Source: a virus (lineage: Duplodnaviria; Heunggongvirae; Uroviricota; Caudoviricetes). From it: a DNA stretch of 44,464 bases. Of this stretch, positions 1 through 44,464 are shown one piece after another (positions within the stretch are counted from its first letter, which is position 1; every line of letters begins with the position of its first letter). Where the stretch lies: the IMG/VR virus record IMGVR_UViG_2571042862_000006, positions 1-44,464 of that record; one strand, given 5' to 3'. The position numbers were made by a program, and so were the translations under genes. Below the pieces are notes generated by a model. It was not told where the DNA came from and ran no database searches. It worked only from the letters and a program-made list of their open reading frames with translations.

Positions 1-9805: not shown

Positions 9806-10755
9806 TGCTCCGCGATTATCTTGATGGTTGTGGCAGTAAACGCCGCCCCATTTGACTGGATGGTTAACGTACTGCCATTTGTGGCAAGAAAGCCGTCTTT
9901 ATCCACGCTGAAGAACGTAGCTAACAGGATGTTATCGGTTGTTGTCGCCGAGTTGCGACTGCTTACCAGTGTGTCAGGAACAGATCCGGAAAAGGTTAGC
10001 TGCATTGACCTGTTTGCGGTTCCGCTGGGCCACGTCCCGACAATCGACAGCTTGAAGAACAGGGTTTTGTTCTCGTTGAAAACAACCATCTTGTTGTTAT
10101 CAGTATCGAAGAATGGTGCCAACGTCCCGGATGACGGCGTGAGCGTTTTCAGCAGGCTAACAAGGTTGGTCGGCGCTGTTGGAATGGTTACCGATACTCC
10201 TGAGTAAACAACCTCTGATTTCTTGCGCGTGGTGGCATACTCAAGCGCAGATATTCTTGTTGAGTGATCACCAACTGTGCTTTGTAGCGTCGAAATACTT
10301 CCCTCTGCCGCTATGAGCCTGGTATCAAGTGCGTTGATATCGGTTGTATTCTGAGTTATTCGCGCATCATGGTTTGCTAACTCAGATTCATTGGCAGCAA
10401 TTCGCGTCTCGTGATCAGCCAGCTCTGTTTCGGCAGCCGTAATCCTTGTTTCATGATCTGCAAGAGTGCTTTCCGCTGCTGAGATTCTATGTTCATGATT
10501 GATGAGAGTTGCTTCAGCAGTTTCAATTCTGGATTCATGGTCTGCAAGGGTGACATCCTGCTCATCATTCTTCACCTGTGCATCATAAGCCCCCTTCCCT
10601 GCCTCGTGGGCCTTGTTAGCCACATTACCAACATCAGTACCCTGTGCAATAACGTACAGCAGATATGACTGCGAGAAGATATTGCGTGGAAGGATTGATG
10701 TATCGAGCCGCGTAGCCTGGATTATTACCGGCTCATTGAGATTCGAATCAGCCAT
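9802..10755 (-). CDS. Tail needle (P22 gp26-like) with extended C-terminal knob-like domain
   Basis: N-terminus [43 protein letters not shown] matches the P22 gp26 N-terminus; repeated ADHETRI heptad motifs (trimeric coiled coil); start codon overlaps the gp10 stop. The ORF-track upstream extension is rejected. Confidence 0.8.
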
Positions 10756-12173
10756 TACTCGATCCTTATCTGGCAGCCAGACAGAGTGACAGGTGACTTC
10801 GTGATAACGCGCAATTTGAAGCCGACATTTTTCCTGATTCGCCCGACACGCTTCCACAAAACGCGTTTGTCGTAAACGAACGGTTCATTCTGCTCAATCA
10901 TCTGCTCACGCCCGTAATTTATGCCGTCAGTGGTTGCAGATAGGAACAGGCGGTCGGCGTACTGCGCAACGCCAGTTGACGATTCAACCTCAAGGTCGAA
11001 GCATCTGGCGTTATCCGCTTTGAACAACGGAGTAAACAGCAGGTGTTCTTGCTGTAGCCCATACTGGCTGCTGATATCGAACTGCAATTTCCCGGTCACG
11101 GACTCCAGCTTATCGCCGCACGTTATCTGATTGCCTTCGTAAATGAAGTCAATGGCGCGGTACACATCGTCATACAGGCCTGTTTTCAGTACACACCATT
11201 GCGGACCATTGGCGCTTGAAGATGCGTCGTACACGAGGACGTGGCGCGGAAGGTGGATAATCAGCAACTCATGAGCATCAAACCGCAACGATTCCATCAC
11301 GCCATCAGCCAGTTCATCAGCAGTGTAGGAACGAAGGATTTTCTCAATGCTCGCGCTGGCGATTGGTGATACCTGACCGGAGCCGATGATGTATACAGAC
11401 GGCGCACCTGTTGCCGGATTGCTGATGAACGCATAAGAATCAGCGAATGGTGTTTTGCAGTAAGTCCCGGCAATACCTTTCTGCACCATCAGCGATGGCT
11501 GTGCGACATACAAAGCGGCACCAACTGTGGTTGCCCCCGTCAGGGAGAAATATTCAATCGTCGATGAGCCAAAGCAGACGATGAAGTCTCGCCATGTTCC
11601 GATGCCGATGATGCCGTCAGGCTGCGATTCTGCGCGATATTGTGCGCTGTAACGGTCAGGATGCGATTCGTCTTCAAGGTCAGTGATAAACCATGAATCA
11701 GTACCGTCTTTTGACCACGCATAACGCCCACGTAAACGCGTAATGTCGCGAACCGAACCTAACTCATACTGAGTGAATCCGCTGTCTGTAGGCCAGTTTG
11801 AGACTGTTTTAACCGTTCCATCATAGCGATACTCGACCAGTTGACCATTAACGCCTACCGCCTGAGATGTTCGACCATGCGCCATTGATACGCGACCACT
11901 TCCGGCAACATCACCGACCTCGCTTTCGCCCTTATACAACTTGCCACCGCAAACGCGATAAACAGCATTCTGCGCCATGTTGTACTCGACACCGCGCGAT
12001 ACACCATTCACATCAGAGCGTTTGGCAATGCCAGGGAATGAGCGAAGATATCCACTGCTGTTGAGGATTTCTTTGGGGGTTGCCAGCATATTCACTGGCA
12101 GATAGTCGATATAGTCGGCGTTTCGAAAGTCTTTGCCGACACCTTTCATAAGCGGAAGTTGCTGAATCGGCAT
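10755..12173 (-). CDS. Tail hub protein (P22 gp10-like)
   Basis: 472 aa, same length as P22 gp10, in the conserved gp4-gp10-gp26 order. Confidence 0.8.
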
Positions 12174-12650
12174 TATTCGCTCCCGTTATCGCAAGGTTCC
12201 TTTCGCTGGAAGTAATTCCAACCGTTCCACTTCGCCAACTGGTTACCACTACCAACAGGCATACGGTTTGGATAACCGGACTTACATTTAGCGGCTTTTG
12301 CTCTGTCCATTGCAGACAGTTTGACGAGTCTCTCTTTCCCGTATCTGGCAGTGGTTATAAGTTTTGCAGACGCTTCCAGCGCATAATCCGGAGCAATGCG
12401 GCAGGCAAGGTTGAAAATGACGGCATTGATAGCGTTATTTGATAAACCGTGCTCATCGCCCGGATCTGGAGCGACATCTGCATCAGCGAAAATGTAGCCA
12501 ACGTTGATACCAGGTGACACATCACCGCCAAGCCATTCAGCCATCATCATTTCAAGGTCGTTGACGCCGTCTTCCATAGACTGCGGTTCGACATCGGTTA
12601 ACGTGGCATTTGATGCCACACCGAGCTTACGTAATGCCGCAAGAACTAAA

Positions 12651-12673
<23 letters not shown>
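12173..12673 (-). CDS. Head completion / tail adaptor protein (P22 gp4-like)
   Basis: From [33 protein letters not shown] the sequence matches P22 gp4; start at 12673 has an AAGG upstream. The ORF-track N-terminal extension through the repeat (SQSQ...) is rejected. Confidence 0.8.
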
Positions 12674-12959
<286 letters not shown>

Positions 12960-12971
12960 GCTTGTCTCCAG

Positions 12972-12998
12972 ATAAAAAAGGGAGCCGAAGCTCCCTCT
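12972..12998 (-). terminator. Rho-independent terminator immediately downstream of the coat gene
   Basis: Minus-strand reading AGGGAGC-TTCG-GCTCCCT followed by TTTTTTAT, 10-30 nt after the coat stop codon. Confidence 0.55.
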
Positions 12999-13003
12999 GG
13001 TTA

Positions 13004-14299
13004 TCACGCAGTCTGGTTAGGCAGACCAACACCAATTGCCTCTGGTCGTACAGCACATGCTGAATACCACACAGCAATACGGCACTTACCAGACAGAGTG
13101 TTGATATCACCCTGCGTTGCGAAGATGCCGTTAACACCAATACCTGGAATGCTGAAGGAAGAAGTTTTCATGCCAGCAAACAGTTCATGGGTTACCGGAA
13201 TCGGCTGAGACAGCAGGCGGATTGAGTCATCAGCCCAGAACACGTTAGCGGTGGTTGTTGCCACGTTCAGAACGTTTACCGGAGTGGTATTAGCAAGAGA
13301 GGTGTTTACGTTAGCGTAAGCCTTCTCTTCTTTTGTCAGTGACGCGTCATCCAGCGCAATCGGCTTCGGCGTGATTTCGATGTGAGTACTATCGATCACT
13401 CGGGTGATTGAGAAAGTCGCATCATCAGTCAGCACGTTCTTCGCCATCTGAGACAGGAATTTCACACCAGTGAAGCTGATTTTGTCGCCGCGCTTAAATC
13501 CGGTGGTGGAGGATACGGTCACCGTTGCAACACGGTTGTCGACGTTCTCCTTGTTACCATCGGTATCAAGGGTGTATGCCTGCGGCTTAAACTTCTGCGC
13601 TCCAGACACAGTTACACCAGTAGCGGTTGACTTGGTAACTGCCGGAAGTTTCGGTGAGCGAAGAATTTCATCAAAGCCAGCAATCTGACGCTGAATAGTA
13701 CCGTTGCGATACGCTTCTTCAGGAACGCGACCGAAGATGTCACCATCTACCAGGTTGCGGCCTGCTTTGCGGTAATCGTCAGGATTCAGGAAGTAACTGA
13801 TGCCCATATCGCGGTTTAGCTCACGGGAGAACATCAGTCGCTCTGCATCAGACACAAAATCCCATCCAGACAGGCCAGTAGATGGACCAATTGCGCGGGT
13901 ATCGTGAACAACAAGCGAGCCCATTTCAGTTGCCTGTTTGGCAATTGCTGACTCAATGTTATTCGCCAGTTTTTTGGCGGATGCCTGGATGCGGCGACGG
14001 TAAGAACGCTCATCACGCAGGTCATCTGCACGAAGCTCGAAGAAATCGTTATCCGGATCGCCCATGTTGCATTTCACGGAGAGTTCCAGAATCCCGGTTG
14101 CGTTGTCAGTTAAATCCCAGCCAGTCTGGGTTGGCGCTTCCTGCTCAACAGGCATCCACACGGTGTTGCTTGAACGCTGCATTGATTCTGCCGGAGGGGT
14201 GTATTTTGTCACTTTGGACGCCATTGGCGTCAGGTTCTGGACGGTTTCGATGATTTCATCCAGAGCATATGTGACCAGTTGACCTTCATTTAATGCCAT
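13004..14299 (-). CDS. Major capsid (coat) protein, P22 gp5-like
   Basis: 431 aa; N-terminus [10 protein letters not shown]...EIIET and C-terminus ...[13 protein letters not shown] match the P22 coat protein. Confidence 0.9.
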
Positions 14300-15210
14300 T
14301 ATCGAATTCCTTTATTCAGTTGCGCCTTAAGCTTGCGGTACGTCTCTACATCCCCTTTGTTTGCTGCCGCTTCCATCTGCTTTTCAATCGCAGAGATATT
14401 TGCAGCAACAGCGTGTCCCTGAATGGGTTCATCAGGTAACGGGGCTTCTGAAACAGGCTTTGCTCGAGGCTTGAGAGTTAAACGTTCTGACAGTCGAGTG
14501 AGTTCAATCAGCGCGGATTGCCCGTCCATCGCCAGCAACTGGCGTGTTTTCTCAGGATTAGCACCAAGGTGATACATGAGAGCAGCGGATTTCTCCGGGA
14601 AGAGGCGCATGATGTCGGCACCGACTGCTGGCGGCACCAGTTGCATGAATGCATCCTCTTTCTCCTGATAGTCAGGGATATTGAGCTTTTCCGCTGCGTC
14701 GTAGTGCTTACGGGCTGCCTCGACGTATTGCGCTGATTGCTGGGTGAACTCCTGAGTTTTGCGACCCTGCTCGGCGACAGCCTGGCTTCGTGCGTCCATA
14801 GCCTTGATCTGCCATTCACTGTTTGCCTGCTGGAAGGCAGCCAGTGCGCGGCTCTGGTCATAGTCGTACTTAGCCAGTGCATCTTCGGAAAGATAATCGT
14901 TAGGGTCTGGTTGTTTTGGTAACTCAGGGTTCACCCGCAGGTGCTCCGGCAACTCTCCACGCTTAACCGCTTCCATCTGCTGCTCAAGCTCACGCTGGCG
15001 TTTGCGTTCGATGCGGCGACGGGCAAATTCAGCATTAGTTGCCGGGTCTTGTTTTGGTTTCTCATCGTCTTTCAGGACAATCTCAAAGCCTTCTTCCTGA
15101 CCTGCACTGTCGTTGGCATTATCGACAACTAAGCCATCAGCAGATGCCGCTGCATGATTGCCGGGCAGGGTTAATTCTTCAGAAGCCTGAATGTCGGTGG
15201 TTTGGTCCAT
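14299..15210 (-). CDS. Scaffolding protein, P22 gp8-like
   Basis: 303 aa, same length as P22 gp8; conserved blocks [30 protein letters not shown] and [11 protein letters not shown]. Confidence 0.9.
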
Positions 15211-15223
15211 GGTTAACTCTCTC

Positions 15224-17389
15224 TTATTGAGGTGTCTCGGCTACTCCGCCGGAGGGGATTTGAACTTGACGCATAAGATTCGCGAAATCCATGCGTTGTG
15301 AATGAGTCTGGTCTGCATCTTTAAGAAGCAGCTCAGCGTTAGCACGAGCATCTTTGCTGCGCTGTTGCTGGAATTGACCTACGAGCTTGAGGTACTCACG
15401 CAGTTCTGCCTGCTTGTCGAGGTCCATATTGTTGAAGATTTCTGCAATCTTCGCGGCGTTGAGTTGGTTTTGGGCTTCAACCTTGGCGGCTTCAACCTGA
15501 ATCTGCGCCTGTTGGTTCTCTGCCTTGAGCAATTCAGCCTGACCTTGCAGAAGGATACCCTGCGCCTGAATTTGCTCTGCTGATGGCTGCTGCGGCTGCT
15601 GTTGAGCCTGCTGTACCATCTCCATCTCTTCAGGTGTTTCTGGTTTCTTCAGCCCCATCATCACCAGTTGCTTGTTCGCGTACTCTCGCATCATCTCGAC
15701 GCCTTTACCGTCAAGCAGCGTGAAGTATTGCAGCATCAGCATCTGGAACTCTGGAGTACCTTGCGGAACCTTGGTGAGCAACTCCTGAATCTCTGCGCGG
15801 TTCTGTTCCTTCATACTCTGGAAGGATGGTCCAACGTCTGTATAGCACTCATAGCGACCGCGAATGTCGTTGAGTGTGACCACATTGCCGGACTGGTAAT
15901 CGACAACTTGCGCGTAGAGTTGAACGTCTTTCTCGCTACCATCTTCAAGTGTCAGCGTTACATGACGAGGAACGTCATAAATATCGTTGACCATTGAGGC
16001 ATAAATCTCGCCATCACGTCGCATTGCGGTAGCCAGGTTATCCTGAAACACGTATGTCTCAAGGTCTGCCCGCATGTTCAGTTGATTGACGGTATCGAAA
16101 GCGACCTGACCATTTGCCGCCTGCGCATCCACGCCAATACTAGCCACCTCTTTCACTGAGTTGGTGGCTGCCTCAAGCATGTAGGCATTAGCTTGCGGCA
16201 CTTCAGGGTTTTCCATGTAGGAGATTGGACCAATCGGCAGGTCGTTACCGTTTTCATCGGTCCTGTTCTGCAGGTAGTACGGATAGTCTTCATTCCCACC
16301 GTACATGTATTCGTAGCCTTCGATCTGCTCAGGGAAGAAGGTCGGTTTCTTCTTCGGTGAACGACCAACAATATCGGCGTTGAATGACATGATCATGTTA
16401 CGAAGGCGTTGACCGTCTTTCGTCAGCCTTACCACTCCTTCGTAGCACTCCTTGTCACCAGCGAATGACCATTCACCATACACTGGAACGATTGGAATAT
16501 GCTCTCCGGCTATCTTCTCGCGGTCTTTCAGTATCTGCGTGCAGGTGATGATCGACTTATACACACTCCGACGCTTCACCTTGCGCTCTGCTACCTTAAT
16601 GAATCCACGATTAGCCAGGTCGTCGATGACGTCTTTGATATCCTGCTGGTAATAGCTGACCGGCTCACCTGTCAGCGGGTCGCGGTAGATGAAGACTTTC
16701 TCTTTCTTCTCTTCTACCTCGTAATACTCAGCTACGTAGACGACATCATTCGATACCCACGGAAACAGCCATGTGTCGTTCGGATTCTGGAAAGATGGCA
16801 GCGTGTCAGGATCAATACCGTAATCCTCTGCGAACTCTTTCCAGCCATTGCGTGACAAGGCGTTAATCACCGTGCAGTGCTTAGCGTCGCTCTTATCCAT
16901 CTGCTTGCTGTTGGCGTCCCATATGACGTGTGAGCAGGCCTCATGGATTGGCAGGCGTCGGATTACCTGATTGTTGCTTGTTGGGTCGTTGTCTTCGTAC
17001 TGTGTGACCAGACGCCATGCACCAACGCCGGACTCTATCTGCTCACGAACGCCAACGTTAACGGCAATCTTTGCCGTGTTATGGCGCATATCAGTACGAT
17101 ACATCCCCATCAGCACATCGGCTGCATCAGGATTAGCGCCGTCTTTGGGTCGGAAGAGAACGTCGATAGGGTTCCGGCGCATCTCTGCGACCAGTTTCCT
17201 GACCACTGGGCGAACAACATCGAATTGTCCGCGATATTGCAGGGTGGTGTAGTTTGATAGCCAGTCATCCCATTGCGACACTCGGCTAAAAAACAGGTCA
17301 TTTGTCGCCTCGGTTCTGGCTTCATCGCTCGCCATCCAGTCTGCGTCAAACTTACACAGAATGGAATTGAGTCTGTTTTCGTCGGCCAT
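15224..17389 (-). CDS. Portal protein, P22 gp1-like
   Basis: 721 aa; long stretches match the P22 portal ([27 protein letters not shown], ...GGVAETPQ C-terminus). Confidence 0.95.
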
Positions 17390-18889
17390 TTAAGTTCTCC
17401 GTGCGATGGGCCTGATTGGGGCTGGTATCTTTTTCTCTTTTGGTTTTTTGATGTCGCGCATCATTTTTGCGAAGCGGCGCATCATGTATGCATAGCGAAC
17501 GGCTGAGAGAACGTCATCGTTAAGCTTGACGATCTTCCCGTTTTCATCACGGTGATAGAGGCGGAACTCCTCAAAGAATGGCTCACAGGTGTTGAATACT
17601 TTGAAGCGACCATCAAGCATCATGTCGCGCAATTCAGTGATTCCAGGCTCAACAGCATTACCGCCATCAGGCCATGTCGCATGATCCTGCAACATCATAA
17701 ATCCAGCGTCTGCATACTGCCCTTTGAGCTGCTCACCGCCGCCCTTCTCGTGCTGGTTTCCGTCATGAGGCCATGCGGTTGGCACTTTATGCGCCCATGA
17801 TTTAACGGCTCCCCATGCCTGAACGGCTGTTTTTTCTTTCGCCTTCCACACGCGTGAAACGTAGATTGTGTCTGCGTCCTTATCCCACCAAAGCTGAACC
17901 TGCGCCTGCGGGTGATCCCATCCGAAATCCATCCCGCCAATTACGTAGAAGTGATCAGGACACTCGAACGGCTGACACTTAATCGTCTCTTCCGGTATCT
18001 GGAATATTCGCCCGCTACCCATCGTAGGAATACCGCGAGCACGCGCCTCTCTCTCATGCTCAGGATAGGATGCGATGATTTGCTCTTTCTGCTCGTCGGT
18101 GTAGTGCTCTGCGTCATAGATGGTCATGTTGACCACTTTCTGAGACTTGCTGGGATTCTTCAGGAACTTGGTAACAACGTCAGACATCCCCATCAGCGGG
18201 GTAAACGTCAGAATTGAGAATTGCCCGTATTTGTTGGTACGGGTAAGACCTTCGCCATAAATGCTGTATGGTGGTTCTTCGTCAAACCAAACGCCGTGGA
18301 TTGTGTCACCCTGCCAGCGAGCACGGCCTTGCGAGTATGGCTTGAAGTAGCAGATTGAAATGCCATCTTCAACGCCATCAGCCGTGTGATGCTTAACCAG
18401 AAGATGATCAACAAGGTTCGGAAAGAAAGGAGACTTCTTCCAGCTAATGATGTCCTCTTTCGGTATTGAACCGTAGCCCGGTTCATCATTCTCTTCAATA
18501 CGACCGCACAGGATGCGTTGAGTCGTTTTGGTTACCGTCTCGTTTGTCTCGCCGCCAATCCAGAAGACAACAGGCTCATAGAAACGCTTACCTTTCCACT
18601 CACCGCCATATTTACCATCAGCAGGATAGCCTTTTGTGCCCGGATAACGCCCTGTAAGGTGAAACGCGACTTCAGCAGCACCAGTAAATGACTTACCAAG
18701 CTGGTTACCAGCCATAAAACATCGCTCTGGATAGTCATGCCCGGCGTCGATGAACTCACGCTGTTTGCTGTATGGCGTAAATTCATATAGCAGGTGTGTG
18801 TTACGGTAGTTCTCTTCTTCTTCGAGTAGCTCGAGCAATTCGATTTGCTCTTCGTCGCTCAGGTTATCAAGAATCGCGTCCAGTTCCAC
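17390..18889 (-). CDS. Terminase large subunit, P22 gp2-like
   Basis: 499 aa; N-terminus [37 protein letters not shown] matches P22 TerL. Confidence 0.95.
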
Positions 18890-19361
18890 GGTTGAATAGC
18901 TCCTTGATACGAGAGCGTCGCTTATCGCGATCTCCCTTATCAGGTGTCACGTCTTCAACTTGCGACTGCTCTTTGAGGCCCAAATCACGGGCGATGATGT
19001 TAGCGTTGAGAAGGTCAGCGGCTGCGCCAGAGAATTTCTGGTCGTAGATGATGTCTTCCGCTCGTGATGTGACGTCAGAAAAACCTTCCATTGACCGGAA
19101 GGTCCCCCATGTTTGCCTGGTGATATCAAGGAAGGTACACAATCCTGAAATAGTCATGGCTCGCATCTTAGGGACATTAGCCTTAATTATTTCTCCCTGA
19201 TATGAAAATACCTTACCCTCCCATAGCGGGTTATCATCAGCCCACTCGAAGTATTCACAACAAGCAGCCCACAGCGCCTCAGGCGATTCGAATTTAGGGT
19301 TTCGCCCATGACTACTGCGGGCCTCCCAAAATCGGTTGCCCTTTGGTGCTGCCATATTCAT
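18867..19361 (-). CDS. Terminase small subunit, P22 gp3-like
   Basis: [38 protein letters not shown] and the ...[22 protein letters not shown]-terminus match P22 gp3; true start may be two codons in. Confidence 0.85.
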
Positions 19362-19390
19362 CTCACTTAGTTGTTATTTCAGGTTGAGCA

Positions 19391-19633
19391 TCATGCTCCG
19401 GTAGTGAACAGGTCTAACGCTTCCTTAGATTTACGCACCGCTTCGAATGTGCGGATCGTGATATCCGAATTAGCGCCGCCTGACTGGAAGTGAATTTTGA
19501 ATAGCTCAAGCTTCAGTTCGTCAGTGCCAATGAACTGAAATGCTTCCTCTGCGGCTGCGTTCTGGTTCATGACCAGTTTGTAAATCTCTAACTGGAATTT
19601 CTGTTCTTCAGTCATGGGAATAATCTCTGCCAT
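19391..19633 (-). CDS. Hypothetical protein, 80 aa, upstream of the terminase genes
   Basis: ORF with a plausible start; occupies the position of the small P22 ORF preceding gene 3. Confidence 0.45.
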   Translation of the reverse strand: MAEIIPMTEEQKFQLEIYKLVMNQNAAAEEAFQFIGTDELKLELFKIHFQSGGANSDITIRTFEAVRKSKEALDLFTTGA

Positions 19634-19736
19634 TGTTGGCTCCGTTTATCCGTTAAAAGGGATATTAGTTAAGTTATCCCGTGTAGGGTATAAGCAATTA
19701 TCAAAGCCACTCTGTAGGGAATGGCTTTTGTAATAA

Positions 19737-20117
19737 CTACTGTTCGCTTAGCTTCTGCTTCAGCAAGTAACCTTCGAGCATCCAGATTTTGTTTACAGCA
19801 TTTTGCCGGGCAATCTTCCGACCAATTTCTGCATCAAAGTTTTCCGGGCTTGCGCAGGCACTCTCTCCGGTGACGGTGAAGCCATTCTTCAGCACCAGTA
19901 CGCAGAAAGTGAGCAACTTCAATGGTGATAAATCACGATCGCCTTCTTCTGGTTTTTCCCTGCCACAATATTCGTTGCTGGAAATGGCACCATTACGTCC
20001 ATCATAAGCAGTAAAGTAATGCTCGCTTTTAATCACGTCTTCGATGTGCTGCGGAGTGATTCTCGGAGCGGTTTTGCCTTTCTCAACGATTTCTTTTTCG
20101 ATTTGCTGGTCGTTCAT
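19737..20117 (-). CDS. Hypothetical phage protein, 126 aa
   Basis: Uninterrupted ORF in phage-typical composition; no family recognised. Confidence 0.45.
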   Translation of the reverse strand: MNDQQIEKEIVEKGKTAPRITPQHIEDVIKSEHYFTAYDGRNGAISSNEYCGREKPEEGDRDLSPLKLLTFCVLVLKNGFTVTGESACASPENFDAEIGRKIARQNAVNKIWMLEGYLLKQKLSEQ

Positions 20118-20296
20118 AATTATGACCCTGTGGAGTGGTTGCTTGATTAGGATGTCTTTCCATCAGTCCGCCACCACAAAGAATCTTTTTTTGCCATAAG
20201 GCAGGAGGTTCATCTTTCAGTGGCTGCCAGTGTTATTTCCCCACTTACTGGCTTGGGTTGCTTCGTGGTACTGCTGTTAATTAGTGAGTCCGGGGA

Positions 20297-20782
20297 TTAT
20301 TTCAGTTCGTTACCAGGCATTTCTTTTAGCTCTTTCAAATGACAACGATTGAGGCTAAACCACTCCCCGTGCGACCTATAGTTGTAATATTTTTGGTGCA
20401 ATTTGGTTTCAAGCTCTCTATCGGCAGGAATCTTTGCAATTAGATTTAGCTTCCCACCACTCATGCGAGATATCTCTGAAATTCGTTTATTAACCCTGCG
20501 ACTAAACCCTATTTTTGTTAGCCCACTATCTTCAGCATGCAGAACGTACACATATGATTTTTGCGAAGCACTGGGTGCGACTTTGTTGTAATTAATCATG
20601 TCAAACATAAAGCCTTGCTTTAGCAAAGTTTCAAAAAAGATAGAATTAACACACCCATTCCTTCTCAACTCTGCACTTAGCTTGTCAATTTCCTCTATGA
20701 TGTCGCCAGACCCCTTTCCACTTATAAGAAAATCTTGGTACATGCGACCAATTCTTGAGGTAATTTCAACAAAGTTATTCAT
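20297..20782 (-). CDS. T5orf172-domain (GIY-YIG-like) protein
   Basis: Motif block YVYVLHAEDSGLTKIGFSRRVNKRISE...ELETKLHQKYYNYRSHGEWFSL fits the T5orf172/Mug113 family consensus; AT-rich; AAGG before the ATG. Confidence 0.6.
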   Translation of the reverse strand: MNNFVEITSRIGRMYQDFLISGKGSGDIIEEIDKLSAELRRNGCVNSIFFETLLKQGFMFDMINYNKVAPSASQKSYVYVLHAEDSGLTKIGFSRRVNKRISEISRMSGGKLNLIAKIPADRELETKLHQKYYNYRSHGEWFSLNRCHLKELKEMPGNELK

Positions 20783-20926
20783 AGCGTTTACCTTTTAGAA
20801 AGATGAGCCTGTTCGCACAGAAAAGCCGTCCCCGAGATGGTCGCCACCATATACGGCAATTCTCAGGCTCAGCTTTCTGAAAGACTCGGGATTGTTACGC
20901 GCTGCGATGCGCGGTTTACTGCAGAT

Positions 20927-20953
20927 GTAAAAAAGCCCCGCAAATGCGAGGCT
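20927..20953 (-). terminator. Rho-independent terminator downstream of Rz/Rz1
   Basis: Minus-strand hairpin GCCTCGC-ATTT-GCGGGGC followed by TTTTTTAC. Confidence 0.45.
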
Positions 20954-21126
20954 AAATCCTGGTATTTGTAATGACTGGCTCTTATCTCAACGCAGACCCT
21001 TACCGCGCGCCAGATGCTCAATATCAAGCATCAGCAATGAGATGTTTAATCTGGATTCACTCCAGAAGTGATCACCACCCTGTCTACAGAGCCAGATGTG
21101 AAGGATGATGAGTAAAATTATCGCTA

Positions 21127-21564
21127 TCATCGAAGGCATTGCGTCCTGATGTACTCCTGCAGGTAGTTAACCTGCGCGGTTATCCTGTCGATTCCACTTC
21201 GGAGACGGTAATAATTGAGTTCAGCATCTGCTGTAAGTCTTGGGCTTTCTCCATCGCCCATGCTGCTGGCTCCGGTCGTTGACTTTGCACAGGTGGCGGC
21301 GACTTGCAGGCGCTTACGACCAGCAGAAACATCAGCGCGGAGACTTTCGATAGTCGCGTTAGCATCAGCAAGTTCCTTTGTATATCTGGCATCGAGTTCT
21401 GCTACATCACGTTGACGCTTCTGCATATCAGCGATGATGGATGTGGCTTTATCGCGCTGTTCTTTATAGGTAATGGCGTTATCACGGTAATGATTAACAG
21501 CCCATGACAGGCAAACGATGATGCAGATAACCAGAGCGGAGATAATCGCGGTGACTCTGCTCAT
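21127..21564 (-). CDS. Rz: i-spanin (Rz)
   Basis: 145 aa immediately after the endolysin with an N-terminal transmembrane segment and coiled-coil body; Rz1 embedded in the +1 frame. Confidence 0.85.
21180..21365 (-). CDS. Rz1: o-spanin lipoprotein (Rz1), embedded within Rz
   Basis: Signal peptide with lipobox (LVVSAC) followed by a Pro-rich segment; start codon choice is uncertain. Confidence 0.65.
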
Positions 21565-22037
21565 GCCTCAATCTCTCTGACCGTTCCGCCTGCTTCTTTG
21601 AATTTTGCAATCAGGCTGTCAGCCTTATGCTCGAACTGACCATAACCAGCGCCCGGCAGTGAAGCCCAGATATTGCTGCAACGGTCGATTGCCTGACGGA
21701 TATCACCGCGATCAATCATCGGTAAAGCGCCACGCTCTTTAATCTGCTGTAGTGCAACAGCGTCCTGGCTTTTCGGAGAGAAGTCTTTCAGGCCAAGTTG
21801 CTTGCGGTAGGCATCCCACCAACGGGAAAGAAGCTGGTAACGTCCGGCTGCTGTTGATTTGAGTTTGGGGTTTAGCGTGACAAGTTTGCGAGGGTGATCG
21901 GAGTAATCAGTGAATAGCTCTCCGCCAACAATGACGTCATAACCATGATTTCTGGTTTTCTGACGTCCGTTATCAGTTCCCTCTGACCACGCCAGCATAT
22001 CGAGGAACGCCTTACGTTGATTATTGATTTCCACCAT
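21561..22037 (-). CDS. R: Endolysin, lambda R-type lytic transglycosylase
   Basis: 158 aa, essentially identical over its length to phage lambda R as remembered. Confidence 0.95.
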
Positions 22038-22344
22038 CTTCTACTCCGGCTTTTTTAGCAGCGAAGCGTTTGATAAGCGAACCAATCGAGTCAGTACCGA
22101 TGTAGCCGATGAACACGCTCGTTATATAAGCGAGATTGCTACTTAGTCCGGCGAAGTCGAGAAGGTCACGAATGAACCAGGCGATAATGGCGCACATCGT
22201 TGCGTCGATTACTGTTTTTGTAAACGCACCGCCATTATATCTGCCGCGAAGGTACGCCATTGCAAACGCAAGGATTGCCCCGATGCCTTGTTCCTTTGCC
22301 GCGAGAATGGCGGCTAACAGGTCATGTTTTTCTGGCATCTTCAT
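22021..22344 (-). CDS. S: Holin/antiholin, lambda S-type
   Basis: 107 aa, near-identical to lambda S including the dual-start [11 protein letters not shown]-terminus; about 250 bp upstream also matches lambda sequence. Confidence 0.95.
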
Positions 22345-22882
22345 GTCTTACCCCCAATAAGGGGATTTGCTCTATTTAATTAGGAATAAGGTCGATTACT
22401 GATAGAACAAATCCAGGCTACTGTGTTTAGTAATCAGATTTGTTCGTGACCGATATGCACGGGCAAAACGGCATGAGGTTGTTAGCGCAACCTCCTGCCA
22501 CCCACTTTCACGAAGGTCATGTGTAGAAAGCCGCAGCATAACTATCACTGATGAATTCAGGATAGCCAGTGGCTACGGCCCAGTTTGGGTTGTGGCGGTC
22601 GGTGCTGAACTCCGACTTAATGACGATAGGCGTGTACCGACGCCTCGTTTTACTTCCTCCGCTTTCACGGCTTCACCCTAGACCAGCTTTACGAAATCCT
22701 CGTAAACCTAACCGCGGCAGATATGACCGGCACGGTGTGCCATATCACGGACCGGAGGGTGTCTCGTTCACCTGATTAACGCATCAGCCTGCGTATTCAC
22801 CACAACGATAAGAGCACTGCGCGGCACCTTTCACCAATTCCGCGAGGTCTGCGGGTTCAATGCTCTTACCTGTTGTGCAAAC

Positions 22883-22923
22883 AAAAAAGCCACCGTTGCA
22901 ACTTAAGAGTCACTAACGGCAGC
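22883..22923 (-). terminator. tR'-like rho-independent terminator downstream of Q
   Basis: Hairpin followed by TTTTTTGTTTGCACAACAGGTAAGAGCATTG, which matches the sequence after lambda tR'. Confidence 0.5.
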
Positions 22924-22933
22924 TTACCCTCTA

Positions 22934-22963
22934 ATTATGGCTAAATGGATAATTGCATGTCAA
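22934..22963 (-). promoter_or_regulatory. Candidate late promoter (pR'-like) overlapping the Q stop codon
   Basis: TTGACA, 18-bp spacer, CATAAT on the minus strand. Not verified; the transcript to the terminator would be only about 45 nt. Confidence 0.35.
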
Positions 22964-23459
22964 GGTTTTTAACAGCAACATGCTTAACTTTCTCAACACG
23001 TTTACGCATTTTGAAAGCATTTTGCATTGGTTGGTACAAAACAAATAATGACGCTTTCAGGATATCGTCAATTTCGTTTCTACAGGTTGCCAGTGAAGGT
23101 TTTCTCCATCCCTCGCCACCGCGTCCACACATCTTGCGTGGCTTTGCAGTCGCGTGATAGTAGGATGCAATTGCTCGCTTAGATGAACCATGAGCGTAGT
23201 AGCTGAGGAGGATGCCAAAGGCTTTCTTGTCAATGCACATGACAGAATCGACGACCTGAGAAATCAACATTCCATCATCATCATTGCACATTGGCCTTGT
23301 CATAACTCTTCCCGGCTCTACGCTCTCCATGAACTTCGCTATTACGCTGCTCATGCGCTTTTCCAGACGACCTGAATAAACCCATGCGCCCCACAGTTCA
23401 AGCCAGCCATTCAGCCACTCATGCTGTTCTTTGGTGAGGTTTAGTTCTCTTATGCCCAT
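22941..23459 (-). CDS. Q: Late-gene antiterminator Q (QuuD-like family, not lambda Q)
   Basis: Position directly upstream of the lysis cassette; blocks [11 protein letters not shown] and [16 protein letters not shown] resemble DLP12 QuuD-type Q proteins. Confidence 0.7.
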
Positions 23460-24121
23460 GCGCCTTCTCCCTGTACCTGAATCAATGTGAGGTTTCCGCA
23501 GAACACTGCGCCGGTATCGATATACATCTGGTTGGCAAACTTGAGTGGTTTCACTGCTGGCGTATGACCAAAGATGAACGTGTCCGCTCCTTTGATTTCT
23601 TTCACGATCCCGTCTTGTGAGTTGCTGATTCGTTCGCGGTTCCAGATTACCTGCTGATGATCAACTGACTTTCCAAACTCGTATTCGTTACAAGGATAAT
23701 CGGCGTGGCAAATGACATATTTTTTATCTTTGCTCACCAGCTCGATGATTAACGGAAGTTCATCTGCTTTATGGGCAAGAGCTTTAGCCAGAATTTCTTT
23801 GTCGTAATCGAGATTAAAGAACCAGCCACCGCCATTAAACAGCCAGTGATTGACGTTTCCACGCTCTGATAAGCCATCAATCATCATTTGCTCATGGTTT
23901 CCACGTACAGCTCGGAACCAGGGGAATGTGATTAATTCCAGACATTCGACGTTCTCTGTACCGCGATCTACCAAATCGCCAACCGAGATAAGCAGGTCTT
24001 TTTTGGTGTCGAATCCTATCGTCTCCAGTTTTTTCATCAGGTTCGTGTAGCATCCGTGCAGATCGCCAACTACCCAAATATTTCGGTATTTGCTGCCATC
24101 AATTCTTTCGTAATAGCGCAT
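23450..24121 (-). CDS. Ser/Thr protein phosphatase (lambda NinI-like)
   Basis: From [25 protein letters not shown] the sequence matches the lambda phosphatase, including GDLVDRG and GNHE metallophosphatase motifs. Confidence 0.85.
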
Positions 24122-24305
24122 CTCTTTCACTCCATCCGCGATGAACCATAAGAACGTCGTTGACGATGGCGTGCATTTTCCCGTCTTTATCATCAACGTA
24201 TTTTCTGACCGTACCGCGACTACATTTCAGTCTGCGTGCTACTTCTGTCTGGTTTCCGTATGCTTCAACGAGCATGTCTGGAATGGTTTTTACTGAGAAC
24301 GTCAT
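24099..24305 (-). CDS. ninH: NinH
   Basis: 68 aa, matches lambda NinH ([26 protein letters not shown]...). Confidence 0.85.
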
Positions 24306-24913
24306 GCGGCCTCACTTCTGCTATTTCGCAGGTCTTTGAGTTTCTGTTGGTACTCTGCCTTGATCGCCTTGCACTCTTCGATAGTCCAGCGATGGCGGTT
24401 ATGGTTTGATTCGATTTCGTCTACTGCTTCCTGCCCGATGCGATTAATCAGTTCGACGCGATACGGAACGAGATTTCCGCTTTTGTGCTGGTTGCACACC
24501 ACGCATTGCTTGTGAATATTGCGTTCATCAAATCGGAGTTGAGGTGCCGCAGCAGTTGTCCGGTAATGTCCGGCATCCCACTGAGCAGACGTGAGCGTTC
24601 CGCACGAGATACATGGTAAGTCGCGGTCTCTTTCTCTGATGAAGGCGTTTACGGCTTGTTGGGCTTGTTTAATCCAGTAACTGCGGGGCTTTAAGGCGAG
24701 TTTTCGAATCTTAAGTTTATCTTTCTGTTTCTGCTCCTCTCGTCGTCGTTTCTTCTCTGCTGCTTTTTCCGCTTTTTCGCGTTCTTTGCTTCGTCGTTCG
24801 AGTGCTATCTTGGTTCCACACTCTGGAGAGCACCACCACTGATTAGCGAATGCAGGGTGAAACCATTCCCGGCATTCATCGTTTTTACATCGTCTTCGCG
24901 CTGGTTTAGCCAT
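24302..24913 (-). CDS. ninG: NinG (Rap-like recombination endonuclease)
   Basis: 203 aa with the Cys-rich N-terminus typical of lambda NinG ([12 protein letters not shown]...CSPEC). Confidence 0.85.
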
Positions 24914-25182
24914 TATGGTTCGCTCCAGTAATTCTCAATTGCAGCAGCCATTCTCTGCATCCACTCTGCCAGCTTTAACGCGGCTTCTCTTTCAGAACCA
25001 CATTTAGGGAAATCCTTCATTTCCATGCTGGCCTTATATGTTCTGAATGCCAGGTCTCCGGTAATAACCAGCTCCTGATCAAGCACAGAGCGTTTATTCC
25101 GGTGTTGAACGTAATAGACAGATTCAGTCCGCATTTCTTCTCTGTCTTTTTTGAAGGAAATAAGCTCAGAGAAATCACTCAT
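24913..25182 (-). CDS. Hypothetical protein, 89 aa, inserted between ninF and ninG
   Basis: ORF translationally coupled at both ends (ATGA overlaps); no family recognised. Confidence 0.45.
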
Positions 25183-25351
25183 CGTCTTCTTCCTCGTACA
25201 TTGAGCTATTCGGATCGCTCATCAGTTCTGCGCAGCAGTGCTCACACACGTGAACTTCCAGCACATGCAGCTTCTTACCGCAGTTAGCGCACGTTAAAGC
25301 CCGCTCGACGCTTTCTTTCTGGTATTGAAGGGATTGGGATGGGCTAAGCAT
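25175..25351 (-). CDS. ninF: NinF (not in the ORF track because it is under 60 aa)
   Basis: Hand translation of the minus strand gives [58 protein letters not shown], matching lambda NinF. Confidence 0.7.
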   Translation of the reverse strand: MLSPSQSLQYQKESVERALTCANCGKKLHVLEVHVCEHCCAELMSDPNSSMYEEEDDE

Positions 25352-25716
25352 TATTGGATTCTCTGCATCATGAGAAAGACAATCATGGCGGCGCGGAGGG
25401 GATTTTCATGTATAGCTCGCTTAGATTTACAGTAGGCCACACCGCGTGCACCCCACTCGTCTTCATCGAGATTGATAATGCTAATCCTGTATTTTTCAAT
25501 AATCGGCCATGCGTCTGCTGGGTTTGCGCATGGGTTAAAGGATCCGCGCTCAACTTCTACTTCAACTGCGTCTCCGTTTACAATGTCTCCCTCAAATGAG
25601 ACAAACACCATATCGCCATTCTCACCTTCTTTGTAATCCGGTGATCCGTTATGAATGGCTTCGAATACCGCCACGTTAATTTCAAAATCACTTAACTGTG
25701 AATAATCCATTGTCAT
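25351..25716 (-). CDS. Hypothetical nin-region protein
   Basis: ORF with an acidic central region; start taken at the internal MTMDYSQL; no family recognised. Confidence 0.45.
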
Positions 25717-25889
25717 TTCCTCGCACGATGTCTTAGCCACCGGATATCCCACAGGTGAGCCGTGTAATTGAAGGTTTTTACGTCAGATTCTTTTGGGATT
25801 GGCTTGCGTTTATTTCTGGAGCGCTTCGTTGGAAGGTATTTGCAGTTTTCGCAGATGATGTCGGTGATACTTCGTCGCTGTCGTCTCAT
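25713..25889 (-). CDS. ninE: NinE-like protein
   Basis: [36 protein letters not shown]... resembles lambda NinE; start overlaps the methyltransferase stop. Confidence 0.55.
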
Positions 25890-26413
25890 GCCGCTCTCCT
25901 GACGCCCTGCCCGATCGCCATCAATGCCGCTTTGGATACGGTAGTAAACATCCGTCGAGGACTGATGAACGGTCGCCAAATCAGTAGCATGGAGCCTTTG
26001 CTGTTTCCCTTCTTCTCCAGCCCTGTCGATGGTTCGATAAAATTAATCCGTCCATCAGTGATAATGCGAACTTCGTCGACACTCTCCAGAGCCTTGCTGA
26101 ACCATCCGACTGACATATCCTCTGGCACAAGCATAACTACCGTCTGTCGCTGTTGTATGCACTGCTCAGCGGCTTTTTCCACCCACGGCCTGATATTGCT
26201 GTACGGTGGGTTATTCCAGATTGCACCGTGGCTTACCCACTCAGAATTGAGCGCGTCGTCGGCCTCAGTTAGCCAGTGAGCACACAGAGCATTTTTGTCG
26301 CTCGCTGCCGAATCCAGCCAGAATCCAAACTCAATATCCAGTGCATCAAAAAGCCAAAGCGGCGTTTGCCAGCAGTCCTTGTCGTGTGCTGGCGTATTTG
26401 ATTTGATAGTCAT
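25886..26413 (-). CDS. Orphan phage-type DNA N6-adenine methyltransferase
   Basis: Catalytic NPPY motif (IWNNPPYSN) and N-terminal [11 protein letters not shown] block; start ATG overlaps the NinB stop. Confidence 0.75.
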
Positions 26414-26850
26414 GCAGCCCGATCTCCCCATCGCGCTTTCCATTCGAGAGCCAGTCGCGCTTCGTCTGACCACTTAACGCCACGTTCTGTACCGAATGCC
26501 TGTATAAGCTCTAATAGCTCCGCAAATTCGCTTACACGCATCCTGCTGGTTGACTGGCCTATTACCACAAAGCCATTCCCGGCAAGGTTAGGAACAACAT
26601 CCTGCTGCTTTAATGCTGCGGTAAACACACACTTCCAGCTTTCTGCATCCAGCCAACGCCCATGCCATTCAACCTGACGAGAGACGTCACCTAAGCAGGC
26701 CCATAGCTTCCTGTTTTGGTCTAAGCTGCGGTTGCGTTCCTGAATGGTTACTACGATTGGTTTGGTTGGGTCTGGAAGGATTTGCTGTACTGCGTGAATA
26801 GCGTTTTGCTGATGTGCTGGAGATCGAATTTCAAAGGTTAGTTTTTTCAT
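26410..26850 (-). CDS. ninB: NinB (Orf-family recombination mediator)
   Basis: From MKKLTFEIRSPAHQQNAIHAVQQILPDPTKP the protein is near-identical to lambda NinB. Confidence 0.85.
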   Translation of the reverse strand: MKKLTFEIRSPAHQQNAIHAVQQILPDPTKPIVVTIQERNRSLDQNRKLWACLGDVSRQVEWHGRWLDAESWKCVFTAALKQQDVVPNLAGNGFVVIGQSTSRMRVSEFAELLELIQAFGTERGVKWSDEARLALEWKARWGDRAA

Positions 26851-26926
26851 GACTTCCCTCTCCCCCAAATAAAAAGGCCTGCGATTACCAGCAGGCCTGT
26901 TATTAGCTCAGTGATGTAGATGGTCA

Positions 26927-28378
26927 TCAGAATCCTCCTTTCTTCTTGGACTGCGGTTCCTCGCGTTCACGTCGGCGCATTTCAGCAGACTGTTGGTCTG
27001 TGTCATAAATAGCGCCATTTGCCTGAATGCAATACACCGTGCCGGTATTGCCATGACGATTGAGACGAAGGATCAGTTCGGTTTCACCAGGTGGAACACT
27101 GTCATCAAAAGCGCCTTCACGATGGATCCCAACCCAATAATCGCAATCCTGTTCAATCTGCCCTGTATCTCGTGAGTCACTTGGTAATGGGCGTTTATTG
27201 GTTCGGCTTTCCAGTGCGCGGTTAAGCTGTGTCAGAAGCACAACAACGCAATCAAGCTCTTTGGCAAGGTTCTTCAGTCCTTTGGTGATCATGCCGTAAG
27301 CAAGGTCGTTGCGATCGGCCTTCTCAGCGGTCATTAGTGTCAGGTAATCGACCAGAATCATGCCAACACATCCTTTTTCTCGCTTGATTCGACGGCTTTC
27401 GCTGACGATTTGAGCCAGAGATAATCCCGGCGTGTCGTCGATGTAAAGCATGTCGATTTCACTCAAGCGATTAGCTGTTTCGATCGCCCTGTTGAAGTCA
27501 CCATCGTAATCACCCTGATAGCCGTCATCAGCGTCATTTGTCGCCGGAAGGTAAAAAATATTCGGGTTAACACCTGACTTCTGTCCTACCAGTTTTTCCA
27601 GTATCTGGTCACCGGGCATTTCAAGGCTGAACATCAGAGCGGGCTTTTTCTCATGCACTGCGCAGTTGATTGCCATCTGGCTGTATAGCGTCGTTTTCCC
27701 CATCTTAGGGCGAGCGCCAATGACAAACAGAGAGCCTTTCACCAGACCTTTCGGTGACAGCATCCTGTCCAGCGATGGGATCCCTGTGCTCATTCCTCGT
27801 TGTTCGCCTGACGGGTCAAATCGCTTCTCAAGGTCGCTAACCCAGTCTTCCATGACCTCACCAAATGAGCGAAGGCCGCGACGCGATCCGGTTTTTGCAT
27901 GGTCTGTCAGTTGCGTGAAAATCGCCTGAATAGCTTCGTACTTCTGCGTTGCAGTCATTCCGTTGCGGGAATAGAGCAATTCCGTCGCTTCAGTCATGCG
28001 GTTGATGGCGTAGCGTTCCATTGCGGTTTCACGAACCTGCATTGCATAGGCAACGATGTTTGCTGCGCTTGGCGTGTTCTTTGCGATCTCAGCGATATAA
28101 GCAAAACCGCCAACAGACACCGTTAACGATTTACGCTCCAGTTCATCGAAAAGCGTCAGGCCATCTACTGGCTTTTGCTCACGGTGCATTCTGGTTATTT
28201 CTTCGAAAATGATTTTGTGTGGTCGGCTGTAAAATGAATCAGGCTTCAGCATCGCCAGGACTTTCTGGACGCGCTCACTGCTGTCATCATCCAGAAGCAA
28301 TCCACCAATCACCGCCTGCTCTGCCTCGATGCTATGGGGCGGCGCATAAAAATTATCGGTCATCGTGTTCACCCTCAC
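26927..28378 (-). CDS. Replicative DNA helicase, DnaB-like (P22 gene 12 analogue)
   Basis: DnaB N-terminal block PPHSIEAEQAVIGGLLLD; Walker A GARPKMGKTT; 483 aa. Confidence 0.85.
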   Translation of the reverse strand: MRVNTMTDNFYAPPHSIEAEQAVIGGLLLDDDSSERVQKVLAMLKPDSFYSRPHKIIFEEITRMHREQKPVDGLTLFDELERKSLTVSVGGFAYIAEIAKNTPSAANIVAYAMQVRETAMERYAINRMTEATELLYSRNGMTATQKYEAIQAIFTQLTDHAKTGSRRGLRSFGEVMEDWVSDLEKRFDPSGEQRGMSTGIPSLDRMLSPKGLVKGSLFVIGARPKMGKTTLYSQMAINCAVHEKKPALMFSLEMPGDQILEKLVGQKSGVNPNIFYLPATNDADDGYQGDYDGDFNRAIETANRLSEIDMLYIDDTPGLSLAQIVSESRRIKREKGCVGMILVDYLTLMTAEKADRNDLAYGMITKGLKNLAKELDCVVVLLTQLNRALESRTNKRPLPSDSRDTGQIEQDCDYWVGIHREGAFDDSVPPGETELILRLNRHGNTGTVYCIQANGAIYDTDQQSAEMRRREREEPQSKKKGGF

Positions 28379-29252
28379 GAACTTTCAGGTAGGTATTATC
28401 GTTAAGCAGGAAATCAAATCCCTTTTTGTGCCAGACGGTTCCGCGTTGATGGTTTGGACGCTCTTCGAACATCCATCGGCAATTTTCGCCTACGTAGCTC
28501 AAATAATTTCTCCAGTCCTGCATCGTGAACCCATGCCCGTCAAGCTGGCGGGTTATCACTCCGGCTTTGCGCCAGAACGTTCGGATCTGGTTTTTACGCT
28601 TGTCATTCAGTGCGCGGATTTTTGGCGCTTCAGGAAGGATTTCGTTGTAAGCATCGACAACATCCTGACAGCTGACGGGAGGTTTTTTCTTGTCAGACTT
28701 TTTGTCTGCTGTGGCACTCTCTAATACGTCAGTATTAGAGATAATATTATTATATTCTTTATCTGTGGTAATTTGCTGGTAATCTGCTGGTACAGTATTG
28801 CTTACAGGCATTGGTATTGCTGGCTTTGAGGTGGTAATTTGCTGGTAATCTGCTGGTACAAAATTTGACTGATAATCGTCATATTTCTCTACCGAGAAAA
28901 CTGAGAATTTACCGTGTGAAACCCAGTCAATCATGCCGAGTTTTTTGAACTTTCTAAGCAGGTACTGAACGCGATCTGGTTTGAGTCCTGTTTCAAACGC
29001 CAGAGAGTTTCTACCGCCAAGTAGCTTCCCTCTGCCTACCAGAATTTCTCCTGCGTCAGTCATTACATACTCAGGCGTATGCTTTGCTTTGAGGATTAAG
29101 TGAACCCACAGATGCGCTGCTTCTGCGTCCTTGTAAAACGGCACATCCATAATTTTACGGTGCAGCAAGGCATACCCCTTACCGCTGCTTTGATGCGGTT
29201 GTTGTAGCCTTCTGGCCTCTCTGGCTTCGGCTAGATTAGATATGTTACTCAT
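28353..29252 (-). CDS. Replication initiator (lambda O / P22 gene 18 analogue) containing the ori iterons
   Basis: Position between cII and the helicase gene; internal iterons plus an AT-rich tract; duplicated peptide PADYQQITT encoded by the iterons. Confidence 0.7.
28765..28860. repeat. Replication-origin iterons: two 30-bp direct repeats, each holding two GCTGGTA(A/C) units, with an AT-rich tract at about 28736..28763
   Basis: GTGGTAATTTGCTGGTAATCTGCTGGTACA occurs at about 28765 and 28831; lambda-like ori architecture (iterons then AT-rich region inside the initiator gene). Confidence 0.6.
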
Positions 29253-29391
29253 GACCTTTCTCCTTCTGCATCAGCTTCACCTTTTCCAACTCAGCCCGGA
29301 ATCGACCAGGCTGCTTGAAGCTGGACAGGAAGCGATCACGTAGTATGTGTTTGTGAATTTTGTCCTGGTAAGGACTGAGTTGTTTTGTCAT
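29245..29391 (-). CDS. Small ORF (about 48 aa) between cII and the initiator gene
   Basis: Hand-translated minus-strand ORF ([15 protein letters not shown]...) preceded by GGAG; stop overlaps the initiator start. Not in the ORF track. Confidence 0.3.
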
Positions 29392-29423
29392 AATTACTCC
29401 TGTGGATTGATCCAGTAATTCCC

Positions 29424-29720
29424 TCAGAATTGCATATCAATTTGCTTAAAATCCTCGGTGGCGGCCGGGGATTTTTTCTTTGTGATTTCATCAAGCGCAT
29501 ACTTAAAAGCCCTGCTAATCGGACTGATGTCTGATGCCATTCCGAAAGCACACAAGACCGAAGCAATAAATCTCCAGTCCGTTCTGCTTATCTTCGATTC
29601 ATGACAGCCAATCATCTTTGCCAGACCGCGCTGGGTAAGCGTCGACAGGTTGATGAGTAAATCAGTTTCAGCGCGATCAATTTCTCGCTGTGTTGGCTTG
29701 CTGTAGCTTGCTTGTGCCAT
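29424..29720 (-). CDS. cII: CII-like transcriptional activator
   Basis: 98 aa, position after cro; HTH segment and C-terminal ...[18 protein letters not shown] resemble lambda CII. Confidence 0.7.
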
Positions 29721-29788
29721 TTGTTAATTTTCCTATATTGATATTGAGTTATAGCGGCACACCCAATGGATTTGCCGCTGATGTTTGC

Positions 29789-29828
29789 TCACCCGGTTAG
29801 AGGTGAAAGGCCATGACTGTTAAAGAGC
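29789..29828 (-). promoter_or_regulatory. nutR-like site: boxA (GCTCTTTAACA) plus boxB hairpin with loop CUAACC
   Basis: boxA is identical to the boxA upstream of N; the boxB-like hairpin shares the CTAACC loop with the nutL hairpin. Confidence 0.45.
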
Positions 29829-29837
29829 GGGTACTGC

Positions 29838-30056
29838 TTAGGCGGCTTTGTTACTGGATGGAGGGAAAACATCATCCAAAGAACATTGGCACCCTAACTT
29901 CCTGAGGCCTTCTACGATCATTCGGCAATCGTTAAGGCCAGGAGTACGGATATTCAGCTCATAGTTGGCGATGCGGGATTGCCCCCAACCAATTGCCGAA
30001 GCTAGTACAGCTTGCGAAACTCCGATTTTTTTTCGCTGCTGGGCAATTTTGTTCAT
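29838..30056 (-). CDS. cro: Cro-like HTH repressor
   Basis: Small HTH protein (QAVLASAIGWGQSRIANYE) divergent from cI; start at MNKIAQQRKK preceded by GGGAGA. Confidence 0.7.
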   Translation of the reverse strand: MNKIAQQRKKIGVSQAVLASAIGWGQSRIANYELNIRTPGLNDCRMIVEGLRKLGCQCSLDDVFPPSSNKAA

Positions 30057-30072
30057 TGCGGTCTCCCTAGCA

Positions 30073-30151
30073 TTAATCACACACCCATTACACACAATTT
30101 GTGATTAACAGTCAACCTCAATTCGTGTACAGAGTTCAATCACGTTGCGTG
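30073..30151. promoter_or_regulatory. OR operator / pR / pRM region
   Basis: Minus-strand pR: TTGACT, 17-bp spacer, TGTAAT. 11-bp dyads CACAATTTGTG (about 30093..30103) and CACGTTGCGTG (about 30141..30151); flanking 9-bp inverted repeat TTAATCACA / TGTGATTAA. Confidence 0.55.
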
Positions 30152-30164
30152 TTACATTTAAGGG

Positions 30165-30812
30165 ATGAAAACGATGCATGAAATTATCGGGGAAAGGATA
30201 AAGTCCCTTAGAGAAGCTAAAGGACTTAGCCAGGCTCAATTGGCCAAGCTTTGCGGCTGGGCTGCGCCTTCACGCCTGGGGAACTACGAGTTAGGAACAA
30301 GAAAGGTTAGCGCGGATGACGCGCTGGTTCTTGGGGCGGCACTCGGCGTATCTCCGGCAAAAATAATGTTTGGCGAGGATTCAGACGCCGTATTTCGCCA
30401 ATATGAATACCCGTTATTTTCTTCAGTGCAGGCCGGGCCATTTTCGGAGGTGGGAAGCTACACAGCCAGCGATGCAAAGGCATGGGTCCCAACGACCACA
30501 AAAGCCAGCGAAAAAGCTTTCTGGCTTGAGGTGAAGGGGCATTCAATGACGGCGCCTCAGGGGGTTCGTCCAAGTTTTCCGGAAGGCATGCTGATACTCG
30601 TTGATCCGGCTGAGCCGGTAGAGTCTGGGGATTTCTGCGTGGCTTCTGCAAATGGTGATTCAGAGGCAACGTTCAAGAAGTATGAGAAGGATGCAGGGGT
30701 TAGTTACCTGGTACCTTTAAACCCGGCATATAGAACCCTGGATTGCGACCATAGCTGCCGCATCATAGGCAAGGTAGTTAAGGCGCAGTGGCCTGAAGAG
30801 ACGTTTGGCTGA
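30165..30812 (+). CDS. cI: CI-type repressor (HTH plus S24 LexA-like autopeptidase domain)
   Basis: C-terminal domain resembles the P22 C2 repressor ([13 protein letters not shown]...EGMLILVDP...ATFKKY); N-terminal HTH; true start may be the second ATG at 30174. Confidence 0.85.
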
Positions 30813-30934
30813 TCGGCAAGGTGTTCTGGTCGGCGCATAGCTGGTAATCCAACTTTTCCCTGTTCTTTTTATGCAAATTAATCTAATGAAATTGAAAAGA
30901 TTTTTACCTATTTTGTTGGTTCAGGAGAACATAA

Positions 30935-31216
30935 GTGAGCGATAAACAAGAAGTTACCTTAGCACATATCAATGATGTGCTGGAGTCCAAAAATTATATT
31001 GAAACTAATGCTGATGGGGTTGTAACCATCGGAACGGATAACAATGGCTACGAAGTTTTTAACTTCGTTTTTCTCAATAGCACCCCTGTCATCGGCCATA
31101 TGAATGGCGAAATCGCAGTGGCAGGAATGCAGCGCACTAAGGTTGCGTCCGTGACTTTAAGTAAACAGAAGGCCTTCGATTTCTATCAGTCCTTGAAAAG
31201 CATGTTCGAGGAATAA
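30935..31216 (+). CDS. Hypothetical protein, 93 aa, first gene of the rex-position cassette
   Basis: GTG start preceded by AGGAGA; AT-rich; no family recognised. Confidence 0.55.
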   Translation: MSDKQEVTLAHINDVLESKNYIETNADGVVTIGTDNNGYEVFNFVFLNSTPVIGHMNGEIAVAGMQRTKVASVTLSKQKAFDFYQSLKSMFEE

Positions 31217-31222
31217 AAGCTG

Positions 31223-31774
31223 ATGAATGCAGCTCAATCATCTTTGGATGAGGGAAAGCTAGTAATTGCTTACTCTGATAAGAATGGCTCTACAGTAGGG
31301 CTGGAATTTTCTTCTGTAGCATCAAGCCAAGCAACGCTCTTGATGAAAGCTTGTTCTGTTGCTGCTTCAGATAAAGAAAAACGGATTGTCACATCGGTTG
31401 TGATGGATGATACTGAGATCATTCAAACAACAAGTGATGATGGAGGCGACGACATGGATAAGCGATTAGCAGTTCTTGAAGCTGAAGTTGCGCACATCAA
31501 GAGCAGCATGGCAGGAATTAAAGAGGATACCCGGAAAATATCTTCTGATTCTACTGACGCCAAAAGAGACACCGCTGTACTTTTACAGAAGAGCCTGGAT
31601 TTTGATGCTTCATTATCTAAGAAACCATCGGTTGACTACTTTGAAGCTAAATTTTCCGCTTTGGAAACCAAGATAGCAGATGTAAAAGTATGGATGCTCG
31701 GGGTTCTCCTGGCCTCGCTTGCTATGCCAACTATATTTTTCCTAATAAACTTGTACCTTAAGAAAGGTCAGTAA
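31223..31774 (+). CDS. Hypothetical membrane-anchored protein, 183 aa, second gene of the rex-position cassette
   Basis: Starts 6 nt after the upstream gene; predicted coiled-coil segment and a single C-terminal transmembrane helix (VWMLGVLLASLAMPTIFFLINLYL); followed by a terminator. Confidence 0.55.
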   Translation: MNAAQSSLDEGKLVIAYSDKNGSTVGLEFSSVASSQATLLMKACSVAASDKEKRIVTSVVMDDTEIIQTTSDDGGDDMDKRLAVLEAEVAHIKSSMAGIKEDTRKISSDSTDAKRDTAVLLQKSLDFDASLSKKPSVDYFEAKFSALETKIADVKVWMLGVLLASLAMPTIFFLINLYLKKGQ

Positions 31775-31783
31775 TTTAGCAAA

Positions 31784-31808
31784 TCCGGCCACCGAGCCGG
31801 GTTTTTTA
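31784..31808 (+). terminator. Rho-independent terminator ending the cI / rex-position operon
   Basis: Stem CCGGC / GCCGG with 6-nt loop followed by GTTTTTTATT. Confidence 0.6.
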
Positions 31809-32020
31809 TTGCCCGCCGATCACTATCAGGACAGCACCTTCCCGCCGGTCCAAACTATTGATTAAATTACTATAATTCTTAATACAACTCCCATATCCCG
31901 CCATCTCACCACCACCCCATTCGCTCGTTTTTCGAACTTTTCAGCACCCATCCTGCTGTTGCCACCGACTTAAGTAAGCAAAACCATCGCGGGTAAAACT
32001 ATTTACACAACAAAATCATA

Positions 32021-32088
32021 CACATAACGTGTCACACCTTTATTTTACACATTTTGTGATTGACCATTAAATCACAATATGTGACTAT
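32021..32088 (+). promoter_or_regulatory. OL operators and pL promoter
   Basis: Three 11-bp dyads CACATAACGTG, CACATTTTGTG, CACAATATGTG spaced about 25-27 bp; candidate pL TTGACC, 17-bp spacer, GACTAT. Confidence 0.5.
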
Positions 32089-32136
32089 CATTTCCATCAG
32101 CAGGACGCTGAGACGCCACAAGGAACAGATTGGCAG

Positions 32137-32176
32137 GCTCTTTAACATCGACGGACTCTCAACCTAACCGTTGAGA
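32137..32176 (+). promoter_or_regulatory. nutL-like site: boxA GCTCTTTAACA plus boxB hairpin TCTCAAC-CTAACC-GTTGAGA
   Basis: Perfect 7-bp stem with 6-nt loop, 10 nt after boxA, upstream of the N-like gene. Confidence 0.5.
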
Positions 32177-32286
32177 CCAGAACTTGAGTGGTTTTGGGGA
32201 TGGCGCGAATTGCAGCTGCAAGACAGCGATCGAGAAGATAAGCACCTCGACGCGTCATGCGCCAAAGCCACTTAAAGGAGACCATC

Positions 32287-32559
32287 ATGGTAACCATTGT
32301 CTGGAAAGAATCCAAAGGTACGGCAAAAAGCCGCTACAAAGCTCGCAGAGCAGAACTTATTGCCGAGCGACGCAGTAATGAAGCACTGGCGCGAAAAATT
32401 GCGCTAAAGCTCTCTGGTTGCGTCAGAGCAGACAAAGCAGCATCACTCGGAAGCCTTTGCTGCAAGGAAGAAGATGAACGCAGTGGAAGTATTTGCCTGC
32501 CAAACGTAGCCATTTACGCGGCAGGATACCGGAAATCAAAACAACTGACGGCGAGGTAA
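32287..32559 (+). CDS. N: N-type antiterminator (P22 gene 24-like)
   Basis: N-terminal arginine-rich motif (GTAKSRYKARRAELIAERRSN); C-terminus LPNVAIYAAGYRKSKQLTAR resembles the P22 gp24 C-terminus; AAGGAG before the ATG. Confidence 0.8.
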   Translation: MVTIVWKESKGTAKSRYKARRAELIAERRSNEALARKIALKLSGCVRADKAASLGSLCCKEEDERSGSICLPNVAIYAAGYRKSKQLTAR

Positions 32560-32562
32560 GTG

Positions 32563-32787
32563 ATGAATCAGACATACATTCCATCATGCTTGAGAAATCT
32601 GCCAAAGCAGAAAGCAAAGCCCCGCAAGCAAGCCATAAAGGACGCTAAGGCAGAGGTTATTGATCAAGCAATACAATTGCTCAGGGAGGAGTTAAGAAGT
32701 GGCAAGCTCGAAGGAATGATGATGCCCTATCAGCGCGGATATCTATCGGCGATTAGTAAGCTGGAAGTATTGAAGAGTGAATTATGA
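32563..32787 (+). CDS. Hypothetical early-left protein, 74 aa
   Basis: ORF immediately after N with a GAGG Shine-Dalgarno. Confidence 0.4.
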   Translation: MNQTYIPSCLRNLPKQKAKPRKQAIKDAKAEVIDQAIQLLREELRSGKLEGMMMPYQRGYLSAISKLEVLKSEL

Positions 32788-32849
32788 ACTATCTGGAATT
32801 TCCGGATGGTTCATTGTTTTGGCAGCAAACCACTTATTTGAGGTGAGAT

Positions 32850-32936
32850 ATGGAAGAAGAATTTGAAGAGTTCGAAGAGCATCCGCAGGATGTGATGGAA
32901 CAATACCAGGACTATCCGTATGACTACGACTATTGA
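32850..32936 (+). CDS. Very acidic 28-aa peptide (MEEEFEEFEEHPQDVMEQYQDYPYDYDY)
   Basis: Hand-translated; strong Shine-Dalgarno (GAGGTGA) 5 nt upstream; below the ORF-track threshold. Confidence 0.3.
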   Translation: MEEEFEEFEEHPQDVMEQYQDYPYDYDY

Positions 32937-33120
32937 TACAAATCAATGGTGTGGACAATTCAAGCGATGCAATGGATGCAAGCTGCAATCGGAATGCATG
33001 GTTAAGCCTGAAGAAATGTTTCCTGTAATGGAAGATGGGAAATATGTCGATAAATGGGCAATACGAACGACGGCAATGATTGCCAGAGAACTTGGTAAAC
33101 AGAATAACAAGGCTGCCTGA
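32920..33120 (+). CDS. Small Cys-rich (zinc-ribbon-like) protein
   Basis: 66-aa ORF with CGQFKRCNGCKLQSEC. Confidence 0.4.
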   Translation: MTTTIDTNQWCGQFKRCNGCKLQSECMVKPEEMFPVMEDGKYVDKWAIRTTAMIARELGKQNNKAA

Positions 33121-33159
33121 TGGTGGCCTTTATTTTTGGCATAAACAACAGAGGATAAC

Positions 33160-33456
33160 ATGGAATTTAAAGGTACTGAAGGCAAGTGGGAAATAATGAT
33201 GGATGGCGACGAGATTAAAATAATCCAGGCAGACTCACTTGAAAATGGCGCAGGCTGGCGTTCGTATATTGCAATCTGTGAGGAAGTTCAATGCATTGAA
33301 GATGCCAATCTAATAGCGGCAGCACCTGACCTTCTCGAAGCACTTCAGTTATTACTTAAGCAAACCAAAAATAGAACAACGACAACATATCCAGAATGGT
33401 ATGGAGCTGTTAATAAAGGTCTCGCAGCAATAAGAAAAGCTCTTGGGGATAAGTAA
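33160..33456 (+). CDS. Hypothetical protein, 98 aa
   Basis: ORF in the early-left operon; no family recognised. Confidence 0.45.
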   Translation: MEFKGTEGKWEIMMDGDEIKIIQADSLENGAGWRSYIAICEEVQCIEDANLIAAAPDLLEALQLLLKQTKNRTTTTYPEWYGAVNKGLAAIRKALGDK

Positions 33457-33644
33457 TGAAAGTAAAAATAACTGCTTCTAATACCAGTTTTGTTAGTGTT
33501 GGTGATATTACAGAAGTAATAACAAACCATGATGGAACACAAGTTATGTGGTCTGATTTTTGTAAAAGATATGAGCGAGTCACTTGGTGTAAACTCGTAT
33601 GGGGCGTCGAATACGAAGAATTACCTGAAATGCATGACGAATAA
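33456..33644 (+). CDS. Hypothetical protein, 62 aa
   Basis: ORF overlapping the upstream stop (ATGA). Confidence 0.4.
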   Translation: MKVKITASNTSFVSVGDITEVITNHDGTQVMWSDFCKRYERVTWCKLVWGVEYEELPEMHDE

Positions 33645-33739
33645 GCACTGTGTATTCATTCCAACGAGTGAATACACGGAGCAATGTCGCTCGTAACTAA
33701 ACAGGAGCCGACTTGTTCTGATTATTGGAAATCTTCTTT

Positions 33740-33766
33740 GCCCTCCAATGTGAGGGCAGTTTTTTT
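33740..33766 (+). terminator. Rho-independent terminator within the early-left operon
   Basis: GCCCTC-CAATGT-GAGGGC followed by AGTTTTTTT; a 9-bp inverted repeat GTGTATTCA / TGAATACAC lies just upstream. Confidence 0.6.
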
Positions 33767-33775
33767 GATGGAGGA

Positions 33776-34195
33776 ATGATGGAAATTACAGATATTCTGG
33801 TTAATCCAGATAATTACGACCAATTCAATATCTCTACTCAATCAGTTGATTTGGGATGTGCAACTGTCAGCGCATGGCTACTTAATGGTAAACAGTTGGA
33901 TAAATGCCTTGATGCACATATGACGGTTAACAGCTTCCTTGCAGAAAAAACACACTGGCAAGATGCTGGAGGGAAATATGCTGGATGGCTTGAAAGCATG
34001 GGGTTTGAATATCAATCTGATGAAGGTTGGTGGAGCCTCATAGCTGTAACGCCTGAGACAATAGAATGCTTCGTTAAATACTCAAACGACGATGACTATA
34101 AACACCAGGTGGATTCTGCGATAGAAAGATACAAAAGAAAATCGTTCAACCACGAAATATCATCAGTTCTTGATTTCATAGAAGTCTTCAAATAA
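33776..34195 (+). CDS. Hypothetical protein, about 139 aa
   Basis: Start moved downstream of the terminator to MMEITDIL, preceded by GGAGG. Confidence 0.5.
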   Translation: MMEITDILVNPDNYDQFNISTQSVDLGCATVSAWLLNGKQLDKCLDAHMTVNSFLAEKTHWQDAGGKYAGWLESMGFEYQSDEGWWSLIAVTPETIECFVKYSNDDDYKHQVDSAIERYKRKSFNHEISSVLDFIEVFK

Positions 34196-34279
34196 GCCGC
34201 CTAAGCGCGGCTTTACCGCATACCAATAACGCTTCACGAGAGGCGTTTTCGTTATGCAATCAAATATAAGGAGTTACCC

Positions 34280-34414
34280 ATGATGCACTTTCAGCTCGCG
34301 GGTAGCGGCGTCATGTCCGCTTTCTACCCGCACGAATCTGAATTATCACGCCGAGTTAAACAATTAATCAGAGCAGCAAAGAAACAACTGGAGGCGTTAT
34401 GCGCAATGAAATAG
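34280..34414 (+). CDS. Small ORF, 44 aa
   Basis: Hand-translated; AAGGAG Shine-Dalgarno 6 nt upstream. Confidence 0.35.
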   Translation: MMHFQLAGSGVMSAFYPHESELSRRVKQLIRAAKKQLEALCAMK

Positions 34415-34541
34415 CCATCAATCACCAGATGCTTCGTGCTGCACAGAACAAAGCAGTAATAGCCAGATTTATTGGTGATTCAAAAATGTGGCTTGAAGCA
34501 AATAAAGCGATGAAATCAGCTATCAACCTTCCGTGGTATCG
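34389..34541 (+). CDS. Small ORF, 50 aa
   Basis: Hand-translated; GGAGG Shine-Dalgarno upstream. Confidence 0.35.
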
Positions 34542-34632
34542 CAGGAAATGAGTTTTACAGATAACTGGTCAGACGAAGAATTCATTCGTCAGATGAACAA
34601 AATGCTCAATCAGCACAAAGAACAGGAGAAAG

Positions 34633-34944
34633 ATGATGATTCTGACTCTGAATGATAAGCGTGAAATATCGCAAATAATCGCAAGTTTTACTGATGAAGA
34701 TTACGAACGAATCAACAGTGAAGTTGATCGCCTCTGCAAACGTTGCGACCCAATAAGCGAAATGCTTCGCTCATATAAACCAGATGAACACACTAAGGAC
34801 GCTATCGACTGGCTGGAAGATGATGACTGTAACTATCAGGAAAAAGCCGCTGAATGGTTCTGGGATGCAATAACCGAAAGAGTTAAGGCTGAATATGCCT
34901 TCGCAATATTCAAACGCAGACATATTTATGGAGAAGCTGCATGA
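34633..34944 (+). CDS. Hypothetical protein, 103 aa
   Basis: ORF ending in an ATGA overlap with the RecT-like gene. Confidence 0.5.
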   Translation: MMILTLNDKREISQIIASFTDEDYERINSEVDRLCKRCDPISEMLRSYKPDEHTKDAIDWLEDDDCNYQEKAAEWFWDAITERVKAEYAFAIFKRRHIYGEAA

Positions 34945-35852
34945 GCAATATCGTTGAATTCGTTAAACAGCAAGAGCAGTTATTCTGCGGAGCATTGACT
35001 GAACAGACGGTGACATGGGCTAAGGAAAGCCAGTTTGCAATTCAGTATTTCCAGAAAAATGATTACCTGGCTAAAACGGCACTGGCAAATCCAACCAGCG
35101 CACAGAACGCCATCATCAATGTTGCGGCGATCGGCATCACCTTAAACCCGGCCAGCAAACTGGCTTATCTGGTTCCTCGCGACGGCATGGTGTGCCTTGA
35201 TATCAGTTATATGGGATTGCTCCATATTGCAATGGAGTCTGGTGTTATCTCATGGGGTCAGGCAAAACTTGTTCATGCTAACGATACCTATGAGTCAAAC
35301 GGGCTTGATAAAGCACCAACCCATAAATACAACGCCTTCGGTGATCGTGGTGATATCGTTGGCGTTTACTGCACAGTTAAGACGCCAGCAGGTGATTATC
35401 TAACGGAAGAGATGAGTCTGGCTGAAATTGAGGCTGTAAGGAAAACAAGCAAGGCGGCATTCAGCGATAAAGGACCATGGGTAAATCACTGGAATGAGAT
35501 GGCGCGAAAGACGGTCGTAAAGCGTGCAAGCAAGTTTTGGCCTAAGGCATCACGTCTTGATAGTGCTATTCACGTACTAAACGAAGAAGAAGGTGTGTGG
35601 ACTGAACCAGTTATGCCGCACAAATCAGAGGAAGATATCCGCGAAGATGAACGGAAACGCCAGCAGGAAATAACGGATAAAGCACAACTTCTTTGTGATG
35701 AAATGGCTCAGGCTGAAAACATGGATGATTTGAAGCGATATTTTGCAGAAGCATATCGCCTGACATCTGGAATGAAATTGCAGCAGAACGTACAAGCCAT
35801 TTACGCAGAATGCAAAGCGAAACTGGAGGTTGCCAGTGAGCAAACTATATGA
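34941..35852 (+). CDS. recT: RecT-family single-strand annealing protein
   Basis: Block GPWVNHWNEMARKTVVKRASKFWP resembles the Rac RecT signature region. Confidence 0.8.
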   Translation: MSNIVEFVKQQEQLFCGALTEQTVTWAKESQFAIQYFQKNDYLAKTALANPTSAQNAIINVAAIGITLNPASKLAYLVPRDGMVCLDISYMGLLHIAMESGVISWGQAKLVHANDTYESNGLDKAPTHKYNAFGDRGDIVGVYCTVKTPAGDYLTEEMSLAEIEAVRKTSKAAFSDKGPWVNHWNEMARKTVVKRASKFWPKASRLDSAIHVLNEEEGVWTEPVMPHKSEEDIREDERKRQQEITDKAQLLCDEMAQAENMDDLKRYFAEAYRLTSGMKLQQNVQAIYAECKAKLEVASEQTI

Positions 35853-36318
35853 AATTGCCAATGAATACGCAAAATTGATGGATTCAGATTTAGAACCAGA
35901 GATGATTGCTGACACAATAGAAGGCATGGAAGGAGAATTTACCGATAAAATAGAGCAACTTCTTGCCATTATTAAAAATGAATCTGGTTATGCTGAACGC
36001 CTCAAGGAAGAGGCAAAGTCACTGAATGAGCGAGCCGCAGTAATTCAAAATAAGATTGAGAGCATCAAATCATATATAGCGTCATCGCTTGAAATGGTTG
36101 GCAAGAAAAAGATTCGAGCAGGTATTCACCAGGTAACAATCCGCAAACCGTCAGAAACTGTAGAAATCATCGACTCAAGCGCCCTTCCTCCTGAATACGT
36201 TGAGTTTGAAACGACAATTAAAGCCGACAAACTGGCAATCAAACACCAACTAAAAGCAGGAATAAATATCCCCGGCGCTCAACTCAAAGTTGGGAAACCT
36301 TCACTTCTTATCAAATAA
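35836..36318 (+). CDS. Siphovirus Gp157-like protein
   Basis: GTG start preceded by GGAGG; coiled-coil N-terminus; position directly after the annealing protein. Family assignment is from memory. Confidence 0.55.
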   Translation: MSKLYEIANEYAKLMDSDLEPEMIADTIEGMEGEFTDKIEQLLAIIKNESGYAERLKEEAKSLNERAAVIQNKIESIKSYIASSLEMVGKKKIRAGIHQVTIRKPSETVEIIDSSALPPEYVEFETTIKADKLAIKHQLKAGINIPGAQLKVGKPSLLIK

Positions 36319-36329
36319 CGGTATCGACT

Positions 36330-36644
36330 ATGAAAAAGACTCCATGGGAGAAATGGGAAGTCGATTTCTTGCGCGAGGTAGCGGCGACAATGCCAGTTGA
36401 AGTTATCGCTGAAAAACTGGAAAGGACTGAAAAAGCAGTAATGGCGAAAGCAACAAGGATTGGCGCTGACATTGTTAGCCGACTTCGTGGAAGACGATGG
36501 ACAAGAGCCGAAGTATCACTTTTCGGTAAGTTCTCCGCAGAAGAAATAGCAATTGCAACCTGCCGCTCAATTTATTCAGTAAGAGCTATGCGATACAAGC
36601 TAAAAAAACTCGATGAAGAAAGAGCAGGCATACGAATAAATTAA
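36330..36644 (+). CDS. Hypothetical protein with an internal duplication
   Basis: 104-aa ORF; two similar segments (W..E...L......E.IA). Confidence 0.45.
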   Translation: MKKTPWEKWEVDFLREVAATMPVEVIAEKLERTEKAVMAKATRIGADIVSRLRGRRWTRAEVSLFGKFSAEEIAIATCRSIYSVRAMRYKLKKLDEERAGIRIN

Positions 36645-36660
36645 CATGGAGTAATTAACA

Positions 36661-36942
36661 ATGAAGCTAAACATCGACCTTGGAAAATACGTTATTACCG
36701 GAACCAAACACGACCTGATTCTTAGTGAAAGAGGAATTATCAAAGAAGGCGAGAATGCAGGGAAAGAAACACTAAGTCGTATCGGTTATTACAGCAAGTT
36801 TGAGCATCTGGTTAAAGAGTTATGCAACCGTGAAATCCTGTTATCTCAGGCGCAGACACTACAGGATATTCAGCAGCATATCGAGACTTTAGGTGTATCA
36901 CTTAGCACGGCTGTTGACCAGTTCGCGGAGAGTAAATCATGA
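36661..36942 (+). CDS. Hypothetical protein, 93 aa
   Basis: ORF in the early-left operon. Confidence 0.45.
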
Positions 36943-37102
36943 GAGGACTTGCATACAATCCCGGCATTCTTCCGGCAGAAATGATTATTCGCCAACGCGT
37001 AAAGCCAATGCCATCGAGAGAGGAATTGCTTAAGAGAAATTCTTTTCCATCAGTGAATCAAAACAAATATCTGAATTCGATGTGGCGCAAAGGAGGCAAG
37101 CA

Positions 37103-37357
37103 GTGAGTAATTCCGCACGACTACAGCTTGGTTTTTCACCGCTATCAAAAACTATCATGCTGGCAAAAATGCGCGATGTTGAAGGTGGACGTATGCGCGT
37201 TGGCAATGATCCAGGTCGTGATGTTACCAATGAGGCTGCTCAATTGGTGTGGCGACTGGTCATGGCTGAAGGTGGTGAGATCGCGTGGGAACTTGATGAT
37301 GGTTCTCGCATGGTGTTGAAGGCAGAGAAGCAGGAGACAACCAGTGAGCAAGATTGA
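37103..37357 (+). CDS. Hypothetical protein
   Basis: GTG start preceded by AAGGAGG. Confidence 0.4.
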
Positions 37358-38036
37358 CTATCAGGCACTGCGTGATGTGGCAGTGAAAGCCGGTAAAGAT
37401 AAGTGGCAAGCTAAAAAAATAAACGGTGATTTTTTCGTTATTCGTCACGGTAGTTATACAAGACAGCATGGCTACACATTGTATCAACCCATTGCGGAGA
37501 TTGATTGTAAGTCAGTCCGGGATTTTGTTGCCAAGGCTAATCCGGCTACCGTGCTTGCGCTTCTTGATGAACTGGAAGCTCAAAGCAAACGCATTGCAGA
37601 GCTGGAGAAAAAAGCTGCACCAGATTCGTTTGGCATCATCGGTGAAAATATTCGAACACAGGATAATCGAATAACGTCAGACCCTATGTTTTGTGTGTAT
37701 CAAAAGCGCGAAATCGTTGTTGATGCTGATTATGACTATGACCGGATTGTCTGGGTTGATGAAGATGGTAATGAAGCCAATAAACGCCAAAGTCGTCGTC
37801 TCGAACTACTTCACGAAAACTTTCGAGAGCCACAAGAAAAATGGCGGCGCGTTGCTGTGAAAGATATTGATGAATTCGTTACCTGCTGTTTCACCGAACA
37901 GGGTTGTAAAGACTACCTGGCAGCCAATGGTCACAATCTTCGCTTGCCATTTATATATGTAAAAAGCGGTTTCAGGAACGCTGAATATATCGGCATAAGA
38001 AACTGGCTTGCTGGCATTCGCATCAAAGGAGAGTGA
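37344..38036 (+). CDS. Ead/Ea22-like protein
   Basis: N-terminal [11 protein letters not shown] and coiled-coil LLDELEAQSKRIAELEK segment typical of ead/Ea22-like prophage proteins. Confidence 0.55.
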   Translation: MSKIDYQALRDVAVKAGKDKWQAKKINGDFFVIRHGSYTRQHGYTLYQPIAEIDCKSVRDFVAKANPATVLALLDELEAQSKRIAELEKKAAPDSFGIIGENIRTQDNRITSDPMFCVYQKREIVVDADYDYDRIVWVDEDGNEANKRQSRRLELLHENFREPQEKWRRVAVKDIDEFVTCCFTEQGCKDYLAANGHNLRLPFIYVKSGFRNAEYIGIRNWLAGIRIKGE

Positions 38037-38037
38037 T

Positions 38038-38247
38038 ATGGCTATCGCTGCAAGTTACACCATGCATCTCTATTGTGATTGCCTCCAGTGTACAGATGGC
38101 AAATATAAGTCGCCAGACTTCGGTGAGTATATAGGTACGTCATGGGCTGGCTGTGCAAAAGAGGCGCGCAAGGATGGCTGGCGAATAAGCAAAGACAAAA
38201 CGCGTGCTTTTGCGCCCGGGCATAAAGTTTTGAGGATTAACAAATGA
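38038..38247 (+). CDS. Small Cys-rich protein
   Basis: ORF with LYCDCLQCTDG...GCAKE motif. Confidence 0.4.
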   Translation: MAIAASYTMHLYCDCLQCTDGKYKSPDFGEYIGTSWAGCAKEARKDGWRISKDKTRAFAPGHKVLRINK

Positions 38248-39035
38248 CCACTTTAACCGACAAAGAACTGATTAAAGAAATCAAAGAGCGCATAGGCAGC
38301 TTGGACGTTCGAGACAATATTGAGCGCCGTGCTTATGAAATTGCACTGGCATCGCTGGAAGCAGAGCCGATAGGTTTCCGTTGCAGGCGCAATGATAACC
38401 TTGGTGACTGGAGTTACGTATATCATCGAGAGCCAGATGATTTTGAGCGCAAACATTTAGTGATAGAGGGCATTTACGCCTCCCCTCCAGCGCCAGTAGT
38501 ACCGGAAGAAAAACCAATGCCTAATCCTCTTAGCATGTACGCGGTTGATGCTGTTGCCGCTATTGCAGAGGTGAGAGGCTGGAACGCCTGCCGCGCTGCC
38601 ATGCTTCATAGTGCCGAACCTGCAAGTAATCATGAAGAGTTGCCGCTTGATTATCTCCAAGGTCAAAAAGATGGTCTTGAATGGGCTGCGCAGCTTGCAG
38701 AAGCAAATCACCCACAAACTGGCGACTGGCTTTACGATGACCCGCTGGAGCTGGCTAAAGCTATCAGAAAAGGTCCTGACATGCCCGAATTCGATGGACC
38801 AACTCCGGTGACTCCGGATAGTTGGATAAGCTGTAGTGATCGAATGCCGGAAGACACCAAAATGTTACTGGCATTTAGTCAAGGTCAAATAGTGGCAGCA
38901 TATTGGAACTGGGTAGTGAGTCCAATTGATTACAAAAAATACAGAGCTTTCACATATTTATCAGGCAATATCTTGGATGACGTAACCCACTGGATGCCAC
39001 TACCGGAACCGCCGCAGGAGGCTGACAATGGCTAA
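38244..39035 (+). CDS. DUF551-domain protein
   Basis: C-terminal block WISCSDRMPE...VTHWMPLPEPP matches the DUF551 signature. Confidence 0.65.
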   Translation: MTTLTDKELIKEIKERIGSLDVRDNIERRAYEIALASLEAEPIGFRCRRNDNLGDWSYVYHREPDDFERKHLVIEGIYASPPAPVVPEEKPMPNPLSMYAVDAVAAIAEVRGWNACRAAMLHSAEPASNHEELPLDYLQGQKDGLEWAAQLAEANHPQTGDWLYDDPLELAKAIRKGPDMPEFDGPTPVTPDSWISCSDRMPEDTKMLLAFSQGQIVAAYWNWVVSPIDYKKYRAFTYLSGNILDDVTHWMPLPEPPQEADNG

Positions 39036-39312
39036 TCTGCAACTGGCAGTGAACGGCGAATACTTCGACCAGATGAAGCGGGGCGAGAAAACGGAAGAGT
39101 ATCGCCTGTGTAATGACTACTGGAATAAGCGAATTATGTTCCGGGAGTATGACCGCCTGATTATCACAAAGGGATATCCGAAGCGCGACGATTCCAGTCG
39201 CAGAATTGATGTTCCGTATGGTGGATATGAAATCAAGACAATCATACATCCACACTTCGGTGATAAACCGGTAAAGGTGTTCGCGATAAAGGTGAATATC
39301 GGCAATGAATAA
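39028..39312 (+). CDS. Small ASCH-like protein
   Basis: 94-aa ORF; GEKTEEYR and later blocks resemble ASCH/DUF3850-type proteins. Confidence 0.45.
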   Translation: MANLQLAVNGEYFDQMKRGEKTEEYRLCNDYWNKRIMFREYDRLIITKGYPKRDDSSRRIDVPYGGYEIKTIIHPHFGDKPVKVFAIKVNIGNE

Positions 39313-39384
39313 CATCCTCGCACTCGCGGGGATTTCTTTTATCTGAACTCGCTACGGCGGGTTTTGTTTTATGGAGATGATAAA

Positions 39385-39552
39385 TGCACTTCCGAGTCAC
39401 TGGTGAATGGAATGGAGAGCCATTCGACAGGGTTATCGAAGCAGAGGACATCAACGACTGCTATAACCACTGGATGATATGGGCGCAGATAGCGCATGCA
39501 GACGTAACCAATATTCGAATTGAAGAACTGAAAGAACACCAAGACGCCTGAT
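39385..39552 (+). CDS. Small ORF, 55 aa
   Basis: Hand-translated (MHFRVTGEWNGEPFDRVIE...); followed by a weak hairpin plus T-run. Confidence 0.3.
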
Positions 39553-39608
39553 GGCGGTTTTTTATTGCCTGATTTGCAGGTTCGATTCCCTATTCGGAGA
39601 TAGCACTC

Positions 39609-39809
39609 ATGCAACACGAACTACAGCCTGATTCACTGGTTGATTTGAAATTCATCATGGCCGATACTGGCTTTGGTAAAACCTTCATCTATGACCGGAT
39701 TAAGTCCGGCGACCTTCCTAAAGCCAAAGTTATCCACGGACGAGCAAGATGGTTATATCGTGACCATTGTGAATTTAAAAATAAGCTCTTAAGCCGCGCC
39801 AATGGGTAA
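39609..39809 (+). CDS. torI: Excisionase / recombination directionality factor, TorI-type
   Basis: 66-aa winged-helix protein (...FIMADTGFGKTFIYDRIKSGDLPKAKVIHGRARWLYRD...) at the prophage right end; resemblance to KplE1 TorI is from memory. Confidence 0.75.
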   Translation: MQHELQPDSLVDLKFIMADTGFGKTFIYDRIKSGDLPKAKVIHGRARWLYRDHCEFKNKLLSRANG

Positions 39810-39881
39810 AATAGCGGGTAAAATATTTCTCACATCTAAAAAACACCATTCCAATCAATCCCCTGCCGCTTCAAGTAGATG

Positions 39882-39897
39882 TCTGCAGGGGACACCA
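39882..39897. other. attR core: 16-bp copy of the 3' end of tRNA-Arg argW (CTGCAGGGGACACCAT)
   Basis: Exact match to the remembered argW 3' end / KplE1 att core, 70 bp after the excisionase and 165 bp before the second integrase. Confidence 0.6.
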
Positions 39898-40061
39898 TCC
39901 CGCTGTACACCAACGTCTACCATTGTCTATAAATCCCATGTAAACATATAAAAATAAAGAGATTTTATTCTCATGACGTCCATTTCCGTCTATTGAAATC
40001 AAGTAAATCTATGGGGCATAATTAGGGGCATTGCTGGTTCGATTGTATATGTGCCCCCAAC

Positions 40062-41348
40062 ATGTCCAGAAATACCCTCAACAAATTAACAGACCGTCAG
40101 TGCAAAGCAGCTAAGCCACGAGACAAAACTTATAAATTGTCTGATGGTGGTGGTCTTTATCTTGAAGTATCCCAGACCGGGTCGAAGTATTGGCGAATGA
40201 AGTATCGCCGCCCATCAGATAAGAAAGAAGACAGACTTGCTTTTGGTGTATATCCAACCATTAGCTTACAAGACGCCAGAGAAAAACGAGACAACGCCAA
40301 AAAGTTGTTAGTCAAGGGGATAGATCCCAAAGCAGAGCAAAGAGCAGCAAAAGCAGAAGAAAAAGGCGCATTCACTTTTGAGACAATAGGACGTCAATGG
40401 GTTGAAAGCCACCAGATGTGGAACGAAGACCACCGAAAACGCGTACTTAGAAGCCTTGAAATGTATATTTTCCCTCACATTGGCACTTCGGATATTCGCA
40501 AACTGGAGGCGATGACAATTTTACCTTTGTTTAAGAAGGTAGATGACGCCGGGAAACACGATACAGCCAACCGACTTAAACAACGAGTTAAGGACATCAT
40601 ACATAGCGCCCGTCTGAGCGGCATTAAGACAGAAATCATCACGAATGATCTCGATGTCCGGTTAATGCAATATGAAACTAAGCATCATGCCGCACTACAT
40701 CCCAGAGATTTACCAGACTTTTTCACTCGATTGGGCAGCTTTAAAGGTAATCCTCTTACCCGCCTTGCCATTGAGCTAACCATGTTGACATTTGTTCGTT
40801 CAAGCGAGTTAAGGTTTGCCCGTTGGAAAGAGTTTGACCTTGATCGGGCTGAGTGGATTATCCCTAAAAAAAGAGAGCCTATCGATGGTGTGAGGTTTTC
40901 CACCCGTGGCACAAAAACGGGAAAAGACGAACATATCGTGCTTCTTAGCCGTCAGGCTGTTTCTATTGTAAAGCAGTTGAGAGAACTAAGCGGAAGCTAC
41001 GATGTTGTGTTTCCGAATGAAAGAAACACCAAAGGCGTGATGAGTGAAAACACGGTAAACAAGGCATTACGCTTAATGGGCTATAACACGCAAGAGGACG
41101 TAACTGGACATGGATTCCGTGCCACAGCCTGTAGTTCCCTGATGGAGTCCGGTTTGTGGCAGGAGGACGCAGTAGAGCGCCAGATGAGCCACAAAGAATA
41201 TAAAGACGTTAAAAGAGCCTACAAGCACAAGGCTGATTACTTAGAAGAGCGCAAACTAATGCTTCAATGGTGGGCAGATTATCTGGACGCCAATCGAGAA
41301 ATACATATAAGCCCTTACGAGTTCGGAAGGAGAACACGCCGTGACTAA
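40062..41348 (+). CDS. Tyrosine integrase, P4-like family (second integrase)
   Basis: 428 aa; N-terminal arm-binding region (LTDRQCKAAKPRDKTYKLSDGGGLYLEV) and catalytic region (HGFRATACS...MLQWWADYLD); clearly distinct from the integrase at 1..1158. Confidence 0.9.
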   Translation: MSRNTLNKLTDRQCKAAKPRDKTYKLSDGGGLYLEVSQTGSKYWRMKYRRPSDKKEDRLAFGVYPTISLQDAREKRDNAKKLLVKGIDPKAEQRAAKAEEKGAFTFETIGRQWVESHQMWNEDHRKRVLRSLEMYIFPHIGTSDIRKLEAMTILPLFKKVDDAGKHDTANRLKQRVKDIIHSARLSGIKTEIITNDLDVRLMQYETKHHAALHPRDLPDFFTRLGSFKGNPLTRLAIELTMLTFVRSSELRFARWKEFDLDRAEWIIPKKREPIDGVRFSTRGTKTGKDEHIVLLSRQAVSIVKQLRELSGSYDVVFPNERNTKGVMSENTVNKALRLMGYNTQEDVTGHGFRATACSSLMESGLWQEDAVERQMSHKEYKDVKRAYKHKADYLEERKLMLQWWADYLDANREIHISPYEFGRRTRRD

Positions 41349-41349
41349 G

Positions 41350-42096
41350 ATGACAGGACTAGATGCGTTTTATAACGAGTCAGAAGATAAAATCTGGTTT
41401 GGTAATCTGATCAGCGAACTGGCAAGACTAAACAATGAAAATGAAAGAATGATCGCTGCCGCTATCTTAAGTAACTACAGATTGAGCAAAGCTAAACCAG
41501 ATACTTTAGGGGGGCTGGGCTTTTATCAGTTCGATTGGGTATCAGGTTTTACAACTAATGACGACTTTGAAAAGCAGTGTGTGGAGTTTTTAGGTCTTCT
41601 GGCTATGGGGCATGAATACAGGGAGAGCCCGATACCGGGGGAAGAAGGGACTTTCAACGTTAGGAAAGGGGAAGACTTTTTATATCACGATGATGAGGAT
41701 GATTGGTATGGGTCTTACGATTCGTTTTATTTCAAGCGCTCCGAGGTTGTGAACTTCTTCCCAGAACTGGATATGAATGTTCCAGATAACGAACCAGAAA
41801 TTGGAGCACTGTCAAAAAAAGTAGAAAGAGAACAAAACTGGAGAGGAAAAGATACGGCTTTAAAGATGATCGCCGGAATGGCGATTGCCTTATTTGAATC
41901 AAGCAAAGATTTCCATAGTGGAGGAAACCTTAGTATCAATAGGGTTAGTGCCCAAGTAATAGAAAACAACATAATATTCGGGAACGATGAAGACAGCGAT
42001 ACCCACCCAGATACATTTCGGAGATTGCTAACGAACGCTTTGGATAAGTACGCCCCCAAATTTAAGAAAAAAGCAACCAAAAAGCGTCCAAAATAA
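41350..42096 (+). CDS. Hypothetical acidic protein in AT-rich DNA
   Basis: About 249-aa ORF beginning immediately after the integrase stop; no family recognised. Confidence 0.5.
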   Translation: MTGLDAFYNESEDKIWFGNLISELARLNNENERMIAAAILSNYRLSKAKPDTLGGLGFYQFDWVSGFTTNDDFEKQCVEFLGLLAMGHEYRESPIPGEEGTFNVRKGEDFLYHDDEDDWYGSYDSFYFKRSEVVNFFPELDMNVPDNEPEIGALSKKVEREQNWRGKDTALKMIAGMAIALFESSKDFHSGGNLSINRVSAQVIENNIIFGNDEDSDTHPDTFRRLLTNALDKYAPKFKKKATKKRPK

Positions 42097-42252
42097 AGGA
42101 AGGATGTTCCCAAATTGTGCGTTAGAACTAAAAAATAACGCCCAATTTGGGGTAATTCTATTCCCAAAAATTTTTTCTCCAAATTCACAGAAAACTTAAA
42201 AAAACAATGATTTACTATCTCACATAGTCAAGCAACGTATTACGAGGTAGAT

Positions 42253-42444
42253 ATGAAAAAGTCGCTGATTCGGCTATCTGAGGTTTTGAAACGCACTGGC
42301 TATAGCAAGGCGTGGGTATATGCTCTGATGAGCCGAGGACAATTCCCCCAATCAGTCAAGATTGGTGCTCGCGCAATAGCTTTTATTGAAAGCGAGATCG
42401 ATGACTGGATCGATCAACGTATAGCCGAATCGCGTAGTAACTAA
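42253..42444 (+). CDS. alpA: AlpA-family transcriptional regulator
   Basis: 63-aa HTH protein (LIRLSEVLKRTGYSKAWVYALMSRGQFPQSVKIGARAIAFIESEIDDWI) matching the AlpA consensus. Confidence 0.75.
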   Translation: MKKSLIRLSEVLKRTGYSKAWVYALMSRGQFPQSVKIGARAIAFIESEIDDWIDQRIAESRSN

Positions 42445-42492
42445 AGAACAGAAACAAACAGGATACAAACAATACGTTATTAGGTATTAAGA

Positions 42493-42684
42493 ATGCAGTT
42501 GAAACCTACCAATCAAAAGCTGAACGTAACCCATGTTGATTTTGAAACCTTCGCGGCACTGATTAGATCAGAGCCACAAAAGGTGAGCACCAGCACCTGG
42601 GTTTATGATGTGAAATCCACCAGCGGTGGAAAAGCTATCGGCATTGCCTCTGGCGATGATTACTTAGTAATAGATCTGATTTAA
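42493..42684 (+). CDS. Hypothetical protein, 63 aa
   Basis: ORF only. Confidence 0.35.
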   Translation: MQLKPTNQKLNVTHVDFETFAALIRSEPQKVSTSTWVYDVKSTSGGKAIGIASGDDYLVIDLI

Positions 42685-42765
42685 TCGCACAAAAATTGTA
42701 GAGTAATTTGGGGAGACAGGAAGTCTCCTCCATATTACATTTTGGTACAACAGTAAGGGAATAAA

Positions 42766-42960
42766 ATGATTAATTACCTGACCGCTAAAGACGCAGCAGA
42801 ATATCTTGGCGTCTGTCTGTCACGCTTCTATCAGTTAAAGCGATATATCCGAAGCTTTCCTCCCTATATAAATCAGACCATCAATGGACGCAAGCGCCGG
42901 GTGTGGCTTGCCTCCAGCCTTGATCAATTTGCCGACAGATTTCTGGGGGGACGAAAATGA
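42766..42960 (+). CDS. Small HTH DNA-binding protein
   Basis: LTAKDAAEYLGVCLSRFYQLKR resembles an HTH_17/excisionase-type helix-turn-helix. Confidence 0.5.
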   Translation: MINYLTAKDAAEYLGVCLSRFYQLKRYIRSFPPYINQTINGRKRRVWLASSLDQFADRFLGGRK

Positions 42961-43343
42961 GCACTCTTACACGCTCTCAGGTCGCCGCGAATATACGCGA
43001 TATCCTACTAAGTGGCAGGAAGCTTACCCCAAAAGAGTTTGACGACATATTAAGGAAAGCCGGAAATCACGAACGTAGTCGCGTTTTAACGCTGTTACGC
43101 AACGATTGGGGAATTCCTGTTGAGCAGTTTAAAACAGAGGCGTATCACGTCACAGAACGCAATTTAGAAGCATACCACAGCGATAAAGACGAAACATTGA
43201 AGATCTGGAGGACGAACGCCAGATATGTAAAGACATTGCGTAAGGTAAACATAACGTTGTCGTTGTTGCGTGGGCTGGTGGGTAAAGTGCCTGAAGACAC
43301 GCTTAGAACTGTTTACAAGGGTATTGAAACCAAATACCTGTGA
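42957..43343 (+). CDS. Hypothetical protein, 128 aa
   Basis: ORF with ATGA overlap to the upstream gene. Confidence 0.45.
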   Translation: MSTLTRSQVAANIRDILLSGRKLTPKEFDDILRKAGNHERSRVLTLLRNDWGIPVEQFKTEAYHVTERNLEAYHSDKDETLKIWRTNARYVKTLRKVNITLSLLRGLVGKVPEDTLRTVYKGIETKYL

Positions 43344-43411
43344 TTGACAAAGCAGAAAGCCGACTTTGCGAGAGTCGGCTTTGAAGCAATTGAAATATAT
43401 GAACTTTACAC

Positions 43412-44464
43412 ATGGAATTATACGATAAAGACGCGAGTCTATCCACAAAATCACAAGCCGTAATCAATCACATCAATGGTCGCACATTAGCTTATGTGAG
43501 ATCAGTTACGCACAAACGTAATGAATTAAAGGCGGAGAATAAACGCCAATCATCAAAGGCTAACCACTGCATACCACCAGCTTGGACAAAGAAGAAATGG
43601 CGTACAATGAGGCGAGCTTTGTTTACTCTGGATGTCGAATCAACTAGTGGTATCCCCTACTCCTTTACCTTCAGACCCGTTAAGGGAACAACGCCAGAGA
43701 AATTCAACAAAGCGTTAAAGGCACTTACCAGATGGTTGACTTCGAAAGGCAATCAGTGGGTTTACGTCATGGAGTGGGCTCAACACCAGTCAGAGCCGCA
43801 TGTACACGCAATAATTATGGTGAACGAAAGAAGCATTAATGGGCAAGCAGGCAAAATTGTCAGCAAATGGGTAACACTGGCAAACAATGCAATCCCATCA
43901 AATGTTCCTCCCCAGTGGGATCTAGATTTGAAAGGTCAGCAATATTCAGAGCCTACAAGGTGTATAGGTAAACAGATTGATTACATGGCAAAACCCGAAA
44001 CTAAGTTAAATGACTTTAATAGAGAGGCGAGCAAGAGCCTATATGATTGGTCAGATGCCAACGTTTGGGGTTATTCGAATGGCTGGGCGCGGCATGAGAT
44101 AAAAAAAGAAACACTTTCTATCACTGGCTTTCATGCTGTAAGACGCATACTAAAAGCCATTCAGGCATCAAGGAAAGACAACTACAAAGTTAAGCGACAG
44201 ATACAGCGTACATTGAAACGACAAGACATAAATCGCTCACCAATCACCCCGTTCCAAGCACCGTTAATTAGCAAACACGATTGGGATTTATCAGTGATAG
44301 CGGTCACCAAAGAGGCAGAGACAGAGCGCAGGGAGTTACTATCCTCACAGACAATAAACTCGAACAAAGTACAAACCCACCCGCTGTTAAGGATGTTAAG
44401 AAAAGCACGAGTGAGAGCATCCAGAGCCAGAAGAGAAAGCGGAGGTTATGACCATTACTACTAG
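43412..44464 (+). CDS. Candidate rolling-circle replication initiator (HUH endonuclease superfamily)
   Basis: HUH-like motif (EPHVHAIIMV) and downstream Tyr motif (IDYMAKPETK); basic C-terminal tail; ORF ends at the last base of the window. Confidence 0.5.
   Translation: MELYDKDASLSTKSQAVINHINGRTLAYVRSVTHKRNELKAENKRQSSKANHCIPPAWTKKKWRTMRRALFTLDVESTSGIPYSFTFRPVKGTTPEKFNKALKALTRWLTSKGNQWVYVMEWAQHQSEPHVHAIIMVNERSINGQAGKIVSKWVTLANNAIPSNVPPQWDLDLKGQQYSEPTRCIGKQIDYMAKPETKLNDFNREASKSLYDWSDANVWGYSNGWARHEIKKETLSITGFHAVRRILKAIQASRKDNYKVKRQIQRTLKRQDINRSPITPFQAPLISKHDWDLSVIAVTKEAETERRELLSSQTINSNKVQTHPLLRMLRKARVRASRARRESGGYDHYY

Follow-up and report, generated by a model that had tools for sequence, protein, structure and literature searches.

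In the lambdoid late operon, the position that directly follows the terminator of the lysis cassette is a defined slot for cargo genes, and the 161-amino-acid gene found there in a P22-like (Lederbergvirus-type) prophage is one of its alleles. The predicted protein of this gene has two domains, a three-helix N-terminus related to HkbL of phage HK620 and, at the C-terminus, a T5orf172 domain of GIY-YIG nuclease fold. Its coding sequence stands where an rha-type coding sequence used to be, which it has replaced from the start codon to seven codons before the stop. We hold this layer of identity and context (domain, slot and replacement), taken by itself, with high confidence. Since the replacement begins at the start codon, the gene inherits the leader, the Shine-Dalgarno sequence and the ATG of rha. 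How the inherited leader might act, and what the protein might do, are taken up below with less assurance.

The window, by which we mean the whole stretch of DNA that was analysed (44,464 nucleotides, an IMG/VR virus record in its full length), has its late genes on the minus strand. In the direction of late transcription the relevant features are as follows.

22941-23459, minus strand: Q.
22021-22344, minus strand: holin.
21561-22037, minus strand: endolysin.
21127-21564, minus strand: Rz, with Rz1.
20987-21139, minus strand: 50-aa ORF overlapping the end of Rz (from the ORF list), a homologue of Sf6 gene 65 and epsilon34 gp67.
20934-20953, minus strand: intrinsic-terminator-like hairpin at the end of the lysis cassette (found by scan).
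20898-20913, minus strand: small conserved hairpin CGCGC-AUCGCA-GCGCG (alignment and RNAalifold).
20791-20884, minus strand: conserved leader, predicted by RNAalifold to form a long irregular hairpin.
20297-20782, minus strand: CDS of the 161-aa HkbL-like and T5orf172 (GIY-YIG superfamily) protein.
20579-20782, minus strand: its N-terminal three-helix domain, residues 1-68 (AF2, BLASTP against HkbL, and PHROG).
20321-20554, minus strand: its T5orf172/MUG113 domain, residues 77-154.
20277-20299, minus strand: 23-nt remnant of the 3' end of an rha-type CDS (comparison with Sf101 rha, BLAST joints).
20151-20296, minus strand: conserved downstream flank of 146 bp, common to the Rha, KilA-N and Tad2-like versions of the slot and to Sf6.
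19738-20150, minus strand: separate indel cassette with a gene of the Gp49/Sf6 gp66 family (CDS 19737-20117).
19391-19633, minus strand: DUF2560.
18867-19361, minus strand: small terminase (GP3_package).
17390-18889, minus strand: large terminase.

The gene stands out from its surroundings in base composition, with GC of 0.37-0.39 across 20350-20800 and about 0.46-0.53 in the flanks, and it is extra DNA by comparison with related phages; the AT-rich setting described in the initial annotation is therefore real, as is the terminator hairpin (with its T-run) that it placed between Rz and the gene. Its comparison with the position of bor in lambda holds as a rough positional analogy, but lambda bor is on the opposite strand. 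Similarly, the interval that it delimited, 20118-21126, does contain the gene but left the 50-aa ORF, the leader and the 146-bp downstream flank unresolved. Three things had been overlooked altogether: the rha/KilA-N slot, the HkbL-like N-terminus and the conserved leader. The 50-aa ORF, for which there are annotated homologues in epsilon34, Sf6 and Sf101 but no Pfam match, is part of the conserved upstream flank and is outside the cassette. On the other side, the gene at 19737-20117 has a Pfam match to PF13876 (E 3.4e-35), and the cassette that carries it is an independent 413-bp indel that is missing from epsilon34 and from most loci with the T5orf172 gene. The idea that this neighbour is Tad2-like, as the gene in the slot of phage Huey is, was rejected, there being no BLASTP or Pfam similarity.

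Two Pfam families match the 161-aa protein: MUG113 (PF13455; residues 90-154, E 4.2e-13, 50.1 bits against a cut-off of 22.3) and T5orf172 (PF10544; residues 77-154, E 1.1e-09, 39.2 bits against a cut-off of 20). Both exceed their curated cut-offs and the PDB matches of the domain model agree, so that the T5orf172/GIY-YIG-like assignment, which had been made from a sequence motif with a PF10544 profile search proposed as its check, stands. The motif itself (YVYVL..KIGF..R..E..LH..HGEWF) is present and maps to Y79, K90, G92, R100, E125, H129, E140 and W141. Across 50 diverse homologues at 28-65% identity, Y79, K90, G92, R100, E125, E140 and W141 are invariant and I91, H129, R136, G139 and F142 nearly so. 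The Tyr of the second GIY-YIG motif is replaced by Lys (K90, in KIG) in the window protein and in all 50 aligned homologues. Pfam found nothing else in the protein: no CapR zinc finger, no DUF723, DUF4397, RepA_N or HTH domain, no DNA-binding domain of the Bro network, and no domain of any kind within residues 1-76.

The full-length AF2 model (pLDDT 86.7) has three long helices, at residues 3-21, 25-41 and 47-68, and after these a beta-beta-alpha-beta-alpha unit. The separate model of residues 70-161, for which the 50 homologues were used (pLDDT 94.8), finds GIY-YIG nucleases, and only these, as its best PDB matches, and the C-terminal domain has the alpha/beta fold of that superfamily, a three-stranded sheet flanked by helices. 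When the whole model was used for structure searches, the matches were mostly to generic helical bundles, or there were none. A sequence search of the PDB with a seven-sequence family profile gave no match, and the same search with the 50-sequence domain profile gave a single marginal GIY-YIG match (1zg2, E 0.17), in which VYVL, KIG and R are aligned with the GIY, YIG and Arg motifs of that protein. In the T5orf172 nuclease Odn, the Glu that matches E75 of I-TevI is needed for cleavage (PMC8263062). An intact catalytic centre in the 161-aa protein is well supported by residue conservation, and from it we infer nuclease activity.

The relationship of the N-terminus to HkbL was first noticed in the translations of slot neighbours and was afterwards tested by BLASTP and PHROG. 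HK620 hkbL encodes 85 amino acids (phrog_875) directly 3' of hkbK, a KilA-N-ORF11CD3 gene. HkbL aligns with residues 5-59 of the window protein at 33% identity (BLASTP E 9e-11) and the PHROG matches of the two are reciprocal. The structure prediction that had been proposed for the N-terminal 70 residues thus yields three helices, and their homology to HkbL is an addition to the initial annotation. The structural matches of this three-helix domain are to generic helical bundles only, and tblastn of the N-terminal 71 residues against phages retrieves identical copies only. By sequence comparison, the window protein is an HkbL-like module in which a nuclease domain stands in place of the basic C-terminal tail of HkbL; in HK620, in contrast, HkbL is free-standing, with that tail, and follows a KilA-N gene that the window lacks. 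Homologues of hkbL occur in 57 phage records, usually beside KilA-N or antirepressor-like genes. Oligomerisation or targeting are reasonable guesses for the role of the domain, because GIY-YIG domains have one active site and the characterised enzymes dimerise or tetramerise, as CMoRE does (PMC12923530).

Alternative occupants of the slot define its edges with precision. By BLAST, Sf101 (which has Rha at this place) and HK620 (which has the KilA-N gene hkbK together with hkbL) both share 20778-21800 with the window on the upstream side, and the 3' shared segment is 20151-20299 or 20151-20286. At the 5' joint, the leader, the Shine-Dalgarno sequence and ATGAA are common to all versions of the slot. 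At the 3' joint, the stop codon of the T5orf172 gene overlaps the 23-nt remnant of an rha-type CDS (20277-20299), the Sf101 counterpart of which encodes ..V-I-P-G-L-T-N-stop. It is these two joints together that identify the event as the replacement of an rha CDS. In Sf6, 20278-20964 is missing and 114 unrelated bp are found instead; in Huey, the Tad2-like gene replaces 20288-20929. The other alleles of the slot, with cargo typed by Pfam, are Rha, KilA-N and P22_AR_N proteins, all of the Bro network, and HkbL, and the leader and joints give the 161-aa gene the same locus and expression signals as these Bro-network genes. Thus, the rha genes of phi80 and P22 (orf201) have the slot, terminator, leader and start codon of the window gene, and hkbK-hkbL of HK620 has the same slot and leader. 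The proteins are another matter: Rha has a Phage_pRha DNA-binding domain, with or without ORF11CD3, and no sequence similarity to the T5orf172 protein.

The gene has been deposited and named before, and it belongs to a known family in a known variable region. The window protein is identical in amino acid sequence (100%) to epsilon34 gp68, g341c gp64 and a protein of phage NM-3, and the RefSeq name of the identical protein is 'GIY-YIG nuclease family protein'. The epsilon34 gene, 99.4% identical in nucleotide sequence, occupies the same place after Rz, gp67 and an annotated terminator; the epsilon34 genome paper does not discuss it and reports no function. The gene is found in 5 of the 375 phage records that match 19300-21700, and in 49 of 5426 complete E. 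coli genomes, a figure that overstates the number of independent acquisitions because several of the 49 seem to be human isolates closely related to one another. A collection of 5.8 billion proteins holds a close family of 14 matches, one of which is an E. coli cluster of 249 members under the same name, and several orthologues at ~60% identity. In an exhaustive profile search the domain has 17,130 representatives at E <= 0.001; no more than about a dozen of these, proteins of ~160 aa, could be aligned from end to end.

At 29 IMG/VR loci the CDS is 98.8-99.6% identical in nucleotide sequence to that of the window, while Rz is 71-98%, DUF2560 86-98% and the downstream flank (20151-20296) 94.5-97.9% identical; at two loci (L036 and L046) the same CDS follows a phi80-type leader of 82% identity. 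A CDS that is nearly identical in diverged backbones behaves as a discrete unit that has spread recently, including between Salmonella and E. coli phages. The earlier description of a horizontally exchanged single-gene module is borne out by this comparison and by the rarity of the gene. Its presence or absence in related phages, which had been singled out as a check, is sporadic (Sf101, HK620, Sf6 and Huey are without it). Neither outcome named as counting against that description, a missing profile match or conservation of the gene in all relatives as part of the head-assembly operon, was encountered. Sporadic occurrence among close relatives and an intergenic location between conserved genes are also what is found for free-standing homing endonuclease genes. 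For a further property of such genes, cleavage of the allele without the gene followed by biased inheritance through gene conversion, the near identity of the CDS in diverged backbones is the one indirect sign. A co-conversion signature specific to the T5orf172-bearing phages was looked for and rejected: the upstream flank is equally conserved in Sf101, which bears rha and has a leader 100% identical to that of the window. More distant orthologues, at 60% (P0008-P0010), 59% (Erwinia aeris), 49% (L058) and 31% identity (HK106 gp64), are in the same position: after a spanin gene and a terminator, behind the leader and before the terminase genes. They belong to phages that differ in their types of Q, holin, lysin and terminase but without exception have the leader. 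A scan of genome contigs with the close alignment gave two relevant loci only. Over long evolutionary distances, then, the family has stayed with its slot.

The terminator and the leader are the common property of the slot. The terminator stem-loop at 20934-20953, AGCCUCGC AUUU GCGGGGCU, is followed by a run of U (20924-20933); it is annotated in the records of epsilon34 (as rho-independent), HK106, phi80 and HK639, and compensatory changes are found in all seven of its base pairs. The small hairpin at 20898-20913 shows little covariation. From the terminator to the ATG, ~150 nt are conserved before several different genes: T5orf172 orthologues; rha in phi80, HK639, Sf101 and Stx2a phages and in phages of Klebsiella, Pantoea, Hafnia and Enterobacter; KilA-N genes in HK620, Salmonella phage 29485 and a Providencia phage; and a P22_AR_N-ORF11CD3 gene, which in an Stx2a phage stands behind a second, diverged copy of the leader. 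The leader is present in 153 phage records, 73 of them of Stx2a-converting phages, and at 1041 places in 916 of the 5426 complete E. coli genomes. No annotated feature covers it in the sampled E. coli genomes. Rfam gave no match at gathering thresholds in the whole window and, at E <= 1 on 19300-21300, only a chance-level match to RcsR1 (19 bits against a gathering score of 60).

In the RNAalifold prediction the leader folds into one long irregular hairpin of about 95 nt, closed by a basal helix in which UCUUUC (20879-20884) pairs with the Shine-Dalgarno sequence AAAAGG (20791-20796). In a MAFFT alignment of leaders, 94.8% of the cells are paired and 12 pairs have double changes, and none of 500 shuffled alignments reaches either value. 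A covariance model search recovered more diverged copies. When these are aligned to the model, 96.4% of the cells are paired (37-51% in slid controls) and 29 of 41 pairs are changed on both sides, in an alignment that is itself biased towards the structure. With MAFFT alone the inner helices are recovered, and covary, but the outer ones are misaligned; for these, structure-aware alignment and independent folds of single sequences were needed. Seven diverged leaders, each folded singly, all adopt the same architecture (z -1.5 to -4.6), with the Shine-Dalgarno sequence within the basal helix in six of the seven, and by eye at least four sequence types of the leader retain all of the nested helices despite their different sequences. 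The hairpin is, as a structure predicted from comparative sequence analysis, well supported. That it blocks the initiation of translation is what we infer from the position of the Shine-Dalgarno sequence. Candidates for opening it are RNase III or another factor, and there may be a connection with IHF, which is reported to regulate rha.

These signals bear on whether the gene is a moron, as it had been called. The term, taken strictly, is not supported, because the gene has no promoter of its own that we could find, its terminator is upstream rather than downstream, and it uses the signals of rha. A crude consensus scan (and hence a weak negative) found no sigma-70-like promoter on the gene strand in 20783-20933, and a scan for terminators found none 3' of the gene on its own strand. 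The gene is co-oriented within the Q-dependent late operon. Its transcription would then come only from read-through of the terminator by Q-modified RNA polymerase, late in lytic growth or after induction, and its translation would be throttled by the leader hairpin that buries the Shine-Dalgarno sequence. Late-only transcription is proposed because there is neither a promoter-like site nor a downstream terminator; a constitutive promoter at this place would read into the terminase genes.

What the protein does can be approached through the systems that resemble it. In phage ICP1, T5orf172 genes encode homing endonucleases that lie close to terminase genes and at the edges of exchanged modules (PMC10448857), and Odn (Gp88) is a T5orf172 nuclease directed against a satellite (PMC8263062). 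Like the window gene, these are phage-encoded, sporadic, located near terminase or structural genes and possessed of the same Pfam domain; cleavage by them needs the conserved glutamate (PMC10448857, PMC8263062). The explanation that we tentatively prefer, putting its chances just short of even, combines these precedents, with which a late role in conflict and homing fits: the 161-aa protein would be an active DNA endonuclease, with oligomerisation or targeting supplied by the HkbL-like domain; it would cut, late in infection, the DNA of competitors, either co-infecting or resident lambdoid phages with another allele of the slot, or satellites; and its cassette would spread in a homing-like manner by recombination in conserved flanks, the leader upstream and the 146 bp downstream. 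The fit is imperfect. The recognition domain of the characterised T5orf172 homing endonucleases was not detected: 87% of the surveyed enzymes carry CapR-type zinc-finger domains and the window protein has none, and the place of the RepA_N-like N-terminal domain with which Odn recognises DNA is taken by the HkbL-like helical domain. ICP1 has many T5orf172 paralogues at many sites in its genome, whereas the window gene has one fixed site. Unlike I-TevI and the Seg proteins of T4, which have the canonical Tyr of YIG, the window protein has Lys at that position and no NUMOD or HTH module, and its occluding leader is not specific to a nuclease, having been inherited with the slot. That the family keeps to one slot and one leader down to 31% identity also speaks against the conflict and homing role; the pattern looks more like that of a long-held function than that of a promiscuous selfish element.

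The nature of the other occupants of the slot, which are DNA-binding or antirepressor-like proteins and not nucleases, makes it possible that the 161-aa protein has a non-catalytic role, as a regulatory member of the Bro network that binds DNA or a repressor instead of cutting. Rha, KilA-N and P22_AR_N proteins share the leader with it; T5orf172 was at first classed alongside Bro-N and KilA-N partners, with DNA binding as its predicted role; its co-occurrence with these domains elsewhere has been reported (PMC8096241); an HkbL-like module is also found in a protein that is not a nuclease; and there is a precedent in the repressor CapR, which is a domesticated relative of T5orf172 homing endonucleases (PMC8096241). 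The last of these analogies is weakened by the fact that the counterpart of CapR in those endonucleases is their DNA-binding part and not their T5orf172 domain (PMC8096241). Invariance of the putative catalytic residues Y79, R100 and E140 in 50 homologues is, moreover, hard to explain without catalysis, and the fold matches that of active nucleases. We judge a purely regulatory role to be unlikely.

If catalysis is granted, the enzyme might be turned to other uses than late conflict between elements. A true moron, expressed from the prophage, would cut incoming phage DNA in the lysogen, for which PD-T4-3/CMoRE, a single-gene host defence, offers a precedent; it is a modification-dependent GIY-YIG restriction enzyme with an N-terminal nuclease and a C-terminal domain that senses 5hmC (PMC12923530). 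The window protein has the reverse order of domains and no sensing domain, and it matches no established defence model of PADLOC-DB 2.0; only the candidate model PDC-S57 matches, with 18 bits (E 4.1e-4) and over part of the nuclease domain. The expression signals, common to the late gene rha, are also wrong for such a role, with no promoter-like site between terminator and ATG, terminase genes downstream that a constitutive promoter would transcribe, and the Shine-Dalgarno sequence buried in a conserved hairpin, so that defence or exclusion in the lysogen is quite improbable. A housekeeping-like late nuclease with no function in conflict, degrading host DNA or processing and resolving phage DNA before packaging, is very improbable: the gene is missing from most close relatives (Sf6, the rha-bearing P22-like phages and HK620), which package normally, and a housekeeping role would therefore have to be dispensable and interchangeable with proteins that are not nucleases. 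A late endonuclease in conflict between elements, with homing-like spread, accordingly remains the explanation that we prefer.

A more far-reaching reading, which we regard as somewhat unlikely, takes leader and terminator together as an undescribed cis-regulatory 'cargo port' of lambdoid late operons that gates the translation of swappable and probably toxic proteins, with the T5orf172 allele driving its own replacement of rha alleles and the flanks of the port serving as homology arms. Its cargo would consist of Rha, KilA-N and P22_AR_N proteins and the HkbL-T5orf172 fusion, and processing by RNase III, or another factor acting in trans, would be the gate. In the part of the literature on rha that was considered here (PMC4936722), it is described as a gene of the late operon that harms the growth of the phage when the host is deficient in IHF; a gated port may explain these old genetic observations.

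What is new here is the codon-precise replacement of rha, the fusion of an HkbL-like module to a nuclease domain and, above all, an unannotated leader hairpin that is common to unrelated cargo. In lambdoid phages, the accessory locus that follows the lysis genes can accordingly be regarded as a defined slot with fixed expression signals, in which unrelated coding sequences are swapped with the precision of a codon. Its leader RNA, not annotated and not in Rfam, occurs in roughly one complete E. coli genome out of six, Stx2a phages included. It offers a testable handle on how toxic late accessory proteins may be restrained and on the roles of Rha and HkbL, and the gene offers another, on whether a minimal T5orf172 nuclease drives the replacement of alleles in temperate phages as its relatives do in ICP1.

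The slot (the exchangeable cargo locus behind the lysis-cassette terminator) here encodes the T5orf172 protein. HkbL of phage HK620 (85 aa, L005:899-1156) is homologous to the N-terminal domain of this protein (window 20579-20782). This family, phrog_875, is found in 57 phage records, and in HK620 itself hkbL lies directly 3' of the KilA-N gene, the end of which it overlaps by 4 nt. Features at this locus:

20277-20299: the last 23 nt left over from a rha-type coding sequence (..IPGLTN*); they follow immediately on the T5orf172 stop codon and overlap it
20791-20884, minus strand: conserved hairpin leader, ~95 nt
20898-20913: small hairpin accompanying the leader
20934-20953, minus strand: terminator accompanying the leader
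20987-21139, minus strand: 50-aa ORF with a hydrophobic N-terminus, overlapping the end of Rz

Chimeras occur among the database matches to the T5orf172 protein (P0014, P0005 and P0013). The alignment of P0014 to the window protein is confined to its C-terminal part, and P0014 carries a precomputed Pfam match to Rz-lysis (PF03245); P0005 is 99% identical over 67% of the query, and yet its Pfam match is to DUF2560 (PF10834). Such proteins are likely to be either assembly or frameshift artefacts or genuine rearrangements at a recombination-prone locus.

Downstream of the slot, a gene of the Gp49/Sf6 gp66 family (window 19738-20150) forms a separate 413-bp presence/absence cassette, which is found in Sf6, Huey and two further loci (L022 and L028) and is missing from epsilon34, Sf101, HK620 and most T5orf172-bearing loci. 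On the upstream side, the 50-aa ORF, to which no Pfam family could be matched, is kept in Sf6 (gene 65), epsilon34 (gp67), Sf101 and Huey. In Escherichia phage Huey the slot lacks a rha-type leader; the protein that it encodes (L003:997-1497) is 166 aa long, contains a Tad2-like (Thoeris anti-defence 2) domain (PF11195, E 1.7e-24) and is labelled 'anti-CRISPR' in the Huey record. Elsewhere in the window, ARAGORN calls a tRNA-Ala (anticodon cgc) at 30363-30445 (plus strand), within a 215-aa ORF (30165-30812). Rfam at its gathering threshold finds no tRNA there, and the call is probably a false positive.

The leader is without annotation, and an Rfam search gave no match to it. Of 5426 complete E. 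coli genomes, 916 carry a copy, as do 153 phage records. The copy in the laboratory strain E. coli DH5alpha (H136, NZ_CP026085.1 1459041-1459190) is 98.7% identical to that of the window, as against only ~83% for the phi80 leader. The Stx2a-converting phage Stx2_PV11-77 has a second, diverged copy (L014:123-296, 82 bits) 1.3 kb upstream of its post-Rz copy; the gene behind it, located upstream of Rz, is P22_AR_N-ORF11CD3 antirepressor-like. Compensatory changes, together with the independent folding of seven variants, back the predicted structure, in which the leader hairpin buries the Shine-Dalgarno sequence of whichever gene occupies the slot, be it Rha, KilA-N, P22_AR_N or HkbL-T5orf172.

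Follow-up and report, generated by a model that had tools for sequence, protein, structure and literature searches.

The window analysed here, a stretch of 44,464 nucleotides, is as a whole a P22-like (Lederbergvirus-type) lambdoid prophage of E. coli. Its gene content includes intS (1–1158), a head-binding tailspike gene, P22-type portal, coat and terminase genes, cI, cII, a nin region and RecT. Prophages of this family adjoin a tRNA-Arg gene in near-identical E. coli chromosomes; intS marks one end and a torI-type excisionase the opposite end. The late-control and lysis genes of the window all lie on the minus strand, where transcription runs from ninI (24121..23450) through Q (23459..22941) and a 596-nt non-coding stretch into S (22344..22021), R (22037..21561) and Rz (21564..21127) at the downstream end. 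The virion genes downstream of S, R and Rz are on the same strand, and the 3′ end of ninI overlaps the start of Q. The genes of the locus are as follows.

23450..24121, minus strand: ninI, lambda-like serine/threonine phosphatase gene (Pfam Metallophos; 95.4% nucleotide identity to lambda ninI)
22941..23459, minus strand: Q antiterminator of the phage 21 family, 172 aa (Sf6 gp59/phage L gp23 allele; PF06530)
22021..22344, minus strand: S holin/antiholin with a Met-Lys-Met dual start (PF05106; 99.1% nucleotide and amino acid identity to lambda S)
21561..22037, minus strand: R endolysin (96.0% nucleotide and 98.1% amino acid identity to lambda R)
21127..21564, minus strand: Rz spanin (PF03245; 67.7% nucleotide and 59% amino acid identity to lambda Rz)

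A dual-start holin, a homologue of the lambda R transglycosylase and an Rz spanin thus follow one another in the order of a lambda-type lysis cassette. The initial annotation had called these genes lambda-identical, which overstates the similarity, since nucleotide identity is high for S and R and falls to 67.7% for Rz.

The Q protein matches PF06530 (E 1.3e-25, 90 bits), PHROG 943 and the two Q21 structures 6JNX and 6P18 in the PDB (E about 1e-91); a search of NCBIfam returned no name for it. It shares 85% amino acid identity with phage 21 Q over 162 residues. Against lambda Q, BLASTP gave E 4.2 without a meaningful alignment, which places the protein outside the lambda Q family. The initial assignment to the QuuD-type antiterminators rather than to lambda Q was therefore right at the level of the Pfam family. 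The closest relative is phage 21 Q, specifically the Sf6/L/ST64T gp23 allele. The Q proteins of the phages carrying this allele (gp59 of Sf6, gp23 of L and ST64T, and those of CUS-3, HK75 and Huey) are 97–99% identical to that of the window, and an ‘Sf6’ specificity type is already named in the epsilon34 paper (PMC2629481). All ten polymerase-contact residues of Q21 (W26, V27, V39, K42, S46, K79, G82, I83, H90 and I97) are identical in the window Q; the lists of polymerase-contact and base-reading residues were taken from PMC6606751.

The complete genome of phage 21 (OL657228, located via PMC9119081) annotates, with literature references, a −35 hexamer, a Q-binding element (QBE), a −10 hexamer, a start site, a pause element and a terminator, followed by genes for tRNA-Asn and tRNA-Thr. 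Alignment to this record, together with consensus scans and folding, gave the following elements in and after Q.

22958..22963, minus strand: −35 hexamer TTGACA of the putative late promoter pR′ (consensus scan; aligns with the annotated phage 21 pR′ −35)
22939..22954, minus strand: predicted QBE, with direct repeats QBEu AATTATCC (22954–22947) and QBEd ATTTAGCC (22946–22939) (positional homology to the phage 21 QBE)
22934..22939, minus strand: −10 hexamer CATAAT of pR′ (consensus scan; aligns with the phage 21 −10 AACACT)
22920..22927, minus strand: probable start site at about 22927 (G) and sigma-dependent pause element TAAGCTG (22926–22920) (alignment to phage 21)
22883..22925, minus strand: intrinsic terminator tR′, with a 17-bp bulged hairpin (22925–22887) and the U-tract UUUUUU (22888–22883) (folding; identity to phage 21)
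22802..22877, minus strand: long hairpin just 3′ of tR′ (−36 kcal/mol, z −4.45)
23134..23166, plus strand: paQ-like antisense promoter candidate inside Q, with a CII-type site TTGCGTGGCTTTGC (23134–23147) and a −10-like TAGGAT (23161–23166)

The TTGACA/CATAAT pair has an 18-nt spacing and matches the consensus at 11 of 12 positions. As noted at the outset, the pair overlaps the end of Q, and its hexamers straddle the stop codon TAG at 22943–22941. The stop lies inside QBEd because the window Q is 10 aa longer than that of phage 21. The −10-like pause element, of which TAAGCT occupies +2 to +7, is identical in sequence to the annotated phage 21 pause element, and the 44 bp from the pause element through the end of the T-run are 100% identical between the window and phage 21. 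The corresponding elements are annotated as pR′ and Tr′ in the HK75 record, and the Sf6 record carries ‘P R′ nearly identical to phage 21 late promoter’, ‘qut site’ and ‘t R′’. The paQ-like site was assigned by pattern match and by positional homology to the annotated phage 21 paQ and its CII site; the window contains a CII-family gene at 29424–29720.

The terminator was absent from a simple terminator scan and was detected by direct folding. The segment 22930..22878 folds at −20.2 kcal/mol, compared with −10.6 ± 2.3 kcal/mol for shuffled sequences (z −4.26), which bears out the initial report of a hairpin and T-run within about 45 nt of the promoter. Because tR′ ends about 45 nt past the probable start at about 22927, the leader RNA would be about 45 nt long. 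This short distance had been regarded as atypical and as a reason to treat the promoter call as tentative. In the phage 21 record, however, the start is annotated at locus position 3542 and the terminator end at 3591, so that the terminator likewise ends about 46–50 nt after the annotated +1 and the leader is about 45–50 nt. Given this matching spacing and the 44-bp identity, a promoter-to-terminator distance of about 45 nt is canonical for the family, and therefore strengthens the promoter call.

The long hairpin at 22802..22877 shares its outer stem with lambda and differs from it in the interior; the lambda counterpart folds at −26.3 kcal/mol (z −2.5). It was considered as a second intrinsic terminator and rejected, as no U-run follows it.

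Together, the window contains a Q21-family Q encoded directly upstream of a late promoter, a sigma-70 promoter pR′ at the 3′ end of Q, two direct 8-bp repeats (the predicted QBE) between the −35 and −10 hexamers in the phage 21 register, a −10-like pause element in the initially transcribed region, and an intrinsic terminator shortly downstream, before the late genes. The region is thus very probably the Q21-type cassette that controls the late genes of this P22-like lambdoid prophage, joined to lysis genes of the lambda type. The grounds for this reading can be seen in the sequence itself: the Q family, the gene order, the hexamers, the repeats, the terminator fold, and a pause element and terminator identical to those of phage 21.

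The cassette is not a uniform copy of that of phage 21. Sliding identity between the window and phage 21 falls into three blocks: 98% from 23470 to about 23195, about 68% from 23195 to 22927, and 100% from 22926 to 22883. The promoter, the QBE and the C-terminal half of Q, which reads DNA, all lie in the divergent middle block.

22927..23195, minus strand: specificity segment, from the C-terminal half of Q (from about codon 89) through the −35, QBE, −10 and start (about 68% identity to phage 21)

Among the base-reading residues, H95 is replaced by R95 and R128 by N128, while R113, A124 and R127 are kept. The repeats AATTATCC and ATTTAGCC of the window differ from the phage 21 QBEu ATTGAGCA and QBEd AATGAGCA, with subsites TTATCC/TTAGCC instead of TGAGCA. 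In view of H95R, R128N and these subsites, the specificity does not appear to be the same as that of phage 21 Q, and the window Q is a Q21-family member probably with a distinct specificity. In a comparison of 11 phages, residue 128 varies in step with the base at position 4 of each QBE octamer. Arg128 occurs with G, giving TGAGCA, in phages 21, JEP4, Nil2, JLK-2012 and SF11; Asn128 occurs with T, giving TTAGCC/TTATCC, in the window, CUS-3, HK75, Sf6 and HK629. In Proteus phage Pm34, Asn128 also occurs with T, giving TATCA/TTAGCA.

Since the DNA-reading half has changed together with its binding site, the window Q allele probably has its own target specificity. A distinct target specificity for this allele was already proposed in the phage L genome paper, which predicts AATTATCC/AtTTAgCC as its likely QBE and places the differences from Q21 in the QBE-contacting segment (PMC8022706). 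In its most far-reaching form, this reading is that the R95/N128 allele would recognise AATTA(T/G)CC/ATTTAGCC and not the phage 21 site, and that the main determinant would be residue 128, Arg being paired with G and Asn with T at the fourth repeat position; we judge this about evenly balanced between right and wrong. The prediction of specificity thus exists in the literature, and we found no published test of it.

In an IMG/VR sample of 80 loci with the window's Q allele, the promoter/QBE layout is kept in 71, and 63 have an exact copy of the terminator. Of the 71 loci, 38 have AATTATCC as QBEu and the other 33 have AATTAGCC. The stretch from Q to S is found in full, at 97–98% identity, in the genome records of phages Huey and CUS-3, and nearly complete in those of HK75, Sf6 and HF4s. 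Of 5426 complete E. coli genomes, 242 have the same arrangement at a coverage of at least 80%. It is no assembly artefact and it is not rare.

The stretch between tR′ and S is a patchwork of lambda-like and other DNA.

22857..22888, minus strand: lambda-like patch from the terminator T-run (29/32, 90.6%, identical to lambda 44776–44807; core 22879–22857 identical at 23/23)
22595..22856, minus strand: non-lambda spacer of about 263 nt in the slot of the phage 21/Sf6 tRNA-Asn and tRNA-Thr genes (no significant lambda match)
22345..22594, minus strand: lambda-like S leader, equal to bsq3 of CUS-3 (95.6% identical to lambda 44936–45185)

A close lambda match had been reported from the terminator through S and R. 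It holds for 22888–22857, for 22594–22345 and for S and R themselves, and fails for 22856–22595; in a pairwise alignment of 22345..22930 with lambda, 273 of 586 nt align. Likewise, the proposed recombination joint between modules of different ancestry exists, as one of a series rather than as a single joint at the terminator. Lambda similarity of 97.9% (23600 to 23457) stops at the Q start codon, at the ninI/Q boundary, where the lambda record carries a misc_recomb mark. Relative to phage 21, a second joint lies inside Q at about 23195, near codon 90, and a third at about 22927, adjoining the start site. The fourth is the terminator T-run itself. The sequence after it is ATTTGGGTCAG, where tRNA-Asn begins, in phage 21 and Sf6, and GTTTGCACAACAGGTAAGAGCATTGA, corresponding to lambda 44785–44807, in the window, CUS-3, HK75, Huey and JEP4. 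Lambda similarity then ends at 22857 and resumes at 22594, the next 70 nt or so being common to phage 21 too. The last joint lies inside Rz near 21450, beyond which identity to lambda Rz collapses, and the Sf6 record annotates its bsq7 boundary inside Rz at the matching place.

The downstream sequence is of the tRNA type in 38 and of the lambda type in 25 of the 80 IMG/VR loci, and both Q alleles occur with both kinds. The invariant terminator block is therefore a recurrent exchange point. In the CUS-3 record, the ‘boundary sequence’ bsq4 begins directly behind the Q stop and ends slightly beyond the T-run, so that it includes tR′, and bsq3 covers the 241 bp before S. We found no open literature text defining bsq3 or bsq4, and the boundaries given here were taken from the annotations of the CUS-3 and Sf6 records.

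The spacer is also found at full length in Huey (99.2% identity) and CUS-3. ARAGORN detected no tRNA between tR′ and S in the window, CUS-3 or HK75, and Rfam gave nothing for the spacer at the gathering threshold and, when run permissively, no more than a chance snoRNA match (E 3.3). A T-arm-like string at about 22615–22595 aligns with the tRNA 3′ ends of other phages and is at most a vestige. A 68-aa antisense ORF (22569–22775, plus strand), annotated as hypothetical in Huey, has no PHROG or family match and was treated as spurious. A 50-aa ORF (22396–22548, minus strand) has a match to a PHROG whose function is unknown, but it falls within the lambda-like S leader, for which no gene is annotated in lambda, and was not counted as a gene.

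We then propose a model for the late-gene switch of this prophage, in which the start site, pausing, Q loading and antitermination are taken by homology from phage 21, the system in which Q21 has been studied structurally and by in vitro antitermination (bioRxiv 10.1101/651190; PMC6606751). Host sigma-70 RNA polymerase would initiate at pR′ near 22927 and halt at once on the −10-like pause element TAAGCT (+2 to +7). As long as Q is absent, transcription would terminate at the tR′ hairpin and U-tract, and a leader RNA of about 45 nt would be released. Once Q is made, as the last gene product of the early-right operon, two protomers would sit on the direct repeats AATTATCC and ATTTAGCC between the −35 and −10 hexamers and engage the paused polymerase. 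Inside the RNA exit channel, one protomer would form a ring through which single-stranded RNA alone can pass; this would stop the tR′ hairpin from forming, so that transcription reads through into S, R, Rz and the virion genes. In the phage 21 system, GreB enhances antitermination by Q21 (PMC6606751). The window allele keeps the polymerase-contacting N-terminal half of Q21, at 98% DNA identity. The cassette is joined to the lysis genes at short conserved sequences that serve as recombination joints, namely the terminator T-run and the S leader.

One alternative is that TTGACA/CATAAT is a chance match in the end of Q, that the real late promoter lies elsewhere, for example downstream of the hairpin, and that the hairpin simply ends the early-right operon after Q. 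Promoter-like sites are indeed not enriched in the region (3 found against 2.5 expected), so that hexamer counts are not above chance. The annotators of HK629, which carries the same Q allele with a different initially transcribed region, placed their ‘putative late promoter’ elsewhere, downstream of a terminator that comes after Q. However, the call is supported by homology to the annotated phage 21 pR′ rather than by hexamer counts: the alignment to the annotated phage 21 elements is base for base across the hexamers, the repeats and the following 44 bp, and the phage 21 pR′ is the promoter used in the in vitro work on Q21. The layout is moreover kept in 71 of the 80 related loci, and the consensus scan found no other coding-strand site of at least 9/12 between the hairpin and S. 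A chance match is thus extremely unlikely. It is also very unlikely that a correctly identified cassette is an inert relic of a cryptic prophage, in which Q, pR′ or the QBE are no longer matched. Such decay could be suspected from residue 75 of Q, which is Cys in the window and Tyr in most relatives, and from the T-for-G change that sets QBEu AATTATCC apart from the more perfect repeat AATTAGCC of Sf6. Yet Cys75 is also present in phage JEP4, and AATTATCC is the commonest QBEu variant among the 71 loci and is found in CUS-3, HK75 and L. The ORFs from ninI to Rz are all intact, the region is 98% identical to Huey, and none of the P22-like gene sets for virion, lysis, replication and immunity is missing from the window, all of which argue against a relic.

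It is also tempting to speculate, as a more speculative addition to the R95/N128 proposal, that the invariant leader of about 45 nt plays a trans-acting role in lysogens. Besides its role in cis, the constitutive pR′–tR′ RNA could act in trans as a small RNA, by analogy with StxS of Stx phages. An RNA started at pR′ and terminated at tR′ can be an Hfq-bound regulator, and comparable short RNAs, whose function is unknown, are made by phages 21, 82, phi80 and P22 (PMC7547250). The 44-bp block is in addition invariant between two Q alleles whose flanks have diverged. Against this, the roles of the block in cis, as pause element and terminator, and its use as a recombination joint explain the invariance well enough; the RNA is almost wholly one hairpin, with at most 5 unpaired 5′ nucleotides as a seed, and has no Rfam match. 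StxS itself is linked to another clade of Q and derives from a leader of 258 nt (PMC7547250). We regard a trans-acting leader as very unlikely.

Compared with known systems, the locus combines features of several. It shares with phage 21 the Q family, the −35 hexamer, the two-repeat promoter layout, the pause element, the terminator and the leader length, with 98% DNA identity over the N-terminal 90 or so codons of Q. The −10 hexamer differs (CATAAT in the window, AACACT in phage 21), and so does the downstream sequence, with tRNA-Asn, tRNA-Thr and the S21 pinholin/SAR endolysin in phage 21 and a lambda-type spacer, S and R in the window. Lambda has the same logic and genome position, between ninI and S, and shares about 30 bp from the terminator T-run, the S leader, S and R. 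Its Q is unrelated, however, and its promoter and terminator-hairpin sequences differ from those of the window. The lambda leader, 6S RNA, is about 194 nt long, compared with about 45 nt here.

In the phages of the Sf6 specificity type, the QBE, promoter and terminator are the same as those of the window, with point differences only, such as Cys75 and a G for A at 22929 in the window. CUS-3, HK75 and Huey also have the lambda-type continuation and lambda-like S, R and Rz genes, the spacer of HK75 being shorter. Unlike the window, Sf6 and L carry tRNA genes after tR′, and HK629 has an inserted HNH endonuclease gene. The Stx-phage RNA StxS resembles the predicted leader in coming from a constitutive late promoter and being terminated at tR′ in lysogens; it differs in being processed to 74 nt from its long leader and in belonging with a 144-aa Q clade (PMC7547250).

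The cassette, the Q allele and the boundary joints have been described before, and the locus is a textbook switch in a common prophage type. Its main use is that pR′, the QBE, the pause element and tR′ can be annotated correctly, each at its exact position. It is also a clean case of natural exchange between lambdoid phages, in which a ‘specificity cassette’, made up of the DNA-reading half of Q and its site, and downstream late modules are swapped via short conserved joints. If the R95/N128 allele does have its own target specificity, co-resident Q21-family prophages would be insulated from one another's late switches.

Directly past the late terminator tR', the window contains a very stable hairpin (22877-22802, - strand; -36 kcal/mol, z -4.45), and no U-run follows it. 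Lambda has the same outer stem (CACAACAGGTAAGAGCATTG / CAGTGCTCTTATCGTTGTG) at 44787-44860, but the interior of the hairpin differs between the two. A stretch of about 40 nt at 22819-22780 (- strand; CAGTGCTCTTATCGTTGTGGTGAATACGCAGGCTGATGCG) shows a match of about 92% to intergenic DNA of many siphophages, which are otherwise unrelated phages of Klebsiella, Salmonella and Enterobacter. In IME207, the copy of this stretch has the gene for the major tail protein on one side and a hypothetical gene on the other.

Around the late switch and elsewhere in the window, the following features were identified:

20297-20782, - strand: 161-aa ORF bearing a T5orf172/MUG113 domain, flanked by Rz and the gene for the small terminase
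22595-22856, - strand: 262-nt non-coding filler that separates tR' from the S leader
23134-23166, + strand (antisense to Q): CII-type activator site TTGCGTGGCTTTGC with a -10-like TAGGAT after it
29698-29711, + strand: second TTGC-N6-TTGC, at the cII 5' end
30165-30812: cI-type repressor ORF with HTH and Peptidase_S24 domains
40062-41348, + strand: second tyrosine integrase
43412-44464, + strand: rolling-circle Rep-like ORF, running off the window

What fills the slot from tR' to the S leader differs from phage to phage. Phage 21 and Sf6 carry tRNA-Asn and tRNA-Thr there, JLK-2012 has three tRNAs, Ile, Arg and Arg tRNAs occupy the slot in Nil2, and HK629 contains an HNH endonuclease gene, while the spacer of HK75 is shorter than that of the window. 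Further downstream, lambda similarity collapses at ~21450 inside Rz (segment 21127-21450, - strand); Rz as a whole has 59% amino-acid identity to its lambda counterpart. This position is a further mosaic joint, and it coincides with the 'bsq7' boundary annotated inside Rz of Sf6. The T5orf172/MUG113 ORF is an accessory ('moron'-like) gene of the late operon.

The CII-type site within Q is homologous in position to paQ, the antisense promoter annotated in phage 21, and the second TTGC-N6-TTGC is placed as expected of pRE. ARAGORN reported an 83-nt 'tRNA-Ala(cgc)' in the window at 30363-30445 (+ strand); this call lies inside the cI-type repressor ORF and is almost certainly a false positive. 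The stretch at 40062-44464 (+ strand) lies past the torI-type excisionase end of the prophage and is found at 100% identity in several E. coli chromosomes. It appears to be a small integrative element in its own right, inserted in tandem.

HK629 differs from the window at the late switch (2029-2110 of its locus). The Q allele, the -35 element, the predicted Q-binding repeats (QBE) and the -10 element are the same as in the window, whereas unrelated sequence, starting right after the -10 element, replaces the initially transcribed region and the terminator. The annotators of HK629 placed pR' elsewhere. HK629 may serve as a natural experiment on whether the pause element and the terminator can be exchanged.

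Follow-up and report, generated by a model that had tools for sequence, protein, structure and literature searches.

In the lambdoid phages lambda and P22 the nin region occupies the interval from the replication genes to the late antiterminator gene Q, is gated by a terminator, has ninB, ninE, ninF, ninG and ninH as its core and shows ATGA-type overlaps between genes, all of which recur at the locus described here. We know of no dam gene and no counterpart of the 89-codon gene treated below (orf89) in either phage, and lambda to our knowledge also lacks ninX. Tight packing with ATGA motifs is a general trait of lambdoid nin regions (PMC8022706). The Stx2 phage VT2-Sakai has a dam gene between ninB and ninE (AP000422 annotation), coding for an orphan enzyme with an NPPY motif, and in mEp235 the gene gp51 resembles orf89 and shows the same overlap with the ninF end. 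In mEp235 a rho-independent terminator is also annotated in the position of the one found here at 26875-26898, but this phage has neither dam nor ninX, and gp51 is followed by an HNH/DUF1364 gene and then RusA instead of ninG.

The sequenced phages nearest to the window, by which we mean the whole analysed stretch of 44,464 nucleotides, are IME10, vB_EcoP-683R2 and Sf6. IME10 (NC_019501) carries the helicase gene, ninB, dam, ninE, ninX, ninF, ninG, ninH and the phosphatase gene in the same order with 97.5-99.2% nucleotide identity. It differs in two respects: an additional ORF of 70 amino acids separates the helicase gene from ninB, and the 266-bp cassette with orf89 is missing, so that ninF overlaps ninG directly.

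Judged by its gene content and order, the interval 24913-26413, which runs from the orf89 stop codon to the dam ATG, is part of the nin region, i.e. the distal pR operon, of a P22-like (Lederbergvirus) E. coli prophage. Pfam and PHROG profiles named ten genes in the order ninB, dam, ninE, ninX, ninF, orf89, ninG, ninH, ninI and Q (Table 1). All genes of the interval and their neighbours lie on the minus strand, and the region extends from a DnaB-type helicase gene to Q with a terminator on its upstream side. The core genes ninB, ninE, ninF, ninG and ninH are all present and densely packed with stop/start overlaps. We favour, with a probability of roughly 0.85, the view that this is a P22-like nin region of normal mosaic gene content, in which the methyltransferase is a known phage Dam and orf89 a gene-sized accessory cassette.

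Table 1 Features of the nin region and its borders (positions in the window)
Feature	Position	Strand	Evidence or remark
DnaB-type helicase gene	26927-28378		replication gene before ninB
Intrinsic terminator	26875-26898	-	helicase/ninB gap, lambda tR2 position; 8-bp stem with 6 GC pairs, then TTTTATTT
ninB, Orf-type recombination mediator, 146 aa	26410-26850	-	PF05772 E=1.1e-54; phrog_72
dam, orphan phage N6-adenine DNA methyltransferase, 175 aa	25886-26413	-	PF05869 E=6.4e-65; TIGR01712
NPPY catalytic motif codons, Dam residues 68-71	26201-26212	-	
ninE, 58 aa	25713-25889	-	PF05322 E=7e-44
ninX (DUF2591), 121 aa	25351-25716	-	PF10765 E=3.8e-19; phrog_444
ninF, 58 aa	25175-25351	-	PF05810; phrog_672 E=1.5e-37
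orf89, 89 aa, PHROG 1258	24913-25182	-	phrog_1258 E=4.7e-38
266-bp block missing from phage IME10	24914-25179	n/a	blastn breakpoints
ninG (Rap junction endonuclease), 203 aa	24302-24913	-	PF05766 E=6.8e-92
ninH, 68 aa	24099-24305	-	PF06322 E=2.4e-44
NinI-like serine/threonine phosphatase, 223 aa	23450-24121	-	PF00149; phrog_246 E=3.4e-120
Q-type late antiterminator, end of nin region	22941-23459	-	PF06530 E=1.3e-25

The gene junctions are of several kinds. Four are ATGA overlaps (ninB/dam, dam/ninE, ninE/ninX and ninG/ninH), two are of the TAATG type (ninX/ninF and orf89/ninG), the ninF stop and the orf89 start overlap by 8 nt (ATGAGTGA), and ninH and ninI share 23 nt. The original prediction had placed a methyltransferase with an NPPY motif between ninB and ninE and an ORF of 89 amino acids between ninF and ninG, and both placements agree with our annotation, the former with ATGA overlaps on either side. 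It had also called these genes translationally coupled. Overlapping stop and start codons are indeed present, and from them we infer a probable coupling, such that the overlapping frames of the nin message would be translated one after another. The gene ninX, which lies inside the interval between ninE and ninF, had gone unmentioned in that prediction.

A search for sigma-70-like promoters within 23400-27100 returned none, compared to 4.6 expected by chance. The prophage carries a gene for a CI-type repressor (30165-30812) as well as genes for a Cro-like protein, CII, an N-type antiterminator and Q. Since a terminator lies upstream, no promoter was found in that interval and the CI, Cro-like, CII and N genes are present, we assign the nin genes to the distal early-right (pR) operon. 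The nin genes would then be transcribed only after release from CI repression and with N-type antitermination. On this architecture, CI would keep the nin genes off in the lysogen, and antitermination would allow their expression upon induction. Due to this location behind the terminator of a pR operon under a CI-type repressor, dam and orf89 are both expected to be silent in the lysogen.

The methyltransferase is, by sequence, an enzyme that is already known, the phage Dam methyltransferase M.EcoVT2Dam. It scores 218.4 bits against PF05869 (cut-off 28.1) over profile positions 1-167 of 169 and 265.9 bits against the TIGR01712 equivalog model (cut-off 97.05), and its catalytic (D/N)PP(Y/F/W) motif is intact as NPPY. 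All 175 residues are identical (100%) to those of the VT2-Sakai dam product (AP000363, AP000422), so that the two differ in their carrier only, which is the prophage of a P22-like podovirus here and a Stx-converting lambdoid phage there. A solved structure for Dam was not detectable by sequence search. No nuclease gene adjoins dam; because its neighbours are ninB and ninE, a nuclease partner is missing and the protein matches the orphan methyltransferase models ('oMTase') of PADLOC, we regard the enzyme as an orphan adenine methyltransferase, as had been predicted. Among 5426 complete E. coli genomes, 1566 (about 29%) contain DNA with at least 95% identity to dam, and in every match listed among these genomes the gene is flanked by ninB and ninE. 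The ninB-dam-ninE order, which had been put forward as a variation of the nin region, is thus a frequent one.

One prophage 'DNA adenine methyltransferase', M.EcoPA8orf6770P of a Stx prophage, prefers 16S rRNA as its substrate if bound to a partner protein (PMC10810198), and the enzyme described here could likewise be an rRNA methyltransferase that tunes prophage induction. However, M.EcoPA8orf6770P belongs to the MT-A70 family, has a DPPW motif, depends on the upstream winged-HTH partner PNB-2 and is encoded at the opposite end of its prophage (PMC10810198). The enzyme of our prophage belongs to PF05869, has NPPY, gives no MT-A70 match in Pfam and is preceded by ninB. An identity with the M.EcoPA8orf6770P type was therefore rejected as a matter of different families, and we consider a function in rRNA methylation exceedingly unlikely.

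For the known phage Dam, the target reported for M.EcoVT2Dam is GATC, according to the passage of PMC6602927 that cites Radlinska and Bujnicki (2001). Due to the complete identity of the two proteins, the enzyme encoded here should methylate the adenine of GATC. It had been suggested that the methyltransferase may protect phage DNA from restriction and that a prophage-dependent methylation motif could be seen by comparing the methylomes of a lysogen and a cured strain. An orphan enzyme with an intact NPPY motif would be compatible with a novel motif of this kind, which would be visible in lysogens and guard the phage DNA against a particular restriction system, and phage orphan methyltransferases in general can guard against restriction. 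The identity to M.EcoVT2Dam speaks against it, since it predicts GATC, as given in the cited account, and thereby the same site as that of the host Dam. In addition, dam is located within a CI-repressed, terminator-gated pR operon, and the methylomes of strains carrying M.EcoVT2Dam revealed no extra motif attributable to the enzyme (PMC6602927). A novel motif in lysogens is hence very improbable. Because the target is the same as that of the host enzyme and the gene would be silent in the lysogen, a comparison of lysogen and cured strain will probably yield no new motif. Such a null result would be a false negative and would not refute Dam activity; for genes of this kind the comparison is an unsuitable test.

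What Dam enzymes do for the phages that encode them is 'still not well understood' (PMC7556043). In P22 and lambda, the DNA packaged in virions is methylated incompletely by the host Dam (PMC8022706), and GATC is depleted in the window, with 105 sites observed versus an expectation of 172 by base composition and 223 under a Markov model. Both observations fit a role in which the phage Dam would top up GATC methylation on fast-replicating phage DNA that the host Dam leaves partly unmethylated. Progeny genomes topped up in this way would be fully modified and thereby shielded from nucleases that attack GATC in its unmethylated or hemimethylated state, namely restriction enzymes of the MboI/DpnII type and MutH. 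They would also be able to infect hosts that are poor in Dam. This top-up and protection role is our own inference.

With respect to orf89, the comparison with IME10 defines the borders of the inserted DNA. The sequences 24000-24913 and 25180-26862 of the window are contiguous in IME10 (blastn), which leaves a clean indel of 266 bp, and both ends of this block coincide with start codons of genes. Because both junctions are at start codons, the block behaves like a cassette bounded by gene borders. The ATG overlapping the ninF end belongs to ninG in IME10 and to orf89 here, and in the E. coli 7/2 prophage, whose nin region differs, ninF is followed by a KilAC antirepressor gene. The three different genes found in this position suggest that a variable cassette site follows ninF. 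The cassette, placed exactly at the start-codon junction of ninF and ninG, would provide a small acidic protein early in infection; the pI calculated for the protein is 5.4.

Residues 2-89 of the protein align to positions 9-97 of the 97 positions of the PHROG 1258 profile (E=4.7e-38), a family of unknown function. The ORF had been described as unrecognised and a profile search had been recommended. This search shows that the gene lacks an assigned function, as expected, but belongs to a recorded family, whose members in mEp235, ECP1, SPN9CC and other phages are annotated as 'hypothetical protein'. The proteins of mEp235 (gp51, YP_007111627), ECP1 and phiv205-1 are 100% identical to orf89, and those from a set of Salmonella P22-like phages show 98% identity. 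More distant homologues with 35-44% identity are N15 gp44, phiKO2 gp43, HK225 gp58 and proteins of P1-like plasmid prophages, including RCS47. These share the segment DFP...LKLA(D/E)W..R with orf89 and are located in early or accessory regions of temperate phages, but N15, phiKO2, HK225 and RCS47 carry the gene in other slots with other neighbours, and all these homologues are unannotated. An exhaustive profile search extended the family to 67 clusters at 50% identity, which consist of small proteins throughout. All named members are from Enterobacterales and are annotated 'hypothetical', and the members found here are confined to temperate phages and prophages of this order, always in early or accessory regions. 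The best conserved parts of the family are W74, R77 and the loop plus helix segment DFP...EAALKLA(D/E)W..R.

The pattern of nucleotide substitution indicates that orf89 is a real gene under purifying selection. Every nucleotide difference to mEp235 is synonymous (dN 0, dS 0.081), and in comparison with Cronobacter and Rahnella dN amounts to 0.15-0.23 and dS is saturated. An ORF this short, for which no domain was matched, could be a chance ORF or a remnant instead of a functional gene. The exclusively synonymous changes relative to mEp235 and a dN far below dS relative to other genera argue against this, as do the 67 clusters of the family, a confident AF2 model of the protein and the stop/start overlaps kept at both ends of the gene. 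We regard the chance origin as already refuted by selection, family, AF2 and overlap evidence, and hardly any likelihood is left for it.

Searches for a function of the real gene gave few leads. Apart from PHROG, the orf89 query had no match in Pfam, NCBIfam or PADLOC, and among PADLOC, Pfam, NCBIfam and solved structures of known function no membership in a known defence or anti-defence family was found. One of 53 family members matched a fragment of an Rv2179c-like exonuclease (Pfam) by its N-terminus, most likely as a fusion with, or miscall of, a neighbouring gene. A match of one member to NF008256 (NCBIfam, E=0.016) recurred in none of the others among 47 members and was discarded as a chance hit. 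When the orf89 profile was compared with PDB sequences, nothing scored below E=0.29. Two AF2 models were obtained with pLDDT values of 79.6 and 90.8; the latter, built from 47 sequences, consists of four antiparallel strands and a C-terminal helix. Foldseek searches of the PDB with both models yielded no hit with E <0.1 or a TM-score >0.53, the best values for the model with pLDDT 90.8 being E 0.12 and TM <=0.51, and the only significant match in BFVD is an unnamed homologue. Literature on the gene was not found. The protein is probably neither an enzyme nor a DNA binder, and we suppose, with low confidence, that it might be dispensable, serve as an accessory factor in the early phase and act through binding to a protein of the host or of a competitor.

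The occurrence of the gene bears on what this partner might be. orf89 DNA is present in 148 of the 5426 complete E. coli genomes, and among the matches listed it always follows ninF and precedes ninG or a DUF1364 gene. Both an anti-defence or host-takeover role and a link with the resolvase module are possible. In the former case, orf89 would bind and block a factor of the host or of a rival phage early in infection. The small size and acidic nature of a product predicted to be early, the sporadic distribution, the movement of the cassette among lambdoid, P22-like, N15-like and P1-like phages, the high conservation of the loop plus helix segment and the absence of enzymatic or DNA-binding signatures are consistent with this idea. 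However, orf89 resembles no known anti-defence protein and has no context related to PADLOC systems, and the same features are no less typical of accessory phage genes that serve many other purposes. We therefore regard an anti-defence or host-takeover function as a speculative proposal that is rather unlikely to be correct.

Alternatively, orf89 could be an accessory recombination factor that acts with the resolvase module encoded downstream, either NinG/Rap or the HNH protein plus RusA. The close subfamily is located directly before ninG in the window, in Cronobacter, which has the same ninF|orf|ninG slot, and in Rahnella, where ninG is the next gene downstream of the homologue; in mEp235 and some E. 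coli prophages the gene precedes the DUF1364/HNH-RusA pair. The distant members from Proteus, Providencia, N15, Serratia and P1-like elements, however, adjoin no resolvase gene: those of Proteus and Providencia lie just past the replication genes, and the one of Serratia is found among uncharacterised genes of another integrated element. Across N15, HK225, RCS47, Proteus, Providencia, Serratia, Cronobacter and Rahnella no conserved partner gene was detected, and IME10 has the same ninG without orf89. A function together with the resolvase is consequently improbable, clearly more so than the blocking of a host or rival factor.

Within the preferred view of a normal mosaic nin region, both features are ordinary and already on record, one as a reported GATC enzyme in its usual slot and the other as a widely annotated hypothetical gene. 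Little is at stake for dam, since its product is identical to an enzyme that has already been cloned and is described as GATC-specific in the account cited above, and the ninB-dam-ninE arrangement is among the commonest in E. coli prophages. In a broader and still more doubtful proposal, the orf89 family (PHROG 1258; N15 gp44, mEp235 gp51) would make up a class of small phage proteins, expressed early and so far uncharacterised, that neutralise a host defence or housekeeping factor, with a compact four-strand-plus-helix fold without a structural neighbour, and would have moved between the lambdoid, P22-like, N15-like and P1-like temperate phages of Enterobacterales as a cassette the size of one gene. 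Being small, well conserved, under selection and confidently modelled, the family could reasonably be included, at low priority, when accessory genes of phages are screened.

Homology to P22-like phages stops at about 39,900, and beyond it lies a second element (40062-44464). This element encodes a tyrosine integrase of its own as well as a rolling-circle replication-associated protein, together with torI and a DNA-binding protein according to the RefSeq annotation of identical DNA. DNA 100% identical to this stretch is present in E. coli 7/2, as in other strains, and the stretch has the appearance of a small integrative element that sits in tandem with the prophage. At the opposite end of the window another tyrosine integrase, whose ATG opens the window, adjoins the P22-like genome at its tailspike end, an arrangement expected of a circular phage map and not of an integrated prophage.

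Coordinates of integrases, second-element genes and doubtful calls in the window
Feature	Size	Position	Strand
Tyrosine integrase at window start	385 aa	1-1158	+
ORF antisense to dam and ninE	174 aa	25755-26279	+
CI-type repressor gene		30165-30812	
tRNA-Ala call (anticodon cgc)	83 nt	30363-30445	
Tyrosine integrase of second element	428 aa	40062-41348	
Rolling-circle replication-associated protein		43412-44464	

Since the DNA of E. coli 7/2 is identical to window positions 39300-44464, a putatively corresponding chromosomal locus (NZ_CP023820.1, 2749200-2754700) was placed by extrapolation from this identity. The nin region of the prophage found there contains ninB, ninE, ninF, a KilAC antirepressor, DUF1364, RusA, ninH and Q, whereas dam (the Dam-family methyltransferase gene), ninX, orf89 (the 89-aa ORF between ninF and ninG) and ninG of the window are all absent from this extrapolated position. 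The closely related phage IME10 differs upstream of ninB, as it carries an unannotated, cysteine-rich ORF of 70 aa between the helicase gene and ninB (4063-4275 of the IME10 locus L001), while this interval in the window lacks the ORF and consists only of the terminator and a 76-nt spacer.

Two calls that lie within or opposite other genes are doubtful. The tRNA-Ala predicted by ARAGORN within the CI-type repressor gene is probably a false positive, and the ORF on the strand opposite dam and ninE most likely arose by chance as a shadow ORF.

GATC sites are under-represented in the whole window: 105 are observed, where base composition predicts 172 and a second-order Markov model 223. For a phage encoding its own GATC methylase, Dam, this scarcity is notable.

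Follow-up and report, generated by a model that had tools for sequence, protein, structure and literature searches.

A putative replication origin of 11-bp direct repeats inside the initiator gene of an HK620-type phage

Introduction

In phage lambda, the replication origin lies in the middle of the gene of its initiator O, a 299-aa protein with two domains and a linker between them. The elements of this origin follow one another along the gene as iterons (nt 349-435), an A-rich tract (nt 436-474) and a palindrome (nt 477-504) that reads GTCAGAGAATTC-TGGC-GAATCCTCTGAC. The iterons are four inverted repeats of ~19 bp, each bound by an O dimer, and the helicase partner is the phage P protein together with host DnaB. 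Once O has bound the iterons and the DNA has bent, the neighbouring A+T region of 40 bp melts on supercoiled DNA, and delivery of the helicase follows (PMC5043065). The origins of iteron plasmids (the RepA, pi and TrfA class) have direct repeats in variable number, a winged-helix initiator and an AT-rich unwinding element; their iterons are usually 17-22 bp long, intergenic and accompanied by DnaA boxes.

In phage P22, the partner of the gene 18 initiator is a DnaB-like helicase (gp12), and the origin is thought to lie inside this initiator gene (PMC8022706). P22 gene 18 has four repeats of ~20 bp, and its product is only ~25% identical to gp18 of phage L, whose gene, homologous to the one described here, contains six 11-bp repeats regarded as the likely origin (PMC8022706). 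The only genetics found bears on the origin indirectly: exchange between P22 and L works for the whole replication region and not for single genes (Hilliker, 1981, cited in PMC8022706). Database records point in the same direction. HK620 (AF335538.1) carries a two-piece rep_origin, Sf6 (AF547987.1) carries at the homologous place a putative repeat region, similar to that of HK620 and described as 'reminiscent of the phage lambda origin', and L (MW013503.1) has a 'putative origin of replication', also at the homologous place. Because an origin has been annotated or predicted in these three phages, the reading presented below is already known, as a prediction. All of these database features are labelled 'putative', and a literature search found no published footprint, ori plasmid or marker-frequency mapping for this origin type.

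The DNA analysed here, called the window, is the whole 44,464-nt stretch of the IMG/VR virus record IMGVR_UViG_2571042862_000006 (Caudoviricetes). Its left 25 kb is that of a P22-like (Lederbergvirus-like) E. coli phage, with IME10 as the best match (96% identity over 70%). An initial annotation, made from the sequence alone, had proposed a replication origin embedded in the initiator gene. This proposal is now backed, computationally, by identity with the HK620 rep_origin, by the gene context and by a comparison of 47 relatives. On this evidence, the segment is very probably the lytic (theta) origin of an HK022/HK620-type replication module, situated where the initiator gene codes for a predicted disordered linker.

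Both the initiator family and the arrangement of repeats and AT-rich DNA place the locus in the HK022/HK620/Sf6/L-type origin class. The HK620 rep_origin maps exactly to positions 28765-28860 of the window, i.e., to both repeat blocks, and the HK620 ori segment is base-for-base identical to that of the window. Sf6 and L share with the window the layout of two blocks of three 11-bp units, the AT tract and the palindrome, and the C-terminal half of their initiator is near-identical, but they differ in the unit (TGTCCAACG versus TTACCAGCA) and in the N-terminal domain, which is ~50% identical. P22 gene 18 resembles the window gene in genome position, in its DnaB-like helicase partner and in the presumed place of the origin.

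The likeness to lambda that had been proposed for this segment holds for the layout and fails for the type of unit and for close homology. As in lambda, the origin is situated in the middle of a gene for a two-domain initiator of 299 aa, and the order of the elements is the same, with the blocks at gene nt 392-490, the AT tract at 491-511 and a palindrome, also with a 4-nt centre, at 512-535. In contrast to the inverted iterons of lambda, the window has six 11-bp direct units without dyad symmetry, and its helicase partner is a DnaB-type protein of the phage itself instead of a lambda-P-type loader acting with host DnaB. BLASTP detects no similarity between the initiator and lambda O, and the curated lambda-O models (Pfam Phage_rep_O and TIGR01610) do not match the initiator, whereas lambda O matches TIGR01610 at 5.4e-39; the lambda analogy thus stands without the backing of close homology. 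The sole link is a cross-match of the N-terminal half of lambda O to phrog_345 (E 5e-17), the family of the window initiator, which makes the N-terminal domains of the two proteins remote relatives. Iteron plasmids resemble the window in their direct repeats, winged-helix initiator, AT-rich element and variable repeat number, binding in the window being predicted. However, the window units are only 11 bp long and lie in coding sequence, and judged by the features that define an iteron-plasmid origin the locus falls outside that class, sharing the AT-rich element alone.

Organization of the Origin Segment

A repeat search of the window found two direct repeats at 28765-28799 and 28831-28865, a 35-nt pair with 94% identity. 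At a lag of 66 bp the gene matches itself at 29 of 29 positions, versus a best 29-mer self-match of 17.8 on average (sd 0.87, maximum 21) in 2000 codon-shuffled versions of the gene. Tandem Repeats Finder independently reported 11-bp arrays at 28761-28792 and 28832-28858. The initial annotation had described two repeats, each with two GCTGGTA(A/C) units. The repeats stand, but each block has three units and not two: in addition to GCTGGTAA/GCTGGTAC, which are found at 28775, 28786, 28841 and 28852, a third unit per block reads GTGGTAA on the plus strand. The segment is therefore built of two triplets of units that have an 11-bp period and a TTACCAGCA core (Table 1), and on the gene strand the CCA of the core falls at nt 397, 408 and 419 in block 1 and at nt 463, 474 and 485 in block 2. 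The other features first noticed at this place were all recovered. A partial unit between the repeats is present (GCTGGCTT on the plus strand, 28819-28826), and its CCA at gene nt 430 extends the 397/408/419 series in the 11-bp register; the motif AAGCCAG is found at this place also in L019, a relative of the same unit class. The peptide encoded twice by the same DNA is 10 aa long and occupies aa 132-141 and aa 154-163 of the ORF. Block 1 encodes this peptide plus a serine, its three units being read in three different frames.

Table 1. Features of the origin segment and the flanking genes (window coordinates)
Feature	Position	Strand	Description
Initiator ('O'-type) gene	28353-29252	-	ORF of 299 aa; phrog_345 match
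DnaB-type replicative helicase gene	26927-28378	-	Immediately downstream of the initiator gene; Pfam DnaB 1.5e-31, DnaB_C 3e-60
Iteron block 1	28829-28861	-	Three 11-bp direct units, TTGTACCAGCA GATTACCAGCA AATTACCACCT
Partial fourth unit	28818-28828	-	CAAAGCCAGCA; in exact 11-bp phase with block 1
Inter-block spacer	28796-28817	-	Poorly conserved
Iteron block 2	28763-28795	-	CTGTACCAGCA GATTACCAGCA AATTACCACAG; 66 bp downstream of block 1 in the gene direction
AT-rich tract, candidate unwinding element	28742-28762	none	ATAAAGAATATAATAATATTA; 20 of 21 positions A/T
Perfect palindrome, 10+4+10	28718-28741	none	TCTCTAATAC-TGAC-GTATTAGAGA on the gene strand; just beyond the AT tract

The adjacent AT-rich tract, likewise noted at the outset, has a GC content of 0.28-0.30 in the GC profile. 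By nearest-neighbour energy it lies within the least stable duplex of the whole window, for 30-bp as well as 40-bp segments (rank 1 of ~44,400). The repeat search found no inverted repeats within 28763-28861. The unit cluster is confined to the origin region, and the sole other comparable short-range repeat in the 44-kb window is a hexamer coding array at 12721-12814. On the plus strand, GCTGGTAA matches Chi (GCTGGTGG) at six of eight positions, a resemblance that was set aside as probably coincidental.

The Initiator Protein and Its Gene Context

The genes are ordered cI, cro, cII, orf48, initiator, DnaB-like helicase and ninB, and the helicase gene is named P or DnaB-like helicase in related phages. 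The initiator belongs to the PHROGs family phrog_345, 'replication initiation O-like' (E 1.9e-87), and its DNA is 99% identical to the 'O' gene of HK620, HK022, mEp235, VT2-Sakai and a Stx1-converting phage. Compared with HK620 O there are nine differences in 900 nt, with none between 28709 and 29093.

The AlphaFold2 (AF2) model of the initiator has an N-terminal domain at ~aa 27-128 (pLDDT 75-94) with a helix / beta-hairpin / helix-helix / wing topology, and a confident C-terminal domain at aa 192-296. Between them, aa 130-191 are of very low confidence (pLDDT 25-33) and are predicted to form a disordered linker. The alignment behind the model is shallow (14 sequences), because most entries in the homologue searches are near-identical proteins from E. 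coli, so the linker assignment is only moderate evidence. The top PDB matches in Foldseek are all winged-helix DNA binders (SmtB, CadC, the C-terminal part of CodY, CRP, MarR and TubR), with weak E values of ~1e-2. These matches support the winged-helix fold class for the modelled domain, naming no specific relative, and a PDB sequence search with the initiator gave no meaningful match. The whole cis element (gene nt 392-535) corresponds to aa 131-179 and falls inside the predicted linker, where the DNA could be constrained without harm to the protein.

No DnaA box was found within 3 kb of the origin region when up to one mismatch was allowed. Such a box is not required, and its absence removes one possible supporting feature. 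A promoter scan of 28200-29800 found no sigma-70 promoter-like site, and an Rfam search of 28000-30200 at a permissive threshold returned nothing relevant.

Conservation Among Relatives

Relatives of the initiator gene were collected by tblastn against phages and by a scan of one genome per species, down to ~25% protein identity. The 47 that could be analysed with the 66-bp block lag reach down to ~40% protein identity and come from many genera of Enterobacterales; the ST-29 locus (L006), which gave no clean translation in either of two frames, was left out of the protein analyses. In all 47, the same position of the gene carries two triplets of units with an 11-bp period, an invariant CCA and a lag of 66 bp from block to block, followed by the AT tract and the palindrome, the tract having a mean AT content of 84% versus 52% for the gene. 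The unit itself differs between lineages. The window phage shares TTACCAGCA with relatives from Enterobacter and Pantoea. L, Sf6 and relatives from Cronobacter have TGTCCAACG, the CobraSix group has TGTCCAGCC, and relatives from Klebsiella, Raoultella, Erwinia and Yersinia have GTGCCAACA; further lineages have AATCCAA and other unit variants.

Conservation was compared in 235 pairs of the same unit class whose N-domain DNA is at most 90% identical. In these pairs the blocks reach 89% identity, compared with 76% for the 33 nt upstream, 69% for the DNA that codes for the N-domain and 58% for the spacer, the last figure covering the full 33 nt between the blocks (28796-28828), partial unit included. 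The blocks are more conserved than the spacer in every one of the 235 pairs. Within a genome the two blocks agree at 93.5% of positions, but identity is only 60% for orthologous blocks from different classes, which indicates concerted evolution. The encoded peptide shifts with the unit class (PADYQQ, PTDVQR, PADVQP, PTECQQ). Since the 11-bp period puts the three units in three different frames, peptide repetition cannot explain the units. From these sequence comparisons, selection on the unit DNA itself appears well supported.

Divergence of the units follows that of the N-terminal domain (Spearman 0.57; Mantel 0/2000) and not that of the C-terminal domain (Spearman 0.06; 335/2000), and the divergences of the two domains are uncorrelated with each other (-0.05), implying mosaicism. 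Each unit class has its own version of the predicted recognition helix (aa 92-104). The helix has a 10-aa version of its own with TACCAGCA, and reads DRVKSLLRKF with TGTCCAGCC, DNKV(K/R)SLLR(S/T)F with TGTCCAACG and (D/N)R(V/I)KYLLxKF with GTGCCAACA. Because the units adjoin the N-domain, linkage contributes to their co-variation. The helix-specific pattern and the position of a recombination joint are consistent with a functional coupling of the units and the N-domain. This joint is visible in the comparison with Sf6 and L. From the 3' end of the gene to ~28749, identity per 30-nt bin is 93-100% for Sf6 and 80-100% for L; upstream the sequences have diverged. The homology to both phages thus ends inside the AT tract, which suggests a recombination joint between a module of N-domain and units and a module of palindrome and C-domain. 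The loci L010, L050, L051, L053 and L057 encode a C-terminal domain unrelated to that of the window (14-15% identity), yet they share the N-domain, the units, the AT tract and the palindrome with the other relatives; in L010 a gene annotated as a lambda-P-like loader follows.

Natural alleles have two, three or four blocks, encoding proteins of 299, 321 and 343 aa, and proteins of the Sf6 type also occur with 318 aa. The three- and four-block alleles show that the array expands in steps of the 66-bp module.

The Palindrome

The palindrome was absent from the initial annotation and lies partly outside the segment delimited there (28736-28860). As single-stranded DNA, it is predicted to form a hairpin of -7.5 kcal/mol (z -5.5), although the stem is weak, with three G-C pairs. 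A perfect palindrome with arms of 9-11 bp is found at the same place in all 47 relatives, in 21 arm/loop variants, with TAAC, TGAC or (T)AA(A) as the centre. Among 22 distinct sequences, Watson-Crick pairs make up 96.8% of the cells, compared with 59.3 +/- 2.7% in shuffles (0/500), and shifting the partner by 1-3 columns lowers pairing to 28-45%. All ten pairs have changed on both sides, and none of the inner nine pairs shows a one-sided change of the G-U type among these 22 sequences. What is conserved is the structure, the sequence being free. The centre is strand-asymmetric, CT[A/G]A[C/A]G, and the palindrome extends from E. coli phages to a Glaciecola prophage, a relative with 25% protein identity in which it is centred on CTAAAG.

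Palindrome divergence correlates with that of the C-domain (rho 0.30; 0/2000) and hardly with that of the N-domain (0.08). Because near-identical palindromes accompany unrelated C-domains, the former correlation is read as linkage and not as specificity. The lack of wobble intermediates and of an Rfam match points to a constraint on the palindrome as DNA (a duplex dyad, a hairpin or a cruciform) rather than as RNA. On the plus (antisense) strand, the palindrome and a T-rich tail scored as terminator-like, which was judged unlikely to matter. The literature searched, which does not include the original HK620, Sf6 and HK022 papers, mentions neither a conserved palindrome nor a recognition helix that differs between unit classes, and it describes no alleles with two, three and four blocks.

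Proposed Mechanism and Alternative Explanations

From the layout described above we infer binding and its stoichiometry, unwinding, helicase recruitment and origin activity. The N-terminal winged-helix domain of the initiator would bind the six 11-bp direct units and the partial one, probably head-to-tail. Monomers or protomers would probably line up along one face of the helix, three to a group, with the two groups spaced 66 bp apart. The direct orientation of the units and their lack of dyad symmetry suggest such head-to-tail binding of protomers, like that of plasmid iterons bound by monomers (PMC5043065). The resulting nucleoprotein complex may strain the DNA and open the adjacent 21-bp AT tract, and the C-terminal domain may then recruit the DnaB-type helicase that the phage itself encodes directly downstream. 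The palindrome would be a further structural DNA element, positioned like the right-hand palindrome of lambda; a hairpin or cruciform formed after opening is the leading guess.

It is conceivable, though we would put it at somewhat less than an even chance, that these phages have an origin class distinct from that of lambda. In such a class, winged-helix protomers would sit head-to-tail on 11-bp triplets in copy-variable 66-bp modules, the 11-bp register would favour an underwinding that drives the opening of the AT tract, and the palindrome would be required in cis, folded into a DNA hairpin or cruciform that might, for instance, serve helicase loading or priming. Relaxed DNA has 10.5 bp per turn. 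The link from the 11-bp register to underwinding is speculation, and so is the importance of three protomers per block.

Other explanations of the repeats have to be weighed against an origin. They might be a mere in-frame tandem duplication of a 22-aa module of a flexible linker, of consequence for the protein only and with no role as DNA. The region does encode a predicted disordered linker, and the alleles differ by whole 22-aa modules, as expected of replication slippage where a linker tolerates it. This explanation is nevertheless extremely improbable: the 11-bp sub-period is not a multiple of three, the DNA of the blocks is more conserved than the DNA coding for a folded domain while the spacer of the same linker is the least conserved part, the two blocks agree with each other within a genome far better than with their orthologues in another class, and the peptide differs between classes (PADYQQ, PTDVQR, PTECQQ) in step with the unit sequence. 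The units could instead be genuine binding sites of the initiator that serve regulation, through titration, handcuffing, a roadblock to pR or control of helicase expression, with replication starting elsewhere in the module. It is established that in iteron plasmids the repeats bound by the initiator exert negative control as well (plasmid iterons are reviewed in PMC5043065), and selection at the DNA level together with coupling to the DNA-binding domain indicates binding without indicating initiation. However, the units always precede the least stable duplex and the conserved palindrome, in the same order as in the experimentally defined lambda ori, and the window contains no other iteron-like cluster, which leaves a purely regulatory role improbable.

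It is still less probable, and indeed very unlikely, that the repeats and the palindrome act as RNA, in the form of an mRNA or antisense structure or an antisense terminator, or that they bind another protein such as a recombination or packaging factor. The terminator-like score on the plus strand would suit the former, and the AT tract, as the joint of a mosaic, would suit a recombination factor. Against an RNA, the region has no Rfam match and no promoter-like site (28200-29800), the stem is weak with its three G-C pairs, and the palindrome has changed by Watson-Crick double changes only, without G-U in the inner nine pairs, which fits a constraint on DNA better. Against another protein, the unit sequence follows the initiator's own DNA-binding domain.

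Significance

To a specialist in lambdoid phages an origin at this place is unsurprising. The type is very common, single clusters of the initiator protein being present on hundreds to ~1000 E. coli contigs, and it is carried by Stx1- and Stx2-converting phages such as VT2-Sakai, which gives it relevance to the dosage of Shiga-toxin genes after induction. Knowledge of where replication starts is also relevant to the construction of phage-derived replicons. The family offers a clean natural case of an origin overprinted on a gene, with units read in three frames in a predicted disordered linker and a module boundary for recombination that separates the DNA-binding domain and its predicted sites from the rest of the protein. 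If the palindrome is indeed required in cis, it would be an unusually clear constraint of DNA secondary structure kept within coding sequence. Origins of this kind may matter, too, for defence systems that sense phage origins: during infection, LmuB of the Lamassu system shows enrichment at the iterons of lambda (PMC12663957).

Repeat number of the putative origin

Among the natural alleles of the initiator gene found at 28353-29252 (minus strand) in the window (proteins P0001-P0027, P0127 and others), a 321-aa form carries three blocks of origin units and a 343-aa form carries four, and the size steps between alleles correspond to whole modules of 22 aa/66 nt. The Sf6-type subfamily of initiators likewise includes 296-aa and 318-aa forms. 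Because the natural alleles differ by whole modules, the putative origin is polymorphic in repeat number among E. coli prophages.

Repeat arrays within the initiator gene were also found in remote relatives, namely in MAGs of Glaciecola (L056), Elusimicrobiales (L058) and Bacteroidia (L059) and in Prevotella (L060), with units and periods different from those of the window's gene. These arrays include one with the 12-bp unit CCGACACCCTAM and a block lag of 69, GAACAAC-type units, and tandem copies of the 12-bp AAACAAATGAGC. An origin embedded within the initiator gene seems to be a general trait of this superfamily. Two other relatives look like contaminated or mislabelled assemblies: a 386-bp contig labelled Xanthomonas pisi (L049) encodes residues 1-84 of this E. 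coli phage initiator with 100% identity, and a 799-kb contig labelled Chryseobacterium sp. 18061 (L016) encodes an Sf6-type initiator with enterobacterial-type units.

When read on the plus strand, the origin unit (GCTGGTAA / GCTGGTAC) begins with the same six bases as the Chi octamer, GCTGGTGG (PMC12315714). This resemblance is probably a coincidence.

Antisense features and a hexamer array

Antisense to cII, across from the gene's 3' end, lies a strong terminator-like hairpin of 12 pairs followed by TTCTTTGT. Its orientation and position are consistent with a terminator for an antisense RNA of the oop type, known from lambda; a search of Rfam returned no family match for the hairpin. The 119-aa ORF antisense to the initiator gene, labelled "hypothetical protein" (ORF b66) in the record of a Stx1-converting phage, is probably a spurious call opposite a real gene.

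A perfect tandem array of (TCTGGC) x 15.7 lies in the virion region. Read on the minus strand, it gives one ORF an N-terminal (SQ)16 stretch or, alternatively, encodes (EP)n in an overlapping ORF. The length of this array is likely to be polymorphic within its virion-region gene.

Coordinates of the features in the window
Feature	Position	Strand
Chi-like form of origin unit	28775-28782	+
Chi-like form of origin unit	28786-28793	+
Chi-like form of origin unit	28841-28848	+
Chi-like form of origin unit	28852-28859	+
Terminator-like hairpin	29448-29475	+
cII	29424-29720	-
119-aa ORF	28365-28724	+
(TCTGGC) array	12721-12814	
ORF with (SQ)16	12173-12823	-
Overlapping ORF with (EP)n	12651-13007	-

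Follow-up and report, generated by a model that had tools for sequence, protein, structure and literature searches.

The stretch of DNA analysed here (44,464 bp, called the window below) very probably carries, in inverted orientation, the part of a lambdoid prophage responsible for immunity and early control, with six operators for cI and Cro, the N/nut system of phage 21, and an immunity cassette that is separate from the latter.

Layout of the switch

The genes cI and cro lie on opposite strands, a LexA-like repressor (HTH plus S24 peptidase) being encoded divergently from a small HTH Cro. Three dyads are found between these two genes and another three upstream of N, giving a tripartite operator on either side. 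The features of the switch are as follows (AP000400 is the record of phage VT1-Sakai; the operators are listed without a strand).

29424..29720, minus strand: cII, in a phage-21-like flank (Pfam Phage_CII, E=2.7e-33)
29698: CII box (pRE), TTGCTGTAGCTTGC, a sequence match, carried by cII
29838..30056, minus strand: cro, for a 72-aa HTH_3-type Cro with recognition helix GWGQSRIANYEL (Pfam HTH_3)
30087..30115, minus strand: putative pR, -35 TTGACT at 30115-30110, 17-nt spacer, -10 TGTAAT at 30092-30087 (putative pR in AP000400)
30090..30106: putative OR1, ACACACAATTTGTGATT, from strict dyad, weight matrix and conservation ("putative operator" in AP000400)
30114..30130: putative OR2, AACCTCAATTCGTGTAC, given also as CTCAATTCGTG, one half-site degenerate ("putative operator" in AP000400)
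30138..30154: putative OR3, AATCACGTTGCGTGTTA, from strict dyad, weight matrix and conservation (also in AP000400)
30150..30158, plus strand: candidate extended -10 of pRM, TGTTACATT, ending 6 nt before the cI ATG, from sequence and conserved geometry
30165..30812, plus strand: cI, N-terminal HTH and lambda-like S24 C-terminal domain (Pfam Peptidase_S24, E=3e-26; HTH_3)
30935..31774, plus strand: two ORFs of 93 and 183 aa in the rexAB position, in the same orientation as cI
31781..31804, plus strand: predicted intrinsic terminator ending the cI operon (also in AP000400)
32018..32034: putative OL3, ATACACATAACGTGTCA, from strict dyad, weight matrix and alignment (also in AP000400)
32045..32061: putative OL2, TTACACATTTTGTGATT, from strict dyad, weight matrix and alignment (also in AP000400)
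32070..32086: putative OL1, AATCACAATATGTGACT, from strict dyad, weight matrix and alignment (also in AP000400)
32060..32088, plus strand: putative pL, -35 TTGACC at 32060-32065, 17-nt spacer, -10 GACTAT at 32083-32088 (putative pL in AP000400)

There is strong support in the sequence for taking the dyads as the cores of six 17-bp operators (OR1-3 and OL1-3), which would overlap pR, pRM and pL as in lambda. The five dyads of the form CAC(A/G)-N3-(T/C)GTG that a first-pass annotation had named, at 30093 and 30141 in OR and at 32021, 32048 and 32073 in OL, are all present. The same annotation had counted at least two at OR; the two strict dyads stand, and the degenerate OR2 had been overlooked. 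OR2 lies exactly 24 bp from both OR1 and OR3 and has the sixth-best weight-matrix score in the window. Relatives keep it at this position, most of them with a weak half, and GF-2 and ECP1 with both halves intact. In the window only one half-site is good, and that the site is occupied is assumed because of where it lies. The dyad centres fall at 30098, 30122 and 30146 in OR and at 32078, 32053 and 32026 in OL, and the half-site consensus over the six 17-bp dyads is A-A-W-C-A-C-R-W-W.

The overlap of the dyads with the pR and pL hexamers, also claimed earlier, holds: OR1 and OL1 occupy spacer sequence and run into the -10, and both OR2 and OL2 touch a -35. A generic sigma-70 promoter scan called neither pR nor pL because of its strict -10 rules (TGTAAT is without A at position 2, and GACTAT is a 3/6 match), and both were located manually and from conservation. 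In the pR of 43 relatives neither TTGAC nor TAAT of the -10 varies, and TTGAC of pL is kept in all but one of 42 aligned OL sequences. For pRM, the geometry GTG-n-TAnnnT-6 nt-ATG is kept in those relatives that were inspected in the OR alignment, not every row having been tallied, while the first ATG of cI is conserved in all of them (43 distinct). A pRM -10 that ends 6 nt from this ATG would imply a leaderless cI mRNA, as in lambda. (The pRM location given in AP000400 is slightly different.) The two ORFs in the rex position belong to PHROG families of unknown function, gave no PADLOC hit, and are 99.5% shared with HK544.

Occurrence, conservation and probable readers of the dyads

The operator assignment draws its support from the fixed positions of the dyads in relatives, their invariant CAC and GTG, the recognition helix common to cI and Cro, and the absence of the dyads from three checked phages where the Cro helix differs. 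The relatives comprise 80 IMG/VR loci (43 of them distinct) with Cro 77-100% identical, and in every one there is a strict dyad near -42 and near -90 from the cro ATG. In most of these loci a triplet with 25/27-bp spacing occurs 1.6-2.9 kb upstream, and beyond these sites there are almost no dyad matches in 254 kb of the relatives' sequence. Alignments of O1 and O3 keep CAC and GTG invariant, with a variable central N3 and variable flanks. The same dyads and layout are found in phages of Salmonella, Edwardsiella, Actinobacillus, Aeromonas and E. coli whose Cro is 52-83% identical.

Which protein would read these sites? The recognition helix common to cI and Cro has the form GW..SR[LI][GA]NYEL. 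Its pairing with the operator (GW..SR..NYE with TCACR-N3-YGTGA) is conserved across phages of Enterobacterales, Pasteurellaceae and Aeromonas, and IMG/VR contains 483 relatives. The CAC-N5-GTG dyad is absent from phages L, 2851 and PSA-2T, the three checked whose Cro homologues carry the helix TQGAIGH[YW]E. Mannheimia phage 535AP2, a relative in which the Cro helix is related but altered (GQPRIANYE), has no strict dyad and a different inverted-repeat layout.

It is very unlikely that the dyads are instead bound by a CRP-like host factor, or by Cro only, with cI binding elsewhere. The half-sites TCACA and TGTGA do resemble those of CRP, for which the consensus is TGTGA-N6-TCACA, but in the window their order is TCACA-N3-TGTGA, that is, inverted and with the wrong spacing, and the dyads follow the phage-encoded helix across hosts of three bacterial orders. 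That helix is common to cI and Cro, and neither the sequence nor the relatives' alignments show a further evident repeated dyad in OR or OL.

The dyads are also rare. A scan of the whole window with CACRNNNYGTG gives six matches in total, of which the sixth, at 25438, is unrelated and in coding DNA; the first-pass annotation would have given up its reading had such dyads been similarly frequent in coding DNA, and the other 44.3 kb contain this one match. Dinucleotide shuffling gives P=0.00055 for at least two matches in the 96-bp OR segment, and the three matches of the 106-bp OL segment were reached by 0 of 20,000 shuffles. The position-specific scoring that had been proposed earlier, run with a symmetric 17-bp weight matrix derived from the six sites themselves, ranks these sites 1-6 among 44,448 positions; when each site is left out in turn the ranks are 3-6, and 18 for OR2. 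That the dyads are a chance product of the composition of AT-rich promoter DNA (for example, the TGTG of an extended -10) and mark no protein site is next to negligible: OR and OL are indeed AT-rich intergenic DNA, and the whole-window shuffle alone is modestly significant (six matches in 3 of 100 shuffles), but neither these points nor the lone coding match accounts for the regional shuffles, for dyads held in place in 43 distinct relatives amid variable neighbours, or for their absence from the equivalent promoter regions where the Cro helix differs.

With the dyads read as cI and Cro operators, LexA-like cI dimers would bind all six through the HTH recognition helix, and Cro, whose helix is nearly the same, may bind them as well. 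Bound at OR1/OR2 and OL1/OL2, cI would occlude pR and pL, because O1 sits within the spacer, overlapping the -10, and O2 directly adjoins the -35. Cooperative binding through the lambda-like C-terminal domain probably fills the weak OR2. The centre of this site precedes the cI ATG by about 43 bp, and from there the repressor could activate pRM, and OR3, which overlaps pRM, would allow autorepression by cI and repression by Cro. The cI protein is 48% identical overall to lambda cI, the similarity lying chiefly in the C-terminal domain, which is the part matching 3BDN (residues 73-212). Its VQAG, GHSM and TFKK align with the lambda autocleavage residues Ala-Gly (A111-G112), Ser (S149) and Lys (K192). 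RecA-stimulated self-cleavage at these conserved residues would then lead to prophage induction, and the firing of pL and pR would give transcripts bearing nutL and nutR.

The N/nut module

The antitermination elements are placed on either side of the switch:

29788..29807, minus strand: nutR boxB, UUCACCUCUAACCGGGUGAG, 7-bp stem and CUAACC loop, identical to phage 21 nutR
29818..29828, minus strand: nutR boxA, GCTCTTTAACA, rrn-like (boxA-R in phage 21 record OL657228)
32137..32147, plus strand: nutL boxA, GCTCTTTAACA (boxA-L in the phage 21 record)
32157..32176, plus strand: nutL boxB, UCUCAACCUAACCGUUGAGA, 7-bp stem and CUAACC loop, identical to phage 21 nutL (fold z=-7.4)
32287..32559, plus strand: N antiterminator (Pfam N_peptide)

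That nutL and nutR share an identical boxA is borne out, as GCTCTTTAACA occurs exactly twice, at 32137-32147 on the plus strand and at 29818-29828 on the minus strand. The common boxB loop claimed earlier is confirmed too: in both folds a 7-bp stem closes a CUAACC hexaloop, and the stem sequences differ. An rrn-like boxA followed by a CUAACC boxB hairpin is thus found in both the pL and the pR transcript, which makes these sites phage 21-type. (No Rfam family, whether boxB, nut, oop or any other, matched 28800-33000 at E<=1.)

Residues 8-29 of N, the arginine-rich motif, are identical to chain A of PDB 1NYB. The first ~55 residues are identical to those of phage 21 N, and the last ~27 are unrelated. 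PMC9074901 credits Franklin 1985 with the definition of the phage 21 determinants. As the C-terminal 27 residues differ, full function of this N is an assumption, made by analogy with gp24 of P22 and L, two proteins that can replace one another although their C-termini are unrelated (bioRxiv 10.1101/2020.10.05.325894). The arginine-rich motif of N would bind the CUAACC boxB hairpin, NusB/NusE would bind the rrn-like boxA, and the complex of N, nut and Nus factors would make RNA polymerase resistant to termination, a mechanism reviewed in PMC8632103.

Judged by sequence comparison, N/nut is a phage 21 module, separate from the VT1-Sakai/mEpX1 immunity cassette, which occupies 29849-32093 of the window. 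Homology to phage 21 breaks off where cro ends (29848) and at the start of pL (32094), and the cII flank (29384-29848) is 92% identical to that phage. The first-pass annotation had proposed that the dyads define the repressor operator and the nut sites the N recognition element of this immunity type. Both elements are upheld, but not the tie between them, as the same cI/cro/operator cassette is found beside at least six boxB types in IMG/VR, those of lambda and P22 included.

That operators and nut sites jointly define one immunity type, N specificity included, is most improbable. N and nut do adjoin the immunity genes, in the window as in the classical imm21 substitution, and nutL, nutR and N of the window match one another. 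Phage 21, however, combines these nut sites and this N-terminal half of N with a cI, a cro and operators that are unrelated to those of the window. Among loci whose Cro is 100% identical, phage-21-type, P22-type (GCGCTGACAAAGCGC) and other boxB types occur, and the lambda type (GCCCTGAAAAAGGGC) is found in more distant members of the cassette. The joints of the cassette, moreover, are at the cro stop and the pL start, on a conserved CCATCAGCAGGACGC.

Comparison with known systems

In its architecture the switch is like that of lambda: operators are 17-bp dyads, three per side, with O1 in the promoter spacer and cI and cro divergent. Centre spacings are 24/24 (OR) and 25/27 (OL) in the window and 24/23 and 24/20 in lambda, and an outer core of A2, C4, A5 and C6 (ATCAC...GTGAT) is common to both. 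The C-terminal domain of cI is highly similar and keeps the cleavage residues. The DNA-binding domains differ, by contrast, with PSRLGNYEL in the recognition helix as against QSGVGALFN in lambda, and so does the inner half-site (R-W-W versus C-G-C). Cro is of HTH_3 type in the window and is labelled "Cro/CI family" in the lambda record.

Because the ATCAC core is shared, the six sites were also considered as lambda operators (half-site TATCACCGC). They score -7.8 to 9.4 with the lambda matrix, compared to 13.5 to 22.4 for lambda's own operators, and that matrix puts five of the six at 513th or worse in the window. Lambda immunity specificity is ruled out by these cross-scans together with the separate immunity group of mEpX1, which forms double lysogens with lambda (PMC3442831). 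The immunity is not imm21 either: between 29849 and 32093 there is no DNA homology to phage 21, whose unrelated operators are 18-mers of the form ATTTAAGA..TCTTAAAT. It is in the N/nut part that the window agrees with that phage: boxA and boxB are base-for-base identical and occupy equivalent positions, with pL and N flanking one site and cro and cII the other, except that the last ~27 residues of N are unrelated.

Is there anything new in this switch? As an ordinary lambda-like switch of an E. coli prophage it is already known, having been annotated as putative in VT1-Sakai in 2000. Alone, the result has little importance, since a regulatory map is re-derived for a common E. coli cassette that the Stx1 prophage of O157:H7 Sakai also carries; of 5,426 complete E. 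coli genomes, 105 (~2%) have the cro-OR-cI segment at >=99% identity. Its by-products are comparative evidence for the reality of operators called "putative" in 2000, a 17-bp consensus and recognition-helix signature by which the immunity group could be predicted from sequence, and a clean case of immunity and N/nut specificity assorting independently at fixed joints. A more ambitious reading, which we consider possible but doubtful, is that the cassette is a natural chimera of the lambda switch, combining lambda's cooperativity and cleavage domain and operator architecture with a different helix, shared with an HTH-type Cro. If the ATCAC core reflects descent and not coincidence, this would be a tractable system for a change of repressor specificity under a fixed switch architecture. 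(The 17-bp sites, the ATCAC...GTGAT outer core and the ~24-bp spacing are the lambda features that the cassette keeps.)

Of the known lambdoid operators with which the first-pass annotation suggested a comparison, those of the VT1-Sakai/mEpX1 group match. DNA identity to this group is 98.9-99.8% and Cro is 100% identical to that of both phages. The immunity region of VT1-Sakai (Sp15) was reportedly treated by Yokoyama et al. in 2000. Its counterpart in EDL933 is CP-933V, the control elements of which were still termed "putative" in 2013 (PMC3610611). A literature search on the repressors of VT1-Sakai, CP-933V, Sp15 and mEpX1 (Yokoyama et al. 2000 lying outside it) returned "putative" mentions only, with no DNase footprint, EMSA or operator genetics. 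The window is 98.9% identical to VT1-Sakai over 29384-32555, and AP000400, aligned with a coordinate offset of +28902 that was checked against the cro and cI ends, has the same cI, cro, six operators, pR, pRM, pL and nut sites, all annotated as putative. VT1-Sakai differs in having a nutR boxA that is 3 bp shorter, and in being an Stx phage, whereas the window is not one and its virion half is P22-like and IME10-like. With mEpX1 the identity is 99.8% over cII-cro-OR-cI, but that phage has other cargo genes between cI and OL and another C-terminus of N.

Layout and prior annotation of the control region

Sequence reading and the ORF listing show an inverted lambdoid early-control region within 29300-32700, in the order cII, nutR, cro, an intergenic segment, cI, two ORFs, a terminator, a second intergenic segment, nutL and N.

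Features of the control region
29424-29720, minus strand: cII (Pfam Phage_CII)
29838-30056, minus strand: cro (Pfam HTH_3)
between cro and cI: intergenic segment of about 100 bp
30115-30087, minus strand: pR (TTGACT, 17 nt, TGTAAT)
30165-30812, plus strand: cI (Pfam HTH and Peptidase_S24)
30935-31216 and 31223-31774, plus strand: two ORFs of unknown function at the rexAB position, between cI and the terminator
31781-31804: terminator
32060-32088: pL (TTGACC, 17 nt, GACTAT)
32287-32559, plus strand: N (Pfam N_peptide)

Prophage VT1-Sakai and phiSTEC801-Stx1a match the region at about 99% identity, and mEpX1 matches its cII-cro-OR-cI part at 99.8%. The cro-OR-cI segment occurs at 99% identity or more in 105 of 5,426 complete E. 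coli genomes. In the VT1-Sakai record (AP000400), OR and OL are each marked with three "putative operator" features which, once a 3-bp indel in nutR is corrected, are exactly the six 17-bp sites treated here (OR1-3 and OL1-3); putative pR, pRM, pL, nutL and nutR are annotated as well. All these features, which follow the textbook pattern of lambda, were annotated in 2000. The left part of the window (1-25000) is 96% identical to phage IME10 and encodes a P22-like virion (portal, terminase, coat, tailspike), so the element is a P22-like phage with a VT1-Sakai/mEpX1 immunity cassette rather than a Stx phage.

The two ORFs at the rexAB position match HK544 at 99.5%; of the immunity cassette, this match includes just the 3' end of cI. 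They belong to PHROG families of unknown function, gave no hit in a PADLOC search, and are candidate cargo genes expressed in the lysogen.

The proposed operator dyads

The pattern CACRNNNYGTG (the strict dyad) has six matches in the window, five of them exactly where the first-pass annotation had placed its proposed repressor operators. The dyads are not similarly frequent elsewhere: only one match lies in the 44.3 kb outside the OR and OL segments, and in dinucleotide shuffles the observed count gave P=0.00055 for the OR intergenic segment and was reached in 0 of 20,000 shuffles for the OL segment. Across the 17-bp sites, the half-sites follow the consensus A-A-W-C-A-C-R-W-W: C4 and C6 hold in all 12 and A5 in 11. 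In a symmetric weight-matrix scan of 44,448 positions the six sites take ranks 1-6, the last being OR2 (30114-30130), which is degenerate and sits exactly 24 bp from both OR1 and OR3. At pR and pL alike, O1 lies inside the spacer, overlapping the -10, and O2 abuts the -35. About 20 bp upstream of OL3 there is a lone half-site-like TTACACAA (32003-32010), with TCACA at the equivalent position in many relatives; it could be a partial fourth site.

The recognition helix GW(x)SR[LI][GA]NYEL is common to cI and Cro, as expected of two proteins competing for the same sites. Cro homologues of 52-83% identity in phages of Salmonella (S107), Edwardsiella (GF-2), Actinobacillus (pPE4), Aeromonas (pAEv1818) and E. 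coli (ECP1) keep the helix as well as the dyads and their arrangement; in GF-2 and ECP1 there are three at OR and three at OL. Negative controls came from Cro homologues with a different helix, TQGAIGH[YW]E (phages L, 2851 and PSA-2T; 42-49% identity): the cI and cro neighbourhoods retrieved for them contain no CAC-N5-GTG dyad. An IMG/VR scan returned 483 relatives, from which 80 loci, 43 of them distinct, were fetched. Strict dyads lie near -42 and -90 relative to the cro ATG in all 43, and a triplet spaced by 25/27 bp lies 1.6-2.9 kb upstream in most, independently of the intervening cargo; further matches are almost absent across the 254 kb of these loci. In alignments of relatives, CAC and GTG are invariant at O1 and O3, the central three bases and flanks vary, and at both promoters the -35 TTGAC is essentially invariant. 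One half-site of OR2 is degenerate in most relatives; both are intact in GF-2 and ECP1. Five loci (L037, L039, L042, L046 and L055) have an extra strict dyad within cI, about -505 from the cro ATG, which the window lacks.

Comparative support for the proposed operators is strong, and the dyads are well supported as putative repressor sites. No footprinting or operator genetics of the VT1-Sakai/mEpX1-type repressor was found in the literature, and in 2013 a study deleting the CP-933V control region was still describing its promoters and operators as putative (PMC3610611).

Nut sites and the modularity of N

The nut sites were read correctly as such: the boxA sequence GCTCTTTAACA occurs exactly twice in the window, and both boxB elements fold as 7-bp stems of differing sequence with a CUAACC loop. 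No base of boxA or boxB differs from the nutL and nutR annotated in phage 21, and residues 8-29 of N match exactly the phage 21 peptide whose structure with boxB is known (PDB 1NYB), which points to the established mechanism. The arginine-rich motif of N would bind boxB and NusB/NusE would bind boxA, turning the polymerase termination-resistant (PMC8632103; Franklin 1985, as cited in PMC9074901). The nutR boxA of VT1-Sakai, GCTCTTTCA followed by a gap and T against window 29818-29830, lacks 3 bp relative to the GCTCTTTAACAGT shared by the window, mEpX1 and phage 21. This variant, also found in IMG/VR loci of the L021 group, might weaken NusB/E binding at nutR in the Stx1 prophage.

Do these sites also define the N recognition element of this immunity type, as had been claimed? 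They belong instead to a phage 21 module. In IMG/VR the cassette is joined to boxB elements of phage-21 type, lambda type (GCCCTGAAAAAGGGC), P22 type (GCGCTGACAAAGCGC) and the GGCTGAAAAGCC, TCCCGCCGAAATGCGGGA and CCCGCCCTTGTGGG types, even among loci with 100% identical Cro; N/nut specificity is therefore no property of this immunity type. The cassette is joined at the cro stop codon on one side and, on the other, at a conserved CCATCAGCAGGACGC where the pL transcript starts (32094-32108); this sequence recurs in phage 21 and almost every relative, regardless of the nut type after it, and marks the left joint.

Relation to phage 21 and lambda

Homology to phage 21 is confined to 29384-29848 and 32094-32478, and its operators, 18-mers ATTTAAGA..TCTTAAAT, are unrelated to those of the window. 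The last ~27 residues of N are also unrelated to phage 21 N, with a mosaic joint near 32478; by analogy with lambda N they may be the RNA polymerase-binding part. Phage 21 and mEpX1 N share a different C-terminus, and the ECP1 locus is 82% identical to the window DNA at 32478-32559.

Overall, the window cI shares 48% identity with lambda cI, with the similarity concentrated in the C-terminal domain, the part matching PDB 3BDN (residues 73-212); it retains the cleavage residues (Ala-Gly, Ser and Lys), and its N-terminal domain is divergent. A 62-bp stretch spanning the cI stop (30786-30847) is 98% identical to lambda and is likely a recombination joint; in DNA comparison the remainder of cI reaches only ~70% identity or does not align. 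The first cI ATG (30165) is kept in 43/43 relatives and the second (30174, the AP000400 start) is not conserved; the annotated VT1-Sakai start is probably 9 nt too late. A TGnTAnnnT element ends 6 nt before the conserved ATG and the centre of OR2 lies 43 bp upstream of that ATG, which suggests a lambda-like, OR2-activated pRM and a leaderless cI mRNA. The operators share with those of lambda their 17-bp length, ~24-bp centre spacing and A2/C4/A5/C6 outer core, but differ at the inner positions, and with a lambda weight matrix five of the six rank 513th or worse in the window. mEpX1 is listed in a separate immunity group and forms double lysogens with lambda (PMC3442831).

What the first reader, a model, noticed from the sequence alone, without database searches (positions are those of the whole stretch)
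30935..31808. Uncharacterised two-gene operon in the rexAB position of the immunity region
Seen in sequence: two AT-rich genes (93 aa and 183 aa) start 6 nt apart between the cI repressor and OL/pL and end in a terminator, which is the placement of lambda rexA-rexB. The second product has a coiled-coil body and a single C-terminal transmembrane helix; neither resembles RexA/RexB or any family I recognise. Established knowledge: this locus is expressed in lysogens and in lambdoid phages carries exclusion or abortive-infection genes. Inference: a lysogen-expressed anti-phage or toxin-type module, possibly of a new type.
Basis: partly seen in the sequence, partly recalled or inferred. Interest (0 to 1): 0.8.

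Follow-up and report, generated by a model that had tools for sequence, protein, structure and literature searches.

The report
Unstudied two-gene membrane cassette behind cI
Two real but unstudied genes sit just after the prophage repressor gene, where phage lambda keeps its rexAB exclusion genes; they belong to a widespread, modular family that pairs a small soluble protein with a membrane-anchored coiled-coil protein and most likely protects lysogens from other phages, although no experiment shows this yet.

Summary
Gene A (30935-31216, 93 aa) and gene B (31223-31774, 183 aa) lie between cI and a strong terminator, upstream of OL/pL and N.

- **Mobile cargo.** The cassette (about 30846-31784) occurs at 99% identity behind a different cI in HK544. 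In mEpX1 the same cI is followed by other cargo, the PADLOC candidate system PDC-M63.
- **Spread.** It is the ECs2991/ECs2992 pair of the Stx1 prophage of E. coli O157:H7 and occurs in 93 of 5426 complete E. coli genomes.
- **No known family.** Pfam, NCBIfam, PADLOC, PDB and fold searches find nothing. PHROGs lists both as "unknown function".
- **B is modular.** It has a variable N-region, a Gly-rich linker, an invariant Met, a conserved coiled coil and one C-terminal membrane helix.
- **A tracks B's N-region.** A co-varies with the N-region, while the coiled-coil/membrane module is shuffled independently. Relatives have three unrelated partner classes, and most sit directly behind CI-type repressors or in P22's sieA slot.
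- **Possible nested product.** A very strong ribosome-binding site precedes the invariant Met in every locus, which suggests a nested 106-aa product.

Best reading (about 0.5): a lysogen-expressed anti-phage module that acts at the membrane, like RexAB in design but unrelated in sequence. Function is inferred, not shown.

The parts
30165..30812 (+). cI repressor (context: first gene of the presumed operon)
   Evidence: Peptidase_S24 E=3e-26, HTH_3/HTH_31. Annotated as cI in VT1-Sakai.
30846..31784 (+). Exchangeable cassette: AT-rich leader, gene A and gene B
   Evidence: Against mEpX1 (same cI, other cargo), homology stops at 30845 and resumes at 31785. Against HK544 (other cI, same cargo), 30786-31821 is 99.2% identical. 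GC is 0.37-0.44.
30923..30927 (+). Shine-Dalgarno AGGAG of gene A, 7 nt before the GTG start
   Evidence: Read directly from the sequence.
30935..31216 (+). Gene A: 93-aa soluble acidic protein (10.3 kDa, pI 4.85), beta-rich with a C-terminal helix
   Evidence: phrog_12039 E=3e-64. 21 homologues at 65-99% identity. No TM segment. Detected as ECs2991 in an O157 proteome. The AF2 model is unreliable (pLDDT 46).
31223..31774 (+). Gene B: 183-aa tail-anchored membrane protein
   Evidence: phrog_12602 E=7e-124. Homologues. AF2 model.
31223..31453 (+). B N-region (residues 1-77): beta-hairpin plus helix, then a disordered Gly/Asp-rich linker. It is variable and co-varies with gene A.
   Evidence: AF2 gives strands 10-18 and 24-33, helix 34-48, and pLDDT<50 at 59-75. 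Identity of A versus the B N-region: Spearman 0.72.
31386..31414 (+). Candidate internal promoter TTGTCA-17 nt-GATACT (weak evidence)
   Evidence: It is the only promoter-like hit in 29700-32400. The hexamers are invariant and the spacer variable in three lineages. Sites at the same position occur in 10 of 15 loci. Codons GAT ACT are identical in all between-lineage pairs that share the residue (one of the 8 loci, L017, has AAT/Asn at T64), against 0.47 overall. No single site is significant against shuffles.
31438..31500 (+). DNA segment conserved across all lineages (encodes DGGDDMDKRLAVLEAEVAHIK); the likely recombination joint between the N-region and the C-module
   Evidence: This is the only stretch with blastn similarity to L011, and it is where similarity to L004/L006 begins.
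31442..31446 (+). Internal Shine-Dalgarno GGAGG, 7 nt before the internal ATG
   Evidence: Duplex energy with the anti-SD is -9.3 kcal/mol, against -5.9 for B's annotated start. Values are -6.8 to -13.3 in 12 of 12 loci. Only 1 of 240 internal ATGs of long ORFs in the window reaches -9.3.
31454..31774 (+). Proposed nested product 'B-short' (Met78 to end, 106 aa): coiled coil plus C-terminal TM helix; the conserved, shuffled module
   Evidence: The Met is present in all 21 sequences of alignment A3 (it occupies one of two adjacent columns, M-E or M-L-E register). Some annotation pipelines call this short form at the same loci. The family has 72 representatives at E<=1e-10.
31682..31762 (+). Single C-terminal transmembrane helix (residues about 154-180), followed only by KKGQ
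   Evidence: Kyte-Doolittle 19-residue mean up to 2.15, and no other window above 1.6.
31781..31808 (+). Intrinsic terminator (tImm equivalent) ending the cI-A-B transcript
   Evidence: 9-bp stem with 5 GC pairs, followed by a T-run. Annotated as the pRM terminator in VT1-Sakai and as Timm in HK544. Shared with mEpX1.
32018..32088 (+). OL operators and pL (context)
   Evidence: Coordinates transferred from the 99.4%-identical VT1-Sakai annotation.

Best explanation
This is a lysogenic-conversion ('moron') cassette that rides in the cI maintenance operon. It most likely protects the lysogen against other phages by acting at the inner membrane.

Proposed working:
1. cI, A and B are transcribed together from pRM/pRE and stop at the tImm-like terminator.
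2. B is inserted tail-first into the inner membrane by its single C-terminal helix. Its coiled-coil stalk and N-region face the cytoplasm.
3. A is a soluble cytoplasmic protein that pairs with B's matching N-region. Together they form the specificity or sensor part.
4. An incoming phage provides a cue that acts on this part. The conserved coiled-coil/TM modules then oligomerise and damage or depolarise the membrane (abortive infection).
5. A second, shorter product (Met78 to end, 106 aa) is made from an internal ribosome-binding site, possibly from its own promoter. It mixes with full-length B to set the threshold or to spare the resident phage. This would parallel excess RexB in lambda and Esc/SieB in P22.

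Shown here: the anatomy, the placement, cassette exchange, modular shuffling, A/N-region co-variation, the strong conserved internal SD, and A protein in a lysogen proteome.

Inferred: co-transcription, A-B contact, use of the internal start, anti-phage function and membrane damage.
For: 1. Placement. The pair or its relatives lie immediately behind a repressor in every lambdoid locus examined: Serratia, Pantoea, Enterobacter, Citrobacter, Klebsiella, Salmonella and Brenneria. In P22-like phages they lie in the immI region: behind mnt in UPF_BP1, and between arc and gene 16 in L027/L028, where no mnt was called. In P22 the mnt-downstream slot holds orf59a-sieA (PMC10461980).
2. Wider sample. 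In 46 IMG/VR loci, 21 of 27 distinct upstream genes carry a Cro/C1 HTH, 10 carry S24 and 8 carry Phage_CI_repr.
3. The slot is a cargo slot. The same cargo sits behind another cI in HK544. The same cI precedes PDC-M63, a PADLOC candidate system, in mEpX1. The literature describes cI-N as a mosaic hotspot that holds rexAB and bstA.
4. No terminator or convincing promoter separates cI from A. A protein was detected without deliberate induction.
5. Sensor/effector modularity. A tracks the B N-region (Spearman 0.72) but not the C-module (0.04). Three unrelated partner classes are each joined to the same conserved coiled-coil/TM module.
6. Nested start. The SD is strong in 12 of 12 and 40 of 46 loci, and is an outlier in the window. 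The Met is invariant. There is codon-level conservation around it.
Against: - There is no functional data of any kind.
- There is no similarity to any known defence protein (PADLOC 2023) or any solved fold.
- The A model is unusable (pLDDT 46), so an A-B contact could not be modelled.
- A and the B N-region are physical neighbours, so their co-variation may reflect linkage rather than interaction.
- Gly-Gly codons give SD-like sequence almost by necessity, and overall Gly codon usage near the Met does not differ from elsewhere in the genes.
- Each promoter-like site is within what shuffles give.
- A few family members lie outside repressor operons: next to tail genes or at a prophage end.
- Proteomic detection of A could come from spontaneously induced cells.
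Confidence: 0.5

Rival explanations
1. Superinfection exclusion at DNA entry. The membrane-anchored B, with A, blocks genome injection of related phages at the inner membrane without killing the cell. This is what SieA does in P22 and gp15 does in HK97.
For: In P22-like phages, relatives occupy the immI region that holds sieA in P22, directly behind mnt in UPF_BP1. B is an inner-membrane protein. It is expressed from a maintenance operon.
Against: Almost all of B (about 155 of 183 residues) and all of A are predicted to be cytoplasmic. Only about 4 residues can reach the periplasm. Known entry blockers are polytopic or expose their bulk outside the cytoplasm. Variable cytoplasmic sensor-like parts fit post-entry sensing better.
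Confidence: 0.2
2. The cassette is not anti-phage. It changes host physiology or prophage maintenance instead. Examples would be a stress-tolerance factor like the host tail-anchored proteins ElaB/YqjD, or a membrane tether that sequesters a host or phage factor and so affects induction.
For: The architecture (cytoplasmic coiled coil plus C-terminal anchor, about 100 aa for the short form) resembles ElaB/YqjD; this comparison is from my own knowledge. A was reported as up-regulated in rumen fluid relative to LB. Morons with non-defence roles, such as bor and lom, exist (PMC7067206).
Against: There is no Pfam match to DUF883 or any host family. Extreme diversification of partner and N-region, with three unrelated partner classes, is typical of arms-race targets rather than housekeeping modulators. 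Known occupants of this slot are anti-phage.
Confidence: 0.15
3. A lysis accessory, comparable to the XhlA holin partner of Bacillus PBSX. The coiled-coil/TM module would help the phage's own holin at the end of the lytic cycle.
For: Some relatives give weak sub-threshold XhlA matches (13-18 bits against a cut-off of 34.7). The overall shape is the same: a short coiled coil followed by a C-terminal TM helix.
Against: The window protein gives no XhlA hit even at E<=1. The genes are in the repressor operon, far from the lysis genes and on the lysogenic transcript. A protein is present without induction.
Confidence: 0.05
4. B gives only one product. The Gly-rich stretch is simply a flexible protein linker, and the SD-like sequence and promoter-like hexamers are by-products of coding Gly-Gly-Asp, Ile-Val-Thr and Asp-Thr.
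For: Any Gly-Gly is GGNGGN. Gly codon usage near the Met is not skewed overall. Promoter-like scores are within the shuffle range. The short-form 'proteins' in databases are alternative gene calls at the same loci, not free-standing genes.
Against: The first Gly codon of the pair is GGA or GGG in all the A-type cassettes printed, giving GGAGG or GGGGG at ideal spacing. Synonymous changes between lineages keep the purine. The SD is stronger than that of any first ATG of 30 long ORFs in the window. Met is present in all 21 A3 sequences where Leu, Ile or Val would serve a helix equally well. Codons D63, T64, D73 and D76 are fixed in a region the model calls disordered.
Confidence: 0.35

Closest known systems
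Phage lambda RexA/RexB
   Same: Two genes directly after cI, on the pRM/pRE transcript and ended by tImm. The soluble protein comes first and the membrane protein second. A separate route to make the membrane part alone (pLit for rexB; here a candidate internal promoter and SD). The ratio of products is thought to matter (PMC8585504).
   Different: No sequence similarity. RexB is polytopic, whereas B has one C-terminal helix and a long cytoplasmic coiled coil. B's membrane module is fused to a variable N-region, and the extra product would be nested in-frame rather than a separate gene.
Phage P22 SieB/Esc (own knowledge: Ranade and Poteete 1993)
   Same: A prophage-expressed abortive-infection membrane protein whose gene also yields an in-frame truncated product from an internal start, which modulates the full-length protein.
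   Different: No homology was detected (no SieB family hit). SieB is a single gene elsewhere in the early-left region. Use of the internal start here is only predicted.
Phage P22 SieA
   Same: P22-like relatives of the cassette occupy the immI region that holds sieA in P22, directly downstream of mnt in UPF_BP1. [quoted passage not shown]
   Different: SieA is a single protein that is sufficient on its own and blocks DNA injection. No sequence relationship was found.
XhlA (PF10779) and the host tail-anchored proteins ElaB/YqjD
   Same: Small proteins built from a cytoplasmic coiled coil followed by one C-terminal membrane helix.
   Different: Scores are far below the family cut-offs, or there is no hit at all. 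These proteins have no partner gene, no variable N-region and no repressor-operon context.
PHROG families phrog_12039, phrog_12602 and phrog_3556
   Same: The window proteins are full-length members of phrog_12039 and phrog_12602. The C-module also matches phrog_3556 (E=1e-26).
   Different: All three families are labelled 'unknown function', so membership explains nothing about the mechanism.

Membership tests
Lambda RexAB | Sequence homology to RexA and RexB | tested here: not met
   Pfam scan at E<=1 and PADLOC scan at E<=1 gave no Rex hit for A or B.
Lambda RexAB | Polytopic (about 4 TM) membrane component | tested here: not met
   B has one hydrophobic segment, residues 154-180.
Lambda RexAB | Location between cI and tImm on the cI strand | tested here: met
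Lambda RexAB | Excludes T4 rII and other phages by membrane depolarisation | not testable with these tools
   Needs plating and membrane-potential assays.
P22 SieB/Esc | Homology to SieB | tested here: not met
   No SieB family hit in Pfam, PHROGs or NCBIfam.
P22 SieB/Esc | In-frame internal start giving a truncated modulating product | tested here: inconclusive
   A strong, conserved SD and an invariant Met are present, but there is no expression data.
XhlA (PF10779) | Score above the Pfam gathering cut-off of 34.7 bits | tested here: not met
   No hit for B at E<=1. Relatives score 13-18 bits.
Known or candidate defence systems (PADLOC-DB 2.0.0) | HMM match of either protein or of any partner class | tested here: not met
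   Searches gave none. The mEpX1 cargo in the same slot does match PDC-M63.
Prophage moron in the repressor operon | Exchangeable unit with its own boundaries, lower GC, ended by a terminator, and found behind unrelated repressors | tested here: met
Prophage moron in the repressor operon | Expressed in the lysogen | tested here: inconclusive
   A (ECs2991) was detected by iTRAQ in an uninduced O157 culture. No transcript data were examined, and spontaneous induction is not excluded.
phrog_12039 / phrog_12602 | Full-length HMM match | tested here: met
   E=2.7e-64 (1-93 of 93) and E=6.8e-124 (1-183 of 183).
Toxin-antitoxin pair | One product toxic and neutralised by the other | not testable with these tools
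   No TA family hit. Needs expression tests.

The most novel reading that the evidence does not exclude
The pair is the founding example of a large, unrecognised family of prophage defence cassettes in Enterobacterales.

- **Effector.** A conserved, freely shuffled tail-anchored coiled-coil membrane module.
- **Sensor.** The effector is fused through a Gly-rich linker to interchangeable N-regions. Each N-region is matched to one of at least three unrelated partner proteins.
- **Nested product.** The effector is also made alone from a nested promoter, SD and start, as a built-in dose control or self-immunity device.
Probability: 0.3. Interest if true: 0.8.

Novelty: new variant of a known kind. 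Interest (0 to 1): 0.62.

Why it matters
The cassette sits in the Stx1 prophage of the reference O157:H7 strains Sakai and EDL933, and in the laboratory phage HK544. Its function has nevertheless stayed blank for 25 years.

If it is a defence module, it would add a sequence-novel, modular family to the short list of systems that ride the repressor operon (RexAB, BstA, SieA). It would also give a clean system for asking how a sensor part and a membrane effector are re-assorted.

A nested effector-only product would bear on an old, unresolved idea from lambda Rex and P22 SieB. That idea is that prophages tune or escape their own abortive-infection genes through the ratio of two related products.

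The family also shows an annotation problem. Gene A is missing from the VT1-Sakai record, and pipelines disagree on where B starts.

Tried and rejected
- **Profile libraries.** Pfam, NCBIfam and PADLOC gave nothing for A or B. PHROGs gave only families of unknown function. The same held for 10 distant relatives and 28 partner proteins.
- **Structure of A.** The AF2 model was too poor to use (pLDDT 46). The afdb50 library was not available.
- **PDB sequence profiles.** No hits.
- **A versus B's N-region.** I tested for homology because both have similar-looking hairpins. hhalign found none.
- **Rfam.** A scan of 29300-32700 gave no hits.
- **Free-standing short forms.** I looked for 93-100-aa genes. 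Where I could check, they were alternative start calls on the same long ORF (L017), and several others share contig lengths with long forms.
- **Literature.** Searches on locus tags, accessions, PHROG ids and descriptive terms found only the proteomics listing. Brenes and Laub 2025, which screened E. coli prophages for defence, could not be opened, so prior characterisation there is not excluded.
- **Lysis role.** Rejected on context.
Full report
**1. What is there**

The window is a lambdoid prophage read in the opposite direction to the standard lambda map.
- O lies at 28353-29252, cII at 29424-29720 and cro near 29838-30056. All three are on the minus strand.
- cI (30165-30812) is on the plus strand.
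- cI carries Peptidase_S24 (E=3e-26) and Cro/C1 HTH domains.
- Gene A follows after a 122-nt AT-rich leader. It runs 30935-31216, starts with GTG and has AGGAG 7 nt upstream.
- Six bases after A's stop comes gene B (31223-31774).
- A 9-bp GC-rich hairpin with a T-run follows at 31781-31808.
- The operators and pL lie at about 32018-32088. These coordinates were transferred from the 99.4%-identical VT1-Sakai record.
- N follows (PF25694, E=2e-16).

GC drops from 0.52-0.55 in cI to 0.37-0.44 in the pair.

**2. The genes are real**

- A and B match phrog_12039 (E=3e-64) and phrog_12602 (E=7e-124) over their full lengths. Both families are labelled "unknown function".
- Intact homologues at 35-99% identity exist in eight genera of Enterobacterales.
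- The identical cassette (at least 99%) is present in 93 of 5426 complete E. coli genomes. Among them are O157:H7 Sakai (prophage Sp15, ECs2991/ECs2992) and EDL933.
- A 2014 iTRAQ study lists ECs2991 (10 kDa) among proteins detected in an O157 culture that was not deliberately induced (PMC3936929). A's computed mass is 10.3 kDa.

**3. It is exchangeable cargo of the repressor operon**

- HK544 has a different cI but the same pair. Window 30786-31821 is 99.2% identical to HK544.
- mEpX1 has the same cI (100% identity up to 30845) and the same terminator and pL (from 31785), but a different two-gene insert.
- That insert matches both proteins of the PADLOC candidate system PDC-M63 (E=2e-41 and 8e-45).
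- The literature describes the cI-N interval as a mosaic hotspot that holds rexAB in lambda and bstA in BTP1, both abortive-infection systems (PMC8585504; PMC7067206).
- The promoter/terminator scan finds no terminator between cI and A and no convincing promoter in the leader. Co-transcription with cI is therefore plausible but not shown.

**4. Anatomy of B**

The AF2 model (pLDDT 65) has four parts:
- a beta-hairpin (residues 10-33) and a helix (34-48);
- a disordered stretch (59-75);
- two long helices (78-132 and 137-182).

The only hydrophobic segment is residues 154-180, and only KKGQ follows it. B is thus a tail-anchored protein whose bulk faces the cytoplasm.

Alignment of 18 homologues shows three zones:
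- a variable N-region;
- an invariant DGGD[DN]-M-x-[KT]-R-[LI]-A-x-L-E-x-x-V-x-x-I-K core;
- at least three alternative C-terminal anchors.

**5. A much larger family**

A profile search of 1.84 billion representatives gave 584 hits at E<=1e-3 and 72 at E<=1e-10. The weaker ones are probably generic coiled coils. Good hits share three features:
- a Gly-rich linker, then Met;
- a coiled coil with the motif D.AV.LQK..DID..LSKKPS;
- a C-terminal anchor.

Their N-regions are unrelated to one another. These relatives fall in phrog_3556, also of unknown function.

**6. Context of the family**

*Directly behind a CI-type repressor:*
- Every lambdoid locus I opened has the pair immediately behind a repressor. 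This holds for Serratia, Pantoea, Enterobacter, Citrobacter, a metagenomic phage, Serratia marcescens, Klebsiella, Salmonella and Brenneria.

*In the immI region of P22-like phages:*
- In UPF_BP1 the pair sits directly behind mnt. In L027/L028 it sits between arc and gene 16, with no mnt called.
- P22 itself has orf59a-sieA behind mnt (PMC10461980).
- A Xenorhabdus member lies next to an Arc-like repressor.

*Exceptions:*
- Salmonella phages S107 and 29485 carry it between Rha genes and tail genes.
- A Pantoea prophage carries it at the prophage end.

*IMG/VR sample:*
- A scan of IMG/VR gave 47 loci, of which 46 could be analysed.
- All 46 have the Gly-linker/Met and an adjacent or overlapping upstream partner ORF.
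- Of 27 distinct next-upstream genes, 21 carry a Cro/C1 HTH, 10 carry S24 and 8 carry Phage_CI_repr.

**7. Partners and modularity**

The upstream partners fall into three classes:
- A-like beta-rich proteins of about 90-105 aa;
- zinc-ribbon-like CxxC...CxxC proteins of 112-137 aa;
- proteins of about 135-165 aa with a KIAFxYP...GIYxI pattern.

None has a Pfam or PADLOC family.

Among nine loci with A-type partners, pairwise identities behave as follows:

| Comparison | Spearman |
|---|---|
| A versus B N-region | 0.72 (nominal p = 7e-7; pairs not independent) |
| A versus B C-module | 0.04 |
| B N-region versus B C-module | 0.17 |

So A and the N-region travel together, and the coiled-coil/anchor module is re-assorted. 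The joint coincides with the only DNA segment conserved in all lineages, 31438-31500. A "specificity part plus shuffled effector" layout is what one expects of a sensor-effector defence module. Because A and the N-region are also physical neighbours, linkage alone could explain part of the signal.

**8. A nested product?**

*Ribosome-binding site:*
- GGAGG (31442-31446) lies 7 nt before the invariant Met78 codon (31454).
- Its predicted pairing with the 16S 3' end is -9.3 kcal/mol, against -5.9 for B's annotated start.
- In 12 of 12 loci the internal site (-6.8 to -13.3) is stronger than the annotated start.
- In the IMG/VR set, 40 of 46 loci reach -8.4 or better.
- Within the window only 1 of 240 internal ATGs of long ORFs reaches -9.3. 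No first ATG of 30 long ORFs does.
- Synonymous changes between lineages (GGA GGC, GGG GGG, GGA GGA, GGG GGT) always keep a purine at the key position.
- Annotation pipelines sometimes call the short form. In Serratia L017 the long ORF has only a TTG start.

*Candidate promoter:*
- A promoter-like TTGTCA-17-GATACT lies at 31386-31414, ending 39 nt before the ATG.
- Its hexamers are invariant while the spacer varies in three lineages.
- Similar sites occur at the same position in 10 of 15 loci.

*Codon-level conservation:*
- The codons GAT ACT (D63, T64), GAT (D73) and GAC (D76) are identical in every between-lineage pair that shares the residue. At two of these columns one lineage has a different residue (L017 has AAT at T64; L011 has GGT at D73).
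- Overall, 47% of pairs with the same amino acid also share the codon.
- These codons lie in a stretch the model calls disordered.

*Caveats:*
- Each promoter-like site alone is within shuffle expectation.
- Gly-Gly is intrinsically SD-like.
- Overall Gly codon usage near the Met is not skewed.

I rate the nested start as likely (about 0.6-0.65) and the internal promoter as possible (about 0.3).

**9. What it is not**

- Neither protein, 10 distant relatives nor 28 partner proteins hit any curated family. This covers Pfam, NCBIfam and PADLOC.
- Pfam therefore gave no RexA, RexB, SieB or DUF883 match.
- XhlA matches are far below the cut-off (13-18 bits against 34.7).
- PDB sequence and fold searches return only generic coiled coils.
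- Rfam finds no RNA family in 29300-32700.

**10. Mechanism**

The best-supported reading is a lysogen-expressed anti-phage module.
- A plus B's N-region would form a cytoplasmic specificity part.
- B's coiled-coil/anchor module would be the membrane effector.
- A nested effector-only product would tune the system.

In design this is closest to lambda RexAB. The two share the slot, the soluble-then-membrane gene order, and a separate route to the membrane part. It also resembles P22 SieB/Esc, which has an in-frame truncated modulator (from my own knowledge). There is no sequence relationship to either.

I give about 0.5 to "anti-phage and acting at the membrane after entry". I give about 0.2 to injection blocking and about 0.15 to a non-defence lysogenic-conversion role. 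The remainder goes to other explanations. Function, co-transcription, A-B contact and use of the internal start are all inferences.

**11. Novelty and limits**

The genes have been visible as "conserved hypothetical" since the VT1-Sakai and HK544 records. I found no functional study in the searchable library. One directly relevant paper, Brenes and Laub 2025, could not be read.

As far as I could find, four points are new:
- the family-level picture;
- the three partner classes;
- the A/N-region versus C-module re-assortment;
- the nested start.

I class the finding as a new variant of a known kind: repressor-operon exclusion cassettes.

Noticed in passing
L003 (mEpX1) 1863-3271, the slot equivalent to window 30846-31784: With the same cI as the window, mEpX1 carries a 159-aa plus 310-aa pair that matches both components of the PADLOC candidate system PDC-M63 (E=2e-41 and 8e-45).
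   Followed up: partly
L001 (VT1-Sakai, AP000400) 2336-2617, equivalent to window 30935-31216: Gene A is not annotated in the VT1-Sakai record; only H0053 (gene B) is. RefSeq and HK544 annotate both genes.
   Followed up: yes
L008 5025-5234, L009 4552-4749 and L022 4055-4246 (minus strand): A small 63-69-aa ORF family (shared motif GNVIGKGANRDAAELVRKG) lies convergent to the cassette, between it and pL, in several relatives. The window has no ORF of 40 aa or more in 31810-32000.
   Followed up: partly
L017 3252-3782 (Serratia marcescens): The long B-like ORF has only a TTG start, which overlaps the end of the partner gene, and the genome annotation calls just the 93-aa short form. Several other loci appear in the protein database as both a long and a short call.
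   Followed up: partly
L023 2316-2840 (Xenorhabdus bovienii): This B-like protein carries a tandem duplication of the central motif (DVALILQK...SSSVEKKAN occurs twice), which lengthens the coiled coil.
   Followed up: no
P0060 and P0100: Some database members are frameshifted just after the N-region. They keep the N-region but lose the coiled coil and anchor, so they are possibly inactivated copies.
   Followed up: no
window 32555 onward: Identity to VT1-Sakai ends just after N. VT1-Sakai has sieB on the minus strand there, whereas the window continues with small plus-strand ORFs (32560-32787 and beyond). The window as a whole is a mosaic, with its best matches to Sf6-, IME10- and 683R2-like phages.
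   Followed up: partly
window 32257-32559: The longest N ORF starts at 32257, but the annotated N start in VT1-Sakai corresponds to the ATG at 32287.
   Followed up: no
window 31050-31068: A weak hairpin with a T-run (8-bp stem, 3 GC pairs) lies inside gene A on the plus strand. It is probably a chance match.
   Followed up: no

Follow-up and report, generated by a model that had tools for sequence, protein, structure and literature searches.

Gene Organization of the Prophage and the Adjoining Island

The window, by which we mean the whole 44,464-nucleotide stretch of the IMG/VR virus record IMGVR_UViG_2571042862_000006 that was analyzed, carries a full-length P22-like prophage of about 40 kb, whose structural and lysis genes are on the minus strand and whose early-left genes are on the plus strand, followed by the start of a second integrative island. 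It begins at the ATG of the prophage integrase gene intS (1..1158, plus strand), which stands at the attL end, with attL itself and the tRNA gene argW lying just outside. The 385-residue product displays the Pfam domains Arm-DNA-bind_3, Phage_int_M and Phage_integrase and is identical to the HK620 Int at 379 of 385 residues (98%); in Escherichia coli strain 7/2, the homologous gene is annotated as intS and has a tRNA-Arg gene 161 nt before it. Toward the other end of the prophage, the recombination cassette is preceded by the last early-left ORF (39384..39551, plus strand; 55 aa), which is common to lambdoid phages with other int/xis modules. A terminator-like hairpin with a T-run (CGCC-TGAT-GGCG; 39545..39563, plus strand), identified by eye and absent from the scan listing, has a stem of 4 bp here and of 5 bp (CCGCC/GGCGG) in most relatives. 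Further downstream are a Shine-Dalgarno GGAG (39596..39599, plus strand), likewise assigned by eye and conserved in the lineage alignment described below, and torI (39609..39809, plus strand). The latter codes for a 66-aa recombination directionality factor (RDF; excisionase) that is identical to TorI of E. coli K-12, and torI is its annotation in every E. coli genome carrying the identical region.

The second island (39899..44464, plus strand), recognized by its Pfam domains, is 100% identical to strain 7/2 over this stretch. It encodes a P4-like integrase (40062..41348, plus strand) with the same domain set as IntS and 32% identity to it, an AlpA-family RDF (42253..42444, plus strand; Pfam), a rolling-circle Rep-like protein (43412..44464, plus strand; Pfam) and small HTH proteins. 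The complete island can be followed in strain 7/2 (continuing at L002 1665..11972), where it spans 10.3 kb and is closed by a 22-nt repeat of the argW 3′ end, TCGATTCCTGCAGGGGACACCA; beyond this repeat come the csc genes, then a dsdX remnant, then dsdA. Two large hypothetical genes and a gene for a serine recombinase also belong to the island in that strain. At least 80% of a query spanning the junction was covered in 25 of 5426 complete E. coli genomes. The prophage and the island with the P4-like integrase, which has made use of the same argW 3′ end, are therefore in tandem at argW, with a core that is common to both. The argW-dsdCXA locus, called hypervariable in the Kapi1 paper (citing Moritz and Welch 2006), has the same tandem plan, in which each element is flanked by copies of the argW 3′ end and csc and dsd genes come next. 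At the left junction of the island, the P arm of the phage replaces the T-loop part of the 22-nt repeat, which may hinder independent excision of the island.

The att Core and attR in argW

The 16-bp sequence CTGCAGGGGACACCAT occurs as a single exact copy in the window, at 39883..39898 on the plus strand, and consists of argW positions 61-75 plus a T. It is the prophage's attR and, at the same time, the left junction of the island that follows. The preliminary description gave this core correctly but placed it one base too far to the left, at 39882..39897. As the argW reference, we used the annotated tRNA-Arg gene of E. coli strain 7/2 (L001 3947..4021), a strain with an identical attR region, and the argW sequence used in that description agrees with it. 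Alignment to this reference, which the same description had proposed as a check, yields 15 nt of identity at the core (CTGCAGGGGACACCA, 39883..39897, plus strand; argW positions 61-75) and 16 nt at a T-arm copy before torI (TTGCAGGTTCGATTCC; argW positions 46-61), and no other exact argW match anywhere in the window is as long as these two. Together they tile the final 30 nt of argW; they lie on the same strand 293 nt apart and have torI between them. In shuffles of the window, the longest argW match is usually 10-12 nt, reaching 15 nt in 1 of 200 shuffles and 16 nt in 0 of 200; both matches are well beyond chance. The 30 nt in two pieces are all that represents argW here: ARAGORN finds no tRNA in 39000-40200 and Rfam gives no tRNA match at the region. 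Elsewhere in the window, ARAGORN reports an 83-nt tRNA-Ala(CGC) at 30363..30445, inside a 215-aa ORF (30165..30812), which is probably a false positive.

The same 16-bp duplicated core has been published for the KplE1/HK620/Sf6 recombination module (PMC2951348), and in the HK620 and Sf6 records these 16 nt are annotated as the attP core, situated between the torI homolog and int. Homology to sequenced phages (vB_EcoP-683R2, HF4s, N7, Kapi1, Sf6, HK620 and others) runs to 39897/39898 and then stops, and in genomes with an identical junction, argW and intS sit at the opposite end of the prophage. The Kapi1 paper describes the same site as duplicated (17 bp) at both prophage ends, proposes it as the att site and places int and xis at opposite ends. 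The reading of the core as attR in the preliminary description holds on all these points, and we assign 39883..39898 as the attR of a P22-like prophage in argW, a gene for tRNA-Arg(CCU). Strand exchange would take place within these 16 bp. With the final 15 nt of argW repeated in the core, integration leaves the tRNA gene intact; attP lies between torI and intS, and therefore after integration intS is found at attL and torI at attR.

A functional attR has been defined in vitro as P arm plus core, and its left primer, CTCTTAAGCCGCGCCAATGG, matches 39786..39805, so that the corresponding region here is 39786..39898 on the plus strand; a 135-bp attR is sufficient for excision in vitro (PMC3509656). 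Inside attR are two direct repeats of GGGTAAAAT (39804..39812 and 39816..39824), which are kept in all genera compared and resemble the arm-type sites of IntS, for which the KplE1 literature gives a common TAAA motif. Excision and integration at the core have been demonstrated for KplE1 (PMC2951348, PMC3509656).

The closest known module is that of KplE1 (CPS-53), HK620, Sf6 and Kapi1, which shares with the present one the core, an identical TorI, a 98% identical integrase, the position of attP between the RDF gene and int, the GGGTAAAA arm-type repeats and a torI leader with the box described in the next section. KplE1 differs in being a 10-kb remnant, whereas the prophage here is full-length at about 40 kb, and in having an attR that abuts dsdC, whereas the attR here abuts the second island. 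The arrangement of attR, core, torI and intS is already known biology for Sf6/HK620/KplE1-type phages. These parts being textbook for the phage group, the locus adds one member to it and an example of a tandem island at a known hot spot.

A T-arm Box in the torI Leader

The second argW match, TTGCAGGTTCGATTCC, occupies 39574..39589 on the plus strand. The preliminary description had noted a 14-nt match to the argW T-arm, GCAGGTTCGATTCC, at 39576..39589; it is present there exactly, and the identity extends to 16 nt. Overlapping this T-arm copy is a 14-nt stretch, CAGGTTCGATTCCC (39577..39590, plus strand), that is conserved among related modules and that we refer to as the box. The T-arm copy comprises the 5′ stem strand, the T-loop and two bases of the 3′ strand, and the box sits between the terminator-like hairpin, which lies directly before it, and the ribosome-binding site of torI. 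The torI leaders of K-12 KplE1, HK620, Sf6 and CUS-3 all read …TT(G/A)CCTGATTTGCAGGTTCGATTCCCTATTCGGAGATAGCACTC-ATG. Two further copies of TGCAGGTTCG are found on the minus strand, at 28032..28041 and 38615..38625 (with TTGCAGGTTCG at 38615), both in coding regions; the expectation for a given 10-mer in a window of this size is about 0.09 copies.

Lambdoid phages with other int/xis modules have the ORF and the hairpin with its T-run in common with the prophage and diverge before the box. Homology to mEp332, ev099 and APC_JM3.2 ends just past the 55-aa ORF and the T-run, and different xis genes follow. The succession of 55-aa ORF, hairpin and T-run is a mosaic joint, beyond which come a lambda-type pI cII site with xis (mEp332, ev099), an AlpA-type gene (APC_JM3.2) or the box with torI. 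The position of this joint (39552..39575 in comparison with L008, L009 and L010) agrees with the "boundary sequence" bsq2 annotated in Sf6.

Conservation of the Box across Enterobacterial Genera

TorI loci were gathered from species-representative genomes, IMG/VR contigs and assemblies; the homolog search reached relatives of at least about 60% identity only, and all those with checked context lie on an argW-type core. The motif CAGGTTCGATTyCC is kept in 17 lineages with TorI proteins 70-100% identical, distributed over at least eight genera, among them Escherichia, Enterobacter, Citrobacter, Serratia, Pantoea, Edwardsiella and Hafnia, with further members on unassigned contigs. In 16 of the 17 lineages, 25-28 nt separate the start of TTCGATT from the torI ATG, the exception being the Serratia lineage with 34 nt, and GTTCGATT is invariant in a 16-lineage alignment. 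A hairpin with a T-run stands upstream of the box in many lineages; conservation among box-bearing lineages extends neither to the upstream flank nor to the spacer before GGAG nor to the genes upstream. Several lineages have tandem copies of the box, 16 nt apart in L133, L134 and L136 and 13 nt apart in L130 and L015, which resemble arrays of binding sites. On this comparative evidence, the box is not a chance match but a conserved part of the torI cassette. It is absent, with arm-type repeats and core kept, from Dryocola (L019), Tatumella (L021), Rouxiella (L022), Cronobacter (L171-173), Mixta (L174-175) and some Pantoea; because several TorI modules are thus without the box, we regard it as accessory and non-essential to the module.

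The Serratia and Pantoea versions resemble the T-arm into the 3′ stem (…GGTTCGATTCCTG), and that of Edwardsiella lies within a perfect hairpin, GACAGG-TTCGATTC-CCTGTC. These versions point to a derivation of the box from a tRNA T-arm. A separate T-loop copy is found in most genera at the core itself, where the attP arm directly to its left reads TTCGATGT(A)TGCAGGGGACACCA, with three changes.

A Putative Operator of torI and Competing Explanations

We tentatively propose that the box is a functional, T-arm-derived operator bound by TorI or IntS and controlling torI, a reading that we favor while stopping short of calling it probable; the composite picture of an Sf6/HK620/KplE1-type attR, a tandem island and a box acting as a putative torI operator we place just on the probable side. 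Among the options that the preliminary description had raised for the second argW fragment, excisionase regulation fits best, given the fixed distance before the torI start and the TorI pentamer inside the box. As a protein-binding operator, the box would tune the expression of torI. The likeliest binder would be TorI, whose recognition pentamer GTTCG is in the box (39580..39584), giving feedback on the factor that decides excision. A second candidate would be IntS, which must recognize the same T-arm sequence beside the core in attB.

The TorI sites in attL, I1-I5, were defined by GTTCG, GATCG or GTCCG (Panis et al., PMC2951348), and changing I1-I5 to CAAGC abolished TorI repression of the intS promoter PintS (PMC2951348). 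We located these sites in sequence, with I1 and I2 17 nt apart from start to start and I3-I5 10 nt apart. L131 and L175, the two divergent modules from which a full P′ arm was recovered, retain the same five-site arrangement of GTTCG in that arm, and L141 retains it in part. In the box, the pentamer is preceded by AG/GG, as in I4 (TGGTTCG), and the 13-16-nt spacing of the tandem boxes is similar to that of I1 and I2. The box is unlike I1-I5 in its place on the opposite arm, directly before torI and some 300 nt away from the core, and in having ATTyCC rather than C after the pentamer. The authors of the KplE1 work concluded that the control of excision must act on how the RDF gene is expressed and left the mechanism to be worked out.

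Several observations weigh against binding by TorI in particular. The pentamer is weak by itself, occurring 78 times in the window (40 and 38 copies on the two strands, about as expected and hence without enrichment), and T-loop copies contain GTTCG automatically. The box reads GGTTCGATT where the attL sites read AGTTCGC, so that the two are unlike outside the pentamer, and the argW T-loop, with the same sequence, is not among the five published TorI sites. An operator of whatever kind must also be reconciled with the several TorI modules that have no box and with the lack of a recognizable promoter for it to act on; a bound protein would need to function as a roadblock or have some other target. 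A sigma-70 promoter for torI at the box was considered and discarded, the scan being negative and no usable hexamer pair being visible by eye in any lineage. A PNAS study of 2013 is said to deal with Rho control of torI, and a JBC study of 2007 reportedly with site mapping. Should the operator reading hold, torI, the decider of excision, gains a concrete control element that can be mutated.

The strongest competitor is that the box is a functionless relic of an ancestral attP, in which about 30 contiguous nt of argW were split by insertion of the torI cassette or by another rearrangement. The pieces do tile argW 46-61 and 61-75 exactly, and the extension into the 3′ T-stem in Serratia and Pantoea, together with the full hairpin of Edwardsiella, suggests a tRNA origin. 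We nevertheless hold it to be unlikely, since other genera keep the diverged T-loop copy (TTCGATGT-ATGCAGGGGACACCA) next to the core, which speaks for two copies rather than for one that was split; for the same reason, a split ancestral core was dropped as the main reading. Moreover, GTTCGATT is invariant despite unrelated flanks, spacers and upstream genes and TorI at 70-85% identity, and the fixed distance to the ATG and the tandem copies are at odds with a neutral relic, which should have decayed. The relic option of the preliminary description is thus possible as an account of the origin of the box and fails to explain its conservation across genera. An origin in a tRNA and a present function are compatible.

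That the box acts as RNA within the 5′ leader of torI, whether through a T-loop-like module or through an anti-Shine-Dalgarno hairpin that limits translation, appears decidedly improbable. In most lineages, the UUCC in the box is complementary to the GGAG that lies 6-9 nt downstream; UUCCUG and CAGGAG could pair in Serratia, and in Edwardsiella, GACAGG/CCUGUC forms a perfect T-arm-like hairpin. Against this, RNAalifold returns zero consensus pairs over the 16 lineages, the E. coli leader folds no better than its shuffles (z = −0.67) with a broken T-stem of 2 bp only, Rfam has no match, and the GGTTCGA part of the box is left unexplained by anti-Shine-Dalgarno pairing.

A further possibility is suggested by the annotations of HK620 and Sf6, in which the box would be part of a cII-activated pI promoter for integration, with a TTGC-N-TTGC repeat overlapping the −35 element. 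The HK620 record labels a "promoter, phage integration" and a "cII protein" binding site over TTGCCTGATTTGC, the Sf6 record has "pI; possible integrase expression promoter", and lambda-type modules have a true pI cII site, TTGCGTGTAATTGC, in the corresponding position behind the same ORF and terminator. The likeness to the lambda pI/cII site at the start of xis extends to the map position, after the last early-left ORF and its terminator and at the RDF gene's 5′ end, and to the TTGC repeat in the E. coli versions. The repeat is, however, mis-spaced (N5 here, not N6) and unconserved: its first half is TTAC in K-12 and many E. coli prophages, and the Edwardsiella, Hafnia, Serratia and Pantoea lineages keep the box with no TTGC repeats, which are missing from most box-bearing lineages. 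What is conserved is the T-arm box, downstream of the repeat. The promoter scan is negative at the box, a promoter at this place would express the excision factor during integration, and intS has its own mapped promoter in attL (PMC2951348). We therefore rate this explanation as very improbable.

That the box is part of a recombination site, be it an arm-type site of IntS in attR/attP or the att core as annotated in CUS-3, could draw on the 16-nt direct repeat that it makes with the T-arm of argW at attL and on the CUS-3 annotation, yet it is scarcely credible, as HK620 and Sf6 carry torI, core and int contiguously in their records, which places the exchange at CTGCAGGGGACACCAT, and as the 135-bp attR that is proficient in vitro is without the box, which lies 197 nt outside its left end (PMC3509656) and 294 nt from the core and has no TAAA of the GGGTAAAA kind. 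The arm-type option of the preliminary description falls on two of these points, the missing TAAA and the sufficiency for in vitro excision of an attR starting at 39786.

T-loop-like Boxes before P4-like Integrase Genes

A comparable element precedes the integrase gene of the second island. Its control region (40013..40057, plus strand), delineated by eye, has two direct repeats of GGGGCAT (40013..40019 and 40025..40031), a copy of GGTTCGATT (40036..40044) and the inverted repeat GTGCCCC (40051..40057), with the ATG at 40062; 40013..40064 as a whole reads GGGGCAT-N5-GGGGCAT-TGCT-GGTTCGATT-GTATAT-GTGCCCC-CAAC-ATG. The same layout before P4-like int genes, namely two direct repeats, (G/A)GTTCGAT, an inverted copy of the repeat and the ATG, recurs downstream of att cores in L013, L021, L034, L040, L041, L025, L170 and L173. 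The repeats differ between islands (e.g., GATGGTAT, GTATAAC, GGGGGC, CGGGTAT and GAGGGTAT), and the central (G/A)GTTCGAT, or GTTCAAT/GTTCGAA, is kept. In K-12, intB at leuX has this layout (L169, about 318..379) and intA at ssrA does not. Many of the P4-like int genes with such a layout have no visible Shine-Dalgarno sequence.

Homology between TorI and the AlpA protein of the island is detectable (E = 2e-7 from one two-sequence BLASTP comparison). Together with the recurrent layout, this suggests, without showing, that the GTTCGAT boxes are a shared operator type of IntS and P4-like modules and candidate operators for the RDF or for Int. The tRNA T-loop sequence GGTTCGAT is near-universal. 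One could extend the proposal to a wider rule, speculative and in our view rather improbable, by which the wHTH RDFs of the TorI/AlpA type, or the core-binding domains of the integrases, recognize the T-loop GGTTCGAT, with copies of it serving as operators before recombination genes. Were it true, one and the same protein-DNA recognition would underlie both the regulatory circuit and the selection of tRNA genes as targets.

Re-reading of Database Annotations

The box accounts for two conflicting annotations, the "att core" of CUS-3 and the "pI promoter with cII site" of HK620 and Sf6, the latter resting on an unconserved repeat. In the CUS-3 record (CP000711.1), TTGCAGGTTCGATTCC is labeled "attL core" and "attR core" (L003 1693..1708 and L004 1..16), and the record ends there. 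A K1 strain whose prophage right end is 100% identical to CUS-3 has torI, the true core and dsdC directly after this supposed end (L167 2190..2520). It appears from this comparison that the CUS-3 record was cut at the wrong direct repeat and omits torI and the true core. In the CUS-3-like prophage of E. coli IHE3034 (L167 2503..2517), the attR core is one G short (CTGCAGGGACACCAT); excision may suffer from this loss, which may also explain why the other 16-nt repeat came to be labeled as the core.

Follow-up and report, generated by a model that had tools for sequence, protein, structure and literature searches.

The right end of the analysed window (the whole 44,464-nt stretch of DNA) probably represents the leftmost 4.6 kb of a discrete integrative island, specific to argW and 8–10.3 kb in size, which would be independent of the adjoining prophage, consist of three modules, excise itself and replicate transiently by the rolling-circle mode. 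The window stops exactly at the stop codon of Rep; in those complete E. coli genomes whose left part is identical, the element measures 10.3 kb. In the proposed organization, int, orf251, alpA, and orf63 would form an integration module. A replication/maintenance module, derived from small cryptic enterobacterial plasmids, would comprise the HTH gene, orf128, the HUH Rep, a conserved non-coding element 3' of rep, and, at the opposite end of the island, a serine resolvase. The third module would be a variable cargo slot holding conflict/defence-type genes.

Boundaries of the island and the adjoining prophage

1–1158, + strand: intS, the prophage integrase (domain search), adjoining the intact argW just outside the window
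39609–39809, + strand: torI, excisionase of the KplE1/HK620 prophage type, outside the island and marking the right end of the prophage
39883–39898, + strand: att core (argW 3' end), prophage attR and island attL

The core TGCAGGGGACACCA at 39884–39897 is extended to the 16-nt CTGCAGGGGACACCAT at 39883–39898, which is the 3' end of the tRNA-Arg gene argW. All 16 nt are common to argW/prophage attL, and 15 nt (39883–39897) are common to the far repeat of the island. The initial annotation had proposed that this core serves simultaneously as attR of the prophage and attL of a second element, and had asked for the far repeat of that element. Both roles are supported by the occurrence of argW in four site states and by the far repeat itself, a copy of the argW 3' end found 10.3 kb downstream in genomes that match the window at 100% over the left part of the island (core positions 20003 and then 30311 in L001). 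In island-only genomes, the island is flanked by 23-bp repeats of the argW 3' end; where E. coli or Klebsiella carries the island alone, the direct repeat measures 23–24 bp, compared with 15 bp in the tandem genome. ECE204, the complete genome nearest to the window, shares its tandem layout and contains the identical island remainder. The shortening of the left repeat to 15 bp in the tandem copy could impair excision.

The neighbour is a KplE1/HK620-type argW prophage, with intS at attL, torI at attR, the 16-nt argW core and P22-like morphogenesis genes that are 96% identical to genes of isolated phages. Prophages of the KplE1/HK620/Sf6 type likewise carry intS at attL, torI at attR, and the same 16-nt core.

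Integration module

40062–41348, + strand: island tyrosine integrase, P4-type with arm-binding domain, 428 aa, intact
41341–42096, + strand: orf251, 251 aa, no family match
42055–42151, no strand assigned: four CCCAAWTT motifs clustered ahead of alpA, candidate operator sites
42253–42444, + strand: AlpA-family protein (PF05930), 63 aa, presumed excisionase/activator
42493–42684, + strand: orf63, conserved small ORF, 63 aa, no family match

As initially annotated, a second and different P4-type integrase is encoded by an ORF starting 165 bp after 39897. It shares 32% identity with the prophage IntS and contains the Arm-DNA-bind_3, Phage_int_M, and Phage_integrase domains. The co-directional gene of no recognised family that was described as AT-rich is present as orf251, but it is only mildly so, with a GC content of 41.1% against 43.2% for the island part. 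Among the island variants, its N-terminal 143 aa are invariant and its C-terminal ~105 aa are hypervariable. The AlpA gene lies downstream of int on the same strand, as reported, with a clear match to PF05930 (E 3.6e-18). A fifth CCCAAWTT copy is situated at 42705–42712, upstream of the HTH gene, and these candidate operator sites are conserved in every island variant. The order of int followed by alpA had been taken as typical of satellites; the layout itself stands, but it is also usual in non-satellite islands (PMC9376610).

Plasmid-type replication module

42766–42960, + strand: HTH_17-like protein, 64 aa, first gene of the module
42957–43343, + strand: orf128, 128 aa, second gene of the module
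43356–43382, no strand assigned: hairpin with a 10-bp stem, between orf128 and rep
43412–44464, + strand: HUH rolling-circle Rep (PF23343), 350 aa

The small HTH gene noted after AlpA gives an HTH_17-like match of 23.8 bits, below the Pfam cutoff of 27, and its product shows 44% identity to a 68-aa protein encoded on a 5.7-kb Klebsiella plasmid. Similarly, orf128 is 39% identical to a 126-aa plasmid protein (E 1e-30). The candidate HUH Rep proves to be a true one, with 29.8 bits against PF23343 (cutoff 27.8) and both the fold and the motifs of the HUH class. The motifs occur in the Rep-type order, namely motif I, motif II (PHVH, residues 129–132), and then motif III (Y191xxK194), and the closest structural matches are replication initiators, not relaxases.

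Four syntenic homologues, for the HTH protein, the 126-aa protein, Rep, and the resolvase, are found on circular Klebsiella plasmids of 5.3–5.7 kb; the Reps share 24% identity (E 2e-21) and the resolvases 45% (E 1e-57). These cryptic plasmids (NZ_AP022186.1, NZ_CP073059.1, and NZ_CP103581.1) resemble the island in carrying the HTH protein, the ~126-aa protein, the HUH Rep, an 18-nt element, and a serine recombinase. However, they are extrachromosomal, lack the integrase, AlpA, and att site, and share only 24–45% protein identity with the island. In the islands, as in each of the three plasmids, the region 3' of rep contains, on the same strand, the 18-nt element CAAAGTCTTAGAAAAAAA followed by GAAGGGC, an arrangement kept although identity among the Reps is only 24–29%. 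This element downstream of rep is ori-like and a candidate origin. In addition, the motifs GTTGACGT and ACGTCAACGTAACGTCA flank an AT-rich stretch (L001 24886–24999), which sits in a ~520-bp block that is conserved from one E. coli variant to another.

The hairpin between orf128 and rep is retained in the distant plasmid NZ_AP022186.1, the sole plasmid compared, where two of its base pairs have changed in a compensatory manner. Read on the − strand, it is terminator-like, with a promoter-like site before it (43445 to 43417), and may form the end of an antisense RNA against the rep leader. The shared orientation of int, alpA, and rep and the size of the island are compatible with satellites too.

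argW occupancy and the order of integration

Across genomes, argW sites are found empty, with a prophage only, with the island only and with both in tandem; at an empty site, argW runs straight into the sequence that otherwise follows the far repeat. The argW–island junction is direct in 196 genomes, and 36 genomes have the tandem junction, the genomes counted being phylogenetically non-independent; 196 of ~232 island copies have no prophage between argW and the island. Furthermore, a torI-type element is present at argW in ~15% of the island carriers versus ~26% of the other genomes, and the occupancy counts reveal no enrichment of the island beside the prophage.

The tandem layout is real but ordinary. 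Where other integrative elements are arrayed in tandem at a single tRNA gene, one att copy is likewise shared by successive elements, with the newest beside the intact tRNA gene, and by comparison the present array has no unusual feature. The argW–dsd region is called highly variable in a paper title quoted in PMC7545054 and PMC3032704. The island was probably at argW before the prophage integrated. In such a sequential integration, the P22-like phage would later have targeted the intact copy of the tRNA gene that bounds the island on the left, and its insertion would have produced a hybrid junction keeping only 15 bp of the 23-bp island repeat.

Spread and conservation

Near-identical backbones are situated at argW in Klebsiella, Citrobacter, and E. 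albertii, and the backbone is intact in E. coli, E. albertii, K. pneumoniae, and Citrobacter. The island Int is 96% identical in the Klebsiella and Citrobacter islands, and AlpA is 100% identical in those of Klebsiella, Citrobacter, and E. albertii. None of the seven backbone ORFs is truncated, and their dN/dS values of 0–0.5 indicate purifying selection. The Int dS of 0.16 between the E. coli and Klebsiella copies suggests recent inter-genus transfer. All 553 island places are chromosomal, with none on plasmids.

Proposed cycle

According to the model, a circle would be released when Int, with AlpA, recombines the 23-bp argW 3'-end copies on either side of the island, and Rep would nick an origin downstream of rep to start rolling-circle replication. 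The resolvase would then cut multimers down, and Int would reinsert the circle into the argW of a new cell. Among candidate intercellular vehicles, headful phage particles carrying rolling-circle concatemers might be the likeliest, followed by conjugative mobilisation. Of the metagenome contigs, 10 carry the integrated attL. No attP junction is present in any of 5,426 complete E. coli genomes or in the metagenome and viral contigs, and these two contig sets contain no concatemer junction.

Satellite, mobilisable element or remnant

The initial annotation raised the possibility that the element is a PICI/P4-type satellite mobilised by the neighbouring prophage, which is not supported: the replication protein is a HUH Rep and not a primase-helicase, no packaging gene is recognised, most islands have no prophage between themselves and argW, and neither Rep in phage records nor attP was found. 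In the broader form, a PICI-, P4- or PICMI-like satellite would be induced by the adjoining P22-like prophage or by another helper and packaged in helper capsids, which is unlikely. The co-directional int and alpA with a replication module after them agree with the description of Gram-negative PICIs (PMC6092414), as do the size of 8–10 kb and the absence of structural and lysis genes; the AT-rich stretch with its flanking repeats may correspond as well. The cargo is defence-like, which is common among satellites. The adjoining phage is P22-like, with the morphogenesis genes so close to those of isolated phages, and Kapi1, a related argW phage, is a proven PICI helper, with documented AlpA/Xis cross-talk (PMC11773190). 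Minimalist satellites without a packaging gene are also known, their rolling-circle concatemers being packaged by headful phages (PMC10803314 and PMC9618062).

However, primase-helicase, terS, rpp/ppi, sid/psu/delta, and capsid genes are absent by Pfam, PHROGs, and NCBIfam. No island ORF contains a primase or helicase domain, leaving the 350-aa HUH Rep as the sole replication protein; for packaging, capsid, and interference functions (terS, rpp, and capsid-size redirection) no Pfam, PHROGs or NCBIfam match exists, and highly divergent versions could be among the remaining ORFs of no known family. Rep has no match among 50,697 phage records. The contigs matched in IMG/VR bear names with IMG genome-style numbers, and three of the ten with Rep stop at the Rep stop codon; they are therefore read as prophage predictions on bacterial genomes, not as virion DNA. 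The missing attP and concatemer junctions, the 196 of ~232 islands without an adjacent prophage, and the lower torI frequency among carriers also stand against a satellite. Simultaneously, the island and the prophage share no sequence above chance, the island has no LexA box, and the relatives of its replication module are autonomous plasmids. Movement of the island driven by the prophage is unevidenced.

The island also differs from each known satellite type. In the case of EcCICFT073-type PICIs (PMC6092414), the left-end integrase, the tRNA/att-specific site, the alpA co-directional with int, the length of ~10 kb, the accessory/defence genes, and the lack of structural/lysis genes are all shared, and the repeat-flanked AT-rich region after the replication gene may be a counterpart too. 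These PICIs nevertheless utilize a primase-helicase (pri-rep) where the island has a small HUH Rep, and the island is without terS, rpp, and capsid-redirection genes but possesses the far-end serine resolvase and the plasmid-homologous replication module. P4-like satellites have in common with the island only a P4-type integrase and an AlpA/Vis-like protein; the P4 alpha primase-helicase, sid/psu/delta, and cnr/epsilon are absent by PHROGs or Pfam. PICMI and marine VEIME satellites (PMC10803314 and PMC9618062) contain int, alpA, and one replication gene, carry defence cargo without packaging genes, and are proposed to form concatemers by rolling-circle-type replication, as is the island. In contrast, PICMIs encode a primase, insert beside fis, belong to Vibrionaceae, and have concatemers found in virions, whereas the island has a HUH Rep, inserts at argW, and gave no concatemer junction in viral or metagenome contigs.

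A more elaborate and slightly more doubtful proposal is that the family represents a new enterobacterial minimalist satellite, in which a HUH Rep would replace the primase-helicase, concatemers would be packaged by headful (P22-like) phages without a packaging gene of the island's own, the defence cassette would be swappable, and the hypervariable C-terminus of orf251 would act as a helper-sensing specificity domain. If the satellite reading is true, the minimalist-satellite concept would extend to clinical Enterobacteriaceae.

It is improbable that the island is an integrative mobilisable element (IME), in which the HUH protein would also serve as a non-canonical relaxase and the circle would be transferred by a conjugative plasmid or ICE present in the same cell. 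RCR-initiator-type proteins do act as relaxases in many IMEs/ICEs, and a review regards the line between Rep and relaxase as blurred (PMC5704250); SGI1 and GIsul2 are examples of IMEs that contain replication genes (PMC5704250 and PMC9376610), and the inter-genus spread is compatible with conjugation. Rep itself gives a weak Pfam Relaxase match (E 0.0055, below the cutoff), but its HUH motif precedes the Tyr in the Rep-type order and its best structural matches are initiators. Neither a coupling protein, a canonical relaxase nor a recognisable oriT was found in the island. Among the 15 related plasmid records, 13, including all three small ones examined, are non-mobilizable (MOB-suite typing via PLSDB), and the remaining two are large plasmids typed as conjugative. 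Moreover, the documented Rep-relaxases come from Firmicutes with TcpA-type coupling proteins (PMC5704250). SGI1, GIsul2, and the streptococcal RCR-initiator IMEs (PMC5704250 and PMC9376610) resemble the island in combining a tyrosine integrase, an AlpA-type RDF, and a plasmid-derived replication module, and in site-specific insertion into the 3' end of a conserved gene; GIsul2 also has resG, taken to be a resolvase. The proteobacterial ones among them, however, carry theta-type initiators (Rep_3 and RepA/RepC) and transfer-related genes, the RCR-initiator IMEs being from Firmicutes, whereas the island encodes a HUH Rep from a tiny enterobacterial family and lacks transfer genes.

A fixed remnant that has lost its mobility and merely lies beside the prophage is highly improbable. 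In its favour, the phage insertion cut the left repeat to 15 bp, the excised form is undetected in all searches, and a decayed relative in O157:H7 has a prophage remnant fused to the 3' half of rep with no island att repeat left. Against it, the seven backbone ORFs are intact under purifying selection, island-only copies that keep both 23-bp repeats match the island part at 100% identity, the argW site polymorphism and cross-genus near-identity point to recent mobility of the family, and prophage excision would restore the full attL.

Implications and the cargo slot

The self-excising island would represent a route from a tiny cryptic plasmid replicon to a chromosomal tRNA-targeting element, which now appears to move among E. 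coli, E. albertii, Klebsiella, and Citrobacter. Prophage callers fuse the island with the adjoining prophage, as illustrated by the IMG/VR contigs that end, like the window, at the Rep stop codon; hence, the boundaries and gene content of prophages at argW are overstated.

The variable slot holds defence-like genes of the conflict/defence type. Depending on the variant, the cargo consists of proteins of 821 and 330 aa without known function, of a GTPase, of a protein of 470 aa, of an HNH nuclease that matches PDC-M68A of PADLOC, or of PIN-TPR-GreABC with HetE-N. Uncharacterised gene pairs sit where relatives hold nuclease/PIN conflict-type genes, making the slot a cheap place to search for new anti-phage systems. 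The N-terminus of the 821-aa protein, which adjoins the 330-aa protein, is hydrophobic and membrane-like as judged by eye.

Tandem integration of prophage and island at argW

A P22-like prophage at the tRNA-Arg gene argW fills most of the window ahead of the island. Its minus-strand morphogenesis genes share 96% identity with their counterparts in P22-like phage isolates, e.g., IME10 and APC_JM3.2, and its early region lies on the plus strand. In a complete genome with the arrangement of the window, an intact argW is situated 161 bp upstream of intS. The ends of the prophage are marked by the following features:

1-1158, intS, the prophage integrase
39609-39809, torI, at the prophage right end
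39883-39898, att core CTGCAGGGGACACCAT, equal to the argW 3' end

Approximately 290 bp upstream of the core (39884-39897) and separated from it by torI, ATTTGCAGGTTCGATTCC (39572-39589) matches, at 17 of 18 nt, the T-arm segment of argW; in the tRNA, the att core follows immediately after this segment. From this position, the prophage right end looks like an argW 3'-end copy of about 30 nt split by a torI-containing insert. Elsewhere in the prophage, the hexanucleotide TCTGGC is repeated in approximately 17 units (12697-12838) within a minus-strand ORF (12173-12823), where it would encode a dipeptide repeat. The sole tRNA call of ARAGORN in the window, an 83-nt tRNA-Ala(cgc) at 30363-30445, lies within a repressor-like ORF (30165-30812) and is probably a false positive.

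The window ends at the stop codon of the island rep gene, as do 3 of the 10 IMG/VR contigs carrying this Rep (L012-L014, 41-47 kb). Judging by their names, these contigs are taken as prophages predicted within bacterial genomes, and prophage calling is thus the probable cause of the cut. The prediction apparently overshoots attR and absorbs the left half of the island. At least 17 complete E. coli genomes contain the island segment with 100% identity; none of the complete genomes is an exact source for the whole window (best match covering 94%), and the remainder was therefore deduced from genomes with an identical left part. Beyond rep, strain 7/2 and ECE204, whose genome most closely matches the window as a whole, contain approximately 520 bp of conserved non-coding DNA, followed by oppositely oriented genes for 330-aa and 821-aa proteins, a 58-aa gene, and a serine resolvase.

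The initial annotation had proposed that the core serves as prophage attR and island attL, and both the tandem arrangement and the shared core are confirmed. In L001, a complete-genome E. coli locus with the tandem layout, the second argW 3'-end copy, whose absence would have refuted this proposal, is present at 30302-30324, 10.3 kb downstream of the first; to its right follow a DUF4942 fragment, the csc sucrose genes, and dsdX'/dsdA. The direct repeat measures 23 bp in island-only genomes (TTCGATTCCTGCAGGGGACACCA) and 24 bp in Klebsiella. In the tandem genome, the left copy retains only 15 bp because phage DNA adjoins it on the left. Such an arrangement with a shared core is ordinary biology.

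Gene content of the island

The second integrase had been noted to begin 165 bp past the core, and its ORF (40062-41348) lies exactly there, encoding all three P4-type integrase domains with 32% identity to IntS. The co-directional gene string noted after it likewise exists as six ORFs on the same strand: orf251, AlpA (PF05930, E 3.6e-18), orf63, a 64-aa HTH_17-like protein (a sub-threshold match), orf128, and a 350-aa Rep. For orf251, orf63, and orf128, no usable match was obtained in PADLOC, Pfam, PHROGs, or NCBIfam.

The gene directly after the integrase, orf251 (41341-42096), had been described as AT-rich; its presence is borne out, but with 41.1% GC against 43.2% for the island part it is only mildly so. 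Its AF2 model is unusable (pLDDT 39). Among island variants, the N-terminal 143 aa are invariant and the C-terminal approximately 105 aa are hypervariable apart from a retained WRG(K/R)(D/N)T motif, which hints at a specificity or sensor domain. In addition, five of the six CCCAAWTT copies in the window cluster upstream of alpA (42055-42151) and the HTH gene (42705-42712), at positions kept in the E. coli, E. albertii, Klebsiella, and Citrobacter islands, and are candidate operator sites.

The 350-aa protein matches PF23343 (REP_ORF2-G2P). When all relatives that could be detected are aligned, motifs I (FTLT-like, T86), II (P129-H130-x-H132), and III (Y191-x-x-K194) prove invariant, and the tyrosine of the catalytic motif lies C-terminal to HUH, which is the order of Reps and not of relaxases. 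The candidate HUH Rep thus holds up. The family is very small, with 21 representative clusters among 1.8 billion proteins, 8 matches in a word-indexed search, and only 2 species representatives in a scan of genome contigs; a sequence search of the PDB returned no match.

A backbone resembling small rolling-circle plasmids

In tblastn against plasmids, the distant homologues of Rep (24-29% identity) include circular Klebsiella plasmids of 5.3-5.7 kb, which are non-mobilizable according to the MOB-suite typing given by PLSDB. These plasmids carry the same gene string as the island: a 68-aa HTH protein (44% identical, E 2e-12), a 126-aa protein (39%, E 1e-30), Rep (E 2e-21), and a serine recombinase (45%, E 1e-57).

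The likeness extends to non-coding features. Between orf128 and rep, a hairpin with a 10-bp stem (43356-43382) beats shuffled sequences in folding (z -2.7) and is kept in NZ_AP022186.1, the one plasmid compared, via two compensatory pair changes. On the minus strand (43356-43445), the hairpin resembles a terminator and is preceded by a promoter-like site overlapping the rep start; together, they could specify an antisense RNA of approximately 60 nt against the rep leader. Antisense RNA acts in the copy control of rolling-circle plasmids.

Just past the window end, on the rep strand downstream of rep (L001 24729-24845), the GC-rich palindrome GAGCGCATCGCGCTC precedes the 18-nt element CAAAGTCTTAGAAAAAAA by approximately 40 nt, with a GAAGGGC box next to the element, and the same arrangement is located downstream of rep in three of the 5.3-5.7 kb Klebsiella plasmids. 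The 18-nt element is shared by the three plasmids and every E. coli and E. albertii island, and is diverged in the Klebsiella island. The palindrome, the element, and the box form a candidate double-strand origin, and the conservation of the element across Reps of only 24-29% identity suggests that it acts in cis. Directly after the rep stop, the E. coli variants of the island share a conserved Arg-rich ORF of 59 aa (L001 24586-24765) that starts with GTG and overlaps GC-rich AGCGCGG repeats.

With the shared gene string and these non-coding features, the island looks like a small rolling-circle plasmid, comprising a replicon and a multimer resolvase, fused to an integrase/alpA module.

Distribution and cargo of the island family

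The island is spread over E. coli, E. albertii, K. pneumoniae, and Citrobacter. At yfdC-argW, this backbone is likewise present in an 8.1-kb island of K. pneumoniae and in islands of E. albertii and a Citrobacter species, with gene lengths of 428, 246/251, 63, 63, 64, 128, and 347/350 aa. Between genera, Int is 96% and AlpA 100% identical. Backbone dN/dS values of 0-0.5 were obtained, and the backbone is under selection. The dS of Int is only 0.16; core genes of E. coli and Klebsiella would be expected to be far more diverged, which argues for recent movement of the backbone between genera. In the Klebsiella and Citrobacter islands, Rep reaches only approximately 50% identity, which points to module exchange.

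The cargo, situated between rep and resolvase, is different in every variant:

L001 25382-28836, minus strand, 821-aa and 330-aa proteins
GTPase-domain protein and 152-aa protein
470-aa protein
HNH nuclease matching PADLOC PDC-M68A (8.6e-34) and Polbeta-type nucleotidyltransferase
1094-aa PIN-TPR-GreABC protein and HetE-N

The 821-aa and 330-aa proteins are without a match in PADLOC, Pfam, PHROGs, and NCBIfam. Since this slot holds HNH, PIN, or GTPase conflict-type genes in relatives, the pair is a candidate uncharacterised defence system. The N-terminus of the 821-aa protein, judged by eye from the translation, is hydrophobic and membrane-like. No published description of the island was found in the searchable literature, and the element itself, an integrative island on a rare HUH-Rep small-plasmid backbone with a swappable defence-like cassette, is moderately new.

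Mobility and argW occupancy

Mobilisation by the neighbouring prophage, raised in the initial annotation, is unsupported, and all indirect checks for a phage link were negative. The attP junction (TTTTCGATTCCTGCAGGGGACACCATCCCGC) is absent from metagenome contigs, viral contigs, and complete E. coli genomes, and attL, the positive control, was found in 10 metagenome contigs. No Rep match was obtained by tblastn in 50,697 phage records, repeats shared by island and prophage (possible pac mimicry) are at chance level only, and no LexA box was detected in the island regulatory regions. With Gram-negative PICIs (PMC6092414), the island shares the att site, integrase, co-directional alpA, size, and absence of structural genes, whereas the pri-rep module and packaging/interference genes were not found; hallmark genes of P4 satellites are also absent. 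An AT-rich stretch flanked by sequence motifs (L001 24886-24999), within the conserved non-coding block after rep, is at most a possible counterpart of the PICI ori. The minimalism of PICMIs (PMC10803314) is common to the island, but PICMIs use a primase and a fis site. These negatives are weak, and a PICMI-like satellite lifestyle is possible, especially since Kapi1, a related phage at argW, has been proven to help another PICI and cross-talk of AlpA/Xis has been documented (PMC11773190). The other route would be conjugative, with the HUH Rep as a possible relaxase: relaxase activity of RCR initiators has precedent (PMC5704250), and GIsul2 (PMC9376610) exemplifies int-alpA islands that carry replication genes of plasmids; the motif order here is that of a Rep. 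A fit of island sizes to integer fractions of the P22 headful was dismissed as numerology.

Each of the four argW states is represented in the set of 5,426 complete E. coli genomes. In the empty state, argW directly abuts the sequence that otherwise lies to the right of the far repeat, and in the prophage-only state, torI is joined to DUF4942. Counts uncorrected for phylogeny gave 196 island-only genomes (argW-int junction), 36 tandem genomes (torI-core-int junction), and approximately 1,370 further genomes that lack the island but have a torI-type element at argW. Such an element is present in approximately 15% of island carriers versus 26% of the remaining genomes (approximate, phylogeny uncorrected); hence, there is no positive association between island and prophage. 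The layout runs from tRNA through prophage to island, and because each insertion regenerates an intact tRNA on its left, the simplest account is that the island arrived first and the phage second.

In E. coli O157:H7 (L005, NZ_CP066756.1 1460157-1476782), argW is occupied by a decayed composite with no island att repeats left, in which a prophage remnant with intS, ejection-protein genes, and a truncated tail-needle gene is fused to the 3' half of rep, together with the resolvase and another cargo gene (470 aa).

Follow-up and report, generated by a model that had tools for sequence, protein, structure and literature searches.

Gene order of the island at argW

The DNA analysed here, a stretch of 44,464 nucleotides that we call the window, falls in the argW hot spot of E. 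coli. The segment that an earlier note had treated as a second element is an island of ~10.3 kb with repeats of the argW 3' end at both ends (Table 1). The left repeat, CTGCAGGGGACACCA, is present as one exact copy in the window, where 0 are expected by chance, and doubles as the right junction of the preceding prophage. A second copy lies ~10.3 kb downstream of the left core (L001 30692-30706), inside TTCGATTCCTGCAGGGGACACCA, and the Klebsiella island has the same 23-mer at its left end. Strains with no prophage at this site carry the island directly after yfdC-argW. Direct repeats of a tRNA 3' end here surround an integrase-bearing segment, the layout of an argW integrative element.

Table 1. 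Features of the argW island within the window, with positions, strand and basis of assignment
Feature	Positions	Strand	Basis
Left att core, CTGCAGGGGACACCA, tRNA-Arg argW 3' end	39883..39897	+	exact match
P4-type tyrosine integrase (int), 428 aa	40062..41348	+	Pfam Arm-DNA-bind_3, Phage_int_M, Phage_integrase, E 7e-29 to 8e-17; phrog_1 integrase
orf251, overlaps int by 8 nt	41341..42096	+	ORF list
AlpA-family regulator/excisionase-like HTH, 63 aa	42253..42444	+	Pfam Phage_AlpA, E 3.6e-18
orf63, final gene of integration-side module	42493..42684	+	ORF list; present in all island copies
HTH64 DNA-binding protein, opens plasmid-like replication module	42766..42960	+	Pfam HTH_17, E 5.6e-5, below gathering score
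orf128, conserved partner gene directly upstream of rep	42957..43343	+	homology to plasmid 126/127-aa ORF
Hairpin AAAGCCGACT-TTGCGAG-AGTCGGCTTT between orf128 and rep	43356..43382	.	perfect 10-bp arms
rep, predicted HUH rolling-circle replication initiator, 350 aa	43412..44464	+	PF23343, motif conservation, predicted fold
Motif I, Y83-S-F-T-F-R-P89	43658..43678	+	predicted strand E81-87
Motif II (HUH), H130-V-H132-A-I-I	43799..43816	+	predicted strand E130-137
Motif III, candidate catalytic tyrosine, Y191-M-A-K194, single Tyr, inside DYMAK	43982..43993	+	end of predicted helix H185-192

The left half of the island holds the P4-type integrase, the gene overlapping it and the AlpA regulator, and the right half holds HTH64, orf128, Rep, a conserved non-coding block and a resolvase. 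orf251 is kept beside int in all island copies and matches no family in Pfam, PHROG or NCBIfam; for orf128, Pfam gave no match and a PDB profile search was empty. The cargo slot differs among strains and holds GapS6a/b in one of them. PADLOC found no system among the cargo genes, orf251 and orf128, and Pfam matched neither the 821-aa nor the 330-aa cargo protein. No primase or helicase was found among the island genes by Pfam, PHROG, NCBIfam or annotation, no transfer or capsid gene is recognisable in the island, and an Rfam search over it returned no match.

Rep as a Rep-class HUH protein

The rep ORF starts with ATG, and its TAG stop coincides with the window end. The RefSeq/PGAP product is shorter (285 aa, start at 43607). 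From sequence comparison we favour the 350-aa form, because alignments with the Klebsiella homologue and with distant relatives start at residue 1 and because these keep a G/A-W-T motif (W58-T59) that lies upstream of the PGAP start.

The earlier note had seen HVHAII followed by DYMAK, in the order expected of HUH endonucleases, and a very basic C terminus, and had made the assignment depend on an HUH-family profile match and on motifs falling at catalytic positions. All of this is borne out. HVHAII spans residues 130-135 and is followed by Y191-K194, and across an alignment of 19 relatives that share 18-25% identity with the query, P129, H130, H132, Y191 and K194 are invariant. The pattern H-U-H-U-U-U followed 30-120 residues on by Y-x-x-K arose in 8 of 20000 shuffles of Rep, and rep is the only one to show it among the window's 78 stop-to-stop ORFs of 100 aa or more. 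The C-terminal third (residues 236-350) has 25 K+R against 10 D+E and a pI of 11.1. Pfam PF23343 (REP_ORF2-G2P) matches residues 85-143 of Rep at 29.8 bits, with the gathering score at 27.8; this margin of 2 bits is small for the query by itself, and the family is matched by all 19 aligned relatives, with a best E of 8e-11. Three relatives also match phrog_3419, "rolling circle DNA replication initiation," and two match RepSA weakly (E 0.003). An NCBIfam search with Rep gave nothing meaningful, and a PDB search with the single sequence gave no match.

Motif I was absent from the earlier note's motif list. It lies N-terminal to the HUH motif, as in Rep-class HUH proteins; T86 and position 87 are nearly invariant in the 19-sequence alignment, and the query reads SFTFRP where relatives read FTLTL. 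HUH followed by Tyr is reportedly the order of the Rep class, HUH relaxases having the opposite order, with the Tyr N-terminal to the His motif (Chandler et al. 2013).

Predicted structure points the same way. An AF2 model built on the 19-sequence alignment (pLDDT 73.9, core ~90) replaced a discarded run on a 5-sequence alignment (pLDDT 38.6). Its predicted fold agrees with the HUH fold, defined by a central antiparallel sheet flanked by helices, with the conserved HUH motif on a beta-strand modelled at pLDDT above 90 and the YxxK, C-terminal to it, on a predicted helix, as in the Rep class. The top Foldseek matches in the PDB are nearly all HUH nucleases (MVM NS1 at 3e-4, SIRV1 ORF119, nanovirus M-Rep, RAYT, AAV Rep and IS200 TnpA), at modest TM-scores. 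In BFVD, Foldseek gave 89 matches below 1e-3, with ORF2/G2P-domain and Microvirus initiators on top and a best value of 6.8e-8. In a PDB profile search with the Rep family, HUH matches fell below significance (E 0.19-0.31). The best of them, the Helraiser nuclease domain (E 0.19), aligns its PHAH with the PHxH of the family, at H593/H595, and mutation of these residues abolishes cleavage (PMC4778049).

A chance occurrence of these motifs in a protein other than an HUH enzyme, for which the marginal Pfam score, the empty single-sequence PDB search and the poor first AF2 model could be cited, is scarcely credible against motifs invariant at such low identity, their rarity in shuffles, fold matches that fit HUH enzymes and an HxH pair aligned to validated catalytic histidines. 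The combined evidence supports the rep product as a genuine HUH replication initiator of the Rep class, in the PF23343 (ORF2/G2P) family, with putative replication activity. The earlier proposal of an HUH initiator instead of a primase gains support from PF23343, the invariant motifs, the fold matches and the lack of a primase or helicase in the island. RefSeq already names the protein "rolling circle replication-associated protein," and therefore nothing is added to public annotation at the gene level.

A shared plasmid backbone and a candidate origin

Relatives of Rep are encoded on complete circular cryptic plasmids of 5.3-6.3 kb from Klebsiella (NZ_AP022186.1, NZ_CP073059.1, NZ_CP103581.1, CP124881.1 and NZ_CP141860.1), whose gene order is that of the right half of the island. 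Like the island, these plasmids carry in succession an HTH gene (68 aa), orf126, the Rep gene, the conserved non-coding block, a small reverse ORF and a resolvase, with a terminator-like hairpin before rep. HTH64 shares 43-44% identity with its 68-aa counterpart at the equivalent position. Ahead of the Rep homologue, every related plasmid has a 126/127-aa ORF, to which orf128 is 33-49% identical. For the Klebsiella plasmids listed, identities to the island are 44% for the HTH protein, 39-49% for orf126, 24-29% for Rep and 29-45% for the resolvase. orf63 has no homologue in the small Klebsiella plasmids. Unlike the island, the plasmids are autonomous circles without integrase, AlpA or large cargo, and they have an extra 145-aa HTH gene after the resolvase. 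All of their genes except the recombinase and HTH genes are annotated as hypothetical, and no replicon type is assigned. The Rep homologue is the sole identifiable replication gene on them and, by absence of alternatives, their putative replicase, the plasmids themselves being uncharacterised. The same replication module is present on a circular 4.5-kb contig. Judged by gene order and sequence comparison, then, the island is an integrase module joined to a small rolling-circle-plasmid backbone.

Where would such a backbone be nicked? The earlier note had suggested looking for a nick-site hairpin near rep. A hairpin does lie upstream of the gene, but it resembles a terminator, and the stronger candidates for an origin are on the other side of rep, past the end of the window. 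The upstream hairpin is found at the matching position in 7 of 7 replicons, with compensatory changes in 3 of its 8 pairs; its loop sequence varies, and the L014 version has a terminal T-run. We rejected it as the nick site because the structure covaries while the loop is unconserved and one version has the T-run, and it is probably a terminator or attenuator.

Downstream of rep, two neighbouring regions stand out. Rep and the next ~190 bp form a swapped cassette, at ~66% nucleotide and 49-50% amino acid identity among the E. coli, Klebsiella and Citrobacter islands, against 92-97% identity in the surrounding backbone. This exchange of rep and its downstream DNA as a unit argues for selection on a matched Rep-origin pair. 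Beyond the cassette, a non-coding block is ~80% identical between replicons whose Reps are ~25% identical, 190-280 bp downstream of rep and on the same strand. The block was seen by direct comparison with fetched plasmids only; a distant blastn search of all plasmids with the non-coding DNA after rep gave no match at database scale. In the Klebsiella island, cargo puts 1.8 kb between rep and the block. As a res site for the resolvase the block was rejected, because E. coli cargo puts 4.7 kb between the two; the region directly upstream of the resolvase is conserved separately. As single-stranded DNA, the region downstream of rep is unusually structured (z = -3.5). On these sequence grounds the likely candidate for the origin is the GC-rich hairpin region after rep, just past the window end, although it was matched to no known dso consensus. 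The block, for its part, may have a regulatory function.

Proposed replication of the excised island and alternative readings

The reading that we favour, and regard as reasonably probable, is that Rep is an HUH initiator within a four-gene plasmid backbone fused to an integrase module, and that the excised island putatively replicates by rolling circle. In this scheme, Int and AlpA would excise the island as a circle. Rep has motif I, the pair H130/H132 on a beta-strand as its metal ligands and, on a helix, Tyr191 as its only nucleophilic tyrosine. It would nick one strand at its cognate double-strand origin, most likely in the GC-rich hairpin region, specific to the Rep type, within the first ~190 bp after rep (L001 24966-25150), and would stay joined to the 5' end through Tyr191 during strand displacement by host helicase and polymerase. 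The conserved block, TAGAAAAAAA...TTCGAAGGGCATCC...CTTATA (L001 25165-25240), may have a Rep-independent role, for example as a lagging-strand (single-strand) origin, and the resolvase would separate multimers. Replication of this kind would protect the excised circle against loss and may also amplify the island for transfer.

Several known systems share parts of this arrangement. First, the initiators of single-stranded DNA phages (inovirus gene II protein, Spiroplasma phage ORF2 and those of Microviridae) have the same layout of FTLTL-like motif, HUH and YxxK in Rep order. The island Rep matches PF23343, their Pfam family, above threshold, and they are its closest predicted-structure matches in BFVD, at ~10-16% identity to the island Rep in structural alignments. 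The gpA of phiX174 type uses a Tyr pair, whereas the island Rep has a single Tyr. In contrast to the phages, no phage morphogenesis genes lie near rep, which is found in an integrase-bearing island and on small plasmids. A tblastn of Rep against a phage collection found no match, leaving an integrated single-stranded DNA phage unsupported. Second, pSAM2-type elements of actinomycetes (AICEs) and ICEBs1/Tn916 each encode, as the island does, both an integrase, tRNA-targeting or site-specific, and a rolling-circle initiator; they replicate by rolling circle after excision, the rationale being that this stabilises the circle (PMC5714925). They differ from the island in belonging to other phyla, in their initiators (RepSA and the Rep_trans NicK) and in having conjugation genes. 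The earlier note had called a rolling-circle initiator in place of a primase unusual for a P4-like island; this is relative, since the RefSeq label already exists and rolling-circle integrative elements are known in other phyla.

Third, P4-like, PICI and PICMI satellites resemble the island in having a P4-family integrase, AlpA, a size of ~10 kb, tandem placement with prophages at tRNA sites and a variable cargo slot able to hold an anti-phage system; the layout of orf251 is similar to that of PICMI iolg, which overlaps int. They replicate with P4 alpha, PICI Pri-Rep or PICMI Prim, whereas the island has no primase or primase-helicase and an HUH-based, plasmid-derived module instead. Pfam, PHROG and NCBIfam find no Psu/Delta/Sid, capsid or terminase-related genes in it. 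The description as P4-like in the earlier note thus does not extend beyond the P4-type integrase and AlpA, the rest being plasmid backbone, and we rejected that classification for want of alpha and of the Psu/Delta/Sid capsid-size module. The PICMI model consists of int, alpA and a DUF3987/DUF5906 primase (PMC10803314); int and alpA are present here and the primase-type replication gene of PICI and PICMI is absent. A tentative and rather doubtful suggestion makes the island a pared-down phage satellite or other hitcher: AlpA would trigger its excision, rolling-circle amplification by the HUH Rep would yield concatemers for packaging by argW-sharing prophages or by infecting phages, and its cargo slot would exchange anti-phage genes. 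It would then be the first enterobacterial satellite family with an HUH initiator in place of a primase, found intact or degraded in ~10% of complete E. coli genomes, the O157:H7 lineage included.

Rep might instead be mainly a mobilisation relaxase, its nicked origin an oriT from which a co-resident conjugative element transfers single-stranded DNA, and the island an integrative mobilizable element. Its near-identical backbone in Escherichia, Klebsiella and Citrobacter indicates that the island moves between genera, with neither transfer nor capsid genes of its own; the HUH Reps of pC194, pUB110 and pTA1060 can serve as relaxases in ICEBs1-mediated transfer (PMC5714925); and Rep has a weak match to Pfam Relaxase (MobA/VirD2, PF03432; E 0.0055, 17.4 bits, with the cut-off at 24.6). 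This match is sub-threshold, however, and the Tyr follows the His motif rather than preceding it as in MOB-family relaxases. Every relative matches the replication-initiator family, and MOB-suite types the related plasmids as non-mobilizable; Rep is also their one replication gene. We consider this account improbable. Relaxase and replication roles of Rep are mutually compatible.

Nor do we give much probability to the replication module being a relic, in which a rolling-circle plasmid was captured by the argW island and rep fell out of use. Among 538 rep-positive complete E. coli genomes, ~300, O157:H7 among them, have only a 5'-truncated copy, so that rep function is dispensable for the host. 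IS elements break up the island in some strains, the chimeric fusion proteins P0007 and P0008 point to further deletions, and the island was found on no E. coli plasmid among the complete genomes examined. Against this, rep is intact and full-length in 221 of 5426 complete E. coli genomes, with dN/dS = 0.21; the order HTH64, orf128, hairpin, rep, downstream block, resolvase is kept in E. coli, E. albertii, Klebsiella and Citrobacter; and rep is exchanged together with its downstream cassette.

A rolling-circle transposase of the IS91/ISCR/Helitron kind, moving the segment by transposition, is very unlikely: 9 of the 19 relatives match Helitron_like_N weakly (best E 4.6e-5) and the best PDB profile match is to Helraiser, but Rep has one Tyr where those enzymes have two, Pfam finds no Y2_Tnp, helicase or zinc-finger domain in it, its relatives sit on autonomous small plasmids, and rep is present in a median of 1 copy per genome (maximum 2) rather than in many, always chromosomal, at argW, with tRNA-derived repeats and its own integrase.

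Our literature search on the protein accession, on rolling-circle replication of an argW island and on satellites with HUH initiators yielded no account of the island, and no study of its Rep family is known. The value of the finding lies at the level of the element, a very common argW island of E. coli, Klebsiella and Citrobacter that combines a P4-type integration module with a small-plasmid backbone. If Rep is active, it offers a simple experimental handle on a new enterobacterial rolling-circle replicon; it would explain how a 10-kb island free of transfer genes persists after excision, and would point to a defined cargo slot that exchanges known systems (GapS6) as well as candidate defence systems of unknown kind. 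Rep activity would also explain the orphan 215-aa "replication protein" and PHROG 30534 as 5'-truncated rep remnants.

Membership of Rep in the HUH family

The earlier note had read the ORF closing the window as a rolling-circle Rep, with HVHAII and then DYMAK in the order expected of HUH endonucleases and a very basic C terminus, and each element of that description is confirmed. The ORF has 350 codons, begins with ATG, and ends in a TAG whose last base is the final base of the window. Its C-terminal 115 residues are strongly basic (K+R 25 versus D+E 10, pI 11.1). When the protein was shuffled 20000 times, the pattern HUHUUU followed 30–120 residues on by YxxK arose 8 times, and rep alone has it among the 78 window ORFs of ≥100 aa (stop to stop).

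The HMM search that the note had proposed yields a single Pfam match over the curated threshold, PF23343 (REP_ORF2-G2P; 29.8 bits versus 27.8, residues 85–143), which Rep shares with a known class of HUH Reps. PHROGs returned only phrog_30534, of unknown function (residues 136–350), and NCBIfam nothing useful. The family is small: a word-indexed protein search found close E. coli copies and ∼50% identical Klebsiella homologues, and of 1.84 billion representatives searched exhaustively with HMMER, only 29 reached E < 1e-3. In a 19-sequence alignment with relatives 18–25% identical, E121, P129, H130, H132, W153, Q177, Y191, and K194 are invariant, and T86 and position 87 nearly so. These columns match the classical rolling-circle motifs, of which there are three: I (SFTFRP in Rep, FTLTL in relatives), II (PHxH), and III (YxxK). 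PF23343 matches all 19 sequences, and some also match Helitron_like_N (9), RepSA (2), or phrog_3419, "rolling circle DNA replication initiation" (3). The family profile places PHxH on the PHAH of Helraiser (593, 595) and the HLH of geminivirus Rep, with non-significant E-values; mutating Helraiser H593 and H595 abolishes cleavage (PMC4778049).

AlphaFold gave a pLDDT of only 38.6 from a 5-sequence alignment and of 73.9 from 19 sequences (∼90 across residues 51–240). In the latter model, the HUH lies on strand 130–137, and Tyr191 ends helix 185–192. The top Foldseek matches in the PDB are nearly all HUH nucleases (best E 3e-4, TM 0.45–0.53 normalised to small targets), including parvovirus NS1, SIRV1 ORF119, nanovirus M-Rep, RAYT, AAV Rep, IS200/IS608 TnpA, and circovirus/geminivirus Rep. 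BFVD gave 89 matches below 1e-3 (best 6.8e-8), with Microvirus replication initiators and "ORF2/G2P domain" proteins at the top. Thus, given the PF23343 match, the invariant motifs, and the HUH fold, neither observation that the note had named as counting against its reading, the lack of an HUH profile match or motifs off the catalytic positions, was made. The order of HUH then Tyr, with a single Tyr, indicates that Rep is a Rep-class one-tyrosine enzyme.

RefSeq/PGAP names the product "rolling circle replication-associated protein" ("replication protein" in some genomes), and annotation of rep as a rolling-circle gene is therefore public and not new; our literature search found no paper describing the argW island or its Rep subfamily. 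The PGAP product has 285 aa. We consider the upstream start, 43412, likelier because the 350-aa form aligns with the Klebsiella homologue from residue 1 and because distant relatives keep a (G/A)WT motif near the N terminus, at W58-T59, which lies before the PGAP start. In the first 65 codons, two E. coli alleles differ by 2 synonymous changes and 1 conservative change. The PGAP start probably cuts these 65 residues (43412–43606), conserved in homologues, off Rep.

The argW island and its plasmid relatives

Coordinates of features in the window and in L001, the E. coli chromosome locus that extends past the window end
Feature	Position	Strand	Remarks
Prophage	1 to ∼39880		P22-like or lambdoid, torI at end
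att core CTGCAGGGGACACCA	39883–39897		argW 3' end
att core, second copy	L001 30692–30706		inside TTCGATTCCTGCAGGGGACACCA, ∼10.3 kb downstream
orf251	41341–42096		
orf128	42957–43343		alignment A5
Perfect hairpin	43356–43382		between orf128 and rep
rep	43412–44464	+	PGAP start 43607
HVHAII (HUH, motif II)	43799–43816	+	residues 130–135
YMAK (motif III)	43982–43993	+	residues 191–194
Single-strand folding segment	L001 24966–25300		
Hairpin GAGCGC-ATC-GCGCTC	L001 25112–25126		preceded by GCGCGGA repeats
Conserved block TAGAAAAAAA-N-TTCGAAGGGCATCC...CTTATA	L001 25165–25240		then TGACGT-type inverted repeats
330- and 821-aa cargo genes	L001 25764–29218 (window-equivalent 45263–48717)	minus	

At the argW–dsdA hot spot, E. 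coli chromosomes match the window with 100% identity. Behind the prophage lies an island that extends beyond the window end and is delimited by the att core repeats. Its genes are, in order, int (a P4-type integrase), orf251, alpA, orf63, HTH64, orf128, and rep, followed by an 800-bp non-coding region, the 330- and 821-aa genes on the opposite strand, a 58-aa ORF, and a serine resolvase. Some E. coli strains, like Klebsiella, have the island alone beside yfdC–argW, and other strains have it behind several unrelated prophages; what the tandem reflects is therefore a common att site and no fixed partnership. Outside E. coli, the backbone occurs in E. albertii, Klebsiella, and Citrobacter.

The earlier note had placed its rolling-circle initiator in a P4-like island. 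The initiator stands, by family and fold, but "P4-like" does not, because only the integrase family and AlpA match P4 and all its other hallmarks are missing. A better description is an integrative island at argW that carries the rolling-circle replicon of a small plasmid and a cargo slot of the defence type.

Through tblastn against PLSDB, we found Rep relatives (24–29% identical) on complete circular Klebsiella plasmids of 5.3–6.3 kb that have no replicon type. Their entire coding content runs from a DNA-binding protein of 68 aa and a protein of 126 aa through the Rep homologue to one or two small ORFs, a resolvase, and an HTH protein. Because no other candidate initiator is present, the Rep family is most plausibly the replicase of these plasmids, which is the strongest indirect support for Rep function. 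The island keeps the same order, with identities of 44% for HTH64, 39–49% for orf128, 24–29% for Rep, and up to 45% for the resolvase. With this match of its right half, the island is a chimera in which a small-plasmid backbone and cargo are joined to an integration module (int, orf251, alpA, orf63). A 4.5-kb metagenomic contig carries the same module; its ends overlap by 30 nt, and it is therefore circular.

Plasmid NZ_CP141860.1 (12132 bp) lists the same six proteins twice, offset by 6066 bp, and thus comprises two head-to-tail copies of a 6.07-kb replicon, whether through misassembly or as a genuine multimer of a rolling-circle plasmid. Across the plasmid/island family, orf128 is better conserved than Rep (33–49% versus 24–29%), and its homologue lies directly 5' of rep in every case. 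It has no match in Pfam or the PDB and likely assists or controls replication.

Judged from its sequence, the island would work like the pSAM2-type integrative rolling-circle elements and ICEBs1, which replicates after excision, although it belongs to a different phylum, uses another initiator family, and lacks conjugation genes. PICMI satellites also have int, a gene overlapping it, and alpA, but they replicate with a primase (PMC10803314), unlike the island with its HUH Rep. A satellite or hitcher is a candidate reading of the island, of greater interest than a plain integrative island. The layout of orf251 mirrors that of iolg, the PICMI integrase-overlapping gene needed for excision. orf251 overlaps the int stop by 8 nt, is kept with int in every island copy, and had no match in a sequence family search.

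Candidate origin and proposed mode of replication

The earlier note had suggested seeking a nick-site hairpin near rep. The hairpin between orf128 and rep occupies the same position in seven of seven replicons, but compensatory changes in three of its eight pairs, a loop that is not conserved, and a T-run in one plasmid fit the simpler reading of a terminator or attenuator rather than a nick site.

GC-rich hairpins also occur in the first ∼190 bp 3' of the rep stop, beyond the window; the counterparts of the E. coli hairpin are GGCGC-TYC-GCGCC in the plasmids and GCGCC-GGA-GGCGC in the Klebsiella island. This segment diverges along with rep. Between E. coli and Klebsiella or Citrobacter, the island backbone is 92–97% identical up to 23 nt into rep; from there until just past the stop, identity drops to ∼66%, and it is then lost. 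The Rep proteins of these islands (L002 and L028, against window 43435 to just past 44464) are only 49–50% identical. rep and the adjoining downstream DNA have been exchanged as one cassette, which is what a matched Rep–origin pair would look like.

The conserved block farther on is ∼80% identical between replicons whose Reps are ∼25% identical, is always on the rep strand, and lies 190–280 bp 3' of rep in the plasmids and the E. coli island. Because its conservation is independent of Rep type, a host-dependent function, e.g. a single-strand origin, is suggested. As a single strand, the surrounding segment is far more stably folded than its shuffled controls (z = -3.5). A res site is unlikely, as in E. 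coli the block is 4.7 kb from the resolvase with cargo between; the DNA directly upstream of the resolvase is separately conserved.

In the best-supported model, Int and AlpA would first excise the island. Rep would nick its cognate candidate origin just 3' of rep and prime leading-strand rolling-circle synthesis through a phosphotyrosine link at Tyr191. The displaced strand would be converted by host factors, and multimers would be resolved by the resolvase. Rep could also serve as a relaxase in mobilisation, a role compatible with replication and one that HUH Reps of pC194-type plasmids can fill (PMC5714925); the Pfam relaxase match on Rep falls below threshold, and the Rep-bearing Klebsiella plasmids are typed non-mobilizable. 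A further possibility is that the rep module is a decaying relic of a captured plasmid; rep is under purifying selection (dN/dS = 0.21 between two alleles, with 15 synonymous and 12 non-synonymous changes). A rolling-circle transposase and a coincidental origin of the motifs are both poorly supported.

Distribution, truncated copies, and cargo

Of 5426 complete E. coli genomes, 538 contain rep DNA, in all of them on the chromosome and at a median of one copy; 221 have it at full length, with 97.4–100% identity. About 300, including O157:H7 and O55:H7, retain only rep nt 335–1053, fused beside a truncated P22-like tail-needle gene by a deletion that took the left half of the island. The 215-aa "replication protein" cluster P0002 and phrog_30534 derive from this remnant, and neither has the HUH motif. 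The junction (5472–6719 in L016, the E. coli O157:H7 FRIK2455 locus) is the same in ∼300 genomes and leaves an ORF of 215 aa, again lacking that motif. Clusters P0007 (Rad52-like N terminus) and P0008 (integrase N terminus) are chimeras ending in the Rep C terminus and point to further deletions.

The slot between rep and the resolvase differs among island copies: 821- and 330-aa proteins of unknown function in the window strain, GapS6a/GapS6b in strain E2, a 470-aa unknown protein in O157:H7, and HNH_2, a 136-aa protein, and a nucleotidyltransferase-like protein in the Klebsiella island. GAPS6 protects E. coli against phages (bioRxiv 10.1101/2023.03.28.534373), and the slot thus behaves like a defence hot spot. 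The 330- and 821-aa proteins have no match in Pfam or PADLOC; the pair is a candidate uncharacterised defence system because other copies hold the validated anti-phage GapS6a/b there.

Some island copies are broken by insertion sequences (L018 11347–12573; L021 and L026 6820–9236), namely an IS3-family element just 3' of rep and IS66 between orf63 and HTH64. Within the prophage, ARAGORN calls an 83-nt tRNA-Ala (anticodon CGC; 30363–30445) between cII-like and cro-like genes, whose size and setting point to a spurious call or some phage-borne oddity.
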